Assembly: GCF_032191835.1 (NCBI RefSeq)
Contig: NC_083227.1
Coordinates: 108,624,001-108,688,000 of the forward strand
Direction of reading: 5' to 3'
DNA length: 64,000 nucleotides
From: Heteronotia binoei
Taxonomy: Eukaryota
Shown one piece after another: positions 1 through 64,000 of the stretch; position 1 is the first letter of the stretch, and each line of letters starts with the position of its first letter. The notes beneath the pieces were generated by a model. It was not told the origin of the DNA and made no database searches. It saw only the letters and a program-made list of their open reading frames with translations. The translations under genes were made by a program, and so were the position numbers.

Positions 1-1604
1 TCAGAGTCCGAAGGGCACACTCACTATGGCAGACTTCAGAGTTTGCTATATACATATAAGAATGCTGAAGTAATTTCCTACCATTATTTGGTTATAGTAA
101 CAGTCACTTTTCTTCTGTTTTGTGAAAAAATTAGATCTCTCATACAGAGCTAGAAATATGCAAGGATCTCAGGTTCTGAGCATGTTCAGACCTTGAGAAA
201 TAAATTTCTAATCCGTGGATAGGAATCTGATTTGCGTTTATATAATCTGCTACCAAGCTGAAATCACTTTTGCTGATACAACTGCCATTCATGAGAAAAT
301 AAGATGCAACAAGCATGACTGTGTATACTTATGTATTCTCCTAGAATGAGCTAGAAACAGAACCTTCCCCCTCCTTTCACAAGCAGTCTTTTCAAGTTTA
401 CAACATATAATTTTTCATTTCCATTCAAACGATGGTGTATTTTAGAAGCTTACTGCTCTGGATACCCACTCTGCATTGCTGACACAAACTTTTCAAAAAT
501 TACAACGTCCACCAGGGGGGATCATACCTTATCTAGAATACCAAAAAGAGAAGGCAAGTAGATTGTGTACACACAACCTTGGTGAAACCTGCTTAAGGCA
601 GACATTTACATTGGAAGGTAATCACATGGCTTCCAGCCCCACATTCATCTTTGTAAACTGAGAGCAAGGGAGAAACTTAGCCTTTCATCTGCTCACTATT
701 TCTCCTCCCACAGCCCTTCCTTCTCCAGCCTCTTGTCACCCAGCTACCTCTCAAAACAAAAATAAATCCTGATGGGGAAGAAGTACATGGAGAATTCAAG
801 ATTTAAGGCGTGTTAAGTACAGAAACACCCCTCATCAGTCCCCATTTCTATTAAACCTGTTTGCGGGTGCACCATGTAGTTCTAGTCTTTGTTATAAATT
901 AGTCCTTTTTAAAAAGCCAAAAAGGTGAGTTGCTAACATTGTAACATCTATTATGAAGAAATCAAACTATAATTACAGCAAGTGTTCTTTAAATATAGTG
1001 TCACAATGCATCCAAGGTTTTGTCCTATTTATTTTAATCACAGAAATTTAAGTGTATACCCAACTCTCCAGTTGAATCATTGGACGCCTACACACTGGGG
1101 ATATCTACTCAGAAGACCCATTATGTTCAATGGAATTTGCTTGTTTAACTTTGTATGGTATTGTAACCTTAGAACTGCTTGGATTTGTCCAGAGAACATC
1201 CACTGCCTACTCCAATTTAACCTCAAATACATTCAAGGACAAGCTATTATTGTAGTTTATTAAATCTTGCCTTTATGTCACAGCCAACACTAGTTACAAA
1301 AAGTACACACACACAACTAAAATACCTGGCTCATTAGTCTGTAAGATACAGAAGGTGCATTCCTCTGAAAACAAGAAACATTTATGAAGGAGAGAACAGT
1401 GTCATATAATATGTACACTGCACTGGGCTCAAACTGACAGCAGCAAAGTATTTCAGTGCATTATTTTCCTCACCAGCCTGAAACCTTCATGATTTTGTTG
1501 CATTTTACTCATGACACCACACAAATAAAAGGCATCTCCAAGACTCTGGAAATGGTCCCCTCTGAAATCAAAGCATGGTGCTGCAAAAACGTCAGTCCCA
1601 GCAG

Positions 1605-1775
1605 AGAGCCAGCATGACATAGTGGTTACCAATGTCTAACTAGAAGGATCCAAGAGCTGCAGATCTGAATTTTCATTCTACCACAGCTCACTAGGTGACT
1701 TTGGGCCAATCACTCTTTCTTCGCTCAGCCTACCTTATAGGCATGTTGCCGTGAGAATGAGACCCCATTGGTGAG
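1605..1775 (+). mobile_element. tRNA-derived SINE (degenerate, squamate type)
   Basis: agagagccagcatgacatagtggtta...ggtgactttgggccaatcactct...gcctacct...gtgaga; same layout as the copies near 33975, 50905, 51215 and 57610. Confidence 0.55.
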
Positions 1776-2029
1776 AAAGGGAAAGGGAAAGGAAAGGTCC
1801 CCTGTGCAAGCACCAGTCGTTTCCGACTCTGGGGTGACGTTGCTTTCATAACGTTTTCACGGCAGACTTTTTATGGGGTGGTTTGCCATTGCCTTCCCCA
1901 GTCATCTACACTTTCCCCCCAGCAAGCTGGGTACTCATTTTACCGACCTCGGAAGGATGGAAGGCTGAGTCAACCTCGAGCCGGCTACCTGATAACCCAG
2001 CTACTGCCGGGGATCAGGTCGTGAGCAGA
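1776..2029 (-). mobile_element. Sauria SINE (3' portion)
   Basis: aaaggaaaggtcccctgtgcaagcaccagtcgtttccgactctggggtgacg...ggtactcattttaccgacctcggaaggatggaaggctgagtcaacc is the reverse complement of the Sauria SINE body and tail as I recall it; second fragment at 43835-43925. Confidence 0.75.
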
Positions 2030-2799
2030 CCTGAGAAAAGCAGAGTACAACCTAAATACATTTCACACACAGAACTCTCACTAATTTCAGTTAACTAAAT
2101 ATTTAAGGGGCCACAAGACTTCTCTTCTTGGTTTTGTTGCAAGAGACCATTGCATCTATCCCGCTGGAAATATGATAGGAACAATCAGCTTTGCACCACT
2201 GCGGCATCCTTTCCCTGATGTACAACACAGCTTTTGTCTCTTCTCAGAAACTCGAAGCCCGTTCATTAACACTTCCTCGGGGACTAAAGAACGTGCCGTC
2301 GAGTCGCAAGAGACACAGGGCGACCCCCTTCCACGGGCTATTCCAGGAAAGAGACGAGCAGAGGTGACTTGCCTTGCCATCGCCTTCCTCCGCATAGCAG
2401 CCCCAGCGTTCCTTAGTGGTCCCTCTTCCGAGTACTGATGTATTGGAAACTGAAACCCATTAAAATCAGTCTATGCTTGCATCTCCCCCGCTCCCTCCCT
2501 CAAAACAACCTCGCAGGTAGTCTCGACCTTCAATTCTTGGCCGATCTGTGCCACGTGATCCAGCGTTACACACAGGGGGCTGCCCATTAGAAGGCGACCT
2601 TCACTTCCATCAACTACCGCGACGCCAGAGGCGCGTAGATGCCGCTTTTCTGCTAGTGGCGCTGCTTTAAGACTGAGACCTTTGCCGCGCCTGCCCTGCC
2701 CAGCACTACGTAACACTGGAGCATGCCGGGACGACTGCGACCTCAGCAGCTGACTTGGCTCCAACGCTCGGCCCCGCCTAACTGGAATGGCCGAAAAGC

Positions 2800-3500
2800 T
2801 CAATCTCCCAGATCCCTCTTTCGTCCCGACAGTTTGCCGCAGATGCCATAACCCTGTGCAGGCTGGGATTAGTAGTCATTCTCCTGTTTGGTGCCCTCGC
2901 TATGAGGGAGACTTCATACTCTATTTTCCAGCATGCGTCAGGAAGCGGCTCTTAGCAGTAACGCAGGCGCAGTCCTGCTGTTTGTTTGCGTCTGTAGAGG
3001 CCGTGAAGACCCGGCCTGTGGGAAGCAGTAAGAGCTCCTGCCTACTGGCGGAGGCGAGGGCGGCGGCTTTATGAGGGCGGCCCAGAGCGAGGAGGAGGAA
3101 GAAGGCTGAGCTTCCGGCGGAGAGACAGGGCCGAGGAGGAGGCTCTCCCATAAGGCCTTCCGCCCCGCTGCACAGCTGAATGGGGTTGCGAGGAGCCGGG
3201 CTGCGCCCACTCTTGGAAATCAACCACCCCTTTGCCTCGTCGCCTCTTGGCCTCTGAGACTCTCGCCTCATTCCAGTCTCCTGGAAGCCGCGGGTGGTGC
3301 CCGTGCTGCGTCAGACACCTTAGGGCGAGAGGGTCGAAGCAGTGGTATTGGAGAGGAACCCAGGGGCTACTAATGCTTTCCACTTGGAGGCAGGCTGGGT
3401 AAAGGAGCAGCCTCAGCGCCAATATCCAGCCGCTGCCGTCTCTCTTTGGGCGCTATGCGGAAGAAGATGATAGAGTTGGCGGTGATTCCGCATTGAGAAG
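2800..3500 (+). promoter_or_regulatory. CpG-island promoter / 5' UTR of TMEM115
   Basis: CpG-rich; ZNF143/THAP11-like site ctgggattagtagt (2863-2876, rc ACTACTAATCCCAG), ETS-like CAGGAAGC near 2939, NRF1-like acgcaggcgcag (2961-2972), GC boxes; lies directly upstream of the TMEM115 ATG. Confidence 0.65.
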
Positions 3501-3604
3501 AGGAAGGGGGTTCCTGGCGACCAGATCCTCTTCCTATCTGCCCCTAAGCCAAGTCTCTTGGATCAAGGATCCTGTTTTGTGTGGCAGGGCGTGTGGGTAT
3601 AAAC

Positions 3605-4458
3605 ATGAACAGATACCTTCCAGTAGCCCGGCAACATTTCCTGGCTGTACTGGCTAGTACCAGTGTAGTAGTGAAGTCTATATGTGCCATTGTGATTCTG
3701 CTCTACCTTCTTTCCTTTGCTGTGGACACAGCTTTTGGACTTGGGGTGACCCCTGGGTATCTCTTCCCACCCAACTTCTGGATTTGGACGTTGGCAACCC
3801 ACAGTGTTGTGGAAAAACATATCTGGAATGTAGGTGTGAGTCTGGCCACAGTGGTGATAGCAGGAAGGTTGCTTGAGCCATTGTGGGGAGCCTTGGAGCT
3901 TTTGATCTTCTTTGCTGTGGTGAATGTATCAGTTGGGCTCCTGGGGGCCTTCTCTTACCTTCTCACCTATGTGGCATCATTCAATCTCTCTTACCTATTT
4001 ACTGTTCGAATCTATGGCATGCTTGGCTTCCTTGGAGGTGTCTTGGTGGCTCTCAAACAGACCATGGGTGACAGTACTGTCTTGAAGGTACCTCAGGTAC
4101 GAATGAAGGTTGTCCCCATGCTCTTGCTCCTGATTCTGGCAGTTCTGAGATTGACCACCCTCATCGAAAGTAATGTCTTGGCTTCTTATGGTTTTGGAGT
4201 GCTTTCCAGTTGGATATATCTCCGTTTTTACCAGAGGCACAGCAGAGGACGAGGTGATATGTCAGACCACTTTGCATTTGCCACATTCTTCCCTGAGATC
4301 CTGCAACCTGTTGTTGGCTTGGTGGCTAACCTTGTGCACAGTATATTGGTGAAAGTGAAAGTCTGTCGAAAAACAGTGAAACGTTATGATGTCGGTGCCC
4401 CTTCCTCCATTACTATCAGCTTGCCTGGAACAGATCCACAGGATGCTGAACGGAGAAG
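3605..4458 (+). CDS. TMEM115: Transmembrane protein 115 (Golgi, rhomboid-like fold), coding exon 1
   Basis: ATG 3605 MNRYLPVARQHFLA...HSRGRGDMSDHFAFATFFPEILQP...ITISLPGTDPQDAERR; donor AG|gtaaat at 4459, phase 2. Confidence 0.97.
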
Positions 4459-5084
4459 GTAAATTTCTTGAAATGCAGAACTAACTGTATAAGATGAGGA
4501 CTCAGATGATGTAAAGAGTAGAAGTAATTAATTGCATAACAACTAATCATAAGTCATATTTTTTCATAGCAGAATTTTTATATTTTTTAAAAAAAAAACT
4601 TGTATTCAAGAGATCATTATACAAATGGCTGAAGGTAATGGGCAGTCATCTTTCTTTTCCCACCAAGCAGCCCTTTCCAGTTCCAGGAAAGTTTATTCCT
4701 GAAATCACAGGATCCACACTGGCTAATGACCATGAGGATCTGGAGACAGCAGTGGGGAGAGGAAGGAAGAAAAAATCACCATTCCTGTCACTGAGCTCCA
4801 CTGATGAAGGCCCCTTCCACTTTCTGTGTGTAGTCCACTGCTTCACGTGGCTGTTAGTTCATGCGGGACCTGTGTCTTTCTTTCTCAAGATATAAAAGGG
4901 CTACTGTGAGGAGCAGGGAAATTGTGCAGTCCTTGTGATGGATATATATCAATGTTTTCCAATTTTTTTTCATTAATAAAGTAATGATGATCTTTGGTTT
5001 CAATCAGTTTTTCCTACATGTTATGATCAATGGGTTTTTAATTTTTCTTGGGTACTATTGACAGATGTAAATTCTTGGACATGC

Positions 5085-6878
<1,794 letters not shown>

Positions 6879-8547
6879 ATTACTGAAGTCTTTCTCTGTC
6901 TTGGTGTTCTTTATTCACTCAATAGTGTTCACATGTTTACACAACAAAACAGAATGGGCATGCATTTTTAGGAGTCAGGCATGTACTTAGAATTGCCTTT
7001 TCCATTCTGTGAATATTGACTATTGTATATTGTGGTGTTCCTCCAAGAAACACTTGTCATAATGCCTTTATGCTGAGGGGCACTTCATGTGTGCCAGTGC
7101 AGACAGGAAATGTGTATCTAGTGGCTAAAGGTCTTGCATATTTCTGTCTCCCTTTCAAGCGTATAATATATCAACATGATGTGGAAGTGCAGGGTCTGTG
7201 AATAATAGGTAAAATACACATTATCTAGTTAACAATAATGAGGGAAACCAAAATTATGAGTAGTTTTGTGTATAGTAATGGTGCTCAAAACCTTTTGAAA
7301 TGGGACCCACTTCTAAATTTAGTCTTGAATGCCATGGTAAATCTCTGCTGATTTCCATTAGCAGAAGAGGACTTGTTTGATTCCTCCTTCCCACTGTAGG
7401 CCAAAATGTTGCCCTTAGGGGTAGACAAGAAGAACATGATGTAGCAGTCCAAGCTGCAGCAGGAAGTGGTATTGACCCAAATCCCGCCGCTGCCTTAACA
7501 GATTTTGCATGGGATCCAATTTTACTATAGTTTTTGAGAACCTCTTGGAAAGTAATTTCATCCCTCCCCCTCAATATAAGACTTAGGAGTTTCCATCAGT
7601 TAAAACTGAACAAATGAATATTTTACTTTTTATTTAATATTTATAACTATATGGCACTACACAATAACCAGTTGTATTTTGTGGCTGTTTTGTAATTCTG
7701 CAGAGGCAAACTTCGCTCTTTTGACTCACTTGTTGTTCCTTATGGCTCCTGGCCTCGTTACCAACCTCTGAGAGAGTCATAGTCCATTTTGGGGTCGTTA
7801 CCCATGCTGGAGACCTGCTGATGTATAGCATTCTTACTAAAAAATACTAAACCCATCTAGGTGCTTGTTTAAAGGAACACAAACTCTTTTGTCAGTTTGC
7901 CACTAAACACGTAGAATGTTTGTAAAAATATATGCTGTTAACTTCAACAGATCTTCTGTCATGCTTAAAGAAACAAAATTAGAATCGTTTTGGCAACATG
8001 TCAAATTTTGGTGCTTATCTTGGTCTTTGCCAATTGTGGTCTTCAAACTTGTTTCAGGTTGAACACCAAACACCAGGTAATCATTCATGTTTTTCTAATT
8101 ATTTTAGTGACCAATGCTAAGAATGTTTCTAAAAAGTTTTTTTGCTTGATGCACTGAATTTCTGTTTTTTCCCCCACACTTTGAACTTAAAAAATTAAAA
8201 GCTAACAGTGCCTGTCCATTCTTGAGTGTGGCTTTCATAGGCTACTGTCATATGTTTAAAAAAATACAAACCTTTCCTTGTATTAGTCCTGGTTGATCCA
8301 GTTTGAGGATTAAATGAGTTGAATTTATGCAGAGCCTTTAGCTGTCTACAGCTAGCAGCAGCCAGAGTAACTGCCACACCCATGTATGTGCCTGCCACCC
8401 CAAGCAAGGCTCTAGGGTCAGTATATTGAAGGGAGACTTGCTTTAAATGAGCGTCAAACCTTGACAAGTTAAAAGCAAACTACAGCAAGTAGCTACCTGC
8501 TTGACAAACCTGCCAGTCATATTTCTTGTACAGTTAATACTATGTGG

Positions 8548-8606
8548 TCCCGGAGCCTGCTCCGGCGGGGAGGGCGGGATACAAATAAAATTTGTTGTTG
8601 TTGTTA
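8548..8606 (+). mobile_element. Extreme 3' end of an L2-family LINE with (TTG)n tail
   Basis: gagcctgctccggcggggagggcgggatacaaataaaa matches the 3' end of the element at 60278-62873. Confidence 0.7.
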
Positions 8607-11112
8607 TGTGGAAACACTTTTCATGAAGTCCTATCCATGGTTACTCCAATTTCCCTTTGGTTTCAGGGAGCTTAAACTGCCCTTACTTTGCATTAGACTG
8701 CATTGTAGGTCAAATTAGTAAGTAGTTAATACCCACACTGTGTTGACAGGGTGTGCAAATGTTGTTTAGGGAATATAAATGTGGGGCACTTTCTACAGGT
8801 GAAACATTCAGTAGCATTCAGTCCTAAAGTATTTTTGGTAAAGTTGAAAGATGTGAGGTTTCTTTAAGTGTCCACTAAAATCTGTGTGCTAAGACCACAT
8901 TTCTACTTCCTTTTTATAGAAATATTCATTCTCAGCCCTAATGTTTGTCCTTAGTCCAGTTTGCATGTGCACATAACTCTTGTTATGTGCCTAGTTGCCT
9001 CTGATTTTGAGACAGCTGTGCTTGTAAAAGAATCCCATGTTTCCTCAGGAATTACAGGTGTATGTTGGAGTTTCAATGGAATTTTTTGTTATTCTATCTG
9101 GTTGCTTGTATATCTAAGGGGCTCCCAACTTTCCCCCCCAAGACGTGAAAGATTTCATGACTACACTTGTGCAAATGAAGTAATACACCACCTGATGCAG
9201 AGATTGAATTGACTTTATTATATCAAATGAATAAAGATTAAGCAAAAGGTTATATTTTTCTGATCAGAATTGCAATGTGCTAGTTATTTATTGAAATGTT
9301 GGGACTGACCAGAGTATGTTTCTTTTTTTAGTCAATGCTTGCTGAAGGTGTTAATAAATCTCCCATAATTTCATTGGGGTTTGTTTCCAGGTAATTGTTC
9401 CAGGTGTGAACTAAGTTAAGAGTCATGTCACTCCCTGTCTTTCGGCATTTGGTTTGCTAGAAAGCCAGGAGTTGATGTTTCTGAAGTGTCTTTCCTGAGT
9501 ACAGGAAAAGGTAAAAAGCAGATGTCTCAAACATGATGGAATAGAGATACTCAAGTGAGAGGAGAGCCATTGTTCACTATACATGCTGTCATGATTTCTG
9601 ATGGTCCAAGGTATATTGGCTAATTGTGCTGCAAATCAGGAATGAAGTACTCCAGAAAGGAGTTTTCCTTGCCTAAAATGAAAAGGGACAGACAGCTTTT
9701 ACTGTGAAGTACAACCTCAAATAAAAAGCACATATAGTTATTATACAACAGCATAAATTTTGATGGGGAGGCTTATAATGATGTCCTACATTGGTAAGGA
9801 ATGGTTGAAGAAATGCTGGGGTATAGTTATATGCACATAACTCATTAGACTATCCTAGGTGTGGATCAGTGAACTTCGATGTGTATCAGTGACTGGGAAC
9901 TTGTGTTTTAATTGCACTTCAGGAATTTTCTATATTCCAAAATATCACAGTGGTTCTAGGTGAGGACAGTGAAATTGAATTACAGTTGCACAACTTAAAA
10001 AGAGTCTATTACTTTCTTCTCCATTTATTTCCAGTGTGCTTTTGTTACTCCTATATTCATTCCTTTGTCTGGATTCATAACTATTTTATAAGGATTAGAG
10101 AGCAAAACAATCAAAGGGTGTGCCCAGAATTTTACAGTGGATAGATGCACTATCATATCTGGCAATTCTTGAACGTTTTACATAACGAAATATACAACAA
10201 ACCTAGAATGCAGCCTGCTTACAGAGCTATACATGGACTGAACAATTTGGGGGAGGAGGAGTAATCAAAAGGAGAAGAAAACATAACATTACTATTACAC
10301 AGCATTTGATGTACATCCCCCTTTCTTCTCACTCCAGGAATGTTGATTCCTGGCATCAATCTGCAAGGAATAATATCCATCAGATTTCTGAATAAAACTT
10401 AGTTGGTCTTAAAGGTGAAACTTATCTACTGCTCTGTTCTATTGCTTCAGACCAACACGGCTGCCCACTTGGATCTATCCATCAGAATTGCACTATGTAA
10501 TCTGCATTGAGTCTCCATGAGAGAGTTGTACTATAAATACAGTAAATAAATAAAATAGATCAGTAGACTGCAAAAAGGAGGGGAAAAGGGGGCAAAATTA
10601 CTTTTTTTTCTTTGTCAGTGGGTCAAAAGGGACCACTGGGGCAAGCAATTTCAGCAACAGTACATAAACCTGAAAGAGTTTCTCATTATTGGGAAACATC
10701 TTCATTGTCTGATAGGCAAGAACTATTTAGTAGAGAAAGGTAGGGAATATATTAAATTTTGTTGAGAACAGATTCATCCAAGGAACTGAGTTGCAATAGA
10801 TAAACAACTGAAATTAAAGTTTAAAGCCATTACTCGAATATTTTACTGTAAGGACAACTACTGTAGACACGTCTTTAACTTCAGTATGGCACTTCCAAGT
10901 GGCAGTCTGTGCCCAGAATACATACTGTCTGTAGGAGGATGAAACAGGAGTGGGGGTGAGCAGGAGTTAAGATCTGGTCTTTTGGAGGCATTGTATTCCC
11001 TTTCTCCCCTTTTAATAGCTGATCAAATGAGTAGCGCTCTCTTCCATGACTTAGTCACAAAACATTAAAACTAGCCTGCATTAACTAATTGGCTTGTTTT
11101 CTCATTCTTTAG

Positions 11113-11326
11113 ACAACTGGCCCTAAAGGCACTGAATGAGCGGCTAAAGCGTGTGGAAGACCAGTCAGCATGGCCCAACATGGAGGAGGAGGAGGAGGAT
11201 GAAGACAGCAGTAAGGTTGATATTCCACTGCTCCCCGAGAAGAGCCGGGACTCTGTCACTGCAGGAAAAGCAGCTTGCCAGGAATCCAGCCTCATTACCT
11301 TTGAGGATGCCCCCACTCAGTTGTGA
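11113..11326 (+). CDS. TMEM115: TMEM115 coding exon 2 (C-terminus, stop TGA 11324-11326)
   Basis: Acceptor ttctttag|A; QLALKALNERLKRVEDQSAWPNMEEEEEDEDSS...SSLITFEDAPTQL*; phase matches exon 1; total 355 aa. Confidence 0.96.
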
Positions 11327-12995
11327 CCATGAAGTTCCACCACCACCTTCTTCCTATCCCTGTGTGTCAGAGCTGCTAATGATCCTTCATGTGCCCTCCC
11401 TCACAGTACTGCCTGCTCTGCAGGGAACAAAACACTATGCCTGCTGGCCCTGAGAAGGTGAGGCTACCTCCTTCCAACATATATTAGCCCCATGTGGCTG
11501 ATGCCAGTTCTCTCTACTCCTGAAGGAAACTGTTCTCTATTGCATAGACTTGAAATTTTGGCTCTTCTCTTCAGAATTGAGAATTTCTTGGAATTTGGAG
11601 CGGAGGGAGTCTACATCTCCCCAGCAAAATAAGGAGGGCCAGTCTGAATAAAGCCCCCACAAAAGCTACCCACATCAGTGGCTTTTAAACACTTGTCTGT
11701 AGCTCTGTTTGGTTGCAGTTTTGGTCAGTCTGCACAGGGCCCAGGATGACCCAGCCTGGTGAATCTGATCTCCTTTTGAGCCCTTCGTGCCACACCACTA
11801 TGTGAACCCCACCTGGGCATATTGGAGCAAGCTCAGCAAGTGATACAATTTTTCCTTTTGATTTCCTTTTATCTCGGTGGCAGTGATTGTCAAAAATAAT
11901 TCTGCACTTTCCCTTTCTTATTTTCAGAGTTGGTTTTGGTATTGATTTAAATGAGCAAGCGCTTTTTTAATTAAAGAAATCCTTTGCTGTATTAAACTTA
12001 TCCTTCTGCCCTCTAGAGTTGGCAACAGCGGTGAACCCTGCCAAAAAGAGTTGCTGAATAAAGTTCTTGTAGGACCAGCTGTTAAAAGCCTTTTTGATAA
12101 CATAACCACTTAGGTCCATCTCTTAACTTTCTGAAAGTGATGTAGGGATGCTGAGCAGCCAGCTTCAAGTACCAATGCACAACATGGAAAAGCATAATCT
12201 CAGGCTTCCTACAGAACTTCTAGAGGGAACTGAATCTATTTTTTAGGCCTTTTTGTCCTTTATTTTCCTTTGCTATGATTCAGATGATAAAGCAGCTTCT
12301 ATTTTAAGTTGAATGCCAGTCCATTTTTTGACTATTGGGAAGTTCCTTATCCTGCAGTAGAAAATATGTGTTGTTGGTTCTATTTTCCTTTTAAAGGTGC
12401 TTTTTTTGTGCGGGGCTCCTAACAATTCCTCAGCTGTCTGCTTTTTCTCCTTGGTTAGATCATTTGCCTTTTTCTTCCTCTGGGCTGACATGCTTTTTTT
12501 TGTTTTGATTTGTGGGGAAGCAAACCCTAAGCTGTCTTGCCTTGACACCTAGCCTGGAAAGAGAGGAGCAGGGCAGGGGGCACTTAGGAGAATGGAACAA
12601 GAGTGTGAGACAATGTTATAATGATATTTTTTTAAAGGACCACATGAGAAGGTTTTTGTCAACCAGGAAATAAACACGTAATTTCAGTATCAATAAACTG
12701 TTCTTTCAAAGAGAGCATCTTGAATTGGCTTTAATTTCCCTTGACTGTCGAAATAAACACCTAGTTAAACAGTCCTAACAGCACCTTAGTTGCTCTTAAC
12801 ATCTGAGGATATTAACATCTTTATGGGACAGCTGAACCTATGTCTGCAATTCCCCCTCCCCCCAAGGTGTATCAGCAAGAGGTGGGAAAAGAGGAAAGCC
12901 CAATGAAGCAGCAATATTATATGCAAATAGCAGCCCTTTCACCTCTGCTTTTCAGTTTGTAATTTCAGGGGGTAAGGCAGAGGACAGCAGACAAG

Positions 12996-13959
12996 ACAAA
13001 TAACCATTTTTGTTGTGGACAGGGTGGTGTTTCAGGTTTGGAGTACAAGATGTTTCAGCAACTGCAGTGCACATATGTAAGGGCTTTTGAACTTTAATAG
13101 AAATAGGTTGTAAATTTCAACCAGATGTTAACAGGGAGACAGAAAAACAAGTCACAGAGTAGGAAGTGGTGGCTCTCAAGCTCTGAAGAGAGAAAAACTT
13201 GAAACACAGACACACTCACCACCCCAAAATATCTGATTTATTCAACATTTCTGATACGGAACCAAAGACAATATATATGTACACACACAATGAGTGAAGA
13301 GGGAAAATACTTCATGGTTAGCTGCCCTGCCTCAGGAACTGTTACATGTGAATGCATCACTTACCCGGCCTGGAATGGCAGCTGATCATACTCTTCTGGC
13401 CAATCTGTCAAATTATTTCTTGATAACAAAGTGCCTGATGAAAGTTGTTCTTCAACTGGTGCCCGCTGTAGCCTTCAGCTGCTAAGTATGTTTGAGCTGC
13501 ATTGATGGCATAATTCTTGAATAGTTAAAAGGAGATGTGTGGACCAGAGATTATTCTCTAAGGTGCTGTTATGCTTTCATAAGAGTTTGAAACAGCCCTC
13601 TAGCTAGGGATGTTGCATTCTCCCATCACTGAGTAACATACCTAATGGATCAGGACAGAATTAAATGAATAAGTTGGCAACATTCTAGAGTCTTGACCAG
13701 TCTGAAAGCTATATTTAATAGGGTACTCTTGGATACACTGTTCAGGTTCTGTGATGGGTTCACCTGTCCTGCGGAAAAACCATCTAACAGTTTAATACAA
13801 ATAACCATTTTTGTTGTGGAGAGGGTGGTGTTTCAGGTTGAAGCACAAGATGTTTCAGCAACTGCAGTGCACATATGTAAGGGTTTTTGAACTTTAATAG
13901 AAATAGGTTATAAATTTCAACCCAATCTGTTAACATCTGTAAGTAGGGAGACAGAAAAA
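12996..13959 (+). repeat. Dispersed direct repeat: ~150-bp copies at 12996-13147 and 13797-13959
   Basis: acaaataaccatttttgttgtgga...gatgtttcagcaactgcagtgcacatatgtaaggg...gggagacagaaaaa occurs twice with few substitutions. Confidence 0.9.
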
Positions 13960-16772
13960 TATCCCTACTGTTCTATTATTTCTGCTTTGGGAGAGATTGC
14001 TCCTCTAACACAGTGTACCACCTCTGTTCTCTTGGCAGTGAAGGGATGTTGCTCTCAGTTCCTGCACTAAAGATAAATTAGTACCTCTTTCTCAGACTGA
14101 CTAAAACCTTTCTATAATGCTGTATACAAGTGCTAAAGTAAAATTACAGAGGTCATTAAAATATATATCATTGCGAATTACTGACATTTATACAACAGTA
14201 GCAAAACAAAGATGTTCACCAAAACCCCCTCTAGCACTGCTCTGTTTACTGACATATTCTTGTTCCTGGTCCACCATCATTTTTAACATTTAGGTGACTG
14301 GTTTCATTTTGAACACTGTCATTGTCCAAAATCCAACTAAAGTTAATTGAGACCAAAGACTTAAGCACTGCTGAACTCAGTAAAACTTATTTCTAGGTAG
14401 CTTGAGAGTAGGCTCACTGAAGCAAGAGTTCTCTGATAATTCATAGAGTTCTACTGGTTTCAATGCAATGTAATCATGATTCATTTTAGCAAATGATAAA
14501 GGCTAACATTTCATCACTTCTTTATTGAAACCATGGTATTTCTCTCCCAACAAGGAGCTCATTCCTGCACTTTTCCCCACCCACTTCATGAGGGAAATTA
14601 TTCTCCCCTTCTCAAGAGAATAAGAGCAAAATAAGTAAACCCCCCCCCCTTAAAGTCATCTCCTACTACACATGTTCTAACACATTTTAAAGAAAACACA
14701 AAGCAAGGGACAAGCTGTTGGCTAAACTGAGAACCACAAATGCAGAGAAGGAGGCTATTGGGATTGAGCCTTGCACTGATGGATCCCTTAAACCAGTGGA
14801 AAGAATATCCACCATAGTATTCCCCAAACCATAGCTCACATGACCTAAATGACAGAAGCATGTCTTGAGCGCTCCAACATGTGTTACAATATTCTGATAC
14901 AGAAAGGTCTTCTATGTGAGGACTGCTTTGTAGATTAATACAACAGATGATCATACATGCAGGCAGGGCTAGATGGGTCCACATCATTATATCCAGTTCA
15001 GGGCTAGTTTCTTTGTAACTGCTAAACTTGCTGTCAGCCTGTGGGGGAGCATGTTATTTTGTTTGTGTTCTGATTAAACACACATCCTCTATTTTTCCCA
15101 TGTTGCTGTGTTCAGCTACTGTACTGCCACTTTTTTCAGCTACCTGTAAAGGGAAGCTAATTTTCTTCTACAACAGGGGAGTGGAAATTCAAGCGCTATG
15201 GAAGCCTTGAACGTACAGAGCTGATGAACTGGATTGTACCTTCTTGTCTGCCCGTAAAGGGTATGAACACATGATCCCAGGGCACCAACTCTCCTTGCTC
15301 ATGAACAATCTTAAACAGGAGACAGTGCCTTCTTTGATGGCATTCATTCCAGATTAAACGTTACAGCTGACTAAACTGCACTCCTGGAAGAACTACACAC
15401 CAAGGAAGAAGTCTTAATCATACACTGTGTTGTGCAGTACAACCTCACCAAACCAGAGTACACAACAGCCTGGGAAGAGAAAGTTAGAGACAGGCAGAGC
15501 CTTGGCTATACTCTTCTAGTCTTATGGATGTTTACTTGGAAGCAAGTCCTATCAACTTCCACGTAACTGCACACTGGATCACAAATTTATCCTTGTAGCT
15601 CCTAATCCTTCAGTCCTAAAAATTTGTGCAAAAGGCTTTCTGTATTCACACTACTGTCCTCAGGCCAAGCAATAACTGATCTACTCTATAATCACCTAGT
15701 CTTCCCCTGACAGCCACTTCACCTTCATATAAAGTGAAAGAACTTCTGCTGACTACTTTCAGTAGAGTAACTGAATCCCACCACCTTTCTGTAGCCTGTA
15801 AACTTTTAAGTATAAATGTATCTGCCTAACAGACACTCCACATATCTGACGAAATCTCTGGCTTACAAGTGTTTATTCTGCAATAAATTTTGTTAGTCTT
15901 TAAAGGTGCCACTGGACTTCTGTTTGATTCAGGGAAGAAGGTATCTGTACCACAACGTCCTTCCCCTGGTGTCTGGGACACCCCATGACAACTTCTTAAA
16001 ACCCTTTAGAAAATGATGGAGGCTGAGGGGCTGACTACACGTTACATTCAAAGGTTGCAGTGGAACTCCCAGGGGAGGGAAGAGGAGAGCGGAAGGGGTT
16101 GTAACGAGTAGAGAAGTGAGGAGTGGGGAAGCATAAATCACTCCATTCTTCTCCTGCCACTTTTTGGGGGACCTCTAAATCCCACTCTTAAAATGCAGGT
16201 AACGTGTGACTAGACTCTGACTTGTGTAGGGAGGATGAAACCCACTTCGTATAGTATGTCAGCTATGTAACTGTAAAGCATTTTTATTTATTAAAAAAAG
16301 TATCTGAAAAGGGAAATGCCAGCCCTTTCCACCACTTTGCTCACACAGAAGGAATGTTACAAGTTTCTATTGGTTTTCCACTAATGCAGCAGAGGCTAAG
16401 ATGAGTTGCAAGTCTACATATTGGATCGGACTCCTTTAGATTCTGATGGCTGGGTAGAAAACTGAGCAGCGGCTACATTGGTCTTCTAGCAGCAACAGGT
16501 TCCAAAGAGGCTAACGCTCATCCTTTGTAAGGACAAATCTCCAGAGATAGTCACACAGAAGGAAATACTGCTTAGATACTGAAGGTGCCAACGATCTTGG
16601 GTTCAACATTATGGGCATTTGAAGTATTAGAAATCCAGATTATAAAAGACTGTATAAAGCAACAGGCAAGTAAAAAGGAATTCTCCAGTTTCAGTGCCTT
16701 GCAGGGCCATGGACTCAAAGGCAATGCAAGAAATAGTCAAGGCATCTCAGGACGGTTGTTCCAGGATGGCTT

Positions 16773-17276
16773 TCATGGCTGAATTCTTTTGCGGTAGAGG
16801 TAAGCATTGCTCACCTGGCTCATGATAACCAGGCTGGTGAGGACAGGGCTGAGCATAGACAGATACCAGGAGATTCCTGTCACAGATGTGGTGAACCACA
16901 GAGAACACATGCCCAGCATTAGACTGGCACAGCCAAGTAGATACCCAATCAGCCCTGATGTGGCATGGTAGAGTTTCAGTTTGGCCAGCTTCCAGTTCTT
17001 TATCAGCTTTGGGTAGAGCAGAACCAGCCCCCCCATGCACTGTATACTAGCATACAGTACAGTCAACAAGCCAGTCAGACTGTGCCAGGTGGCAAAGTGG
17101 GCTTTCCCATTGATGTACTTGTTGTAGCTGATGAAAGCCAAGCCCAGCACTGCGCAGATGAGGGCAAGCAGCTGCAAAGCCCAGTGGAAGCGGATCTTGG
17201 CCTTGCGGGAGAAGGGCCGGAGAAGAGAGCTCTCTGGAGAGAAAGCCAGCAGGGCTTCTGTCATCAGTAAGGAAAA
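16773..17276 (-). CDS. CYB561D2: Cytochrome b561 family member D2, last coding exon
   Basis: Acceptor ccttctccag|TTT; [19 protein letters not shown]...[12 protein letters not shown]...[13 protein letters not shown]. Confidence 0.97.
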
Positions 17277-17628
17277 CTGGAGAAGGACAGAAAAACACTC
17301 ATCATTAAGGTTGGCCAAATTCAGTTTGATGGTGAAAAGGGCTGCTGAGTCACAACCAACTTATGGTGACTCCATAGGGTTTTCAAGGCAACATTCAAGT
17401 TGGCCACTAACAATTATGTTCTCTCGTCCCCAGGAAAAACAGAATAAATTCCACCTGATAGAAAAGGTTTCCTATTACATTTAGTTTGATAAAATATCCC
17501 AGGGAATTTTTCCTGGTTACTTGTGTCCATTCTGTGTTTTAATCACTCCCAGGATGCAGCACAAATTTTGCATTGAACCATTAGTGAATTGAACAATTCT
17601 GAGTATAGAAAGCTTTTGGCTGACTTAC

Positions 17629-17666
17629 CGCTAGCGACATTAAGAGAGGATGCCAGGAGAAAAGGC
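17629..17666 (-). CDS. CYB561D2: CYB561D2 38-nt coding exon
   Basis: ag|GC CTT TTC TCC TGG CAT CCT CTC TTA ATG TCG CTA GCG|gtaagt = (S)LFSWHPLLMSLA; phases fit both neighbours. Confidence 0.95.
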
Positions 17667-18146
17667 CTAGAAGAGAAGAATAAAATGAACCTTCAAGCTG
17701 AACAACAGACCAGTTGAGACTACATCTGATTGGGTAAAATTCAACTATACTCAGATCACTATAGCAGCATTAGCTAGCTATTGTTGCTGTCAGAGAGAAA
17801 TGCTGCTATGTTTTCTTAAGTTTTATAAGGTGCTGACATTTTTATCTAATCACTTGCTGTTTCCCTTCCCAGTAAATCGGAAAAAAAATTAAAAGTGCAA
17901 CCACCCCCCAAAAAAGAAGACATAAGTGAAAAAACGTGTTCTGGAATTGAGTAAAATTCCAGAAAGACAGCCATGTTAAAGTTAAGTAGCGGGGGGGGGG
18001 GGGGGGGACAGTTTTGTACCACCTTAAAAACTAGCACCTTTATTGAGACAATATGCTTTTATGGCTCTAGTCCACAAAAGCGTACAGCATGGTAATCTAT
18101 GGTGTCCCAAGACAGATTGTTATTTTGGAATGAGGTATGACACTAA

Positions 18147-18211
18147 CAGTGCAATCCTAAACAGTGTTAATCCATGGGTTTAGAAGCATTTCACTGTTTA
18201 GGATTGTACTG
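18147..18211. repeat. 65-bp hairpin MITE flanked by TAA (PIF/Harbinger-like)
   Basis: Arms cagtgcaatcctaaacagtg and cactgtttaggattgtactg (19/20 complementary); taa on both flanks. Confidence 0.65.
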
Positions 18212-18329
18212 TAAGGCTGGAATCCTGTACATTAATTATCGTATGGCAGTGGGTGTATTATAGCCAGGAGAGCCAAAGATTGCCTAGCAGTCTGAAACTC
18301 TAGCTCCTTTTTGCAGTGAGTGAGATTTA

Positions 18330-18460
18330 TTGGTAGGGGGGCTGAGAGAGCTCTGACTGATCCAAGGTCACCCAGCTGGCTTCTTGTGGAGGAGTGGGGA
18401 ATTGAACCCAGTTATCCAGATTAGAATCTGCTGCTGTTAACCATTACGCCACACTGGCTT
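18330..18460 (-). mobile_element. tRNA-derived SINE fragment
   Basis: ccaaggtcacccagctggcttc...ggaattgaacccagtt...ttaaccattacgccacactggct is the reverse of the SINE head seen elsewhere; similar copy near 19230-19375. Confidence 0.6.
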
Positions 18461-19424
18461 TTATCCTGTACATATCTGCATGGGACCATGCCTATTAAAC
18501 ACAATGGGACTTACTTCTGAGTAAATAAAGGACTGTACAACAATACCATCCCTTCAAAGAAATATCAATTAAACATCTTCCTTGAGTAATACTAGTGTCT
18601 CTAGTGAGAACAATAGGGAATGTGCTGTCCTGTGCCAAACTCGTTATGTCACCACTGAAAATGGGCACAGTGATCTCATCTTAAGCTCTTGTTTGCATTA
18701 GACTCTTATTTCATTGAGAGACTCAGTTAACAGAGAGGCTAATCATCTCTTCTCCCCAGAGAGCCAAAACTGAAATATGATAACAGGAGATGCTGCAGTC
18801 CAAGGATCAGCTTGCTGTGACCAAGCTCACATGTTGCATTCAACAACAGAATAACAGAAACAGTACACAAGTTAACCCTGAGATGTACTGATCAAACTTA
18901 TAGTAGCCCCAATCAAACTGTCACCTTGGGATGGGCAAATGTGGCCCCATTAGATGAACCCAAATTGGCACACACAACCCCCTTCTGCATCTAAAGATGC
19001 ACCCAGCTCATTCAGTAATGTTTGGATGAGTATCATATTGTGAGTAGGAATGGGTATCTTGGTGTGCATCAGGAGTAGATGCAGATCAAAGCAACTGTCT
19101 CTACCACTAGTCAGCTCAGGAAGTCTAATTTATGTAGAGCATAGTTAGCAGAAATATCCAAAACAATAATAATTTAAAAATTCAGGAACATAAAAGCCCA
19201 AACTCATGCAGAGTATGATGTACCTCTCACCATTTAAATCTACAGGCTTGGGCTGTAAGTCTCACTGACTTTCAAATGGTAGCTCACTTCCCAGGTGGTA
19301 CTCATCCAGTAAGCTTCCATGGCAGACTGGAGAATCAAACCTGATAGTAGTCTAACCACTGCACTACACTGGCTTACTTTTATCAACCTCCTGGAGAATT
19401 CACTCAATGTAATTCTCTACTTAC

Positions 19425-19551
19425 TTGATCCAGGTCTCGCAACCACAGCTACAAAGACTGTAAATCCAACTGAGACGAAGTGTGCAGCAGCACCAAAGAC
19501 AGCCCTGAGAGAGCGATAGATCTGGGATTCTGTTTCAAGAGTAAGGGCCAT
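19425..19551 (-). CDS. CYB561D2: CYB561D2 first coding exon
   Basis: ATG 19551 [42 protein letters not shown] + A|gtaagt; 127+38+504 nt = 222 aa. Confidence 0.96.
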
Positions 19552-19766
19552 GATGAGATGGGCCTCCAGCACAAACCACACAGAAGGTTGACTTTTCACT
19601 CTCCACTGACTTCAGGCTTCCTGATGCTAAGTGTGCAGCATGTATCAGCTTCCAAAACACATCAAGGCAAGGGCTATAACTACAGAGCACTAAGGACCCA
19701 TTAGTTGTCTATATAAAAAAAGAAAGAAAAGAACAAGATTAAGGAAATAATAATATTTTTTTATTT

Positions 19767-19838
19767 AATAATAATAATAATAACTTTTTATTTCTATCCC
19801 GCCCTCCCCGCCGCAGCAGGCTCAGGGCGGCTCACAAA
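19767..19838 (-). mobile_element. L2-family 3' end with (AAT)n tail
   Basis: aataataataataataactttttatttctatcccgccctccccgccgcagcaggctcagggcggctcacaa is nearly identical to 60340-60400. Confidence 0.8.
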
Positions 19839-21294
19839 ATAAGCAGTGGCTCAGTATAAACTGTCATGAAATGGCTACTGAAACAGTGGTGAGTCTTAAG
19901 GAAATGCAAAAAAGCACTCAGGCAACTGGGACGTCACTGCCTATCCATCAGATTTGTCACAATAGTGCCTGGACGTTCTGCCACAAATGCCATGAACTTC
20001 TCGTTCCTAGACTTTTCCTTCAAATCTACCATGCCTATTCCCTTCCTTCCTCATTGTAACTACAATATTTCTTAAGTGAATGGCAACATTTGTCAAATTA
20101 AAGTGTTTTTTTTAAATTTATATTCATGTTTTCCCATCTTGATTTTGCCATATTGTTTAAACTGAGCCCTCAGAATAGGAATCCATTAGTCACACTTTCT
20201 GCCTACAATGTAACTGCTTATCCAGAATCTTTGGGACAGGATAAAATACTACAAATCTGAATAAATGTTCTCTCCTTGGGAAACCATTGGCTAAATATGT
20301 AGCATCTAAACACAGAACTTGCTGGTTATAGTAATCACTCTTGTCTCCACTAGAGCCAGCAAGCCAGCTTGGGTGCAAGATCTTTCAGGATGGCAGTGCC
20401 ATACTGACAAGAGGAAAGGAACCATTTATGCACAGTGCTCAGCTCATGCTTTACTCACAGTTAGATGTGCAGAGGGACCAGGGATGAGCTGAGTGAGGTT
20501 TAAGCCTCATGCAAGCACTGTCCAGAACAAAATGAGTACTATGAAACATGCCCTTAAATTAACAAATAAGCATCAGAAAGTCACTCCAGCGACTGGAGCA
20601 GGATTGATGAATTGCATGGGGGGGGGGGGGTGCACATACTACTTATCAGCAAACAATGAAGCTGGTACTAAACACAACAAGAGTTACAGCCCTGTTATTA
20701 CTGGCTTTTGAATGCAAGTGATTGTACTGACTTTGCATCATCAGGGAGCAAAACAGTTTCGGCACAGGAAGTCCATTCAGGAAGCATCATATTCATACAT
20801 CACTTTACTAAGGAATGCATTATTGTGGCTGTCACTGTAGGATGTTACTTTAAATCGCAACTTAGTAAAAAGAGGGATTTGCAACTGTGATATGACAGGT
20901 ACAGAATAGCTGTTTTTACACTCTGAGAAACTTTTGTCATGGGATTTCCTGTTTCATTCATGCTCAAGATAGGCAGATACTCTTGAACAAACCTGAAAAA
21001 ACTCAGTAGATGACTTCATGCTTTTACCAGAAAAACACAATAGGCAAAACTTCTCCCCAGATTATTAGTATTATTATTCAGTCCTGTAGGAAGATTGGAG
21101 GAAATAATTTCCTAAACAGAATGCCCCACCACAGATTAATATGAATACACCCTGCACATCTGACCACTATATGCAATTCTCACACATGTATTTTGCTCTA
21201 TGTGCACACAATAGAAAGTCATAGCTAAGCAGGGATTTATAGTTAGGTAAAATATATTTATTTACCTTACTTATAGCACCATTGCACTCATTTC

Positions 21295-22608
21295 ACATGC
21301 CAGCAAGGTCATGTTAAAGATCCTACAAGCTAGACTTCAGCAGTATGTATATCAGGAACTACCAGAAGTTCAAGCTGGTTTTCGGAGAGGTAGAGGAACT
21401 AGAGATCAAACTGCCAACATTCACTGGATTATGGAGAAAGCACGGGAGTATCAGAAAAACATCTATTTCTGTTTCATTGACTATGCTAAAGCCTTTGATT
21501 GTGTGGATCACAACAAACTGTGGCAAGTCCTTAAAGAGATGGGTGCACCAGACCACCTTACATGTCTTCTGAGAAACCTGTATAAGGGTCAAGAAGCAAC
21601 TGTCAGAACAGGATATGGAACAACTGATTGGTTTAGAATAGGAAAAGGAGTTCGACAAGGATTTATTTATTTATTTTTTATTTATTTGGGATTTATATCC
21701 CGCCCTTCCCACAAGTGGCTCAGGGTGTATATTGTCACCCTGCTTATTTAATTTATATGCAGAGTACATCATGCAGAATGCTGGCCTGGATGAAGCAGAA
21801 GCTGGAATTAAGATCACCGGGAAAAACATCAACAACCTCAGATATGCAGATGACACTACTCTAATGGGAGAAAGTGAGGAGGACCTAAAGAACCTCTTGT
21901 TAAGGGTGAAAGAGATCACAAAAGTAGGCTTGAAACCCAACATCAAAAAAACTAAGATCATGACATCTGGCCCCATCACACCTTGACAAATAGAAGGGGA
22001 AGACATGGAAGTAGTGACAGACTTCACATTTCTGGGATCCAAGATCACTGCAGATGGTGACTGTAGCCATGAAATTAAAAGACATTTGCTCCTTGGGAGG
22101 ACAGCTATGGCGAACCTGGGCAGTATAATAAAAAGTAGAGACATCACCCTGCCAACAAAAGTCCGTATAGTCAAAGCGATGGTATTCCCAGTAGTAAAGT
22201 ATGGCTGTGAGAGCTGGACCATAAGGAAGGCCGAGCAAAGAATAGATGCTTTTGAGATGTGGTGCTGGAGAAGAATCTTGAGAGTCCCTTGGGCTGCAAG
22301 AAGAGTAAATCAGTCAGTCCTAAGGGAAATTAACCCAGACTGTTCCCTGGAAGGTCAGATGCTGAAGCTCAAAAACTTTGGCCACCAAATGAGAAGAGAG
22401 TACTCCCTGGAGAAGATCATGATGCTGGGAAAGACAGAAGGCAAAAGATGAAGGGGACAGCTAAAGATGAGATGGCTGGACAGCGTTACTGATGTAACAA
22501 ACAAGAATTTGAGCAGACTTTGGAGGATGGTGGAAGACAGGAGGGCCTGGAGTGACTTTGTCCATGGGGTCGCAAAGAGTCAGACTCAACTGTGTGACTG
22601 AACAACAA
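21295..22608 (+). mobile_element. RTE-BovB-like LINE, 5'-truncated and decayed
   Basis: ORF pieces KILQARLQQY..ELPEVQAGFRRGRGTRDQ, FIDYAKAFDCVDHNKLW, INNLRYADDTTLM, FPVVKYGCESWT; tail ggggtcgcaaagagtcagactcaactgtgtgactgaacaacaa; interrupted by an L2 tail at ~21661-21725. Confidence 0.92.
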
Positions 22609-23539
22609 TACAGCCCACCTCCCACGGTGAGACTCAAAGTAGAATGTACAGTGTAAAACAATGTAATCAAAGAGTATGAGATGTCCAGTAAACAGTGCAA
22701 CAGGACTATGGTCAAAAACATTAAAAACTATGCAAAAAAGTGTTAGACATGTTATGTCAAACAAAACTAACATGGAATCACAAAATTAGAAAACAATACA
22801 CTAAGGGAAAGAGTACATACAATGACTAGTGGAGAAGACTAAACTCTTCCTTTATAAAAGCAACTTCCTGAACCATTCCATTAAATGTAACGTACACCCA
22901 ACTGCAGTTATCAAACATGATAACAGAAATGTGAATTGCACACACAGCACTGCTTTTTATGCAGGATGTGTTTAAAATTATGCAACCCTGTAAAGAACTG
23001 CAGCCCAGTCCATAGATGGATATTCTTATTTGACTGACCCAACATCGGCTATATTAAGCTGTGAACACCACAGCTGTGCACAGGATCCAAGGATGTCAAA
23101 TGGGAAATAGGAGAGTATCTGTATTAATTTTATTTTTAATAGCAAAATAACACTGCCAAAGAGATGGAAGGAAGGCATATTTTAATTTGAAAGAGGAATG
23201 CCCCTCTAAAGCAGTGCCGGTGATCAAACCAGAAAGCACTATGGCAGAACGACACCCATGGTCTTCAACCTTCTTGCAGAAACGCTCCTATGCTCCCCTT
23301 CTTTAGGAACCAACAAGCAGCAATTGCACTATTGATATGACAGGAGAAAAGAAAGCATTTCCATCATTACTAAGCAGACTTTTCTTTTAAGCCATCTACA
23401 GCAGACTTCTTGACAATAATTGTATTAGAGCAACATTACTGTTGTACAGTCTTAAGGAAAGCAGGAGGGTGGGTGATAACCGCCACACACAATTGCAATG
23501 CACAGGCACTCAGTGCCTGACTAATATCTCACTTACATG

Positions 23540-23752
23540 GGAGGAGACCATGGCTCACAGAAAGAACTGCAGCTTTGCATGCAGGTCCCAGGTTCAATTC
23601 CCAACATCTCAAGTTAAACAGATCAAGTAACAGGTAATATGAAAGGCTTCTGTCTGCTCAGGATCTTAAGAGAGCCGTTGCCAGTTAAAATAAACAGTAC
23701 TGACCTTGACAGACCATGTGTCTGACTCAGTATGTGGCAGCTTCTTGTGCTC
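23540..23752 (+). mobile_element. tRNA-derived SINE (second squamate family)
   Basis: A/B-box-like head catggctca...caggtcccaggttcaattccc followed by gagagccgttgccagt...gtgtctgactcagtatgtggcagctt. Confidence 0.55.
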
Positions 23753-24233
23753 GCTTTCTATGAATTAGAAAAAAGGAAGAGCAGAGCAATCATATTTTAA
23801 ATCCCACATTTGATTTCTGCTTCAAACTCACTTTAAAGAGAGAATACAGCTACTGGCTGTCAAAAGACCCGGATACATGACTTTTTAGAGTGACTCGGAG
23901 GAAGGGGGAAGATGCTGAAATTCTTCCGTGCGTTCTGATCCGACAGCGAAAGAAGCCACATGGTCAATGCCCACGTATTCATAGGATAAGGCAATCTCCT
24001 TTTCTGCCTGCGGTATACCGCCTATGGGGATGCTTATGTTTCTATGGGGTCTCTGTCGGATTGCCAAAATATGGCTCAGGGCATGCAAGAGAATTCATAC
24101 GTGTCTAGCTCCCCATTCTGCAGTCTCCCTGAGCATCTCCCCCAATCCGCGCCCTCTGGGATTTAAGCCGAGGCTCCCACCCTCTCAGCCTCTCCCTACT
24201 CAAGAGCAAAATCCCAAGAAGCGCAGAGCTCAC

Positions 24234-24560
24234 CAACCTGCTCCTGCAGCGGCATCCTAATCGAGCAGGAACTCGAAGAGATGCAAGGAAATCGAATGCC
24301 CGCTTCTGATTGGGCAGGTCGCGCTGTCCCTCCCATCCATTCTACGAATCCCTGTGTCCCTGAATGGCTGAAGCTGACTGTCCGTCTCAGGCGAGATCCT
24401 GCCAAATCAAGCCATCAACCTCTCCAAAGACGTGATAAACTGGTCAAGATCTTCTTAACTAGGAATTTATTTGTAATATGATATTGTTACTACCACGCAG
24501 TATCTCCACATGCACATCTGTAGAAGGGCTATATTTCTCTCGTCCCTAGACTACAGCATA
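24234..24560 (-). other. Probable non-coding first exon of CYB561D2 (5' boundary approximate)
   Basis: CpG-rich, next to the shared promoter; minus-strand donor gttg|gtgagc at 24233; the TSS is not determinable from sequence. Confidence 0.45.
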
Positions 24561-24730
24561 CGCATGCGCCGTAACACTACCGGGCTCCTCTGACTGCACG
24601 CGCGGAAACAGGAAGAAGGCTCAAATCGGAAGCTTTGTGCGCATGCGCATTTGTGTCGGCTAGTGAGTGATCCTTTCCGTCACTACTGTCTTTTGGCCAC
24701 TTGGAGAGGCTGAACGGAAGTAGATTATTA
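24500..24730. promoter_or_regulatory. Bidirectional CpG-island promoter CYB561D2/NPRL2
   Basis: Perfect NRF1 palindrome TGCGCATGCGCA at 24638-24649, second cgcatgcgc near 24561, several ETS CGGAA/GGAAG sites; the two genes diverge from here. Confidence 0.75.
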
Positions 24731-25080
24731 CAGGCTGTTCATTGTGTGTTTGGTTTATATCTGCACCTGGGCAAGTACTTCAGGCTGGTGGAAGTTTTAC
24801 GATGCCAGAGCGGGAGCCCTGGTAGTCTGCTGCAACCAAAACAACAGACTGCTGAGGCGACTAAAAGCTAACAGGGTCTGTGGTGACAGACGTTTCTGTG
24901 GAGTAACGCTCTGAGCGCAGTACTCCACGGCACTGGTTAGTGCCAAACCGCTGTTTTTTTTGTGTTTGAAGTGAGTCAGCCTGAGCGCTTACTGTTGCAT
25001 GCAAGAGGATCTGGGAGGGAAAGGGTTAAGAGACTTCTCTCACTCCAGGGCATTTAGCCCCGCCCTCTCATTGGTTAGAT

Positions 25081-25559
25081 CAGTGGTTCCCAACTTTTTG
25101 GCACAAGGGATTGGTGGTGGTAGGGGGAGAGCTGGGGTTCTTGCTGCCCCACCTGCACCCGCCCTTCCTGCCCCCCTTGGAAGTCTTTAAAGGGGGGGGG
25201 GAGAGACTGGGGCTGCTTCTGCCACCTCCCTGCTCGGCAGTGAGGTGACAGAAGCAGCTGATCTTCCTCTACCTCCCATTTAAAGACCCCCGTTGATCAG
25301 CTGATCTGCAGGGTCTTTAAATGAGGGGTAGGCAAAAAGGAGTGGCAGGGCTGCTCTGCCTCACTCCTTGCAAATGGAGGCAGCCTCGAAGCAAGGCCAC
25401 TCTGTTTTGAGCCCGGCTGGGAAACCAGACTCAGAGGAGAGCACAAGCTGTCTCACTGCTCTCAGCTTCCTAGGTCTGGACCCAGGAAGCCGAGAGTGCC
25501 ATGCCTGCGTAGCCCAGTTGTGCAGCCCCAGGTCCATGGCCTGCGGGTGGGGGCCCCTG
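25081..25559. mobile_element. Non-autonomous hAT-Charlie (MER1-like) element
   Basis: Ends cagtggttcccaactttttggcac and ...gggtgggggcccctg; flanks ggttagat / gtctagat (6/8, central TA). Confidence 0.7.
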
Positions 25560-27735
25560 GTCTAGATGCTGAGCCTCTTTGGCCATTTATTGCCTTCTGT
25601 TTCATCTTACATAAAACCACTCTTGTTCTCTTTCTGACCTGGGCTTGGAGCCATAGTATGTTAACCTTTCTGAAGTGAAGCCATACTCTGTTAAATGTAC
25701 TTACGTAGATGTGTCATGTAAAATGTGCTTCTCTTTTTGTAAGTTAAATGTCTTTTTCTTGTTACCATTGGAGTCAGATCATCATTGTAATTTGTTTGAA
25801 CAGCGCTTTTCCTTAACCGGAAATGTGAAGGATCAGGGATACTGCATAAAGCTTCTGTGCTTTCAAGGCAAAAGATTTTTTCTTACACTTAATCCAGTAT
25901 TTAATGAGCTATCTTCTCAGCAACGTGTGTTAGAATGAGCTAGAGCTCCACGAATTCCAAGGTGTTCTTCATCAGATGGATGCTCCATACAAAAACATTA
26001 ACTTCTGGCTTTTATGTTTGCAAAAGGAAAATGACCCTTTTTGTCTCTCTGTGTCCCTATAGCCTCTGATGCATCTTGAAGTCTATATTTTGTATTCAGC
26101 ACCAAGCAATTAAGACTGGAAACCTATGTGCATTTTCTTGGGAGAAAGCTCCCATTTAGCTTTGAATACAGATGCCTGCAACAACTTCTGATCTGTTTTG
26201 AGAAGGGTTTTCTCAGACATTGAAATATCCTTTTCTGCTCTGCCCCCTTTCCCTCTTGGTACAGAACATCAAGCCTTATGTGGAATCAGGAAAACTCAAA
26301 AGCTTTTTGCTATTCTGTGACTGGTTGGTCCTAATAAAAAGATATTACCCTGCTGTTGGTGGGGCGGGGGGGAGGATTCAGTAGGCAACATTTGGATTTC
26401 AATGGGCAGAAAGGCTAATGTTTTTTAGACTGTATATGAGGAAAGTCAGGCTAGAATAACTCTAAATCAGCAAGTCAAGTGGAAAGAGTGAGATTGCCAA
26501 AGTACTCAGAGGAGAGCATGTTGGCAGTAGAGAAAAAGAGTAAAACCACCATGTTGAAGATCAATGATGCATTGGGTGGGATTGAAGCTGCCTTTGTAAT
26601 TGATGTATTCTGTGGAAATGAAACTACTTCACCCAGTGCTGAGAAGATCAATCTCTTCAACAGGAATGTTGAAAGTAGAAGACAATGGCTTCTGTTCAAA
26701 CTCGTAACTTCTAGACTGAAAAAGCAATTTTAAACAGGTCTACTCAGAATCCCTCTCATAGTCAAGGATGTAAACTATGGAAGGACAGTGGATCTCAACT
26801 GAGAAGTCTACTCCCCTGCTCAGGGCTATTTCAGGGTATTTCCTCCCAGGAAAATGCACTATTACAGTGCAATTCTAAACACAGTTACACTGTTCTGTTA
26901 TCATTAAAGTTGTCCTCAGTGCTTTCTGTTGGAGGCTGTGTAGCCAAAAACGTTATCCAAAAGGTTAAGTATGCCATTAGACTGCTTATGCATGTAAATC
27001 CCCTCTACAAGCTAGGATGATCAAGTAATTATCTCCTACGACAGGTCATGCCACTGAATGCAAACCTGTCACCTGCAAGAGCCAGTGTTACCTCTGTGGT
27101 AGTTCCTGTTGGGGAATTTCCTGCTGAAGAAAACCCTACAAGTCTGCATTCTTTCTAGAAGGGCAGTTAAGACCATTTTTATTGAGGTAGTTATTTAAAA
27201 TTGCTCTTTATCGTATTGCTTCTTTTTTTCATAAATGCATTTTGTTTTATTGTATGATGTTGATATGTTGTTTTCTTATTTTAGGCTGACAAACTGATTT
27301 GGGGGATGAATTATTGAAAAGCAACACATACATGAACATAAGTAATGAATCAGTTGGAGCTCAGCAAGACTCACAAGAATGGTTGACTGCTGGGCATTAA
27401 TAATTAGTTGCTGTTGTATTGGAAGGGACAAGTTCAAATGGGCACCAAGTCAGCTCCTATAGATCAGGCCAAAAATGATACAGTGTGGTATAAGCAGATA
27501 GCAGGACCAATGAAGTATGCCACAACAGGTTTCCTACTAAGCTGTCACTAAGCTGAGTTGTCAGATAACTCAAGAAAGTGAGCCCAGCATGTATATCCTG
27601 TAGCAGCAGCAATAATGTTAGTGTTGTTATTCAAAAAGTATTCTCAATTCAGTTTCTAAGCAGAATTTTAGTTTAGAAAGAATGTACTTGGGAGACTGTC
27701 ATCACTTCTTTCTATATGTGTGCTCTCTTATAGCT

Positions 27736-27813
27736 ATGGAAGACAACAGCAGAATTGAGTGCATATTTTTCAGTGAATTCCATCCCACACTTGGACCTAA
27801 AATAACATACCAG
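27736..27813 (+). CDS. NPRL2: NPRL2 (GATOR1 subunit) coding exon 1
   Basis: [26 protein letters not shown]|gttagt; acceptor ctcttatag 2 nt before the ATG. Confidence 0.95.
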
Positions 27814-28680
27814 GTTAGTGTCTAAGTGGTGCCTAAGTGTCTAGGTATGAAATGGATAATTTGGCACGGAAAGAAAAAGTGCCCCCCCCTCTCTCTCGTT
27901 AACTTTTAGTGATTTGGGCTTCCAGACCATAGTGTATATTGCACATTTTTCCCAGAATCTTCTCACATGTAATAAAAGCTTTTCTTTGCATTTTCTATGT
28001 CAGTAATTTGTATGTGAAATAATTTGCTGAAATGTATGTGAATTTTTAAAAGATTGCCTTCCACTTTTCTGTTCTGCATTAGCAACATTCACACATGCAC
28101 TTGCATAAGTACTGTGCCTTAAAGGCACTTTTGCTGTCATTTGTGACACTAAAACAACCAGCTATTGTGGGAGATCCAGACTTCTTTCCTGCAGTGTGCA
28201 GATCTGTGAATTTGCAAGGACCACCAACTGGCCCGGAGAAGAATATAATCTCCTTTTAAAAGCATTTTAATGGGATGTTGTTCTCAGGTGATCAAAAGCT
28301 TCAGCTGCCCATTTCTGTTGCTTTTGAGTTTCTGGGGGTAGAAAGCAACCTTTTCTTGTTGAGAAAATAACATTCTTCTCTCTTTTTTCTGCTAGTGTAT
28401 GCGTTTTAGTTTGAAGTCCTGTGTCAAATTTAGTTGTTTGAATAGTCTGAGCATCTGTCAACTAATATCTATTGCATCACAGATCATGAGCAGCATACTT
28501 CTTGCTCTGTCCTGTGTTATGAACTTTGAAAAAGGCAAGTGCTCCTCATGTACCAGTCTAGTGTAAGACTACGTTTCTTCTTTTATAAGAGGGGAAATAT
28601 CCTTGTTGAAGTTGCCCTATTCTCTGAAGCACTGCCCCATCATTTTAAGAGGGTTTTCTTCCCCTTCTGTTAGTTTAGAC

Positions 28681-29320
28681 CAGAGGTGTCAAACATATGG
28701 CCCAAAGGCTGGATCAGGCCCCCAGAGGGCTCTTATCAGGCCTGCAAGCAACTTACTGCCATCTACTTCCCTTGCTCTCTCTTGCTTTCCTTCTGCATCA
28801 CAGCTTGCTTTGCCAAGCTTGCTCAGTCACACAAGAGCTACAGAGGAAAGCCTCTATTTGTTTCTATTGGCTGACCAGCACATGAAGCAACTTATGTACA
28901 AAAGCTCATGATGCCCAGCCATTTCATGTTTTCCCCTGGGTCTTAGACTCAAAGCATTGACCATGAGATTTCTGTAATGAATGTCAATAAATCAAAAGTA
29001 GGTTTGCAACTTAAAGACACACACCTGAACAGCATGCTCAAGATTGCTACAACACAGACATGGTCTCTAGATTTTAATGCAATAATTCAGAGCAAGAGGT
29101 ATCCATTATCAGAGACTATTAAATAAAGTATTGCAAGAGTATTAATCTTTTAAGCATATTTTAAGTTTTTAAAAGTCTTTAATTGTGTTTGTCTGTGTCC
29201 TTTATAAAGTTTATATCTCTGCTACCTGGCATTACATCTTATGACACACATGGCCTGGTTTGACAAGGTCTTATTTATGTCATTATCGGGCCCATATAAC
29301 AAAGGAGTTTGATACCCCTG
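28681..29320 (+). mobile_element. hAT-Charlie deletion derivative with transposase C-terminal remnant
   Basis: TIRs cagaggtgtcaaac / gtttgatacccctg; perfect 8-bp TSD gtttagac; internal frame ISVMNVNKSKVGLQLKDTHLNSMLKIATTQTWSLDFNAIIQSKR resembles the hATC C-terminus. Confidence 0.88.
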
Positions 29321-29580
29321 GTTTAGACTGTATGTTCCAACTCTTTAATACTGAAACACATCCTACCCTTTAAAAAAAGGCAAAACAGAAATATCCCCTT
29401 TATGCAAACAAATACAATCAAATGGATTCCTTCTGTAGCTTTCCTCTGAGCAGCAAAATTTCTCCTTCTGTCCATGTAATGAAAGTGGGTATTAACTATT
29501 GAAGTTAAAACAATTTGGGCCTTGATGACAGAAACGGATTTTCTAAATGTGTTAAGAGGTTTTGACTATCTGCTGCTTAG

Positions 29581-29739
<159 letters not shown>

Positions 29740-29808
29740 TAAGTAACACTTGATGTTCGTTAAGTAGAAAAATCACTGGTGGATGCTATTAGTGTGGGTC
29801 CTATAGAT

Positions 29809-30775
29809 CAGTGGTCCTTAATCTTTTTGGCAGCAGGGACTGGTTTTGTAGAAAATGATTTTTCCATGGACTGGGGCGGGGAGGGGGGGGTGATGGTTTT
29901 GGGATGATACAGTTGTGCACTTTATTTTTAGGAAAATCACAAATACTCTCCCACAGGCATCCTTTTTTACTTGCCCTCAATAATAAAAATAAAAAGATAT
30001 TATAGATAAGGTTAACTACACAGAGATAATGTCTAAAATGAGAGGCATCTGCTTGCCATTTGCAGTAGCTCCTCTCCTAAATTTCAGAAGTGTTTTGCAG
30101 CTGGGGGAAAAAATCCTTTTCAAGCATCTTTCCAAGTGCATTTGGATTACAAAAGCTGAGCTGCCTTGGGCTCTTTTTACAGACCAGCGAAATGCATAGT
30201 ATACAACCTCTTCCAAAACACAGGACTTGTACGCTGCCCAAGCCTGCCAGGTGCTGCTGGGGTGGACTGCCTAAGCATGGGCAAAGTGGCAAGAGCTACT
30301 TCAGCCTGTCCTCCTGCCCCCCCCCCCAGCTGGAGAGCTCACCAGGTTGACGGGGTGGATGCAGCCCTTGTCCAGGTCCTCCTGGAGGAGCTGGCGGAGG
30401 TGGGGGATGTAGCTGGAGGCCAGGCACAGAGTGTCCGGCTTGGTGTTGGGGAGCACCTGGGACAGGATGGTCTTGAGGTGTGAGAACGCCTTGCCCAGCA
30501 CACGCATGCGGGGCTCGCTCATGTGTGTTGCCCGCATTCCGCTGCGTCTGCTTGCACTTGGCACCTGGCCCATACTGCTTGCCCCCTGCCCTGCTCCTCA
30601 CCTGGCGCTCCTGCAGCCCGACGCCTCTTCTTCCTGGCACCACACTCCTCCTCATCTTCTGCAGTGGAGGAATTGCCCACGAAGGGGCAACAGGGCTCAC
30701 CAACTCCTGTGTGGCCTGGTTGCTAACAGTCCTCAGACTGGTACCAGTCTGCAGACCAGGGGTTGAGGACCTCTG
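29809..30775 (-). mobile_element. Non-autonomous hAT-Charlie (MER1-like) element carrying a host gene fragment (Pack-TIR)
   Basis: TIRs CAGTGGTCCTTAATCT / rc CAGAGGTCCTCAACCC (12/16), MER1-like subterminal sequence at both ends, TSD ctatagat / ctgtagat (7/8, central TA). Confidence 0.85.
30343..30680 (-). pseudogene. MSC: Captured, disabled fragment of Musculin (MSC/TCF21-type bHLH) exon 1 with its splice donor
   Basis: [16 protein letters not shown][+1][56 protein letters not shown]|gtgagc versus [79 protein letters not shown]; upstream acidic/basic tract NSSTAEDEEECGARKKRRR. Confidence 0.85.
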
Positions 30776-32161
30776 CTGTAGATGACTCTCCTTTAATCAC
30801 ACCCATTTAGCAGCGCTTCTCTCCTCTGAGGTTGTCACCCTTTGAGAGATGTGAAGTAACTGAAGAGCTGTCTCTGAGAATGTACAAAGAGCCTTTTCCT
30901 GCACCACTGTCCCTTAACACTTAGAATTAATTCCTTCCAAAACTTTAATAAGGGCCAGCCCCTAGAACCTTTTTAAGGAATGAAACACAGTCTTCATCTC
31001 TGTTGTGTGCCGCTAGGATGCCACGACTGCCTTTAATTTGATTCACAGAAGATGGATCACTCAAGATCTCAACCATTCATTTTTCATCTTAGAAATTAGG
31101 TGTGCTCTCATTCTATCATTGCTTCGCCTAGTATTCCTCTGTCACTTTACTTTCTTCCAATAGAAAGCTACAGTCCCACACATTTATTTGAAAGCAAATC
31201 TCATTGAACTTAGCAACACTTATTTCTGAGTAGATGTGCAATAGAGCAGGCTTCCAGGAGATGAGATCCAAGTTTGTAATGTTACCCATTCGTTGATATG
31301 GTTGCCTATTTTGGTGACAGAAGAAACTGTGATTCCAAAAAAGAAATGTGTCAGTTCATGATAGTGAGAAAGCTTGTCTTTGTGGGGAGAGAGATTCTGT
31401 GAGGATCTGCTGAAAGAATACAAGCCTTGTTCCAACTGTGGGTGTGCACAGCATCCAGGCCCTGAGTGTGAGTAGCTTAATGAGACGGGTAAAATCCATC
31501 CCCCATGCTTCTCTAGCTGCTATCTGTAATCAACTTATAGGGCTACACATGGGCAGCCTGAACTGGTGGATAGGGCTTTTTCCATCTAGGCTTTTTCCAT
31601 CTAGCTTGATGCATGCCAAAATCTGTTTTGGAATCTGTGTGTTACCCATAGCTTGATCAGAGAACAAGTTGGGCTTAATCAGAGTAAGCAAAGCAGCTTG
31701 CCATGTTGTTGTTCGCTTTCTCTTACTGTGTGTAAATGCAGGCAAGTTGTAGAGGGTCTGAAGCACAGGGATAGTAACCCCCAGCATGATTCCTGAACAG
31801 TGACATTCAAGTGCATTCAGGGCTGATCCGCAGTCCAAGCAACCAAGGTGTGTCCTTGAGGCACTGGCAGCTCTGCTGGGACCAGCAGTCCAGGAGAAGT
31901 TGATGGGCATGGCTTATGTCTATTATGCCTCCATGGACCCATGCAGCTGTCACGTAGCCCTCAGGTGAGTTGGCAGAGCTACTGGGGCTTGGCTTGCTCC
32001 CAGTGGTCTGCCCAAGAACAACTCTTGGATCTCCCTCCACCTTCTTTTGGTTTACCAGCCTATTAACACTTTGACAGGTAGATGCTTCCTCTTTTGATTA
32101 GCACACATGGGCCAAAAATAGCTGCCTAATGTATAGCAATAATGAATGACTGATGAATTAA

Positions 32162-32449
<288 letters not shown>

Positions 32450-33241
32450 TAGGCATCTGCCTGCATACATTTTTAGAAACCTTCTTTTGTTTATTTCTTC
32501 TGTTGCGTTGGGGGGGGGTGTTGCTCAGATTTTATAAGGCCTCAAGGGGAACATGCTAAATTCTAAAACCTGCAATGCAAATTTTGTGAAAGTGTTACAG
32601 TGGGAACGTATTACAGTGGGTGTCTGCTTCTATAACCTATTGGGTTGTGCCTGAGACATCGCTGGTGACTAGACACAGCACTCTCCATGTTCATACATTC
32701 TTGGAATTATTTTAAAAGGGTTTTTTTTTTAATAAAAACCTTGAAAATTGTAAGTACTTGTTTGTGTTACTTCCTCAATATTCCTGCAGGCTGTTAAAAG
32801 GGGGGGAAATGCATGGTTGTTCCATGCAGCAGTGCTTAGAGAGACAAAGAGGGCTATTCTCAAAGCAGCAGGGATCTCTTCTCCCCCCCACCATTACATT
32901 TGTACCCATATCTTTGTTTTAGTTTTATTTCCTCTATTTATATCCCTTCTTCCCCACAAAGGGGCTGAGGGCAGCATACAAGATCAAACTTCACACAATT
33001 TCTGACAGTTTGGCATTAATACCATAGTAACTCTTAAGGAGAGTTTGCTTCCATTGCTCTGAAAAGAATGTTTAATATGTTTGTATGTATTTGCATTACA
33101 ATAATCAGTATAATTTGTTGTTCAGAACTATTAGGTGGGTGTTTTTCATTTGGTATGTCACTCAGCCTGTTCTGTGGCTGCAGTGAATGACACTTTTCTG
33201 TGTATTTTTCAGAACTGATCATAGTCTTTGTTCTTTCCCAG

Positions 33242-33350
33242 CTTGAGAGTGGCTTCATCTCCAATGAGGAAAGCAAGCAAAAGCTGATACCAATAATGAC
33301 CATCCTGCTTGAGGAACTGAATGCCACTGGCAAATGCACTCTGCCAATAG
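33242..33350 (+). CDS. NPRL2: NPRL2 coding exon 4
   Basis: cccag|[37 protein letters not shown]|gtatca, 109 nt. Confidence 0.96.
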
Positions 33351-33974
33351 GTATCATCAACAGTCACATGTTCCTTTTTAGATACATGCGGTTTAGAAGA
33401 TGGGGCTGTGGCACATTCACTGAAGGAGAGCATTTCTTGTGTTGCATGATCCTTCTTCTCAATGAGGCAGCAGTGGTATGGCCACCGTGGAATGTGATGT
33501 TCTTCAAGAATTCTTCAAGAATTGGAAGGGGGTAGCAACTTAACAATGGATGCCATTTACCTAAATCCTCCTGTGATTTTGTAAAAACAAGAATATTGCG
33601 GCCCTACATAAAAAGATGGACAAAGTGTCTTAAGCAAGTTCTTGTAATGTGAAACAAATTCCTTTCTCACCTACTGTGGCAGTCATGATTAGTGTTCTCA
33701 GAATGAGTGAGGCACTGCTATTCCCTGGTTGTGTAATCTAAGTGTATATTATCCAGTGATTCAGATAATAAGAAAACAAGTAGGCTTTTAACTCCTTGCC
33801 ACTCTTCTGCTTGCCCTGACTGTATCTGGGGTCACTGGGCAGTCTTTTGCTCCCACCCCCTGCTGTTGGCCATACAGTTGGCTGGTCTTGAATTGATGAA
33901 CAAATGTGACTTCTTTAAGCCCCAAAGAATTCAGTTTGGGAGGGGGAATGTACTAATAATCAGTAAGAGGAAAA

Positions 33975-34145
33975 GTGTGGCTTAGTGGTTAGTGTGCTGA
34001 AACTAGGGGTGGGTAGACCTGGGTTCAAACCTCCATCTGGCCATAAAACTCAATGGGCAACAATCTCTCAACCTAACCTACCTCACAGGTTTATCGTGGC
34101 AAAATGCTGGAGAAATATGTACACCACCTCTGTGGAGGAAGGGTT
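33975..34145 (+). mobile_element. tRNA-derived SINE
   Basis: agtgtggcttagtggttagtgtgctgaaactagg...cctgggttcaaacc...ctctcaacctaacctacctcacagg. Confidence 0.6.
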
Positions 34146-34314
34146 GATAGAATTTTTTGATGATTGGATATTTCCACCGTGGAACTGGTCTGTAGATAAG
34201 GTCAGAGTTGCAAAACCAAACCAAAGAGCCAAGCATCCCCAGCCCAAAAGAGCTGTTTGCCATCCTAGCATCTAATAATACTTAAGTCCAAATCTGATCT
34301 CTTCCTTTTCCTAG

Positions 34315-34451
34315 ATGAATCAAACACCATTCACCTGAAAGTGATTGAGCAACGCCCAGATCCCCCCATTGTGCAGGAATATGATGTTCCTGTTTTCACC
34401 CAGGATAAGGATGACTTCTTCAATTCCCAGTGGGACCTCACCACTCAGCAG
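34315..34451 (+). CDS. NPRL2: NPRL2 coding exon 5
   Basis: ctag|[47 protein letters not shown]|gtttgt, 137 nt. Confidence 0.97.
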
Positions 34452-35062
34452 GTTTGTTCATATAGCTGGGAGTCTGCAAACACTGGTGTCAGCATAGACA
34501 ATTAAGTTTCAAAAACAATAATAACCCAAGAAAGTAACTCCATCTAGCACAGATTTTTGCAAGACAGTCTGCCTGACTGATCAGATTACTGCTGTGAAGA
34601 TGCAGTTTGGGCAGTTAGCTCTGATATGTTTGTTTTGCAATAAGTTATGAATTAAATGGCACTTACAAGTGAGTAGGCATGGAACTGCAGCCTTGTTCTT
34701 GGGTTCAATTGGGAAGGATGTGTGAGTACATTTTTTTCTTAAAGGATATGCTTCCTTTCATATTAACTGCATCATCTGCTGAAAGAGCACTGATTGGTAC
34801 TTTAAAGCAAGACTGTTCCTCAGAATTTGAGCTATGAAAAGAGCCTCTAATAATGAAACCGTAGAATTCTTTACTTCTGTAATTGCTGAAATACAGAGTT
34901 TTTGGTGTTACATTTGCTTAAGCATTTGCATCACATGGTTTGGGAATTGGGCAAGAATGCATAATTCTTTTGCAGATAGTACAGCCTGGGAAAAGCATCC
35001 TGCAAATTCATCTCAGGAGGGAAAAGGTGTAATGTAATCTAATAAGCAGTTGCATGCAAATT

Positions 35063-35227
35063 ATACATTGATGGCTTTTGGCACATTCAGAAAATCTCAG
35101 CTGAAGCAGATGTGGGCTCAATTTGGTTCAAATTGCCATCCAGAATCTGTTGTAAGTTCCAAATCATAGGACTATAAAAGTTGGGAAAGTTTTGGGGCCT
35201 GCTATCAAATTAGAATCCTTCATTGAT
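35063..35227 (+). pseudogene. Decayed local duplicate of NPRL2 exon 6 plus downstream intron
   Basis: Aligns to 35516-35681 with 8 substitutions and a 1-nt deletion; lacks the native acceptor; keeps the GTAAGT donor at 35152. Confidence 0.92.
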
Positions 35228-35507
35228 TTTATCTATCACGTTTTTCATAATGTTTTAATTGCTTAATTTCTCTTACTGGGTTTGACATTCTCATTGTTGC
35301 ACTAGAACAATCATGTATTGATCAAATCCTTTAAGAAGTCACCCTGCATGAGCTTAAATTTTTCTCATGCCTCCTGTGTGGGCCTGCCAGTCTTCCAGTG
35401 ATCAAACTTATCTTTGTCTTCCTTACTTAGCTAGTGAAAAGTGCCCTTTACTCTTGTGCGCATGACTCTTGGCTTTGTCTAGCATCATATGCACCCTCTC
35501 TTCCTAG

Positions 35508-35606
<99 letters not shown>

Positions 35607-36111
35607 TAAGTGCCAAATCATAGGAATATAAAAGTTGGGAAAGCTTTGGGGTCTACTATCAAATTAGAATCCTTCATTGATCAAAGCTAGCAATTCCACC
35701 CACAGACTCATTTTAGCTTCATCTTCTCCTTAGCAGCTGTCACGTAGAAGCAAGATAACCGACATTTTCAGTACAAGAGATGTTTTTAAATGTATCTGAA
35801 AAATTGGATTGACATTTGTTCACTTTGAGTGTTCGGATCATTGTGACTAGTGCTTTGTCTGCTGTTAGTAGCAACTAAATATTAAATAAGCATAGTGAAG
35901 ACAACAAAAGTATTTGCTATTTTGAAGAGGAGATCATTCATACTTAGGTATGGGGTATTTTTTTTTACTTTTTTGGAAATATATTACATATAAATGCTGT
36001 GTGCCAATATCATAACAACATCAGTCTTAATGAAAAAAATGGAATGCTTTAAAATGTGTTTTAGCAGTGAGCTTTTCAGTGCCAGCCTCATTTATATTTA
36101 GAGCAGGTGGT

Positions 36112-36280
36112 GGTGGTGAAAAGTGCTATCAAGTCATAGCTGACTTATGGTGATCTCATAAGGTTTTCAGGGCAAGAGACAAAGATGGTTTGCCACTGCC
36201 TCTGCATATCAACCCTGGATTTCCTTGGTGGTCTCCCATCCAACCATGCTTAGCTTCCAAAATCTGATGAGATCAGGGCA
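36112..36280 (-). mobile_element. 5S rRNA-derived SINE (degenerate)
   Basis: 36230-36280 ggtctcccatccaa...tgcttagcttccaaaatctgatgagatcagggc is the reverse complement of vertebrate 5S rRNA internal sequence, joined to a SINE-like tail. Confidence 0.65.
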
Positions 36281-37028
36281 TTTAGAACATAATTCACACT
36301 AAAAGTTCAGCCCCAGAACTGATTCTCAGTGTTACTGCTTAGCAGTGAAATATGTGAAGCAGTAATAAAAAGTACCCTCAGAGCATGTGTAACCCTTAGC
36401 TAGGAATGGAATGAGCCGGGAAGAGGTGGAGCCTCTAGATGCAGAAGGGAGCAGAAAGCAAAGGAGGGAAGCAAGACTGCCCTGCTGGGGAGCTTAAACC
36501 TTAATCATAGGCTTTTAACAGCTTGTTTAAGGGTTGTGTTATCTAATGGGGAGTTCATTTGAGACCTTCATCTTGAAAGCCGGTGCACAGAGTGTTCAGC
36601 TTTAAATTATTGCAGGATTCATTCCAAGTTCTGCCCCACAGAACCCACAAGCTAAGGTTACACATGCACAGATCTCTCTCCTACCAATTTGCCAAGAGAA
36701 GCCTACTCTTATCTGAGATAAGGGGGGGAAAGATGTGGTAAATTCTAAGCATGAGCCCTACCATTTCTTTTAGAAATTAAGATGTGGTTGTTTTGAAAAT
36801 TACTAGCATTCTACAGTGCATCAGCCAATATACTTGCTATAAGCATCTATCTTATCTTAATGCCATTTCTTCTAGATGTGCAACAAAATTGCTGCAAGAT
36901 TTCTATAAAAGTCATATCCATATCAGATAATGATTGACAACCAGTATTGTGCATTTTATTTTAAAATACATCCTACGTATAAAATTTCAACGTGGGGGTT
37001 AATTTCTCATGGGCTTTGTGTTTTCCAG

Positions 37029-37065
37029 ATACTATGGAGTAGTGACTCTCGTTTCCATACTTCAG
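37029..37065 (+). CDS. NPRL2: NPRL2 coding exon 7
   Basis: ccag|A YYGVVTLVSILQ|gtaagt, 37 nt. Confidence 0.96.
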
Positions 37066-38599
37066 GTAAGTTGTGAATAGGTGGCTGATAAAGTTTGGGG
37101 AACTGGGACTGTTGGCAGTGGATGTCTGGGTCACTCCTGGTACACTGTCATCACTTGATGACTGTGGCAAGTAGTGGTTTGGATATATAAATGTGCTGTC
37201 ACTGATGAAAACAGATAGGACTTTCTTAGTTCATCAAATAATTATTTTTCTATGGAATTGGATCACATGTTCTCCTGAAGGAAAGGTAGCTGATCTTTGT
37301 AGTTTGTCTCCCTATAAATTCAGCACCTTTATTAATAAAGCGTTTAAATTAGCAAAACTGAGGGTATCTAACTCCATACACATGTTCGGTGGAAGTGTCA
37401 CTATCCTCCATTTAAACCAGGAAAAAAGCCCAGTTTGAAAAGCAGCACATCTTAGTAGTGTGTCCAGTGATGTTTTAACATTTAGTGTTAGTGCCTAGTT
37501 TTAGAAGACAAATCAAAAACCATTGAATATATACAACCAACCTCTAATTTTTAATAAAGAACTAAGCTCCCATTTGCAGGGAATTATTTTTTAAAACCTA
37601 GAAAGTAAGGATAAATACATGATCTCACTGTTTTCGTTGGCCTTCATCAAAAGTGGCTCTCTTAGTTACCAAAAGTTCCAGATTTTAGGCCATAAAGTAA
37701 CAGCAGTGTGAGCCAAATTCTACATCTTGAAGCAAAGAGCCTTTATTTTCTGTAGAGACAGCCTAAATGATAGTTCCTAGAACAAGCACCAACCTTCTAT
37801 TCCTATTCTAATACTGTTGGCATTATAGCATTGCATCTGCCAGCAGGGTGACATGGAAGCGCTGGATATTCAGGCATTTGTACATCTTACTGTAACTTTT
37901 CATGCATCCAGCCATTTATATGTGGCAGAGTAAATATGAGGAAAGAGAACAATGAAGGTGCTTTCAGGAGCCTGTTAGTGGCACTCAAAGCCTTATATAA
38001 GCCTGCTATGTTCTAGTTGGAGTGGCAACCAAACTGGGACCATGGAGGTTTCACTGCAAGCCTAACCCCCTAAAAAACCTCTCTGTGCAACAAAAATAAA
38101 TTATGCAACTTACTCAGCTTATCCAGTGTTTACCAATAATAATCATAGTGAGTTCAGTGATAAACAAACACTATTATACAACACAAAATCCCTCCGAAAC
38201 CAATAGCACATGCCACTCCTACTGTACTGCGGAACAATGTCCTGGAGAATGAAAATGAGCTGTGATACAAGTCCGACAATATGCGCAACCAGTCCAATAT
38301 TGTTTCGAGTCCAAAGGCACTTCCTCCTGGGATTGTCTTCTTCGTTGTTAATTCAGTAGGTAAGTGGTGCCTTTTTGTAAAGGTCACATTGTATAGTTGA
38401 ACAAATCATTTATCTGTAAAATTATAACAAACATTTGTAATGGTCTCATTGTTTTGCTAAACAAAACATTTCTCTGCAAAATTATAACAAGAATATTATT
38501 TCTCCTGGACAACCAATAGGTTTTATGAATAAAATGTACCAAACTGTCTACTCACTCTCGTTTTCATGGCTCTATTTCTATCAGTCCATTGCACGCCTC

Positions 38600-38900
38600 T
38601 CCCTTGTGATTCCAATCACACAGGAGGGGTAGCAGGAACAGCCTTCAGCCTCCTGTGTGATTTAAAGCCCCCCCCCCCTCCAATCAGCTGCTTGGTAGGC
38701 CCATGCGGGAGGGGTGGCTGCTGCTTCAGCACACCCCTTCCATGAGATTTGAATCATGGGGGAGAGGGAGGCCGGGGGTGGCCCTCAGGTGGTGGGGGAT
38801 GGCTGCAGGGGAAGAAGGCCACGGGTTGGGGCTCCTGAATGGGGGGCCCCCACAGAAATCAGGGGGCCACACACACACACACCCCTTGGCTACAGGCCTG
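38600..38900. mobile_element. Partial hAT-type MITE (same family as 53268-53533)
   Basis: Shares tcacacaggagg...ctcctgtgtgatttaaa and ends in ggctacaggcctg; left TIR not found. Confidence 0.5.
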
Positions 38901-40363
38901 CTCAAGAGATAAAACTCAGTGTGTTGTTGTCAGGGCCAACTCAAAATATATGGTCAGTGTTTACTGCAGTAAATTCATTTATACTGTACAGATAGCTGTC
39001 AGAATCCTCAAACAATTGATATCCCCAAGGGATTAAACTAATAAAATAGTAGGTGTGAGGGGTTTTTTTACTGCAAAACAAAAACAGAAGGGGTGTGTTG
39101 CTTAAATTTTGTTGTAGCAGTAGAGCTAGGAGTGTTTAGCCTTTTTCTGCTGTTCTTCCCTTGATATAAACAGCTTCCCCCAAAACATGTTGAATATAGA
39201 TGGTATACTTGCATCACTTACTAGTTTTTAGGGGGGAATAATGGCAGCTTGTGGGGAGGGTGGTTTAGATCCTGGAGCCAGAGGGGAAAAGAAACACCTA
39301 TTCTTACTCTGTGCCACTGCTCTAATTAAATTTACAGCACTCTATGCTTGTTTAAAAAAAGAGAAAACTGTACAGACTTCCATTCATAGATTTCAAGTGT
39401 CATTATTGATTTGGCCTCAGTCAAAAGGAAGGTTAGTAATGAATTTGAATACATGTTCCCTAGGGCCTATCACTGTACAAAGCAAGGTTGCACAAAATGG
39501 CAGACAATTTGCTCAAAGCAAACAAGATAAATCTTCATTTCTACAATTATACTTTACTGTATTTAGGTAGTAGATCAATAACAGTAATATGATATGATTA
39601 CAGCCTTCAACAGGCTAAACTGTGGCCGCAGCCATCACACAGAAAAGAGGACTTGTAGAGCTTTAAAAAGTGCTGCTGTCTGCAAGGCTCTTGCAGCTGA
39701 TCTGCTATACTCCTGCTTTCTTGGGATGCAGTAGCCATTTAATTACACCAGCCTAGAATTATATTCATTTTCTCCATGGTCTTTTGGCAGGGTCTGAGTT
39801 CCATTGGGAGAAGTTAGCTATGCACAGAATTGTTGATCACGTTGACAAAGGAGGTTCCGTTTGTGCTAACAGATGTTTTCTTGTTTGGCTGCAAGCCGAG
39901 ATTTTAGCTGTTTGCCAGGAAGGGTGTCGAGGGAATGACACTACATAAGGCCTCAATACGTAAATGTTTAGAATTGTGTGAAATTTTAAAATGCTGATGA
40001 ATGTGCCTTATGGGAATGGTTTGAAAGTGTATGGGCCTGTTTTTGTTTCACTATGTCTTTAATTTTTTTCTTTTCCAAAATGAATGTGGTCTATAAAAAT
40101 GAGGCCACCAAGTAACATTTGAAAACTTAAACAAAATCCAGCATTAGATTCTGGAAAACAACAAATGCTAGAATAAAATTGTAGAACAGCACATTTAGAC
40201 ACATTCTTAGGTGCAGTTATGCCATGTCATCTTCAGCCTCCTTGCTGGTTATAATATCCTACTGTTAGAATGGTTCTGTTTAGCAATCAGAATGAATCCC
40301 AGTAGGAGCTGAAATGCTGTTTCTGCTATTATGAACTAACAGTTCTTTTGCTTTCTCTTGCAG

Positions 40364-40457
40364 TATTCAAATGTGTATTGTACTACTCCCAGAGTTCAGG
40401 ATCTGGTAGATGATAAATCTCTCCAAGAAGAATGCCTCTCATACATCACAAAGCCAG
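40364..40457 (+). CDS. NPRL2: NPRL2 coding exon 8
   Basis: ttgcag|[32 protein letters not shown]|gtattg, 94 nt. Confidence 0.96.
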
Positions 40458-41289
40458 GTATTGGGGGATAAGTGATTAATCTGATAATAAGGCCATTATA
40501 ATAAAATAATGAACATGTATATATTATACCCCATATGAAGTAACAACATTAGCAACTGGCTGACATCCAGAAACAAAGCAAGGACATTAAATAGATCAAT
40601 TTCTTTCCCTTTGCCTGTATATTTTTCAGCACCAGATAAAAACTTCCGTTTTACACAGTTTTTAATTGTTGCCCTGTTTGGTTGTCGTTTGTTCACTACT
40701 TGTGCACTAATTTGGTTTAATTTACTGTTCTATTGTTTTATTGATGCTGGTTAATGGTTAACTTGATTCTTGTTTTCTGTTTTGTTTTACTGGTAGTCAT
40801 TCACTTATTTTTTTTTAAAAAAAACATTTCAATAAATGTACACTACCTCAGGCATGATTAATGGACAGGCAATCTGTAACTGCTTTTAATAATAATAAAA
40901 TTTACTGCCATTTCTACCAGTAGTAGTTTTATGGATTGTATTTTCCTGCCCTCATGGAATCATGTATATTTTTATGAACTACTGTATAGTTTGTATTCAT
41001 GTTACTGTATGTAATTCCTATTGTTATGCAGTTGGTTTTTGGTATTTTTGGTTTGTAGTTGGAATTTCGTAATGTAATTGGTACTTTTGATACTCTGTAG
41101 GATATTTTACTTAGGTAAGACATTAATTGGCTGTTTTACATATTTGATCATCTTGACTATTGGCCAGTTGCAAATGTTGTTTTGCCTGTGATAAATACTG
41201 TATATTACATATTTATTATTATTACAAATTGATATTTTAGTAGTTGCAGTTTCTTGATTATAAAGTTTCCATTTTTCTTTCTTGTCCAG

Positions 41290-41407
41290 GTCATAAACGA
41301 GCAAGTCTGAGAGATGTTTTTCAGCTGTACTGTGGACTGACCCCTGGCACAACTGTTAGAGACCTCATTTGTCGCTATGCAGTCCAACTCCAGAGAGTAG
41401 ATGAAAG
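41290..41407 (+). CDS. NPRL2: NPRL2 coding exon 9
   Basis: gtccag|[42 protein letters not shown]|gttaga, 118 nt. Confidence 0.96.
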
Positions 41408-41770
41408 GTTAGAAGCCTGGGGTGGGGATTGTTGTTGTTTGATTTTTTTAAAGGAATTAGTACTTGTAAATAAAATTCTTCTGCTACAAGAGGTCAGACA
41501 TTGTTATTTCAGTTTTATATATGGGTAATCAGTTAGCCAAGAACTCACAGAAAACAGGGCAGTCGGGAACAAAAAAAATGATGAGCTAATGCTTAATTGG
41601 TGGCCCCTCTTACAAAGATTGCAAAGCAAATTATCTAATGTTCAGTGGCTCCACCAAATTTGTAATTACGTAGCAATAAAAACATAATCAGCTTCACTGG
41701 TAAGGAAAGTTTTGGGAGGCAGAATGGTTTCATACTTCACATGTACTGATTTTGGAATTGTACCCCAGCT

Positions 41771-41910
41771 GATACTCTGAGAAGCAATGAGAGACTGTGT
41801 CTTTTGTCCTTGTGTGATGGGCATTCTGGAAGATACTCTGAGAAGCTATGAGACACTGCATCTGTCTGCTGTGTCTTTTGTCCTTGTGTGATAGGCATTT
41901 TGGAAAGATA
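41771..41910 (+). repeat. Two-copy ~61-bp tandem duplication
   Basis: gatactctgagaagc(a/t)atgaga...tgtgtcttttgtccttgtgtgat.ggcatt.tggaa starts at 41771 and 41832. Confidence 0.8.
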
Positions 41911-43291
41911 AAGGACCATTTCCAATTCAAAGGGACTTTTTTAGCATTTATTTAAGGTTTTTTTTCTATTATGCCCTTCATCCAAGTAACTCAAGGTTAT
42001 ACATAGAATTCTCCTATGCTGCATTTTGTCCTTGGACTAAACCCCTGGTAAGTTGGGCTGAAAGACAGATTGACCCAAGATCCACCCCCAGTAAGATGGA
42101 AACACTTGGAAATGGAATTCTGGATCCTGTACACCTTAACTGTATTCTTTGTCTATTATCCAGACAGGTTTTTAAATCACAAATATCTGTATTTCTCATC
42201 GTGCTGCTTACATTTCCCCTTCTAATGTTTCCAGTCCAGATTCAGTCAGTGCTGTTCTGTTCATATTTATGGATATGTAAGTTCCTATAAGTTCTGGATA
42301 TACTCCCATGTAAGTGTGTGTGAGCTTGCAGGTGAAAATACTTCAGTCAGTTAGTGGTTACATCCTGTTTGGGAAGGGGGCAGGACATGACAAGTCCTGA
42401 GGCTAAAATTGCCTCCCTGTACTGTTGCAAAGCACATGTGCTGCACAGTGGTGGCATCTTGTGTAGTGCAAGTGATACAACACCTGGCACTTCACAGGAA
42501 GGTTAGGTTGTGCACCAAAATATGTTTCCAGACCCTAAACCACTCTGAGAACAGACTGGATCTCAGAATACTGCTGAGCCATCCATGTTCTAGTGAATAA
42601 CTCTAGCCTTCTTGCATTGTTTCCATCACACTACAAAGGTTTGACAAAAAGAGTCCTAACCTGAGTTATTTGCCTCTCTCACAGATCTCTCTCAGGTAGG
42701 GGGAATGATAAAAGATCCTTCTAAGCATCTTAATTAAAAATACAGTGTGCCTGAAGGAAACCATGCCAGTTAACCTGCTATAAGTTTGTTATGTAGACAG
42801 GCTCATATTCTGTACTGCTATCATTTGGTTATGGAAGAATATATTAACCATTGAAGGAATGCTTCCAGCACTCTTGCCTGATTTTGACCATAGCCATCTA
42901 ACATTTCTAGACAGAATAAGTTGAAGAGGATGCTGGGCTGTGTATGATTAGGATATAGTCTGCATTAAATAGCCGCTGCACCTCCATTGCCATTTCACAC
43001 AGAAGTGCAGGATCACACCTTCCAAAGGCAAGTGTCTACCAGCTATGCACAGTGTACACCCCATGTTCTTTTCACAGTTATCTCTATCAGCCCTCTGGCT
43101 GGGACTGGAAGAATCAGACCTGCTGTATGCTTGCATCCAGTTTCCAGAAAAAGTACCATATCTGAATGCTCTGAAAACATCGTTATCACTGGTTTAAACT
43201 GCTATGGAAAATCTTGTTTTGTTTCAAAAAAGGTCTTAATTATTTTTGTTGCCCAGCTTTTCCATAAATTCTTTATCTTTCTCTGGTTCAG

Positions 43292-43434
43292 GAAGCTCAT
43301 TCAGTTTGGTTTGATGAAAGGTCTTATTCGGCGGCTTCAGAAGTATCCTGTGAAAGTTGTGCAGGATGAAAGAAGCCACCCAGCACGGCTCTACACAGGC
43401 TGTCACAGCTATGATGAAATCTGCTGTAAAACAG
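43292..43434 (+). CDS. NPRL2: NPRL2 coding exon 10
   Basis: ttcag|[49 protein letters not shown]|gtatac, 143 nt. Confidence 0.97.
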
Positions 43435-43834
43435 GTATACGGTTAGGTATGGATCCAGCTGTTGAAGTGCACAAATTGGTATATAATCAAGAGAGCAGCA
43501 AACAACAGTTGAAAACAATCATCCTAACATTAAACAGCAATAAAACAGTAAAAACAATATCCACCAGGAACTTCCTAGCACCCATACATAAAACAGCATA
43601 TAAACCTGCAGGATTAAACTTGTATTCCAAACTCCTGTTAAAGCAGTAGTGCTTTACAGAATAATTGTTGCTTATTTTACTCTGGAGGTAACAGGTCCTT
43701 GCCTTCAGGGGCTTACAAATCTACATTTTAAGAAGGGGCACCAGGGACAATAAAGGCAATGGTGAGAGAACCATGACCAAATGTAGGTGTCTGTACTTGG
43801 GCTTCCTTAGGGATAAGAACAGTAGAGGTGCTAT

Positions 43835-43925
43835 AAAGGTAAAGGTAGTCCCCTGTGCAAACATCAGTCGTTTCTGACTCTGGGGTGATGTCGCATCACG
43901 ACGTTTTCACGGCAGACTTTTTATT
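43835..43925 (-). mobile_element. Sauria SINE 3' fragment
   Basis: aaaggtaaaggtagtcccctgtgcaaacatcagtcgtttctgactctggggtgatgtcg matches 1790-1870. Confidence 0.75.
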
Positions 43926-44181
43926 GAGTGAAATATAATATACAGAAAAATATTCTTTAACAGGAGCTTGGGAGGGAAATGGTGGCAATCTCTGGAAGAA
44001 GAGAGGAACAAAGAACTGTGAGGATAAGTGGCTGTCCTTGATTAAGTAAAATTAGTGTCCAGCTAAACTACACTAGATCTTAACCAAAAGGCCGAGAAGT
44101 GATAGTGTCCAACTACAGTGGAGGGCAAAATTGTTATTTCTTTAAGCTGACAGCTTCAGTTGTTTCATTCCCCTCCTTTGA

Positions 44182-44352
<171 letters not shown>

Positions 44353-45445
44353 ATCAGTCCAAGAAAGCAGATGCTTCTTCATCATGCCCTGTAAACAATT
44401 GCTTGAACTACCTGGGACTCTGAGGTGGCACCAGGATCTTTTGGAGAGCAGCACTGCTTTTGTTGCATGAGATTGTGCATCTTTTCAGGCCGATGTTGCT
44501 TGGAAAGAATGAGTGAGGTGGACTTGTGTTGCTAACTGAAGACAAAGTATGCATCTCATTTCTCTGAGAGGAAAACTACATGTTATACTTAATTGCATGT
44601 AATGATGTCCCAATAGCTGTTATAAAAACAAACAACAGGAGGCCTGATGTTAAGCAAACCAATTGTGGAATGGATGGGTGCTTAATTTACATTTTTTTTT
44701 CTTTTTTTTGAAATAAACAATTTTTATTAGTAACATATGGTAGCAATTAATTTACATTTCTTGTTTCCAACTTTTCCTACCCTAATACATTCCCTATGGG
44801 TTAGACATGTATGTGGAACCCCATGCTAGGAAAAGCAGGTTGGGGAAATGGGAACATTGGGACCAGAAGAATGGCTGATGTAGAAGAGGTTAGGCATTCG
44901 TCCACACAGCCAGCCTTCCAATTGTGCCTTCCCAATGCTGCTTTTCAGTTAAAAAAATCTAGGGGGTGGCTTCATTTCACACATTTGTAGATTGTTCTTA
45001 AAAGTTTGAAAATACTAATCTGTTGCTGCCTCTACCCTCTATGCCTTTAGGTGCATGTTCATTTGCTATCTATGGAAGTGACTTCTGGAAACTGTTCCAT
45101 TTAATGTGAAAGATCAAGATGGCTCAGCTTCTTTGAAACTTTTTACAGTGTTCACTGTCCATTCTTGCCCTTTTTACAATCAAAAGGACGCAGTTCAAAT
45201 ATCTGTTGTTATGAGTCTTGCAGTAATACTATGTTCATGCCTGCAGCAAAGCACCAAATGGAAGATTTATTGTAATAAAATTACACAAATGAAGCAGAAA
45301 ATGTAATGATACTGATTATTCTATTCATTTGTTTTGAGTGCACCCTATGAATTATAATTGAGGAAGAGAAATGACAATATTTTTATTAGGGTTTGTAGAA
45401 TCTTTCGGGATCAAGTGCCGTGTTCTACGGGAGAAAGTTTTCCTT

Positions 45446-45486
45446 CCAGACGTTTCGTTCTCAGCGGCGGAGAACATCCTCAGTGG
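45446..45486 (-). ncRNA. Minimal hammerhead ribozyme motif (minus-strand identical copy)
   Basis: Exact reverse complement of 45531-45571. Confidence 0.68.
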
Positions 45487-45530
45487 CGTTGCAGCCAGAG
45501 CAGGCGCTCAGACCTTCTCCGGCTGCAACG

Positions 45531-45571
45531 CCACTGAGGATGTTCTCCGCCGCTGAGAACGAAACGTCTGG
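45531..45571 (+). ncRNA. Minimal type I-like hammerhead ribozyme motif (plus-strand copy)
   Basis: CCA CUGAGGA U GUUCUC-(7 nt)-GAGAAC GAAAC GUC UGG: conserved core, 6-bp stem II, palindromic ACGU stem III, predicted cleavage after C45568. Confidence 0.72.
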
Positions 45572-46663
45572 AAGGAAAACTTTCCCCAGTAGAACACGGC
45601 ACTTGATCCCGAAAGATTCTACAAACCCTAATGATGCTACCAGCCGTGAAAACCTGAAATCTTTGATAATATTTTTATTTATGAATAAAAAATACTATCC
45701 TGCACAATTCAAATCGAAATACAACAGGACTGGGCAGAGTAACCAAACATTAAGGGTGGTACTGAAATTCAGTACGGTGTCAGTGCAACCATGTGGATTC
45801 TCTACTTTTAGAGATGTTATGTCCTTTATAAATTAGAACCTCAGAATTTACTGGGTGAAATATAGGAGAGATCAGATTGTTGTACTCATTATCCTTTTAC
45901 ATAATCTTTTTTTACCAGCTAGTGTCTGCTATTGTATCTGAGCTGGTTGTAAAACAAAAGGACACAATAGCATTTATTAAGACCACCCAGTATAGCACAA
46001 ATCTGTGCAAGCTTTCAAGTTCTCCAGAACTCTTCATCAGTCCAAAAAGATTCTGGACAACTCAAAAACTTGCACACATTTTAACTATTTTGTCTTAATA
46101 AAAGGTATTACCTGCTTTTGAGTTTGAGTTTTGGTTTGGACCTACAATTTCTGAAGTACTTGTAGTTATTAAAGTAGTAGTCTGCATATGCTCAGAAACA
46201 TTTAATTCTGCTACTTTACAAAACTACACATTGACATTTAAGGGGTTAGTAGTCTTGGACCTAAGCAGTATCTTATCCAGAACCTTACTTGGGGCTTCAA
46301 AGATGCTATATACAGCTGTAATCTAGAAAGGGTGTTGCAGTTTGGATTTTCTGTACTGTCTTGTAGGAAACTGTTTTTTAAACTCAGATTACAAACTCAG
46401 ACAGATGTTTGGGAGTAAGTAGTAGAGGTAATGATTCTGGTAGATTAGCAGGGCAATCATAAGTAGAATTAACACATCCTTTGAAATTCATTGACATGGG
46501 TTTGGGGGACTGTAACCAACCCGGGTAGGGTTGCCAACCTCTAGGTTGCTGTGAAGATCCAAAGCTGCACTTCGGTGCATTCAAAGATCTAGAGCATACT
46601 TAAAACTATAGACATTGACAACCACTAGTCAATGTCTATAGCTTTAAGAAGTATGCTCTAGAC

Positions 46664-46740
46664 CAGAGGTTCCCAAACTTATTTGTCCTAATGCCCCCTT
46701 TTCAGAAAAAAAATTACTCGACGCCCCCCTGGAAATCTAC
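46664..46740 (+). mobile_element. Left end of a hAT-type non-autonomous element
   Basis: cagaggttcccaaacttatttgtcctaatgccccc... preceded by ctctagac; a matching right end lies at 48895-49010. Confidence 0.6.
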
Positions 46741-47261
46741 CTTCAAGAAGTGGACTAAAAGATGCAGTGACATATTTGCACACAGGGTAAACAAAGATGT
46801 TGTAAAGAAGACACTTTGAAACTTGAAATTCTAAAATAGTTTTATAAAATCAACCATAGTAACATTCGCATCCACAGAGAATTTTTGAAATTTCTTTATT
46901 ATCCCACCCTCCCTGCAAGTGGGCTCAGGGCAGGTAACAGCAATTGAAATATAGTATACAATGCATCACTTCCATCTTTCAGAACAATGCAACAAAACCA
47001 ATTAAGATAAAGTATGCATGTAGCAGTAAACAAGAAAAGCAACAGGCAGTCTGAGTTCAGTTCACCAATAAGTTCTGGCTTGCAAAACGTGGTCAGTTAA
47101 GTCCTACTTCTCAGTCTTGCTCATCCACTTCTCTTTCAAATAAATTCAGTTCCAACAAACTGGCAGCCCTGCAGTCTCCAACGTGAAAAGATATGCACAC
47201 AGAAAATTAAGATAACAAAGGATAATATTAAAATAAAAATAGGGGATAATGGAGAATTGAT

Positions 47262-47536
47262 CTATGGGTATCTGGGGCTCTGGGAGGGCTGTTTTTTGAG
47301 GTAGATGCACCAAATGTTCAGCATAGCATCCAGTGCCACTACTCAAAACACCAAGTTTCAAAACAGTCGGACCAGGGGGTCCATTTCTATGAGACCCCAA
47401 AGAAGGAGCCCCTATCCATTGTTTCAAATGGAAGGAAGGCATTTAAACAATGTGCAGTCACTTTAAATGTGATTGCCAGAACTACCTTCAGAGTTCAATT
47501 GTGCTTGTCACAACCTTGCTCCTGGCTCCACCCCAA
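47262..47536 (+). mobile_element. Internal fragment of the TAGGGTTGCCA-type (hAT-Tip100-like) MITE family
   Basis: Aligns with 53780-54090 and 55030-55330 (ggagaattgatc...ggtatctggggctctgg...tttgaggtaga.gcaccaaat). Confidence 0.75.
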
Positions 47537-48380
47537 GGTGGAGACATCAATAGTTGGGAAAAGCCACCTTTGCACTTTCTTTAATTTTGAAATCATTACT
47601 TACTATCAGCAGTGCAGAGATTAGAGTAGTATCTGAAGCAGCAGCTGTTTATCTCTGTTTATCTCAGTCAGTTCTGTGGGAAGTAAGGTCAGAGAGTAGG
47701 AAACATGAAGTAATGGGCTCCTGGCTTCAGGCAATTCAGGAAACATTTAACTGCTTCCGGAATGACATGAAAAATAAGGAAGTTTCTTTGAAGAGGTTTT
47801 ACTACTATGGAGATAGAGAGGCTTCTTTGGTGTAATGCCAGTTGGGTATTGCTTAGTTTTTTAATGACTGTCATAGCTACAGGATTGGGTTGGGAGGGCA
47901 GACTAGTCTGTGCAGACTAGACAAGTTGCAGAAGCCTCCTGTCAAGAAATTTAGCGTTTCATCAACCATGTATGCAAGTGTTTGCATTATTACCTGGAAA
48001 ATGACAATACCCAAGTTCTAAGTGTTTGTGTGGGTTGCTATCAGCTTAAGTAGCCTAGAGACATGTTCTTAATGGTAAACACTTGTAACATAGCAAACAC
48101 CTGTGAACTGTCAATTCCAACTGACAGGAGGCCATCTAGTTTGACAGGTATTTGACAGGAGAAGATCTAGATGGGCCCAGCTAAATTGGTTGTTTTGTAC
48201 CAATGATTGGTTGCACAATTCTAGCACTTTGACAGCCAGTCAAGGATATAAGTGGATTAGTAAGATATCAAAACTCAAGAAGAGAAACAGAAGATCAGTG
48301 CTGGCACTAGGGGTTCCGCCGCCCTAGGCATGCCCTTCCCTGTGCGCTACTAAGGGGGGGGATATTCTTTGCACTCCGGT

Positions 48381-48802
48381 GATGACATCATTGCACCAGC
48401 AAGCAGGCAAGCTGAGAGCCCCGGTGGCACACACAAATGCTGCTGCACCACCACTTTTCTTCATAGGGCAAATGTCTGTGCTTGTCAGAGGCTTCAAAGG
48501 AAGCCTCTGAGGAGTGCCCCGTTTTACTGCTGGCTGCTGCTTTTGGGTTGAAAGTAGCTGGGTGGGCAGCACCTTCCCATTGCACTCATCAGCTCTGACT
48601 AGTGCAGTGGGAAGGTGCTGCCGTCCAGCCGCTTTCAACCTGGCAGGCAGTGGTAAAATGGGGCTCTCTTTGGAGACTTCCTTGGAAGCCTCCGACAAGC
48701 ACAGGCAACATTTGCCTTGCGAAGAAAAGTGGTGGCGCAGCAGCATTTGTGTGCGCCGCCAGGGCTCTTGGCTTGCCTGCTGGCTGGAGCAATGATGTCA
48801 TC
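48381..48802. repeat. Long imperfect foldback (arms ~205 bp, 14-nt loop)
   Basis: gatgacatcattgc...ttcccattgcact | catcagctctgact | agtgcagtgggaa...gcaatgatgtcatc; mirrored ORFs on opposite strands both start MQWEGAA. Confidence 0.9.
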
Positions 48803-48894
48803 GTCAGTGTGTTAATGGGAATTTTTCTCTAAATTAGAAATTCTGGATACCTCCCAGAAACATGATGCACCCTCTTCTCTTCTTTCTTTATGCT

Positions 48895-49010
48895 TCCACC
48901 GCCCCCTTATTTTTATTCACTGCCCCTCAATTGCACCCAAGGCTACTACAACCCCCCTGAATCATTCCAGCACCCCCAGGGGGCAATATCACCCACTTTG
49001 GGAAACACTG
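48895..49010 (+). mobile_element. Right end of a hAT-type non-autonomous element
   Basis: Ends ...ggggcaatatcacccactttgggaaacactg, inverted relative to the end at 46664; followed by ctagac. Confidence 0.55.
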
Positions 49011-49074
49011 CTAGACCTTTGAACACATGGAAGTGCAGCTTTGGATCTCTGCCACTCCAATGTGTTTCTCACTC

Positions 49075-49196
49075 TGGTTGCCAGATCTCCAGGTTGTGGC
49101 TGGAGATCTCATGGGATTCCCTGAACCATTCTCACCATCCTCAGTCTCTACCCAAAAACCTCCAGGTGTTTCCCAGTCTTGAACTGGCAACCCTAA
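49075..49196. mobile_element. Small MITE with GGTTGCCA/TGGCAACC termini
   Basis: tggttgccagatctccagg ... ttgaactggcaaccctaa. Confidence 0.55.
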
Positions 49197-49278
49197 ACGC
49201 ATGGCTGAAAGCGACACTGACCCTGCAAAGAACCTCTAGTGCTTCCCCCTATCTTGACTATCGACAGCCGCCTTACTT

Positions 49279-49385
49279 TTGCTCAGTTGCACAGTCGAGT
49301 CCAACTCTTTGCAGCCCCATGGACAAAGTCACGCCAGGCCCTCCTGTCTTCCGCCATCCTCCGAAGTCTGCTCAAATTTGTGTTA
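49279..49385 (-). mobile_element. BovB-like 3' tail fragment
   Basis: Reverse complement of the 22500-22605 tail (ccccatggacaaagtcacgccaggccctcctgtcttcc...ctgctcaaatt). Confidence 0.85.
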
Positions 49386-49600
49386 CAAATTCCGAAATTC
49401 CACCTTACATCCGGTATTAAAAGGGATTCGGCTTTCCAGCGAGGGAGAGTGTAGCCTTCAGTGTCGGCTTCCACCTGGCTTCTGATTGGATTAAATCTGT
49501 ACACGGTTTATTCATTTCTTCTGCATCTGTCGCCCGTCTTTCGTGCCAGGGAGGGGGCGAGGACAGTTAACTCTTCCCGGTGGGGCTGCAGTTTAGTCTT

Positions 49601-49619
49601 CTGCCGCTAGAGGGCGTAG
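49601..49619 (+). promoter_or_regulatory. CTCF-like motif in the ZMYND10 promoter
   Basis: ctgccgctagagggcgtag fits the CC(A/G)CYAGRKGGCR core. Confidence 0.5.
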
Positions 49620-49647
49620 GCATGACCAGCATCAACAGGCGGATCTC

Positions 49648-49661
49648 GTCTCCATGGTGAC
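49648..49661. promoter_or_regulatory. RFX X-box of ZMYND10
   Basis: GTCTCCATGGTGAC resembles GTYNCCATGGYAAC, 26 nt upstream of the ATG of a motile-cilia gene. Confidence 0.7.
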
Positions 49662-49686
49662 AGCGTCCGTCGCTATTCAGGCTGCG

Positions 49687-49781
49687 ATGGAGAAGCCGTT
49701 GGCCGTTCTGCTGCCAGGCGAAGCTGAAGTTTTGATCCGGGAGTTAAGAAGCTTCCCGTTGCGGGCTATCGGAGATCATGG
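49687..49781 (+). CDS. ZMYND10: ZMYND10 (BLU; dynein-arm preassembly factor) coding exon 1
   Basis: [31 protein letters not shown] GG|gtatga; resembles human [21 protein letters not shown]. Confidence 0.93.
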
Positions 49782-50904
49782 GTATGAGGAGAGCCAAGGG
49801 GTATCGGGTGAAAGGACTTGGACAGAGTCTCTAGAAAGCCATTCCATAGCGGTGGTAGCGCATAGTGTTCTAACGGCCGCCCTCCTAAAGGCCTAATCTG
49901 ATCCTTATGGGCGCCGCGTTCTCTTTCCCGCAGGGCTGCTTGTTGGCCTTGAACTGAAAGAGACGATAGGATTTCCATCTGCATATCAAAGAAATTCAAC
50001 AGTTCAAAACTGACCGTGCTGTGCTTCGCCTGTTGGGTTTCTATCTGACTGTATATTATTTCTTTTTGAAGTGCATTAAATTGTCCTCTCTCTTGTCCAG
50101 GAACCCAGGCGAGAGCAGATAAAAGGTCTAGCAGCCCTGTCAGGAAAGGAACGTAGAACAGAACTGCACTTTCCCTAGAAGCACTGTGCATGGAAAAGAT
50201 AGAGACAAGATATAGAGACAAGTCCCAGAATGGAAGAAGTTACCAGAATGGAAATGAGTGGGTGGCTGAAGGGGGTGTTAAGGAGAATGAAGAGGGTTTT
50301 AAAAGGGTCTTGAGAGTGGGAGAAGAGCCTTCTCATTCCTGTAAACAGCTGAATGTTAAAACCAGGAGCAGAAAACATCTGAAGACCAATAATTTGAAAA
50401 TTACTTTTTGAGGGGACAGATGTAAATGATGGATGAGTGTGGAAAACTAGTATGAACGCAAGCACCTGTTCCCAAGTCTATGCTGACAGTGCCTTCTTTG
50501 TGGCTAGTCCAGTAAGTCTCTGTTAGAATTTGGTCCTTTCAGTAACTGTACCATCAGAGACTGGAACCATGAAGAGACAAAACAATTCTTTCTGTAATGT
50601 GTGTGTGTGTGTGTTTCAGGCTTGCAGAAAACTTATATATATAAATTCATATGTATAAGCTAACCCCACTCCCAAACCATAATAGAAACATGAAATGAAA
50701 GGAATGAAAGCCCTTACTGGCTGTTTCTATACAGCAGTAACTGTATGGGCAGCCTTCAAGGCTAGGATTCTGTCAGTAAATGGTTGGGGTTTCCAGGCCT
50801 GTTTTGGCCTTGGAGGGAGAACTCATTGGGTCAGGCCTGGCTTCAACCACTGACAAGCTTAGCTGATTGATACTATTCAATAACAGCCACCACACAGAAG
50901 CCAA

Positions 50905-51420
50905 TGTGGTACAGTGGTTAGGGTTTCAGACTAGGATCTGGGAGACCCAAGTTTAAATGATTACTGTGCCATGAAAACTCAATGGGTGATCCTGAGCTAG
51001 TTATACATTCTGTTTTTAGGGTTATTGTTGTGAGAATGAAATGGAGGAGGGAAGAGTGATGTAAGCAACTTTGGGTCCCCAGTGTGAATCATGTGGGGTA
51101 TAAATCAAGAAAATTAAATAATAAATATAGCTGAAGATTGGGAACAGATAACAAGCAGGCTGCAAGGAGGAGAGAAGAAGGGAAGGGAAGAGCCAGAGGA
51201 GGTAAGAGCTTAGTGGTTATACTAAGATCTGAGACCCAGTTTCAAATCCCTATTCTGCCATGGAAGCTTGCTGAGTGACCTTGGTCAAGTCATTCTCTCT
51301 CAACCTAATGTACCTCTCATTAGACTGTTGTGAAGATAAAACAGAGGAGGGGAGAATGATATGAGCTGTTTTTGGTCCTTGTTGCGGAGAATGATGAGGT
51401 AGAAAGGAAGTAAATAAATA
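50905..51420 (+). mobile_element. Two adjacent tRNA-derived SINE copies (~50905-51120 and ~51215-51420)
   Basis: gccaatgtggtacagtggttaggg...ggagacccaagttt and gcttagtggtt...gagacccagtttcaaatccc...ggtgaccttggtcaagtca; A-rich tails. Confidence 0.65.
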
Positions 51421-52709
51421 ATTTAAAAGCTGAAAGGGGGGTAGGTAAAGGAAACCTTAGTTGGTGACTAGGAAGGAGAGAAGGAAGCAGGGATGTCAGA
51501 TAGGACAGGGGAATTCCTGGAAGACAGAAAGAAGAAATAGTATGAAGAACAGGATACAGGGATAAATGAAGTCATCCCTGCAAATTCTTGTGGGTTCCTC
51601 ATCTTTTAAAATATGTTTGATTGGTGAAGATATGTTGTTAGTTGTCCCTGAGAGCCAAAGTAGGCATTATGGAATTCACATGTCTGACCAATGGACACCA
51701 ATGCCATTCTAGAGATTAATTTTACCATTTAAAAATTCAACAAGGGCTGGATTCTGATTGCAGTGTTCCTCCTCCAGCCCCTTTCAAGTGCTGAAACAAG
51801 CATTCCAAGGTGGAATGAGATTACCTGGTCCTAATGTGCACCGAATCAGGATCAGGCCCTTGTGGCATTTTAAGCGGCCATATTAATCTCTAAAATGGTT
51901 TCTAGTTCCACTTTGTGTATTATCAGAAAGGTGAAATACAAAATATTCCAAATAATATCAATAGATAAACTAAGAGGCATCACACATATTCAGATAAGAT
52001 AATACTACAGGGAGAGATGTGCCTCTGCATATAAATATCAGCTTTGGGAAAACTAGGTCTTTATAGGACTAAAACATTTCGTATAGGTTTAAGGAAGCCA
52101 GAAATGTGTTTTTATGGAATATTCTAAAATAAAATTTAACTCCTGATAATCATGCACAACTTGTGAAAATACTTATCTTTTGATGTTGAAAATATAAGAG
52201 TTTGCCAGTGGTTTAGATAGAAGATACTGGATCACTTCTAGTCCCAAGATACCAGGTTGTTTAGGGAAATTGTGGCAGTGCTGTTGTAGCTGCTACCGTC
52301 ACACATTAAACTGGTGTTGCAGAGATTCACATATTAGATTTTTCTGCACAGCTGTATCTTGGGGAGAGTCCAGAGGGATATGTTTGAAGAGAGAGACAAG
52401 GGAAGGAAGCAGCTTCCTTTCATATATTAACTCATCTGTAGGCAAATTTAGAAGGAAAATGGTGTGGTGAAAATTGGTTTTGTAAAACTGATTGTAGTAT
52501 TTCTTTCCCAAGTGGTGAGAAGTCCAGGAGTTTAATTCTACTGGATGAGATACTTATATTATCTTTGTAATATCTGTCTTATTTACAAATATGTTTTATT
52601 TACAAAGAGAGCATTTTAAAAGCAGTGGGCTCCAGCAGCAAGCAGCGTAATCACAGATACTAGACCAGATACTAGACCGAAAAAGAGCAGCTATGTAGAT
52701 CCTCTAGTT

Positions 52710-53260
52710 CAGGGGTCCCCAACCCTCGGCCCGGGGACTGGTACTGGGCCGCAGCCTGTTTTCAGTGGGCCATGCAGCCTCGCCGCCCCCATGGCCAAGT
52801 GGGAAGGAGGCAAAGGCAGCATCACTTGCCACTGCTGCCGGCCGCCCTTCCTTTCCCTTCCTGTTCCTTTGCCTCCCGCCCCCCTGAGCCTGGGCTCTGC
52901 AGCCGCAGCATGCCTGCCTCCTCCTCCGTCACCTCTTTCTCTTCCCTTCCTGTTGCCTCCCCCCCCACCCCAGGCCCTGCCGGCCACGGTATGTCTGCTT
53001 CCTCCTCTGAGCCCACCACCGCCACCCGCCTCCTCCTTCCCTTCCCTTTCTGTCCCGTCGCCTCTCCCCTCCCCCCCAGGCCCTGCCAGAGGTGATGCAC
53101 TGTGATTGCGGGTGACGGTGGGTGGAGAGGCAACGGAACAAGACAGAAAGGGAGGGGAAGGAGGGGGTGAGCACTGTGGGCCTAGGGGGGCGGGAATTGA
53201 AGTGCTGCAGGGGCTGCCTGCCTGGGGCGTCACATGCCCTCCCCAGGTAAGGGTGTTGCA
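52710..53260 (+). mobile_element. hAT-Charlie (MER1-like) left end with GC-rich internal sequence; right end not found
   Basis: caggggtccccaaccctcggcccggggactggtactgggccgcagcctgtt after ctctagtt; three diverged pyrimidine-rich internal repeats. Confidence 0.6.
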
Positions 53261-53267
53261 TTCTGCT

Positions 53268-53533
53268 CAGGCCTGTAGCTAATCAGGGACCCATGGGGCC
53301 TGCCCCCCTGATAGTTAGGGGACTCATCCCCCCAGGCTACCCCTCTCTTTCCTGTGTTATTTAAATTGCATTCGAGGGCTGCTCAGGAGCAGCCGCTGCT
53401 CTCTATAGCATTTAAAGGGTCCACAAATCAGCAGATCAGTGGGGTCTAAATCACACAGGAGGGACTGCAGGAGCAATCATCAGCTTCCTGCATGATTTAA
53501 AGGGGCCCCCCAAGCCCCCTAACTACAGGGCTG
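53268..53533. mobile_element. hAT-type MITE
   Basis: TIRs caggcctgtagc / aactacagggctg; perfect 8-bp TSD attctgct (53260-53267, 53534-53541). Confidence 0.85.
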
Positions 53534-53644
53534 ATTCTGCTTCACAAAGAATGGTCACATAGCAGCAGTTAACTCAGCTTTCAGATTAAGCATATTGGTC
53601 ACAATCGAGTAGCTTTGGAAAGTATGGTTCCATTCAGTAGAATA

Positions 53645-54130
53645 TAGAGTTGCCAATCCCTAGGTGGGGGCAGGGGATCCCCCAGTTTGGAGGCCCTCCC
53701 CCCATTTCAGGGTCATCAGAAAGCGGGGTGGGGAGGAAATGTCTGCTGGGCACTCCATTATTCCCTATGGAGACCAATTCCCATAGGGTATAATGGAGAA
53801 TTGATCAGCAGGTATCTGGGGCTCTGGAGGGGCTGTTTTTTGAGGTAGAGGCACCAAATTGTCCGCATAACATCCAGTGCCTCTCTCCAACATATCCTCC
53901 CTGTTTCAAGAGGATTGGACCAGGGGGTCCAATTCTATGAGCCCCAAAAGAAGGTGCCCTTGTCCTTCATTATTTCCAATGGAAGGAAGGCATTTAAAAG
54001 GTGTGTGGCCAGAACTCCCTTTGGAGTTCAATTATGCTTGTCACAACTTGCTCCTGGCTCCATCCCCAGAGGCTCCTGTCTCCACCCCCAAAGTTCCCAG
54101 ATATTTCTTGAATTGGACTTGGCCACCCTG
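53645..54130 (+). mobile_element. TAGGGTTGCCA-type (hAT-Tip100-like) MITE, full length
   Basis: Ends tagagttgccaa / tggccaccctg; flanks gtagaata / gtaggaga (6/8). Confidence 0.75.
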
Positions 54131-54264
54131 GTAGGAGATAAAAGGAATAACTAGGGAGAAGAGGTTGTGGCAGGCTAAAATGATAGTGTATATTCCATGG
54201 CTTGGAGAAGAAAGGGGACACTGGGTAGGATCTGGGTACTAACTTCTCTCACCATACCTCCTAG

Positions 54265-54373
54265 GTGGTTTCATCAGCATGAGTATATTGAGAAGCTGAA
54301 CATGCAGGCCCTGCTTAGTGCTTCTGCTGGGCATGAACAGCTCCTTACTGAACTTTTGGTGAACTATGCCAAG
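54265..54373 (+). CDS. ZMYND10: ZMYND10 coding exon 2
   Basis: cctag|G WFHQHEYIEKLNMQALLSASAGHEQLLTELLVNYAK|gtaatg, 109 nt. Confidence 0.95.
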
Positions 54374-54892
54374 GTAATGATTGTACTCACATATGGTCCA
54401 GCATGGGGTGGCCAAACTGCGACTCAGGAGCTACATGCAGCTCTTTCACAATGAGGCGACCTCATTATAAACATAACTTTCATTGTACTTGAAGGATTGA
54501 TTTCCATTATCAACTTTGTAATCTTTTGCATTAAGCCTGTGGAAGCTTCAGAGAAACGGAGGCAGAGAGGCGCCGCCTTCGAATGTCTGCTACTGTTGGC
54601 TTTTTTCTACAGCAGTTTGACTTGTGAAGAAGACTCTACTTTGCCAGTTCTTGGCTGAAACCATTTGGAGGCCTATTGGTCCCAAGAAAGACTGTGCATA
54701 TTATAATACTTCACCTAATTTTGTCCTTATAAAGGACTGAGCATACTGTATGACTTCACCTTATGTACAATTCACTGCTTTAAGTGGTTGTTTATGTTTC
54801 CTTTATAAATTTCAATGAAAATTTGTTGATTATATTGGAGGCTGGTTTAATCACAGAACCCTTAGGGGCTCCCCTGCTAGTCATTTATCTGT

Positions 54893-55412
54893 AATCCCCA
54901 GGTGGGGGCAGGGGATCCCCAGTTTGGAGGCCTTCCCCCCACTTCAGGGTCATCAGAAACGAGGGGGGGGGAGGGAAATGTCTGCTCGGCACTTCATTAT
55001 TCCCTATGGAGACTTATTCCTGTAGGAAATAATGGAGAATTGATCCACGGGTATCTGGGGCTCTGGGGGGGGGCTGTTTTGTGAGGTAGAGGCACCAAAT
55101 TTTCAGGATAGCATCCAGTGCCTCTCCCCAAAATACTCCCCAAGTTTCAAAAAGATTGGACCAGGGGGCCAAATTCTATGAACCCCGAAAGAAGGTGCCC
55201 CTATCCTTCATTATTTCCTATGGAAGGAAGGCATTTAAAAAGGTGTGCGGTCCTTTTAAAAGTGATGGCCAGAACTCCCTTGGAGTTCAATTATGCTTGT
55301 CACAGCCTTGCTCCTGGCTCCACCCCCAAAGTCTCCTGGCTCCACCTCCAATGTCTCCTGACTTCACCCCCAAAGTCCCCAGATATTTCTTCAATTGGAC
55401 TTGGCAGCCCTA
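54893..55412 (+). mobile_element. Second copy of the TAGGGTTGCCA-type MITE
   Basis: Collinear with 53645-54130; ends ttggacttggcagcccta. Confidence 0.8.
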
Positions 55413-55730
55413 TTCCATACTGAAGCTACAATCCTATGTATCCATCCTTGGAAGAAAATCCTATTGTAGTCAATAGGATTTATTTCCAGCTAAATATGTT
55501 TAGGATCAGGATATAAGAGAAATGGGGAGGCATCATGTTCCTTACATACAAGCACATGCTTTCTAAGCAAATATGTTTTGCCCTCTGGTCTGTAAAAATG
55601 TATAAGTGTGTATGCAACTATTCTAAGGCACTCTCTCCCAAGTCCTCAGGTTTTTAAGAACTTAACTCTCATCTAGATCTTACAGTCCAAACACTTCAGC
55701 TTAAAAGATCTTGATGATTTTTCTATCTAG

Positions 55731-55940
<210 letters not shown>

Positions 55941-56667
55941 TAACATGTGTTTATCCTGTGAAACACTACTTCAAACTTGGAGCGCATCACTGAAAGCAAC
56001 TGTGGTTTGTAAAGCAAGTGCAAGCTACAGTTTGCTGGCTTGGATGTATAGTCTACTACAAATCTTGAAACAACTCACAGGATACAAATGAGAGGGACAG
56101 GAGGACTGAGCATATAAGCCCCACCTCCTTCAACACTGATTAGGTCAGAACCAAGCTTGATGTATCATAAGAAATTCTTGGTATGATAGTGTTGAGAAAT
56201 GATGCTTCTACTTCAGCAGACTAGTTTGGCTTGATTTTGTTATGCATGTTCCTGAATTATCACTAAGAAGAGAACTTATACTACTTATACTACAATCTTT
56301 TGTTTTCTTTGCCGGGAAGGGGGTGGATTTCTGTGAGATCAGTTTTTTTGCCAGGCTTCCATACTGTCTGGTCAAGGGGTCTGTATCCAGAGGGCTGCCC
56401 TTCTTTGGATGCAAGTGAAATATACTGTACCTTATTCTGAATACAGAATATTCATTTATGCTTCACATTCCAGATTGTAATTGCTACTCTGGTCATAACA
56501 AACTCATGCTTTCATTTGTATTCCACCTGTTAGTTTACATCAGAAACATGACACAACAACAGAATGTTATTTAATTTCTTGCTGTATCCTATTTTGTTTT
56601 CTGGCAGTGGCAGTGACTGTACTAAGCTCCTACTAATGTATGCTTTATTATATTCTTTCTTCCTCAG

Positions 56668-56721
56668 TTGCATCATGAAGCTTCAATTATTAATCTTTTG
56701 GAGACCGTGTTTTTTCACAAA
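56668..56721 (+). CDS. ZMYND10: ZMYND10 coding exon 4
   Basis: cctcag|LHHEASIINLLETVFFHK|gtaagt, 54 nt. Confidence 0.96.
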
Positions 56722-56921
56722 GTAAGTGGACCTTAGACTATGTGTATGACCTAAAACAATCCAAACAGTAGTTTAGATCACTGCAGATAAACTGAGTTTT
56801 TAATTGTGACAGTAGATTAGTGGAGCATGAAAGATTTTCTGAGGAGTGTCAAAAGAAAAACCACTTTAAGTTATGATGTGCTTCCCTCCCTTTTGGAAAA
56901 TGGTTTATATTTCTTCCATAG

Positions 56922-57104
<183 letters not shown>

Positions 57105-57609
57105 TAGGTTCCCACATCAAACTGGCCTCTTTTGGTTAAAAAAACAAACTCTGGGCTGGCCCAAGATTTTTAAACATCCTAGGTTGGAAATCTGAATGGT
57201 GCTCCATTATACAGAAATATTTGTGTATCCAAAGTACTGTGCAAAACTGAACCCCCCTCCCACTACAACCTACTGAGTCTCATGAAATACCACTAGGGGG
57301 TGGGGTGGAGAGGCCCAGGAAAACCTATCTGCAAAGATTCAAAGAATTCACGATTAGCCTCCAGAATGCATATTTCTGTGATTTTGTCCAGATTTGCACT
57401 AATTTTTCATAGATAGAAGAAAGAAAAGTCTTTGGAGAGATGCAGATGTTTTTCAGAAAGAGTTTCATTTCCACTGGGAATCTCTTATTAACCTTGTGTC
57501 TTCTTCCAATTGAGCAAACCATTCTAACTATATTACCTGTCTCTTCCTTAAAGCAATGCAACTTCCAGTGCTATAGTTCAAAGTTTATAGAGCCAATGTA
57601 ATGTAAAGG

Positions 57610-57800
57610 TCAGAGTGTACAACTAGGTTCTGAGAAACCCAAGTTTGGATCCCCAGACTGCCATGGAAGCTTGCTGGGTGACCTTGGGTCAGTCATACAC
57701 TCTCAGCCTAACCTTCTGCACATGGTTGTTGTGAGGAAAAGATGGAGGAGAGAACAATGATGTATGCTACTTTGGGTCCCCATTGTGGAGAACGATGCTA
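57610..57800 (+). mobile_element. tRNA-derived SINE
   Basis: gagaaacccaagtttggatcccc...ctgccatggaagcttgctgggtgaccttgggtcagtca...gggtccccattgtggagaa. Confidence 0.65.
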
Positions 57801-58319
57801 TATAAATGATGTAAATAAAAATACATACATTAATACTTGTTCATTCTGTGCTGTGACTCAGCCTGATCATTAATGTTTTACTCTGTATAATTGCAGTGAG
57901 CTAGGGGAAAGAATTTATATTATCTGTCCTGCTTGCTTTTTCACTTGGAGAAGCACTTGCCAGGACTTTTGCATGATTTAGGATCTGGATAACAAAATAT
58001 ACAGTTGTTCCACCAGGTTATTTTGTAGCTGTCATCTCTAAAGAGATACATAACTGAGTACTAGTTGTATGTTACATTTTTATGTAATAAGTGATTGGGC
58101 CATTTGAGAACAGGACTGAGACAGCATTGCCAACCTACTAACTTCTCCTTATGTAATCTCCCTTCAAACCTTTCACCTTCTGATTATTAGAGACAGGACA
58201 CATTCACATAGCCATATGTGTTATTTTCTTTGGCCTTGAGGAAACCAACTTTAAAAGACTTGAGATCTCATCACATGCACTTGACAAGAGTGATGCTTAT
58301 GCCTTAGTGGTTCATCTGA

Positions 58320-58469
<150 letters not shown>

Positions 58470-58987
58470 TGAGGTAAGTACTTGGAGAAGAGATTATTTT
58501 CTTTTAAATTGCTAGTCTCATCATTTCAAGGGGTTTTGAGGCAACATTTCTGACAGTGGGTTAATGGGTTCATACATAGTAAATAACACACTTTGCAACT
58601 GATTTTTTACTGTGTAAGAATAGCAAAATCTACTTGCAAACAGTTGCCATGTGAAAGCACCCAGTATATCACTAGGAGCTGAAGATGAGGATCTTCACAT
58701 TGGTATGAACATCATTACTAAAAATCTTGAATGTACCATAATCTGAAGAAAGGGTGACTTTCATGTTTTGTTTAGTTTTGTTTGGTCAGACCCACTAAAA
58801 CAATTGACTGTACCAGTCCTGATACACTGGGTATGGAAATATAGTTGTTTTATAATAATAGCACTGGTAAAGATTCTTCCCTTTTTGGTGACACACAGCT
58901 GTAACTGAGGTCTTAATTTTTGTCACTTGCATTCTGCATGAAGTATTGGAAGTCTTGAAGAATTATTTAAACTGATGTATTGCATAA

Positions 58988-59149
<162 letters not shown>

Positions 59150-59792
59150 TGAAGAGACTGCCCTAATCAAGAGAGAATCAGTGTTTCTAACATCTAGAAG
59201 AGTCAGTGAATACTGCCATGGTTCCAGTTTCTTTGTTTAGCTGTATGAAGGAGTGAGATGGATTTAAAGGAACTGATTATTCTCTTGACATCTTTCCTTC
59301 ATTTGCTGTAAAGATGGCTAGATTCTTTGTTGTCTGTGGGCTCAGCTTGGTATGATATCAGGATGGACTAACCACATTTCCGCCCCCACCCCCTGTTGGC
59401 ACATATTAAATGCCTCACATCATGTTCAATATGTACCTTTTTAGCTGATGATTTTCCCTCCCCTTCCAAGGACATACAATCTGTACTTCACTTCACATCC
59501 TGTTATCAGTTGTTCCTTTTAGTGTTCCCTATTATTCCTTATTTGTCTTATTTTTTTAATCATAGGTTAATTTTTCATGTTACTTCATTTCATGTTGATT
59601 TGTCCCTTACTACCCTTTATTGTCTTTTGCTTTTTTCCTCTGCTGCTCTTTTTACCTTTTAAAGAACACTCATGCAAAGATAAGGCAGCATATTTGACAA
59701 ATGTGACTGGAAGCAACAAACTGGAGTGTTTGTAAGTTTGTCTTGTGAACAGGAACCTAAGATTCCATGTATGTCCGTATTGTTTTCCTCAG

Positions 59793-59965
59793 GGAAACTG
59801 AAGAAGTATGAGAATGGGGCATGGTATGTGGTGCCTCATGAAGATCATATAAAGATGACTAAGTTGGATGGACAAGTGTGGATTGCTCTCTACAACCTCC
59901 TCCTGAGCACAGAATGCCAGCGCAAGTACAACTTTGATAACTTCAATAAAAGCCAGTTGCTGAAG
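59793..59965 (+). CDS. ZMYND10: ZMYND10 coding exon 8 (later exons lie outside the window)
   Basis: cctcag|GG KLKKYENGAWYVVPHEDHIKMTKLDGQVWIALYNLLLSTECQRKYNFDNFNKSQLLK|gtaaaa, 173 nt. Confidence 0.96.
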
Positions 59966-60276
59966 GTAAAAGGACTGAAGAGCATAGAGCTGCCAGTTCC
60001 CTTTACCTTTCTGGTGGGGGCCTTTGGGGGGCATTCTGGGGGATGGGTGGGGACGCAAATAGTGTTCTGGACCACTTAAAAATTAGAAGTGGCCCAAAAC
60101 AAGAAATGGCTGGCACGACTTGAGTGGCCCCTATGGGGAAGCAAAAGGGACCACTCAAATGTCTGCCAACCATTTAATGACCAGTTTCTGGGGGAGAGGA
60201 GCAAAACTGATAGCTGAAAAAGCTTTCTGTTAGCCTAAACTAGCTGCAAGCCACCTCAGTGATCAGGGTCGCTAAA

Positions 60277-60277
<1 letters not shown>

Positions 60278-60349
<72 letters not shown>
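60278..60349. repeat. (AAT)24 microsatellite forming the L2 tail
   Basis: 72 uninterrupted nt directly abutting the L2 3' end. Confidence 0.95.
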
Positions 60350-62873
60350 TTTTATTTCTATCCCGCCCTCCCCGCCGAGGCAGGCTCAGGGCGGCTTACA
60401 ATATGTCATGATATAATATCATGAAGTGACAATACAAGTAAAATCAATTCACAATAAATACAAATACGAATATAAATATACATTAATATTAAAAAGCTAA
60501 AAAGAATATGGTGCTACAATCTCTGTTTATCCTGGCGGCGTAGTATTCAGTTTGGTCACGTCTTGAAGGCATCTTGGAAGAGGGCAGTTTTGCAGGCCCT
60601 GCGGAATTGGTTAAGGTCCCGCAGGGCCCACACCTCCTCCGGGAGCTGGTTCCACCATTGGGGCGCTTTTATGGAGAAGGCCAGCTCTCTAGTTGTTTTA
60701 AGTTTGGCCTCCTTAGGCCCAGGGATTTCCAGAAGATTTTGTGAACTGGAACGCAGTGCCCTCTGGGGAACATATGGAGAGAGGCGGTCCCTGAGGTAGG
60801 CAGGTCCTTGGCCATATAGGGCTTTATAGGTAATAACCAGCACCTTGTAACGAACCCGGTACACAATTGGCAGCCAGTGCAGTTCCTGCAGCCCAGGCCA
60901 CACGTGTTCCCACCGAGGTAGTCCCAGTAGCAGCCTGGCTGCTGCGTTCTGCACTAGCTGTAGCTTCCGCGTTTGGTACAAGGGCAGCCCCATGTAGAGG
61001 GCATTGCAGTAGTCTAATCTCGAGGTGACCGTTGCATGGATCACTGTTGCCAGGTCACCTCGCTCCAAGAAGGGGGCCAGCTGCCTTGCCCGTCTAAGAT
61101 GAAAAAAAGCGGATTTGGCAGTGGCCGCTATCTGGGCCTCCATTGTCAAGGAGGACTCCAGTAGCACTCCCAAGCTCCTGACTTCACGCACTGGTACCAA
61201 TGGCGTCCCGTCAAAAGCTGGAAGGGGAATCCCTCCTTTTGGGGCGCTGCAACCCAGGCAAAGGACCTCTGTCTTCGCTGGATTCAATTTCAGCCCGCTC
61301 AGCTTGATCCAATCGGCAACGGCTTGCAATGCCCGGTCCAGATCTATAGGGGCATCATCAACGGCCCGGTCTCCCATCAATAGGTAGAGATGGGTGTCAT
61401 CAGCGTACTGGTGGCAACCCAGCCCGTGTCCCCGGGCAATCTGGGCAAGGGGGCACATAAAGATGTTAAATAACATTGGAGAGAGAACTGCCCCCTGAGG
61501 CACCCCACAATTGAGTGGGTGCCTCTGAGATAGCTCTCCCCCAATCGCCACCCTTTGTCCCCGACCTTCAAGGAAAGAGGAAAGCCACTGTAAGGCTAAC
61601 CCATGAATCCCTGCGTCGGCGAGGCGGCGGGTCAGCAGCCGGTGATCGACCATATCGAACACCGCCGATAGGTCCAGCAACAGCAATACCGCCACACCAC
61701 CTCGATCCAGATGTCGCCGGAGATCATCCATGAGGGCGACCAGCACCGTCTCTGTCCCATGGCCCGGGCGAAAGCCGGACTGAAAAGGATCTAAGGTGGA
61801 AGCGTCATCCAGGAAACTCTGTAGCTGCAACGCCACAGCCCTCTCTATTACTTTGCCCAAAAAGGGCAAATTTGAGACCGGCCGGTAGTGCGCCAATTCG
61901 GCCGGATCTAATGTAGTTTTTTTCAGGAGAGGGCGGACCACTGCCTCTTTCAGAGGGGTTGGAAAAAGACCCTCTGAAAGAGATCTATTTATGATGTCCC
62001 GTATAGGACATCGTAGCTCCTCCTGGCAGGCTTTAATTAACCAGGAGAAGCAGGGGTCCAGATCGCAAGTTGTTGGGCGTGCAGCAGAGAGGATTCTGTC
62101 GACTTCCTCCAAGCTGAGGGGGTCGAAACGATCCAGGATCAAATCCGAAGGCAGGCACGGAGCCTCGAGTCCGCTTACTGTATCCAACATGGCGGGGCAG
62201 TCGGGGCGGAGCGATTGGACTTTGTCTGCAAAAAATTTCTCAAAAGCCTCACAGCCTATTTCCAATTCCTTAACATTTGGCTTGCCTTGCGGCAATGTAG
62301 TTAAAGTCCGAATTGTTCTAAATAATTGTGCCGGGCGCGAATTTGCAGACGCAATCTTGGCCGCAAAGTATGTCTTCTTTGCGGCCTTGACTGCCATCTC
62401 ATAGGACCTCATAAATTCTCTATAAGATGCTCTAGTCGCCTCATCGCGAGTACGTCGCCATTGCCTCTCTAGCCGTCTGAGGCCCTGTTTCAGCTGGCGC
62501 AGTTCCGGGTTATACCACGGAGCCAGTCTGATCCGGGGTCGCAGAGGGCGCCGAGGTGCGATCTCATCGATGGCCGTAGAGAGCCGGCTGTTCCAAGACT
62601 CAATAAGGCCCTCGAAGGGACCGCCAGAGGGCCAGGGATCCCGTAGAGCCATCTGGAACCGTTCCGGATCCATTTGGCTCCGTGGGCGAGCCATAATACG
62701 CTCGTCGCCTAAGCGGGTTTGGGATGGAACATCCACACGAGCCCTGAGAGCAAGGTGGTCCGACCATAACACCACTTCTGTAGTTACATCGTCCACCGTA
62801 ACCCCGGCCGCAAAGATCAGGTCTAACATGTGGCCAGCCTGGTGGGTGGGGGTTGTGACAAATTGAGAGACCA
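60278..62873 (-). mobile_element. L2-clade LINE, 5'-truncated within the endonuclease, uninterrupted ORF2 remainder (RT)
   Basis: 777-aa ORF 60556-62889 with TPTHQAGHMLDLIF..SDH (APE end), YRPVSNLPFLGK, LLDLSAVFDMVDH, GVPQGAVLSPMLFNI, QYADDTHLY, RLDYCNALY; CpG-rich; (TAT)n-type tail. Confidence 0.92.
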
Positions 62874-62874
62874 T

Positions 62875-62927
62875 AGATTTATACCCCACCCTTCTCTGAA
62901 GCTGTCTCAGAGCGGCTTACAATCTCC
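62875..62927 (-). mobile_element. 3' tail of an older SINE/LINE adjoining the L2 5' junction
   Basis: agatttataccccacccttctctgaagctgtctcagagcggcttacaatctcc resembles the reverse-oriented tails elsewhere in the window. Confidence 0.5.
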
Positions 62928-63755
62928 TTGCAGCCATTTGAGTGGTCCTTTTTGCTTCCACACTCTGGGGCAACTTCCTGGTTTTACTGGAAGTGGCCTG
63001 AAAAACCTCATTTTGGGCTGGGATTTTCCCCACTAGCCAGTGGCAGGGAAGGTCTCCTCAAATCATGGGATCCCCCATTGGAGCCAGGAGACTGGGATCC
63101 CTAGAAGAGCATGCAGACTGGATATGCATTTTGTTCACTATGTTTACCTTTGAATACTTAGATATATAGTGGGAATCATGTTTATGGATGAGCAGTGTTT
63201 AATCAGATAGTCTGCTATCACATCTGAGTCTAAAATACAGCCCTATTTGGTATAATTATTAGACTGATCAGCTAATGTTGTTGTTGGGAGAAAATACAAG
63301 TTAAGGGCACTCTTGGGGGAGTGTTGGCTCCTTGGGTCTTGTGTGTTACCTGACTGAAAGGAATGTAAAGGAAAATGTTGAAGGTGGTATTTTCTAGCAA
63401 TATGATTCTGTTTTCTCTTATGATGTTTAAATTATTCTTAAAATATAGCTTTAAAATAATTTATTCTGAGATTTTTACAGGGTTATGGAAGTAATCTAAA
63501 ATAGATTTAAAAATGCTGGTGGAAAATTACCAAAGAATGTATATAAACTATCTTAATGTGTGATAAAAGCTATCACATATTGCTAGAAGATACCATCTAC
63601 ATTTTCCATGTTTTGTAAAACTTTAAGTAGGAATAGCCAAAGTGCATTGTCAAAAGCTTTTTCAGCATCCAAAACCATAAATGCCATTTTTTTACCTTTC
63701 TTCCCAGAATATTCAATTGTGTTTAAGAGGTATCTGATGTTGTCAAATTTCACTC

Positions 63756-63930
63756 ACCCTTTCCCATTATATTGGTAGACCTCTGGAGAACAGGTCTACC
63801 CGCCCCTTTCCACTGTATTGGTAAATTTGTTCTCTAGAGAACAGGTTTGTCCACCCCTTTCTGCTATAGTGGTAGACCTGGCCTCTGGAGAACAAGTCTA
63901 TCCAATTCTTTCCACTATATGGTAGACTTC
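63756..63930 (+). repeat. Degenerate ~40-45-bp minisatellite (about 4 copies)
   Basis: Recurring cctttccactatattggtagacctctggagaacaggtctacc-like unit. Confidence 0.7.
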
Positions 63931-64000
63931 AGACCATCACGGTGTGCTGAACCTTAGAAAACGTACCAGCACTTGGGGGGCAGGACTCTTTCAGCCTATT

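Follow-up and report, generated by a model that had tools for sequence, protein, structure and literature searches.

A decayed Pack-type hAT element carrying a Musculin gene fragment in an NPRL2 intron of the gecko Heteronotia binoei

Introduction

How did part of the first exon of Musculin (MSC), together with DNA from the intron that follows it, come to lie between the ends of a DNA transposon in an intron of NPRL2? The question is raised by a 967-bp unit in the genome of the gecko Heteronotia binoei (GCA_032191835.1, CM063329.1:108,653,809-108,654,775). It was analysed within a stretch of 64,000 nucleotides (CM063329.1:108,624,001-108,688,000), referred to here as the window, in which the unit occupies positions 29809-30775. 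Window positions 6773-29551 are 100% identical over 22,779 bp to an H. binoei locus on CM063329.1 (L007) retrieved through CYB561D2, and a CYB561D2 exon of the window matches its H. binoei counterpart at 99%. A preliminary description, made from the DNA letters only, had proposed that a hAT transposon had captured exon 1 and intron 1 of MSC and had then transposed as a unit.

The unit is very probably a Pack-type non-autonomous hAT element, the interior of which was replaced by MSC genomic DNA through a template switch during repair, which inserted after the split from Gekko and which is now inert. The evidence for the anatomy of the element, for its insertion and for the origin of its cargo is set out below, followed by the question of whether the MSC fragment was captured before or after the element arrived in NPRL2. 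Coordinates of all features are collected in Table 1.

Table 1. Features of the window discussed in the text (window positions; L001 is the H. binoei MSC locus)
Feature	Position	Strand	Details
Left TSD copy, ctatagat	29801-29808		differs by G>A from CTGTAGAT, the ancestral form in the Gekko empty sites
Right TSD copy, ctgtagat	30776-30783		ancestral state, as in the Gekko empty sites
hAT 5' arm, non-autonomous	29809-29967	+	TIR CAGTGGTCCTTAATCT at 29809-29824; inner end at about 29925-29967
hAT 3' arm	30702-30775	+	TIR at 30760-30775, reverse complement CAGAGGTCCTCAACCC; MSC homology begins at 30701
Cargo block 1, MSC exon 1 codons 37-180 (GEPCCP ... HPVNL)	30343-30701	-	84.4% identical to L001 6109-6540
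Cargo block 2, proximal MSC intron 1 from the GTGAGC donor	30156-30342	-	in the same HSP as the exon part
Cargo block 3, distal MSC intron 1	29968-30157	-	L001 7364-7575; 79.7% identical by blastn, 88.9% excluding gaps, K2P 0.12
NPRL2 exon 2	29647-29738	+	31 residues; mRNA contigs join 29738 to 32230, GT..AG
634-bp non-autonomous hAT-type element, NPRL2 intron 1	28682-29315		TIRs CAGAGGTGTCAAAC... / ...GTTTGATACCCCTG; perfect 8-bp TSD GTTTAGAC
478-bp hAT-type element, CYB561D2-NPRL2 intergenic	25081-25558		TIRs CAGTGGTTCCCAAC... / ...GGGGGCCCCTG; TSD ggttagat/gtctagat (6/8)
hAT end motifs	52710-53233; 46664-46678		CAGGGGTCCCCAACC at 52710; CAGAGGTTCCCAAAC at 46664
Reverse-transcriptase ORF, 777 aa	60556-62889	-	LINE-type
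Shorter RT-like ORF fragments	21311-22451; 5048-5647		LINE-type

The ends of the element and its target site

The unit is a non-autonomous hAT element: its terminal inverted repeats (TIRs), its target-site duplication (TSD) and the form of its target are all those of this superfamily, and its extent, its hAT-type ends and its 8-bp TSD are as first described. The two copies of the TSD agree at seven of eight positions, an agreement expected by chance at these fixed positions with a probability of about 4e-4. Each 8-mer shows the T and the A that the hAT consensus nTnnnnAn requires at positions 2 and 7, and with their central TA they fit five of the six constrained positions of NYYTARRN. The TIRs of the element are complementary at 12 of 16 positions, and an inverted-repeat check of its ends gave 75% over 24 nt with the TSD counted in. 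Both TIRs are of the CAG type and share 12–13 of 16 positions with the TIRs of hAT-N3_AC and hAT-N4_AC, two families of Anolis carolinensis. The end motif CAGNGGTYCYYAAYC occurs five times in the window, where 0.3 occurrences are expected. The ends were labelled Charlie/MER1-like in the preliminary description, a putative subgroup assignment that goes by the human MER1-type consensus.

Between arms of about 159 bp (5') and 74 bp (3') lies an interior of about 735 bp of host genomic DNA, which resembles neither the arms nor the other repeats of the window. The ends of this cargo can be placed to within a few bases, at 30701 and at about 29968, and no bare-element counterpart was found in 145 kb of gecko loci. 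At the exon-side junction, comparison with the human MER1 consensus hints at a GGTGAGC-type microhomology, of which no claim is made. Further copies of either arm were sought in the window by exact search, by search with three mismatches and by low-stringency self-BLAST, and none was found; two weak matches to the ends, at 25081 and 52710, come from different hAT subfamilies. Nor did the arms match anything in the 145 kb of gecko and lizard loci. RNA contigs of at least 90% likeness pile up in the region of the 5' arm, on bins 29774-30041 only, a pattern that might be expected of an arm that is repeated.

The orthologous site in Gekko

If the unit arrived as one insertion, related geckos should carry the site without it, and an empty site with a single ctrtagat had been predicted. 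Such a site is present in two species. In Gekko japonicus, window positions 29319-29808 align to 8797-9319 of the orthologous locus (L005) and positions 30776-30906 to 9312-9448, so that the flanks abut and overlap by 8 bp; the overlap is a single CTGTAGAT at 9312-9319. The same picture is seen in G. kuhli, where the flanks align to 6465-5946 and 5953-5817 of the orthologous locus (L009) and the single target lies at 5946-5953. The two sites read ...gtgtggatt CTGTAGAT gaccc... and ...gtgtgggtc CTGTAGAT gaccc..., and both arms and the whole interior are absent from each. On both sides the Gekko and Heteronotia flanks are 82–88% identical by blastn, or 85–92% when gaps are excluded, with a K2P divergence of 0.09–0.21. 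The outgroups with an empty site are thus two species of one genus; the available Paroedura picta locus ends about 1.5 kb short of the site, and intron 2 of a lacertid is unalignable.

Because the Gekko sites are empty and hold a single CTGTAGAT, the whole unit goes back to one hAT insertion on the Heteronotia branch, and the left copy of the TSD later mutated from G to A. One mismatch in the TSD is compatible with an old insertion, a comparison that has little power.

It might be supposed instead that the unit is not one element, and that two independent hAT fragments flank an MSC-like segment or that the segment is a chimera of the assembly. The imperfect TIRs would sit well with this, as would the lack of RNA contigs over the cargo. 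However, both Gekko species lack the arms and the interior together around a single 8-bp target, and since everything is missing jointly at one empty site, two independent insertions are excluded. An assembly chimera is ruled out by the cargo itself, which is CpG-depleted and about 16% diverged from the MSC exon and so cannot consist of misplaced MSC reads. Overall, an origin other than as a single element is highly improbable.

The cargo and its parent gene

The interior is a copy, made at the level of DNA, of part of the host's own MSC gene. This gene lies on another chromosome, CM063331.1, at about 54.83 Mb, and so outside the NPRL2 gene cluster, as had been assumed. Its exon 1 (L001 6001-6540) ends exactly at HPVNL and is followed by GTGAGG, so that L001 6540/6541 marks the exon/intron boundary. 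When the element is reverse-complemented, two stretches of it match this locus in colinear order. The first, positions 117-620 of the reverse complement, matches L001 6172-6731 in one HSP that spans the splice donor, beginning in exon 1 and reaching 190 bp into intron 1; the second, positions 619-808, matches L001 7364-7575. Between the proximal and distal intron blocks about 630 bp of parent intron 1 (L001 6732-7363) is missing, a segment that is present in Gekko. The proximal intron block is GC-rich and aligns poorly to the parent (72%).

Colinear pieces are also found in the MSC gene of G. japonicus, with the distal block at 7177-7404 of that locus (L002), and MSC of Eublepharis and Sphaerodactylus gives weaker matches in which little aligns beyond the exon. 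The intron part of the cargo is best matched by Heteronotia MSC. The parental copy is therefore the host MSC gene, colinear with the cargo over part of exon 1 and both intron blocks. Transposon termini thus lie on both sides of a non-transposon insert that has a parental copy elsewhere in the genome, as in a Pack-TIR in the sense of Tan et al. 2021 (Nat Commun 12:4280, PMC8277862).

At the protein level, the minus strand of the cargo reads in three frames, in pieces of 40, 16 and 56 residues, followed by GTGAGC. The helix-loop-helix (HLH) piece finds MSC proteins as its top matches among 1.84 billion representatives searched (73% identity, E 4e-11), and the variable N-terminal tract is closest to gecko MSC, with 71% identity to H. 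binoei and 57% to Gekko japonicus. Neither an exact look-up of the cargo ORF (135 aa) nor a sequence search of the PDB returned a match. TCF21 was rejected as the source of the cargo, since the DNA-level match, intron included, is to MSC; the assignment to MSC over TCF21 in the preliminary description is thus upheld. Two other parts of that description need narrowing. Exon 1 and intron 1 are both represented, but the exon is limited to codons 37-180 and the intron to two blocks that skip about 630 bp; likewise the MSC-like coding interior does extend from the acidic tract to the donor after HPVNL, but it is interrupted by two frameshifts.

Several MSC/TCF21 predictions in the databases (P0005, P0008, P0012, P0015 and P0017) turn unrelated directly after HPVNL. 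They have the appearance of automatic gene models in which the exon 1 donor was read through.

An MSC pseudogene made by retroposition from RNA and inserted into a MITE would offer another route to the same arrangement, and the cargo is indeed truncated at its 5' end, as many retrocopies are. Against this, the copy still has its splice donor and, colinear with the parent, 375 bp of intron 1; exon 2 and a poly(A) tail are absent, and the TSD is 8 bp long and lies outside the hAT ends. A processed retrocopy was accordingly rejected on the retained donor and intron and on the absent poly(A), and an RNA-derived origin is next to impossible. Alignment across the exon 1/intron 1 junction of host MSC and on into the intron bears out the earlier argument that genomic DNA was captured.

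Decay and age of the captured fragment

The MSC copy is dead, and it is old. The pseudo-exon carries two frameshifts, deletions of 9 bp and 3 bp in the HLH, and shortened acidic and glycine tracts. A +1 insertion precedes RMRVL, and the 9-bp deletion removes part of the loop and the start of helix 2. The HLH scores 16.7 bits, under the Pfam cut-off of 20.7 bits. The cargo has no start codon, promoter or exon 2, and an intact frame with a basic region and HLH, as in a functional bHLH protein of the MSC/TCF21 family, is lacking.

With gaps excluded, identity to the parent over the exon part is 84.4% (K2P 0.18). The CpG observed/expected ratio falls from 0.86 in the parent, the GC content of which is 0.73, to 0.38 in the cargo. 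With polarity set by three other geckos (Gekko, Eublepharis and Sphaerodactylus), the exon shows 34 changes unique to the cargo, of which 13 are CpG transitions, against four unique to the parent. Five derived states are common to the cargo and Heteronotia MSC, which indicates that the copy arose on the Heteronotia branch and postdates the split from Gekko. Judged by its divergence, which is comparable to the distance between Heteronotia and Gekko, the capture is old and took place early on that branch.

Position in NPRL2 and splicing

NPRL2 lies on the plus strand, with exon 1 near 27754, the end of exon 2 at 29738 and the start of exon 3 at 32230. The element sits in intron 2, 71 bp downstream of the exon 2 donor, with its cargo antisense to the gene; the placement in this intron, given in the preliminary description, agrees with exon mapping and with mRNA contigs. 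NPRL2 mRNA contigs from two RNA runs splice from 29738 to 32230 over the element. No RNA contigs from the two metatranscriptome sets fall on cargo positions 30042-30577, which is no gauge of either silence or single copy. The element today is an inert intron passenger that is removed with intron 2 and has no visible effect on the splicing of NPRL2. An Rfam scan of 28500-31000 returned no match.

Intron 2 (29739-32229) measures 2,491 bp in Heteronotia, of which the MSC-carrying element makes up 39%. Its counterpart in a lacertid has a length of only about 88 bp (L006 2455-2541).

Other hAT and repeat sequences in the window

Two further hAT insertions specific to Heteronotia lie at most 5 kb away. 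The 634-bp element in NPRL2 intron 1 is missing at the orthologous site in both Gekko japonicus and G. kuhli. RNA contigs from two metatranscriptome runs reach depths in the thousands on it, and it therefore belongs to an abundant, transcribed repeat family. The 478-bp element between CYB561D2 and NPRL2, which has a GC-rich interior (0.57–0.61), is absent at the orthologous site in G. kuhli.

Further away, a very GC-rich stretch with a minus-strand ORF of 174 aa follows the end motif at 52710; the region 52710-53233 could be another loaded hAT element. LINE-type retrotransposon copies lie in and around the TMEM115-CYB561D2-NPRL2 cluster.

Mechanism and route of capture

The most likely way in which MSC DNA came to replace the interior of the element is template switching during repair. 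A double-strand break in or at the element would have come under repair, and DNA synthesis may then have switched template to the MSC locus. Copying would have proceeded from codon 37 of exon 1, over the splice donor and into intron 1, where either a second jump within the intron or a later loss of about 630 bp could account for the skipped segment. Synthesis would finally have returned to the element.

Such a switch could have taken place before or after the element reached NPRL2, and the two routes stand at roughly even odds. The bracketing of the whole element by a TSD had been read as a sign that it transposed as a unit. The bracketing does not show this, because it is equally expected if a bare element inserted and was then filled by repair; both routes would leave a TSD at the outer ends of the element and a site that is empty in a distant outgroup, and these features therefore do not establish transposition as a unit.

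On the first route, a hAT element took up the MSC fragment at or near another site and reached NPRL2 intron 2 later, by cut-and-paste with the cargo already in it, so that sister copies may exist. On the second, a bare hAT MITE inserted into the intron and made the TSD, a later break or excision was repaired via MSC, and the chimera never moved. The survey of Tan et al. provides the frame of reference here. In animal genomes most single-copy cases are attributed to gap filling that is independent of transposition, with a template switch at the site the element already occupies, and multicopy cases to template switching followed by transposition (PMC8277862).

The position of the parent on a different chromosome leans towards movement after capture, because in-place filling is biased to the same chromosome and to distances under 15 kb, and multicopy Pack-TIRs are always distal (PMC8277862). 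Activity of hAT elements on the Heteronotia branch leans the same way, and at the Gekko sites a bare element and the cargo are both missing. On the other hand, about 40% of Pack-TIRs in the same survey, mostly single-copy, are also interchromosomal (PMC8277862), and no second copy was found in the window or in 145 kb of gecko and lizard loci. Around the parent MSC locus, a hAT end motif was sought within 20 kb and none was found, so that no resident sister element was seen there. RNA contigs cover the arm region and not the cargo, which counts weakly against capture elsewhere. Taken together, these points give capture followed by movement something close to an even chance.

Filling in place is the route thought to apply to most single-copy animal Pack-TIRs, and in primates 94% have a bare element at the orthologous outgroup site (PMC8277862). 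Besides the TSD and the empty site, which suit it equally well, the 630-bp skip is compatible with repeated template switching. Its difficulties are the interchromosomal parent, the lack of a bare element in the outgroup, here Gekko only, and a capture and an insertion that both fall early on the same branch, so that neither is seen to precede the other. It is a tentative reading, a little short of even odds.

A wider proposal is that the loaded element moved as a unit as part of a lineage-specific burst in H. binoei, in which hAT MITEs repeatedly captured and spread GC-rich fragments of first exons or CpG islands of host genes. This is rather unlikely. If true, such a burst would be a vertebrate counterpart of the rice Pack-MULEs and would go beyond the few multicopy Pack-TIRs of frogs and alligator.

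Comparison with known gene-capturing transposons

Gene capture by transposons with TIRs had been described as rarely reported in vertebrates, which overstates the case: 370 Pack-TIRs are catalogued in 100 animal genomes, of which 208 have hAT ends, making hAT the commonest carrier (PMC8277862). That survey did not include a gecko, and Anolis, the single squamate in it, seems to be without any, to judge from an unlabelled supplementary table. No earlier case of a Pack-hAT in a gecko was found in the literature searched. Like the animal Pack-TIRs, the MSC element has transposon ends that flank a non-TE duplicate, has no transposase of its own and holds a non-functional gene fragment. It differs from them in its gecko host, in its interchromosomal parent and in a capture much older than the catalogued cases, which are described as young.

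The gene itself, Musculin (MSC/MyoR), is a class II bHLH gene. The element holds its codons 37-180 and part of its intron 1, copied as DNA; in contrast to the gene, this cargo has no start codon, promoter or exon 2, carries two frameshifts and lies antisense within an intron.

Among lizard transposons, the nearest comparison is with the hAT families of Anolis carolinensis, which have 16-bp TIRs and 8-bp TSDs that are mostly of the NYYTARRN type, centred on TA (Novick et al. 2011, PMC3014272). The TIRs reported are CAGTGGTTCCCAACCT for hAT-N3_AC, CAGGGGTCCYCAAACT for hAT-N4_AC and CAGTGKTTCTCAACCT for SPIN-like families (PMC3014272). The MSC element resembles hAT-N3_AC and hAT-N4_AC in the type of its TIRs and in its 8-bp, TA-centred TSD, although its TIRs match at 12–13 of 16 positions only and there is no evidence of common internal sequence. 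Lizard hAT (hobo) elements are also known to pick up filler DNA (PMC3014272). In Anolis this filler is mostly other transposable elements (PMC3014272), whereas the MSC element holds an exon of a host gene.

The Pack-MULEs of rice, like the MSC element, hold genomic exon-intron fragments between transposon ends. Pack-MULEs favour GC-rich, CpG-island-like 5' regions, and the source of the MSC cargo is a GC-rich, CpG-island-like 5' exon. The two differ in that the MSC element is a hAT with an 8-bp TSD and Pack-MULEs are Mutator elements with TSDs of 9–11 bp, and in that the MSC element gives no sign of expression.

The MSC element is thus an old, inactive addition to the known class of animal Pack-hATs, ordinary of its kind and well anchored. 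It provides a reptile example of DNA-level capture of a gene fragment by a hAT element in which the parent, the exon-intron junction, an empty site in two species and the decay of the cargo are all documented. On its own its value is as an example, and it would be of more value as part of a genome-wide pattern: if hAT elements with first exons or CpG islands as cargo are numerous in H. binoei, the species would be a good vertebrate system for the study of capture by TIR elements and of the preference for GC-rich 5' regions.
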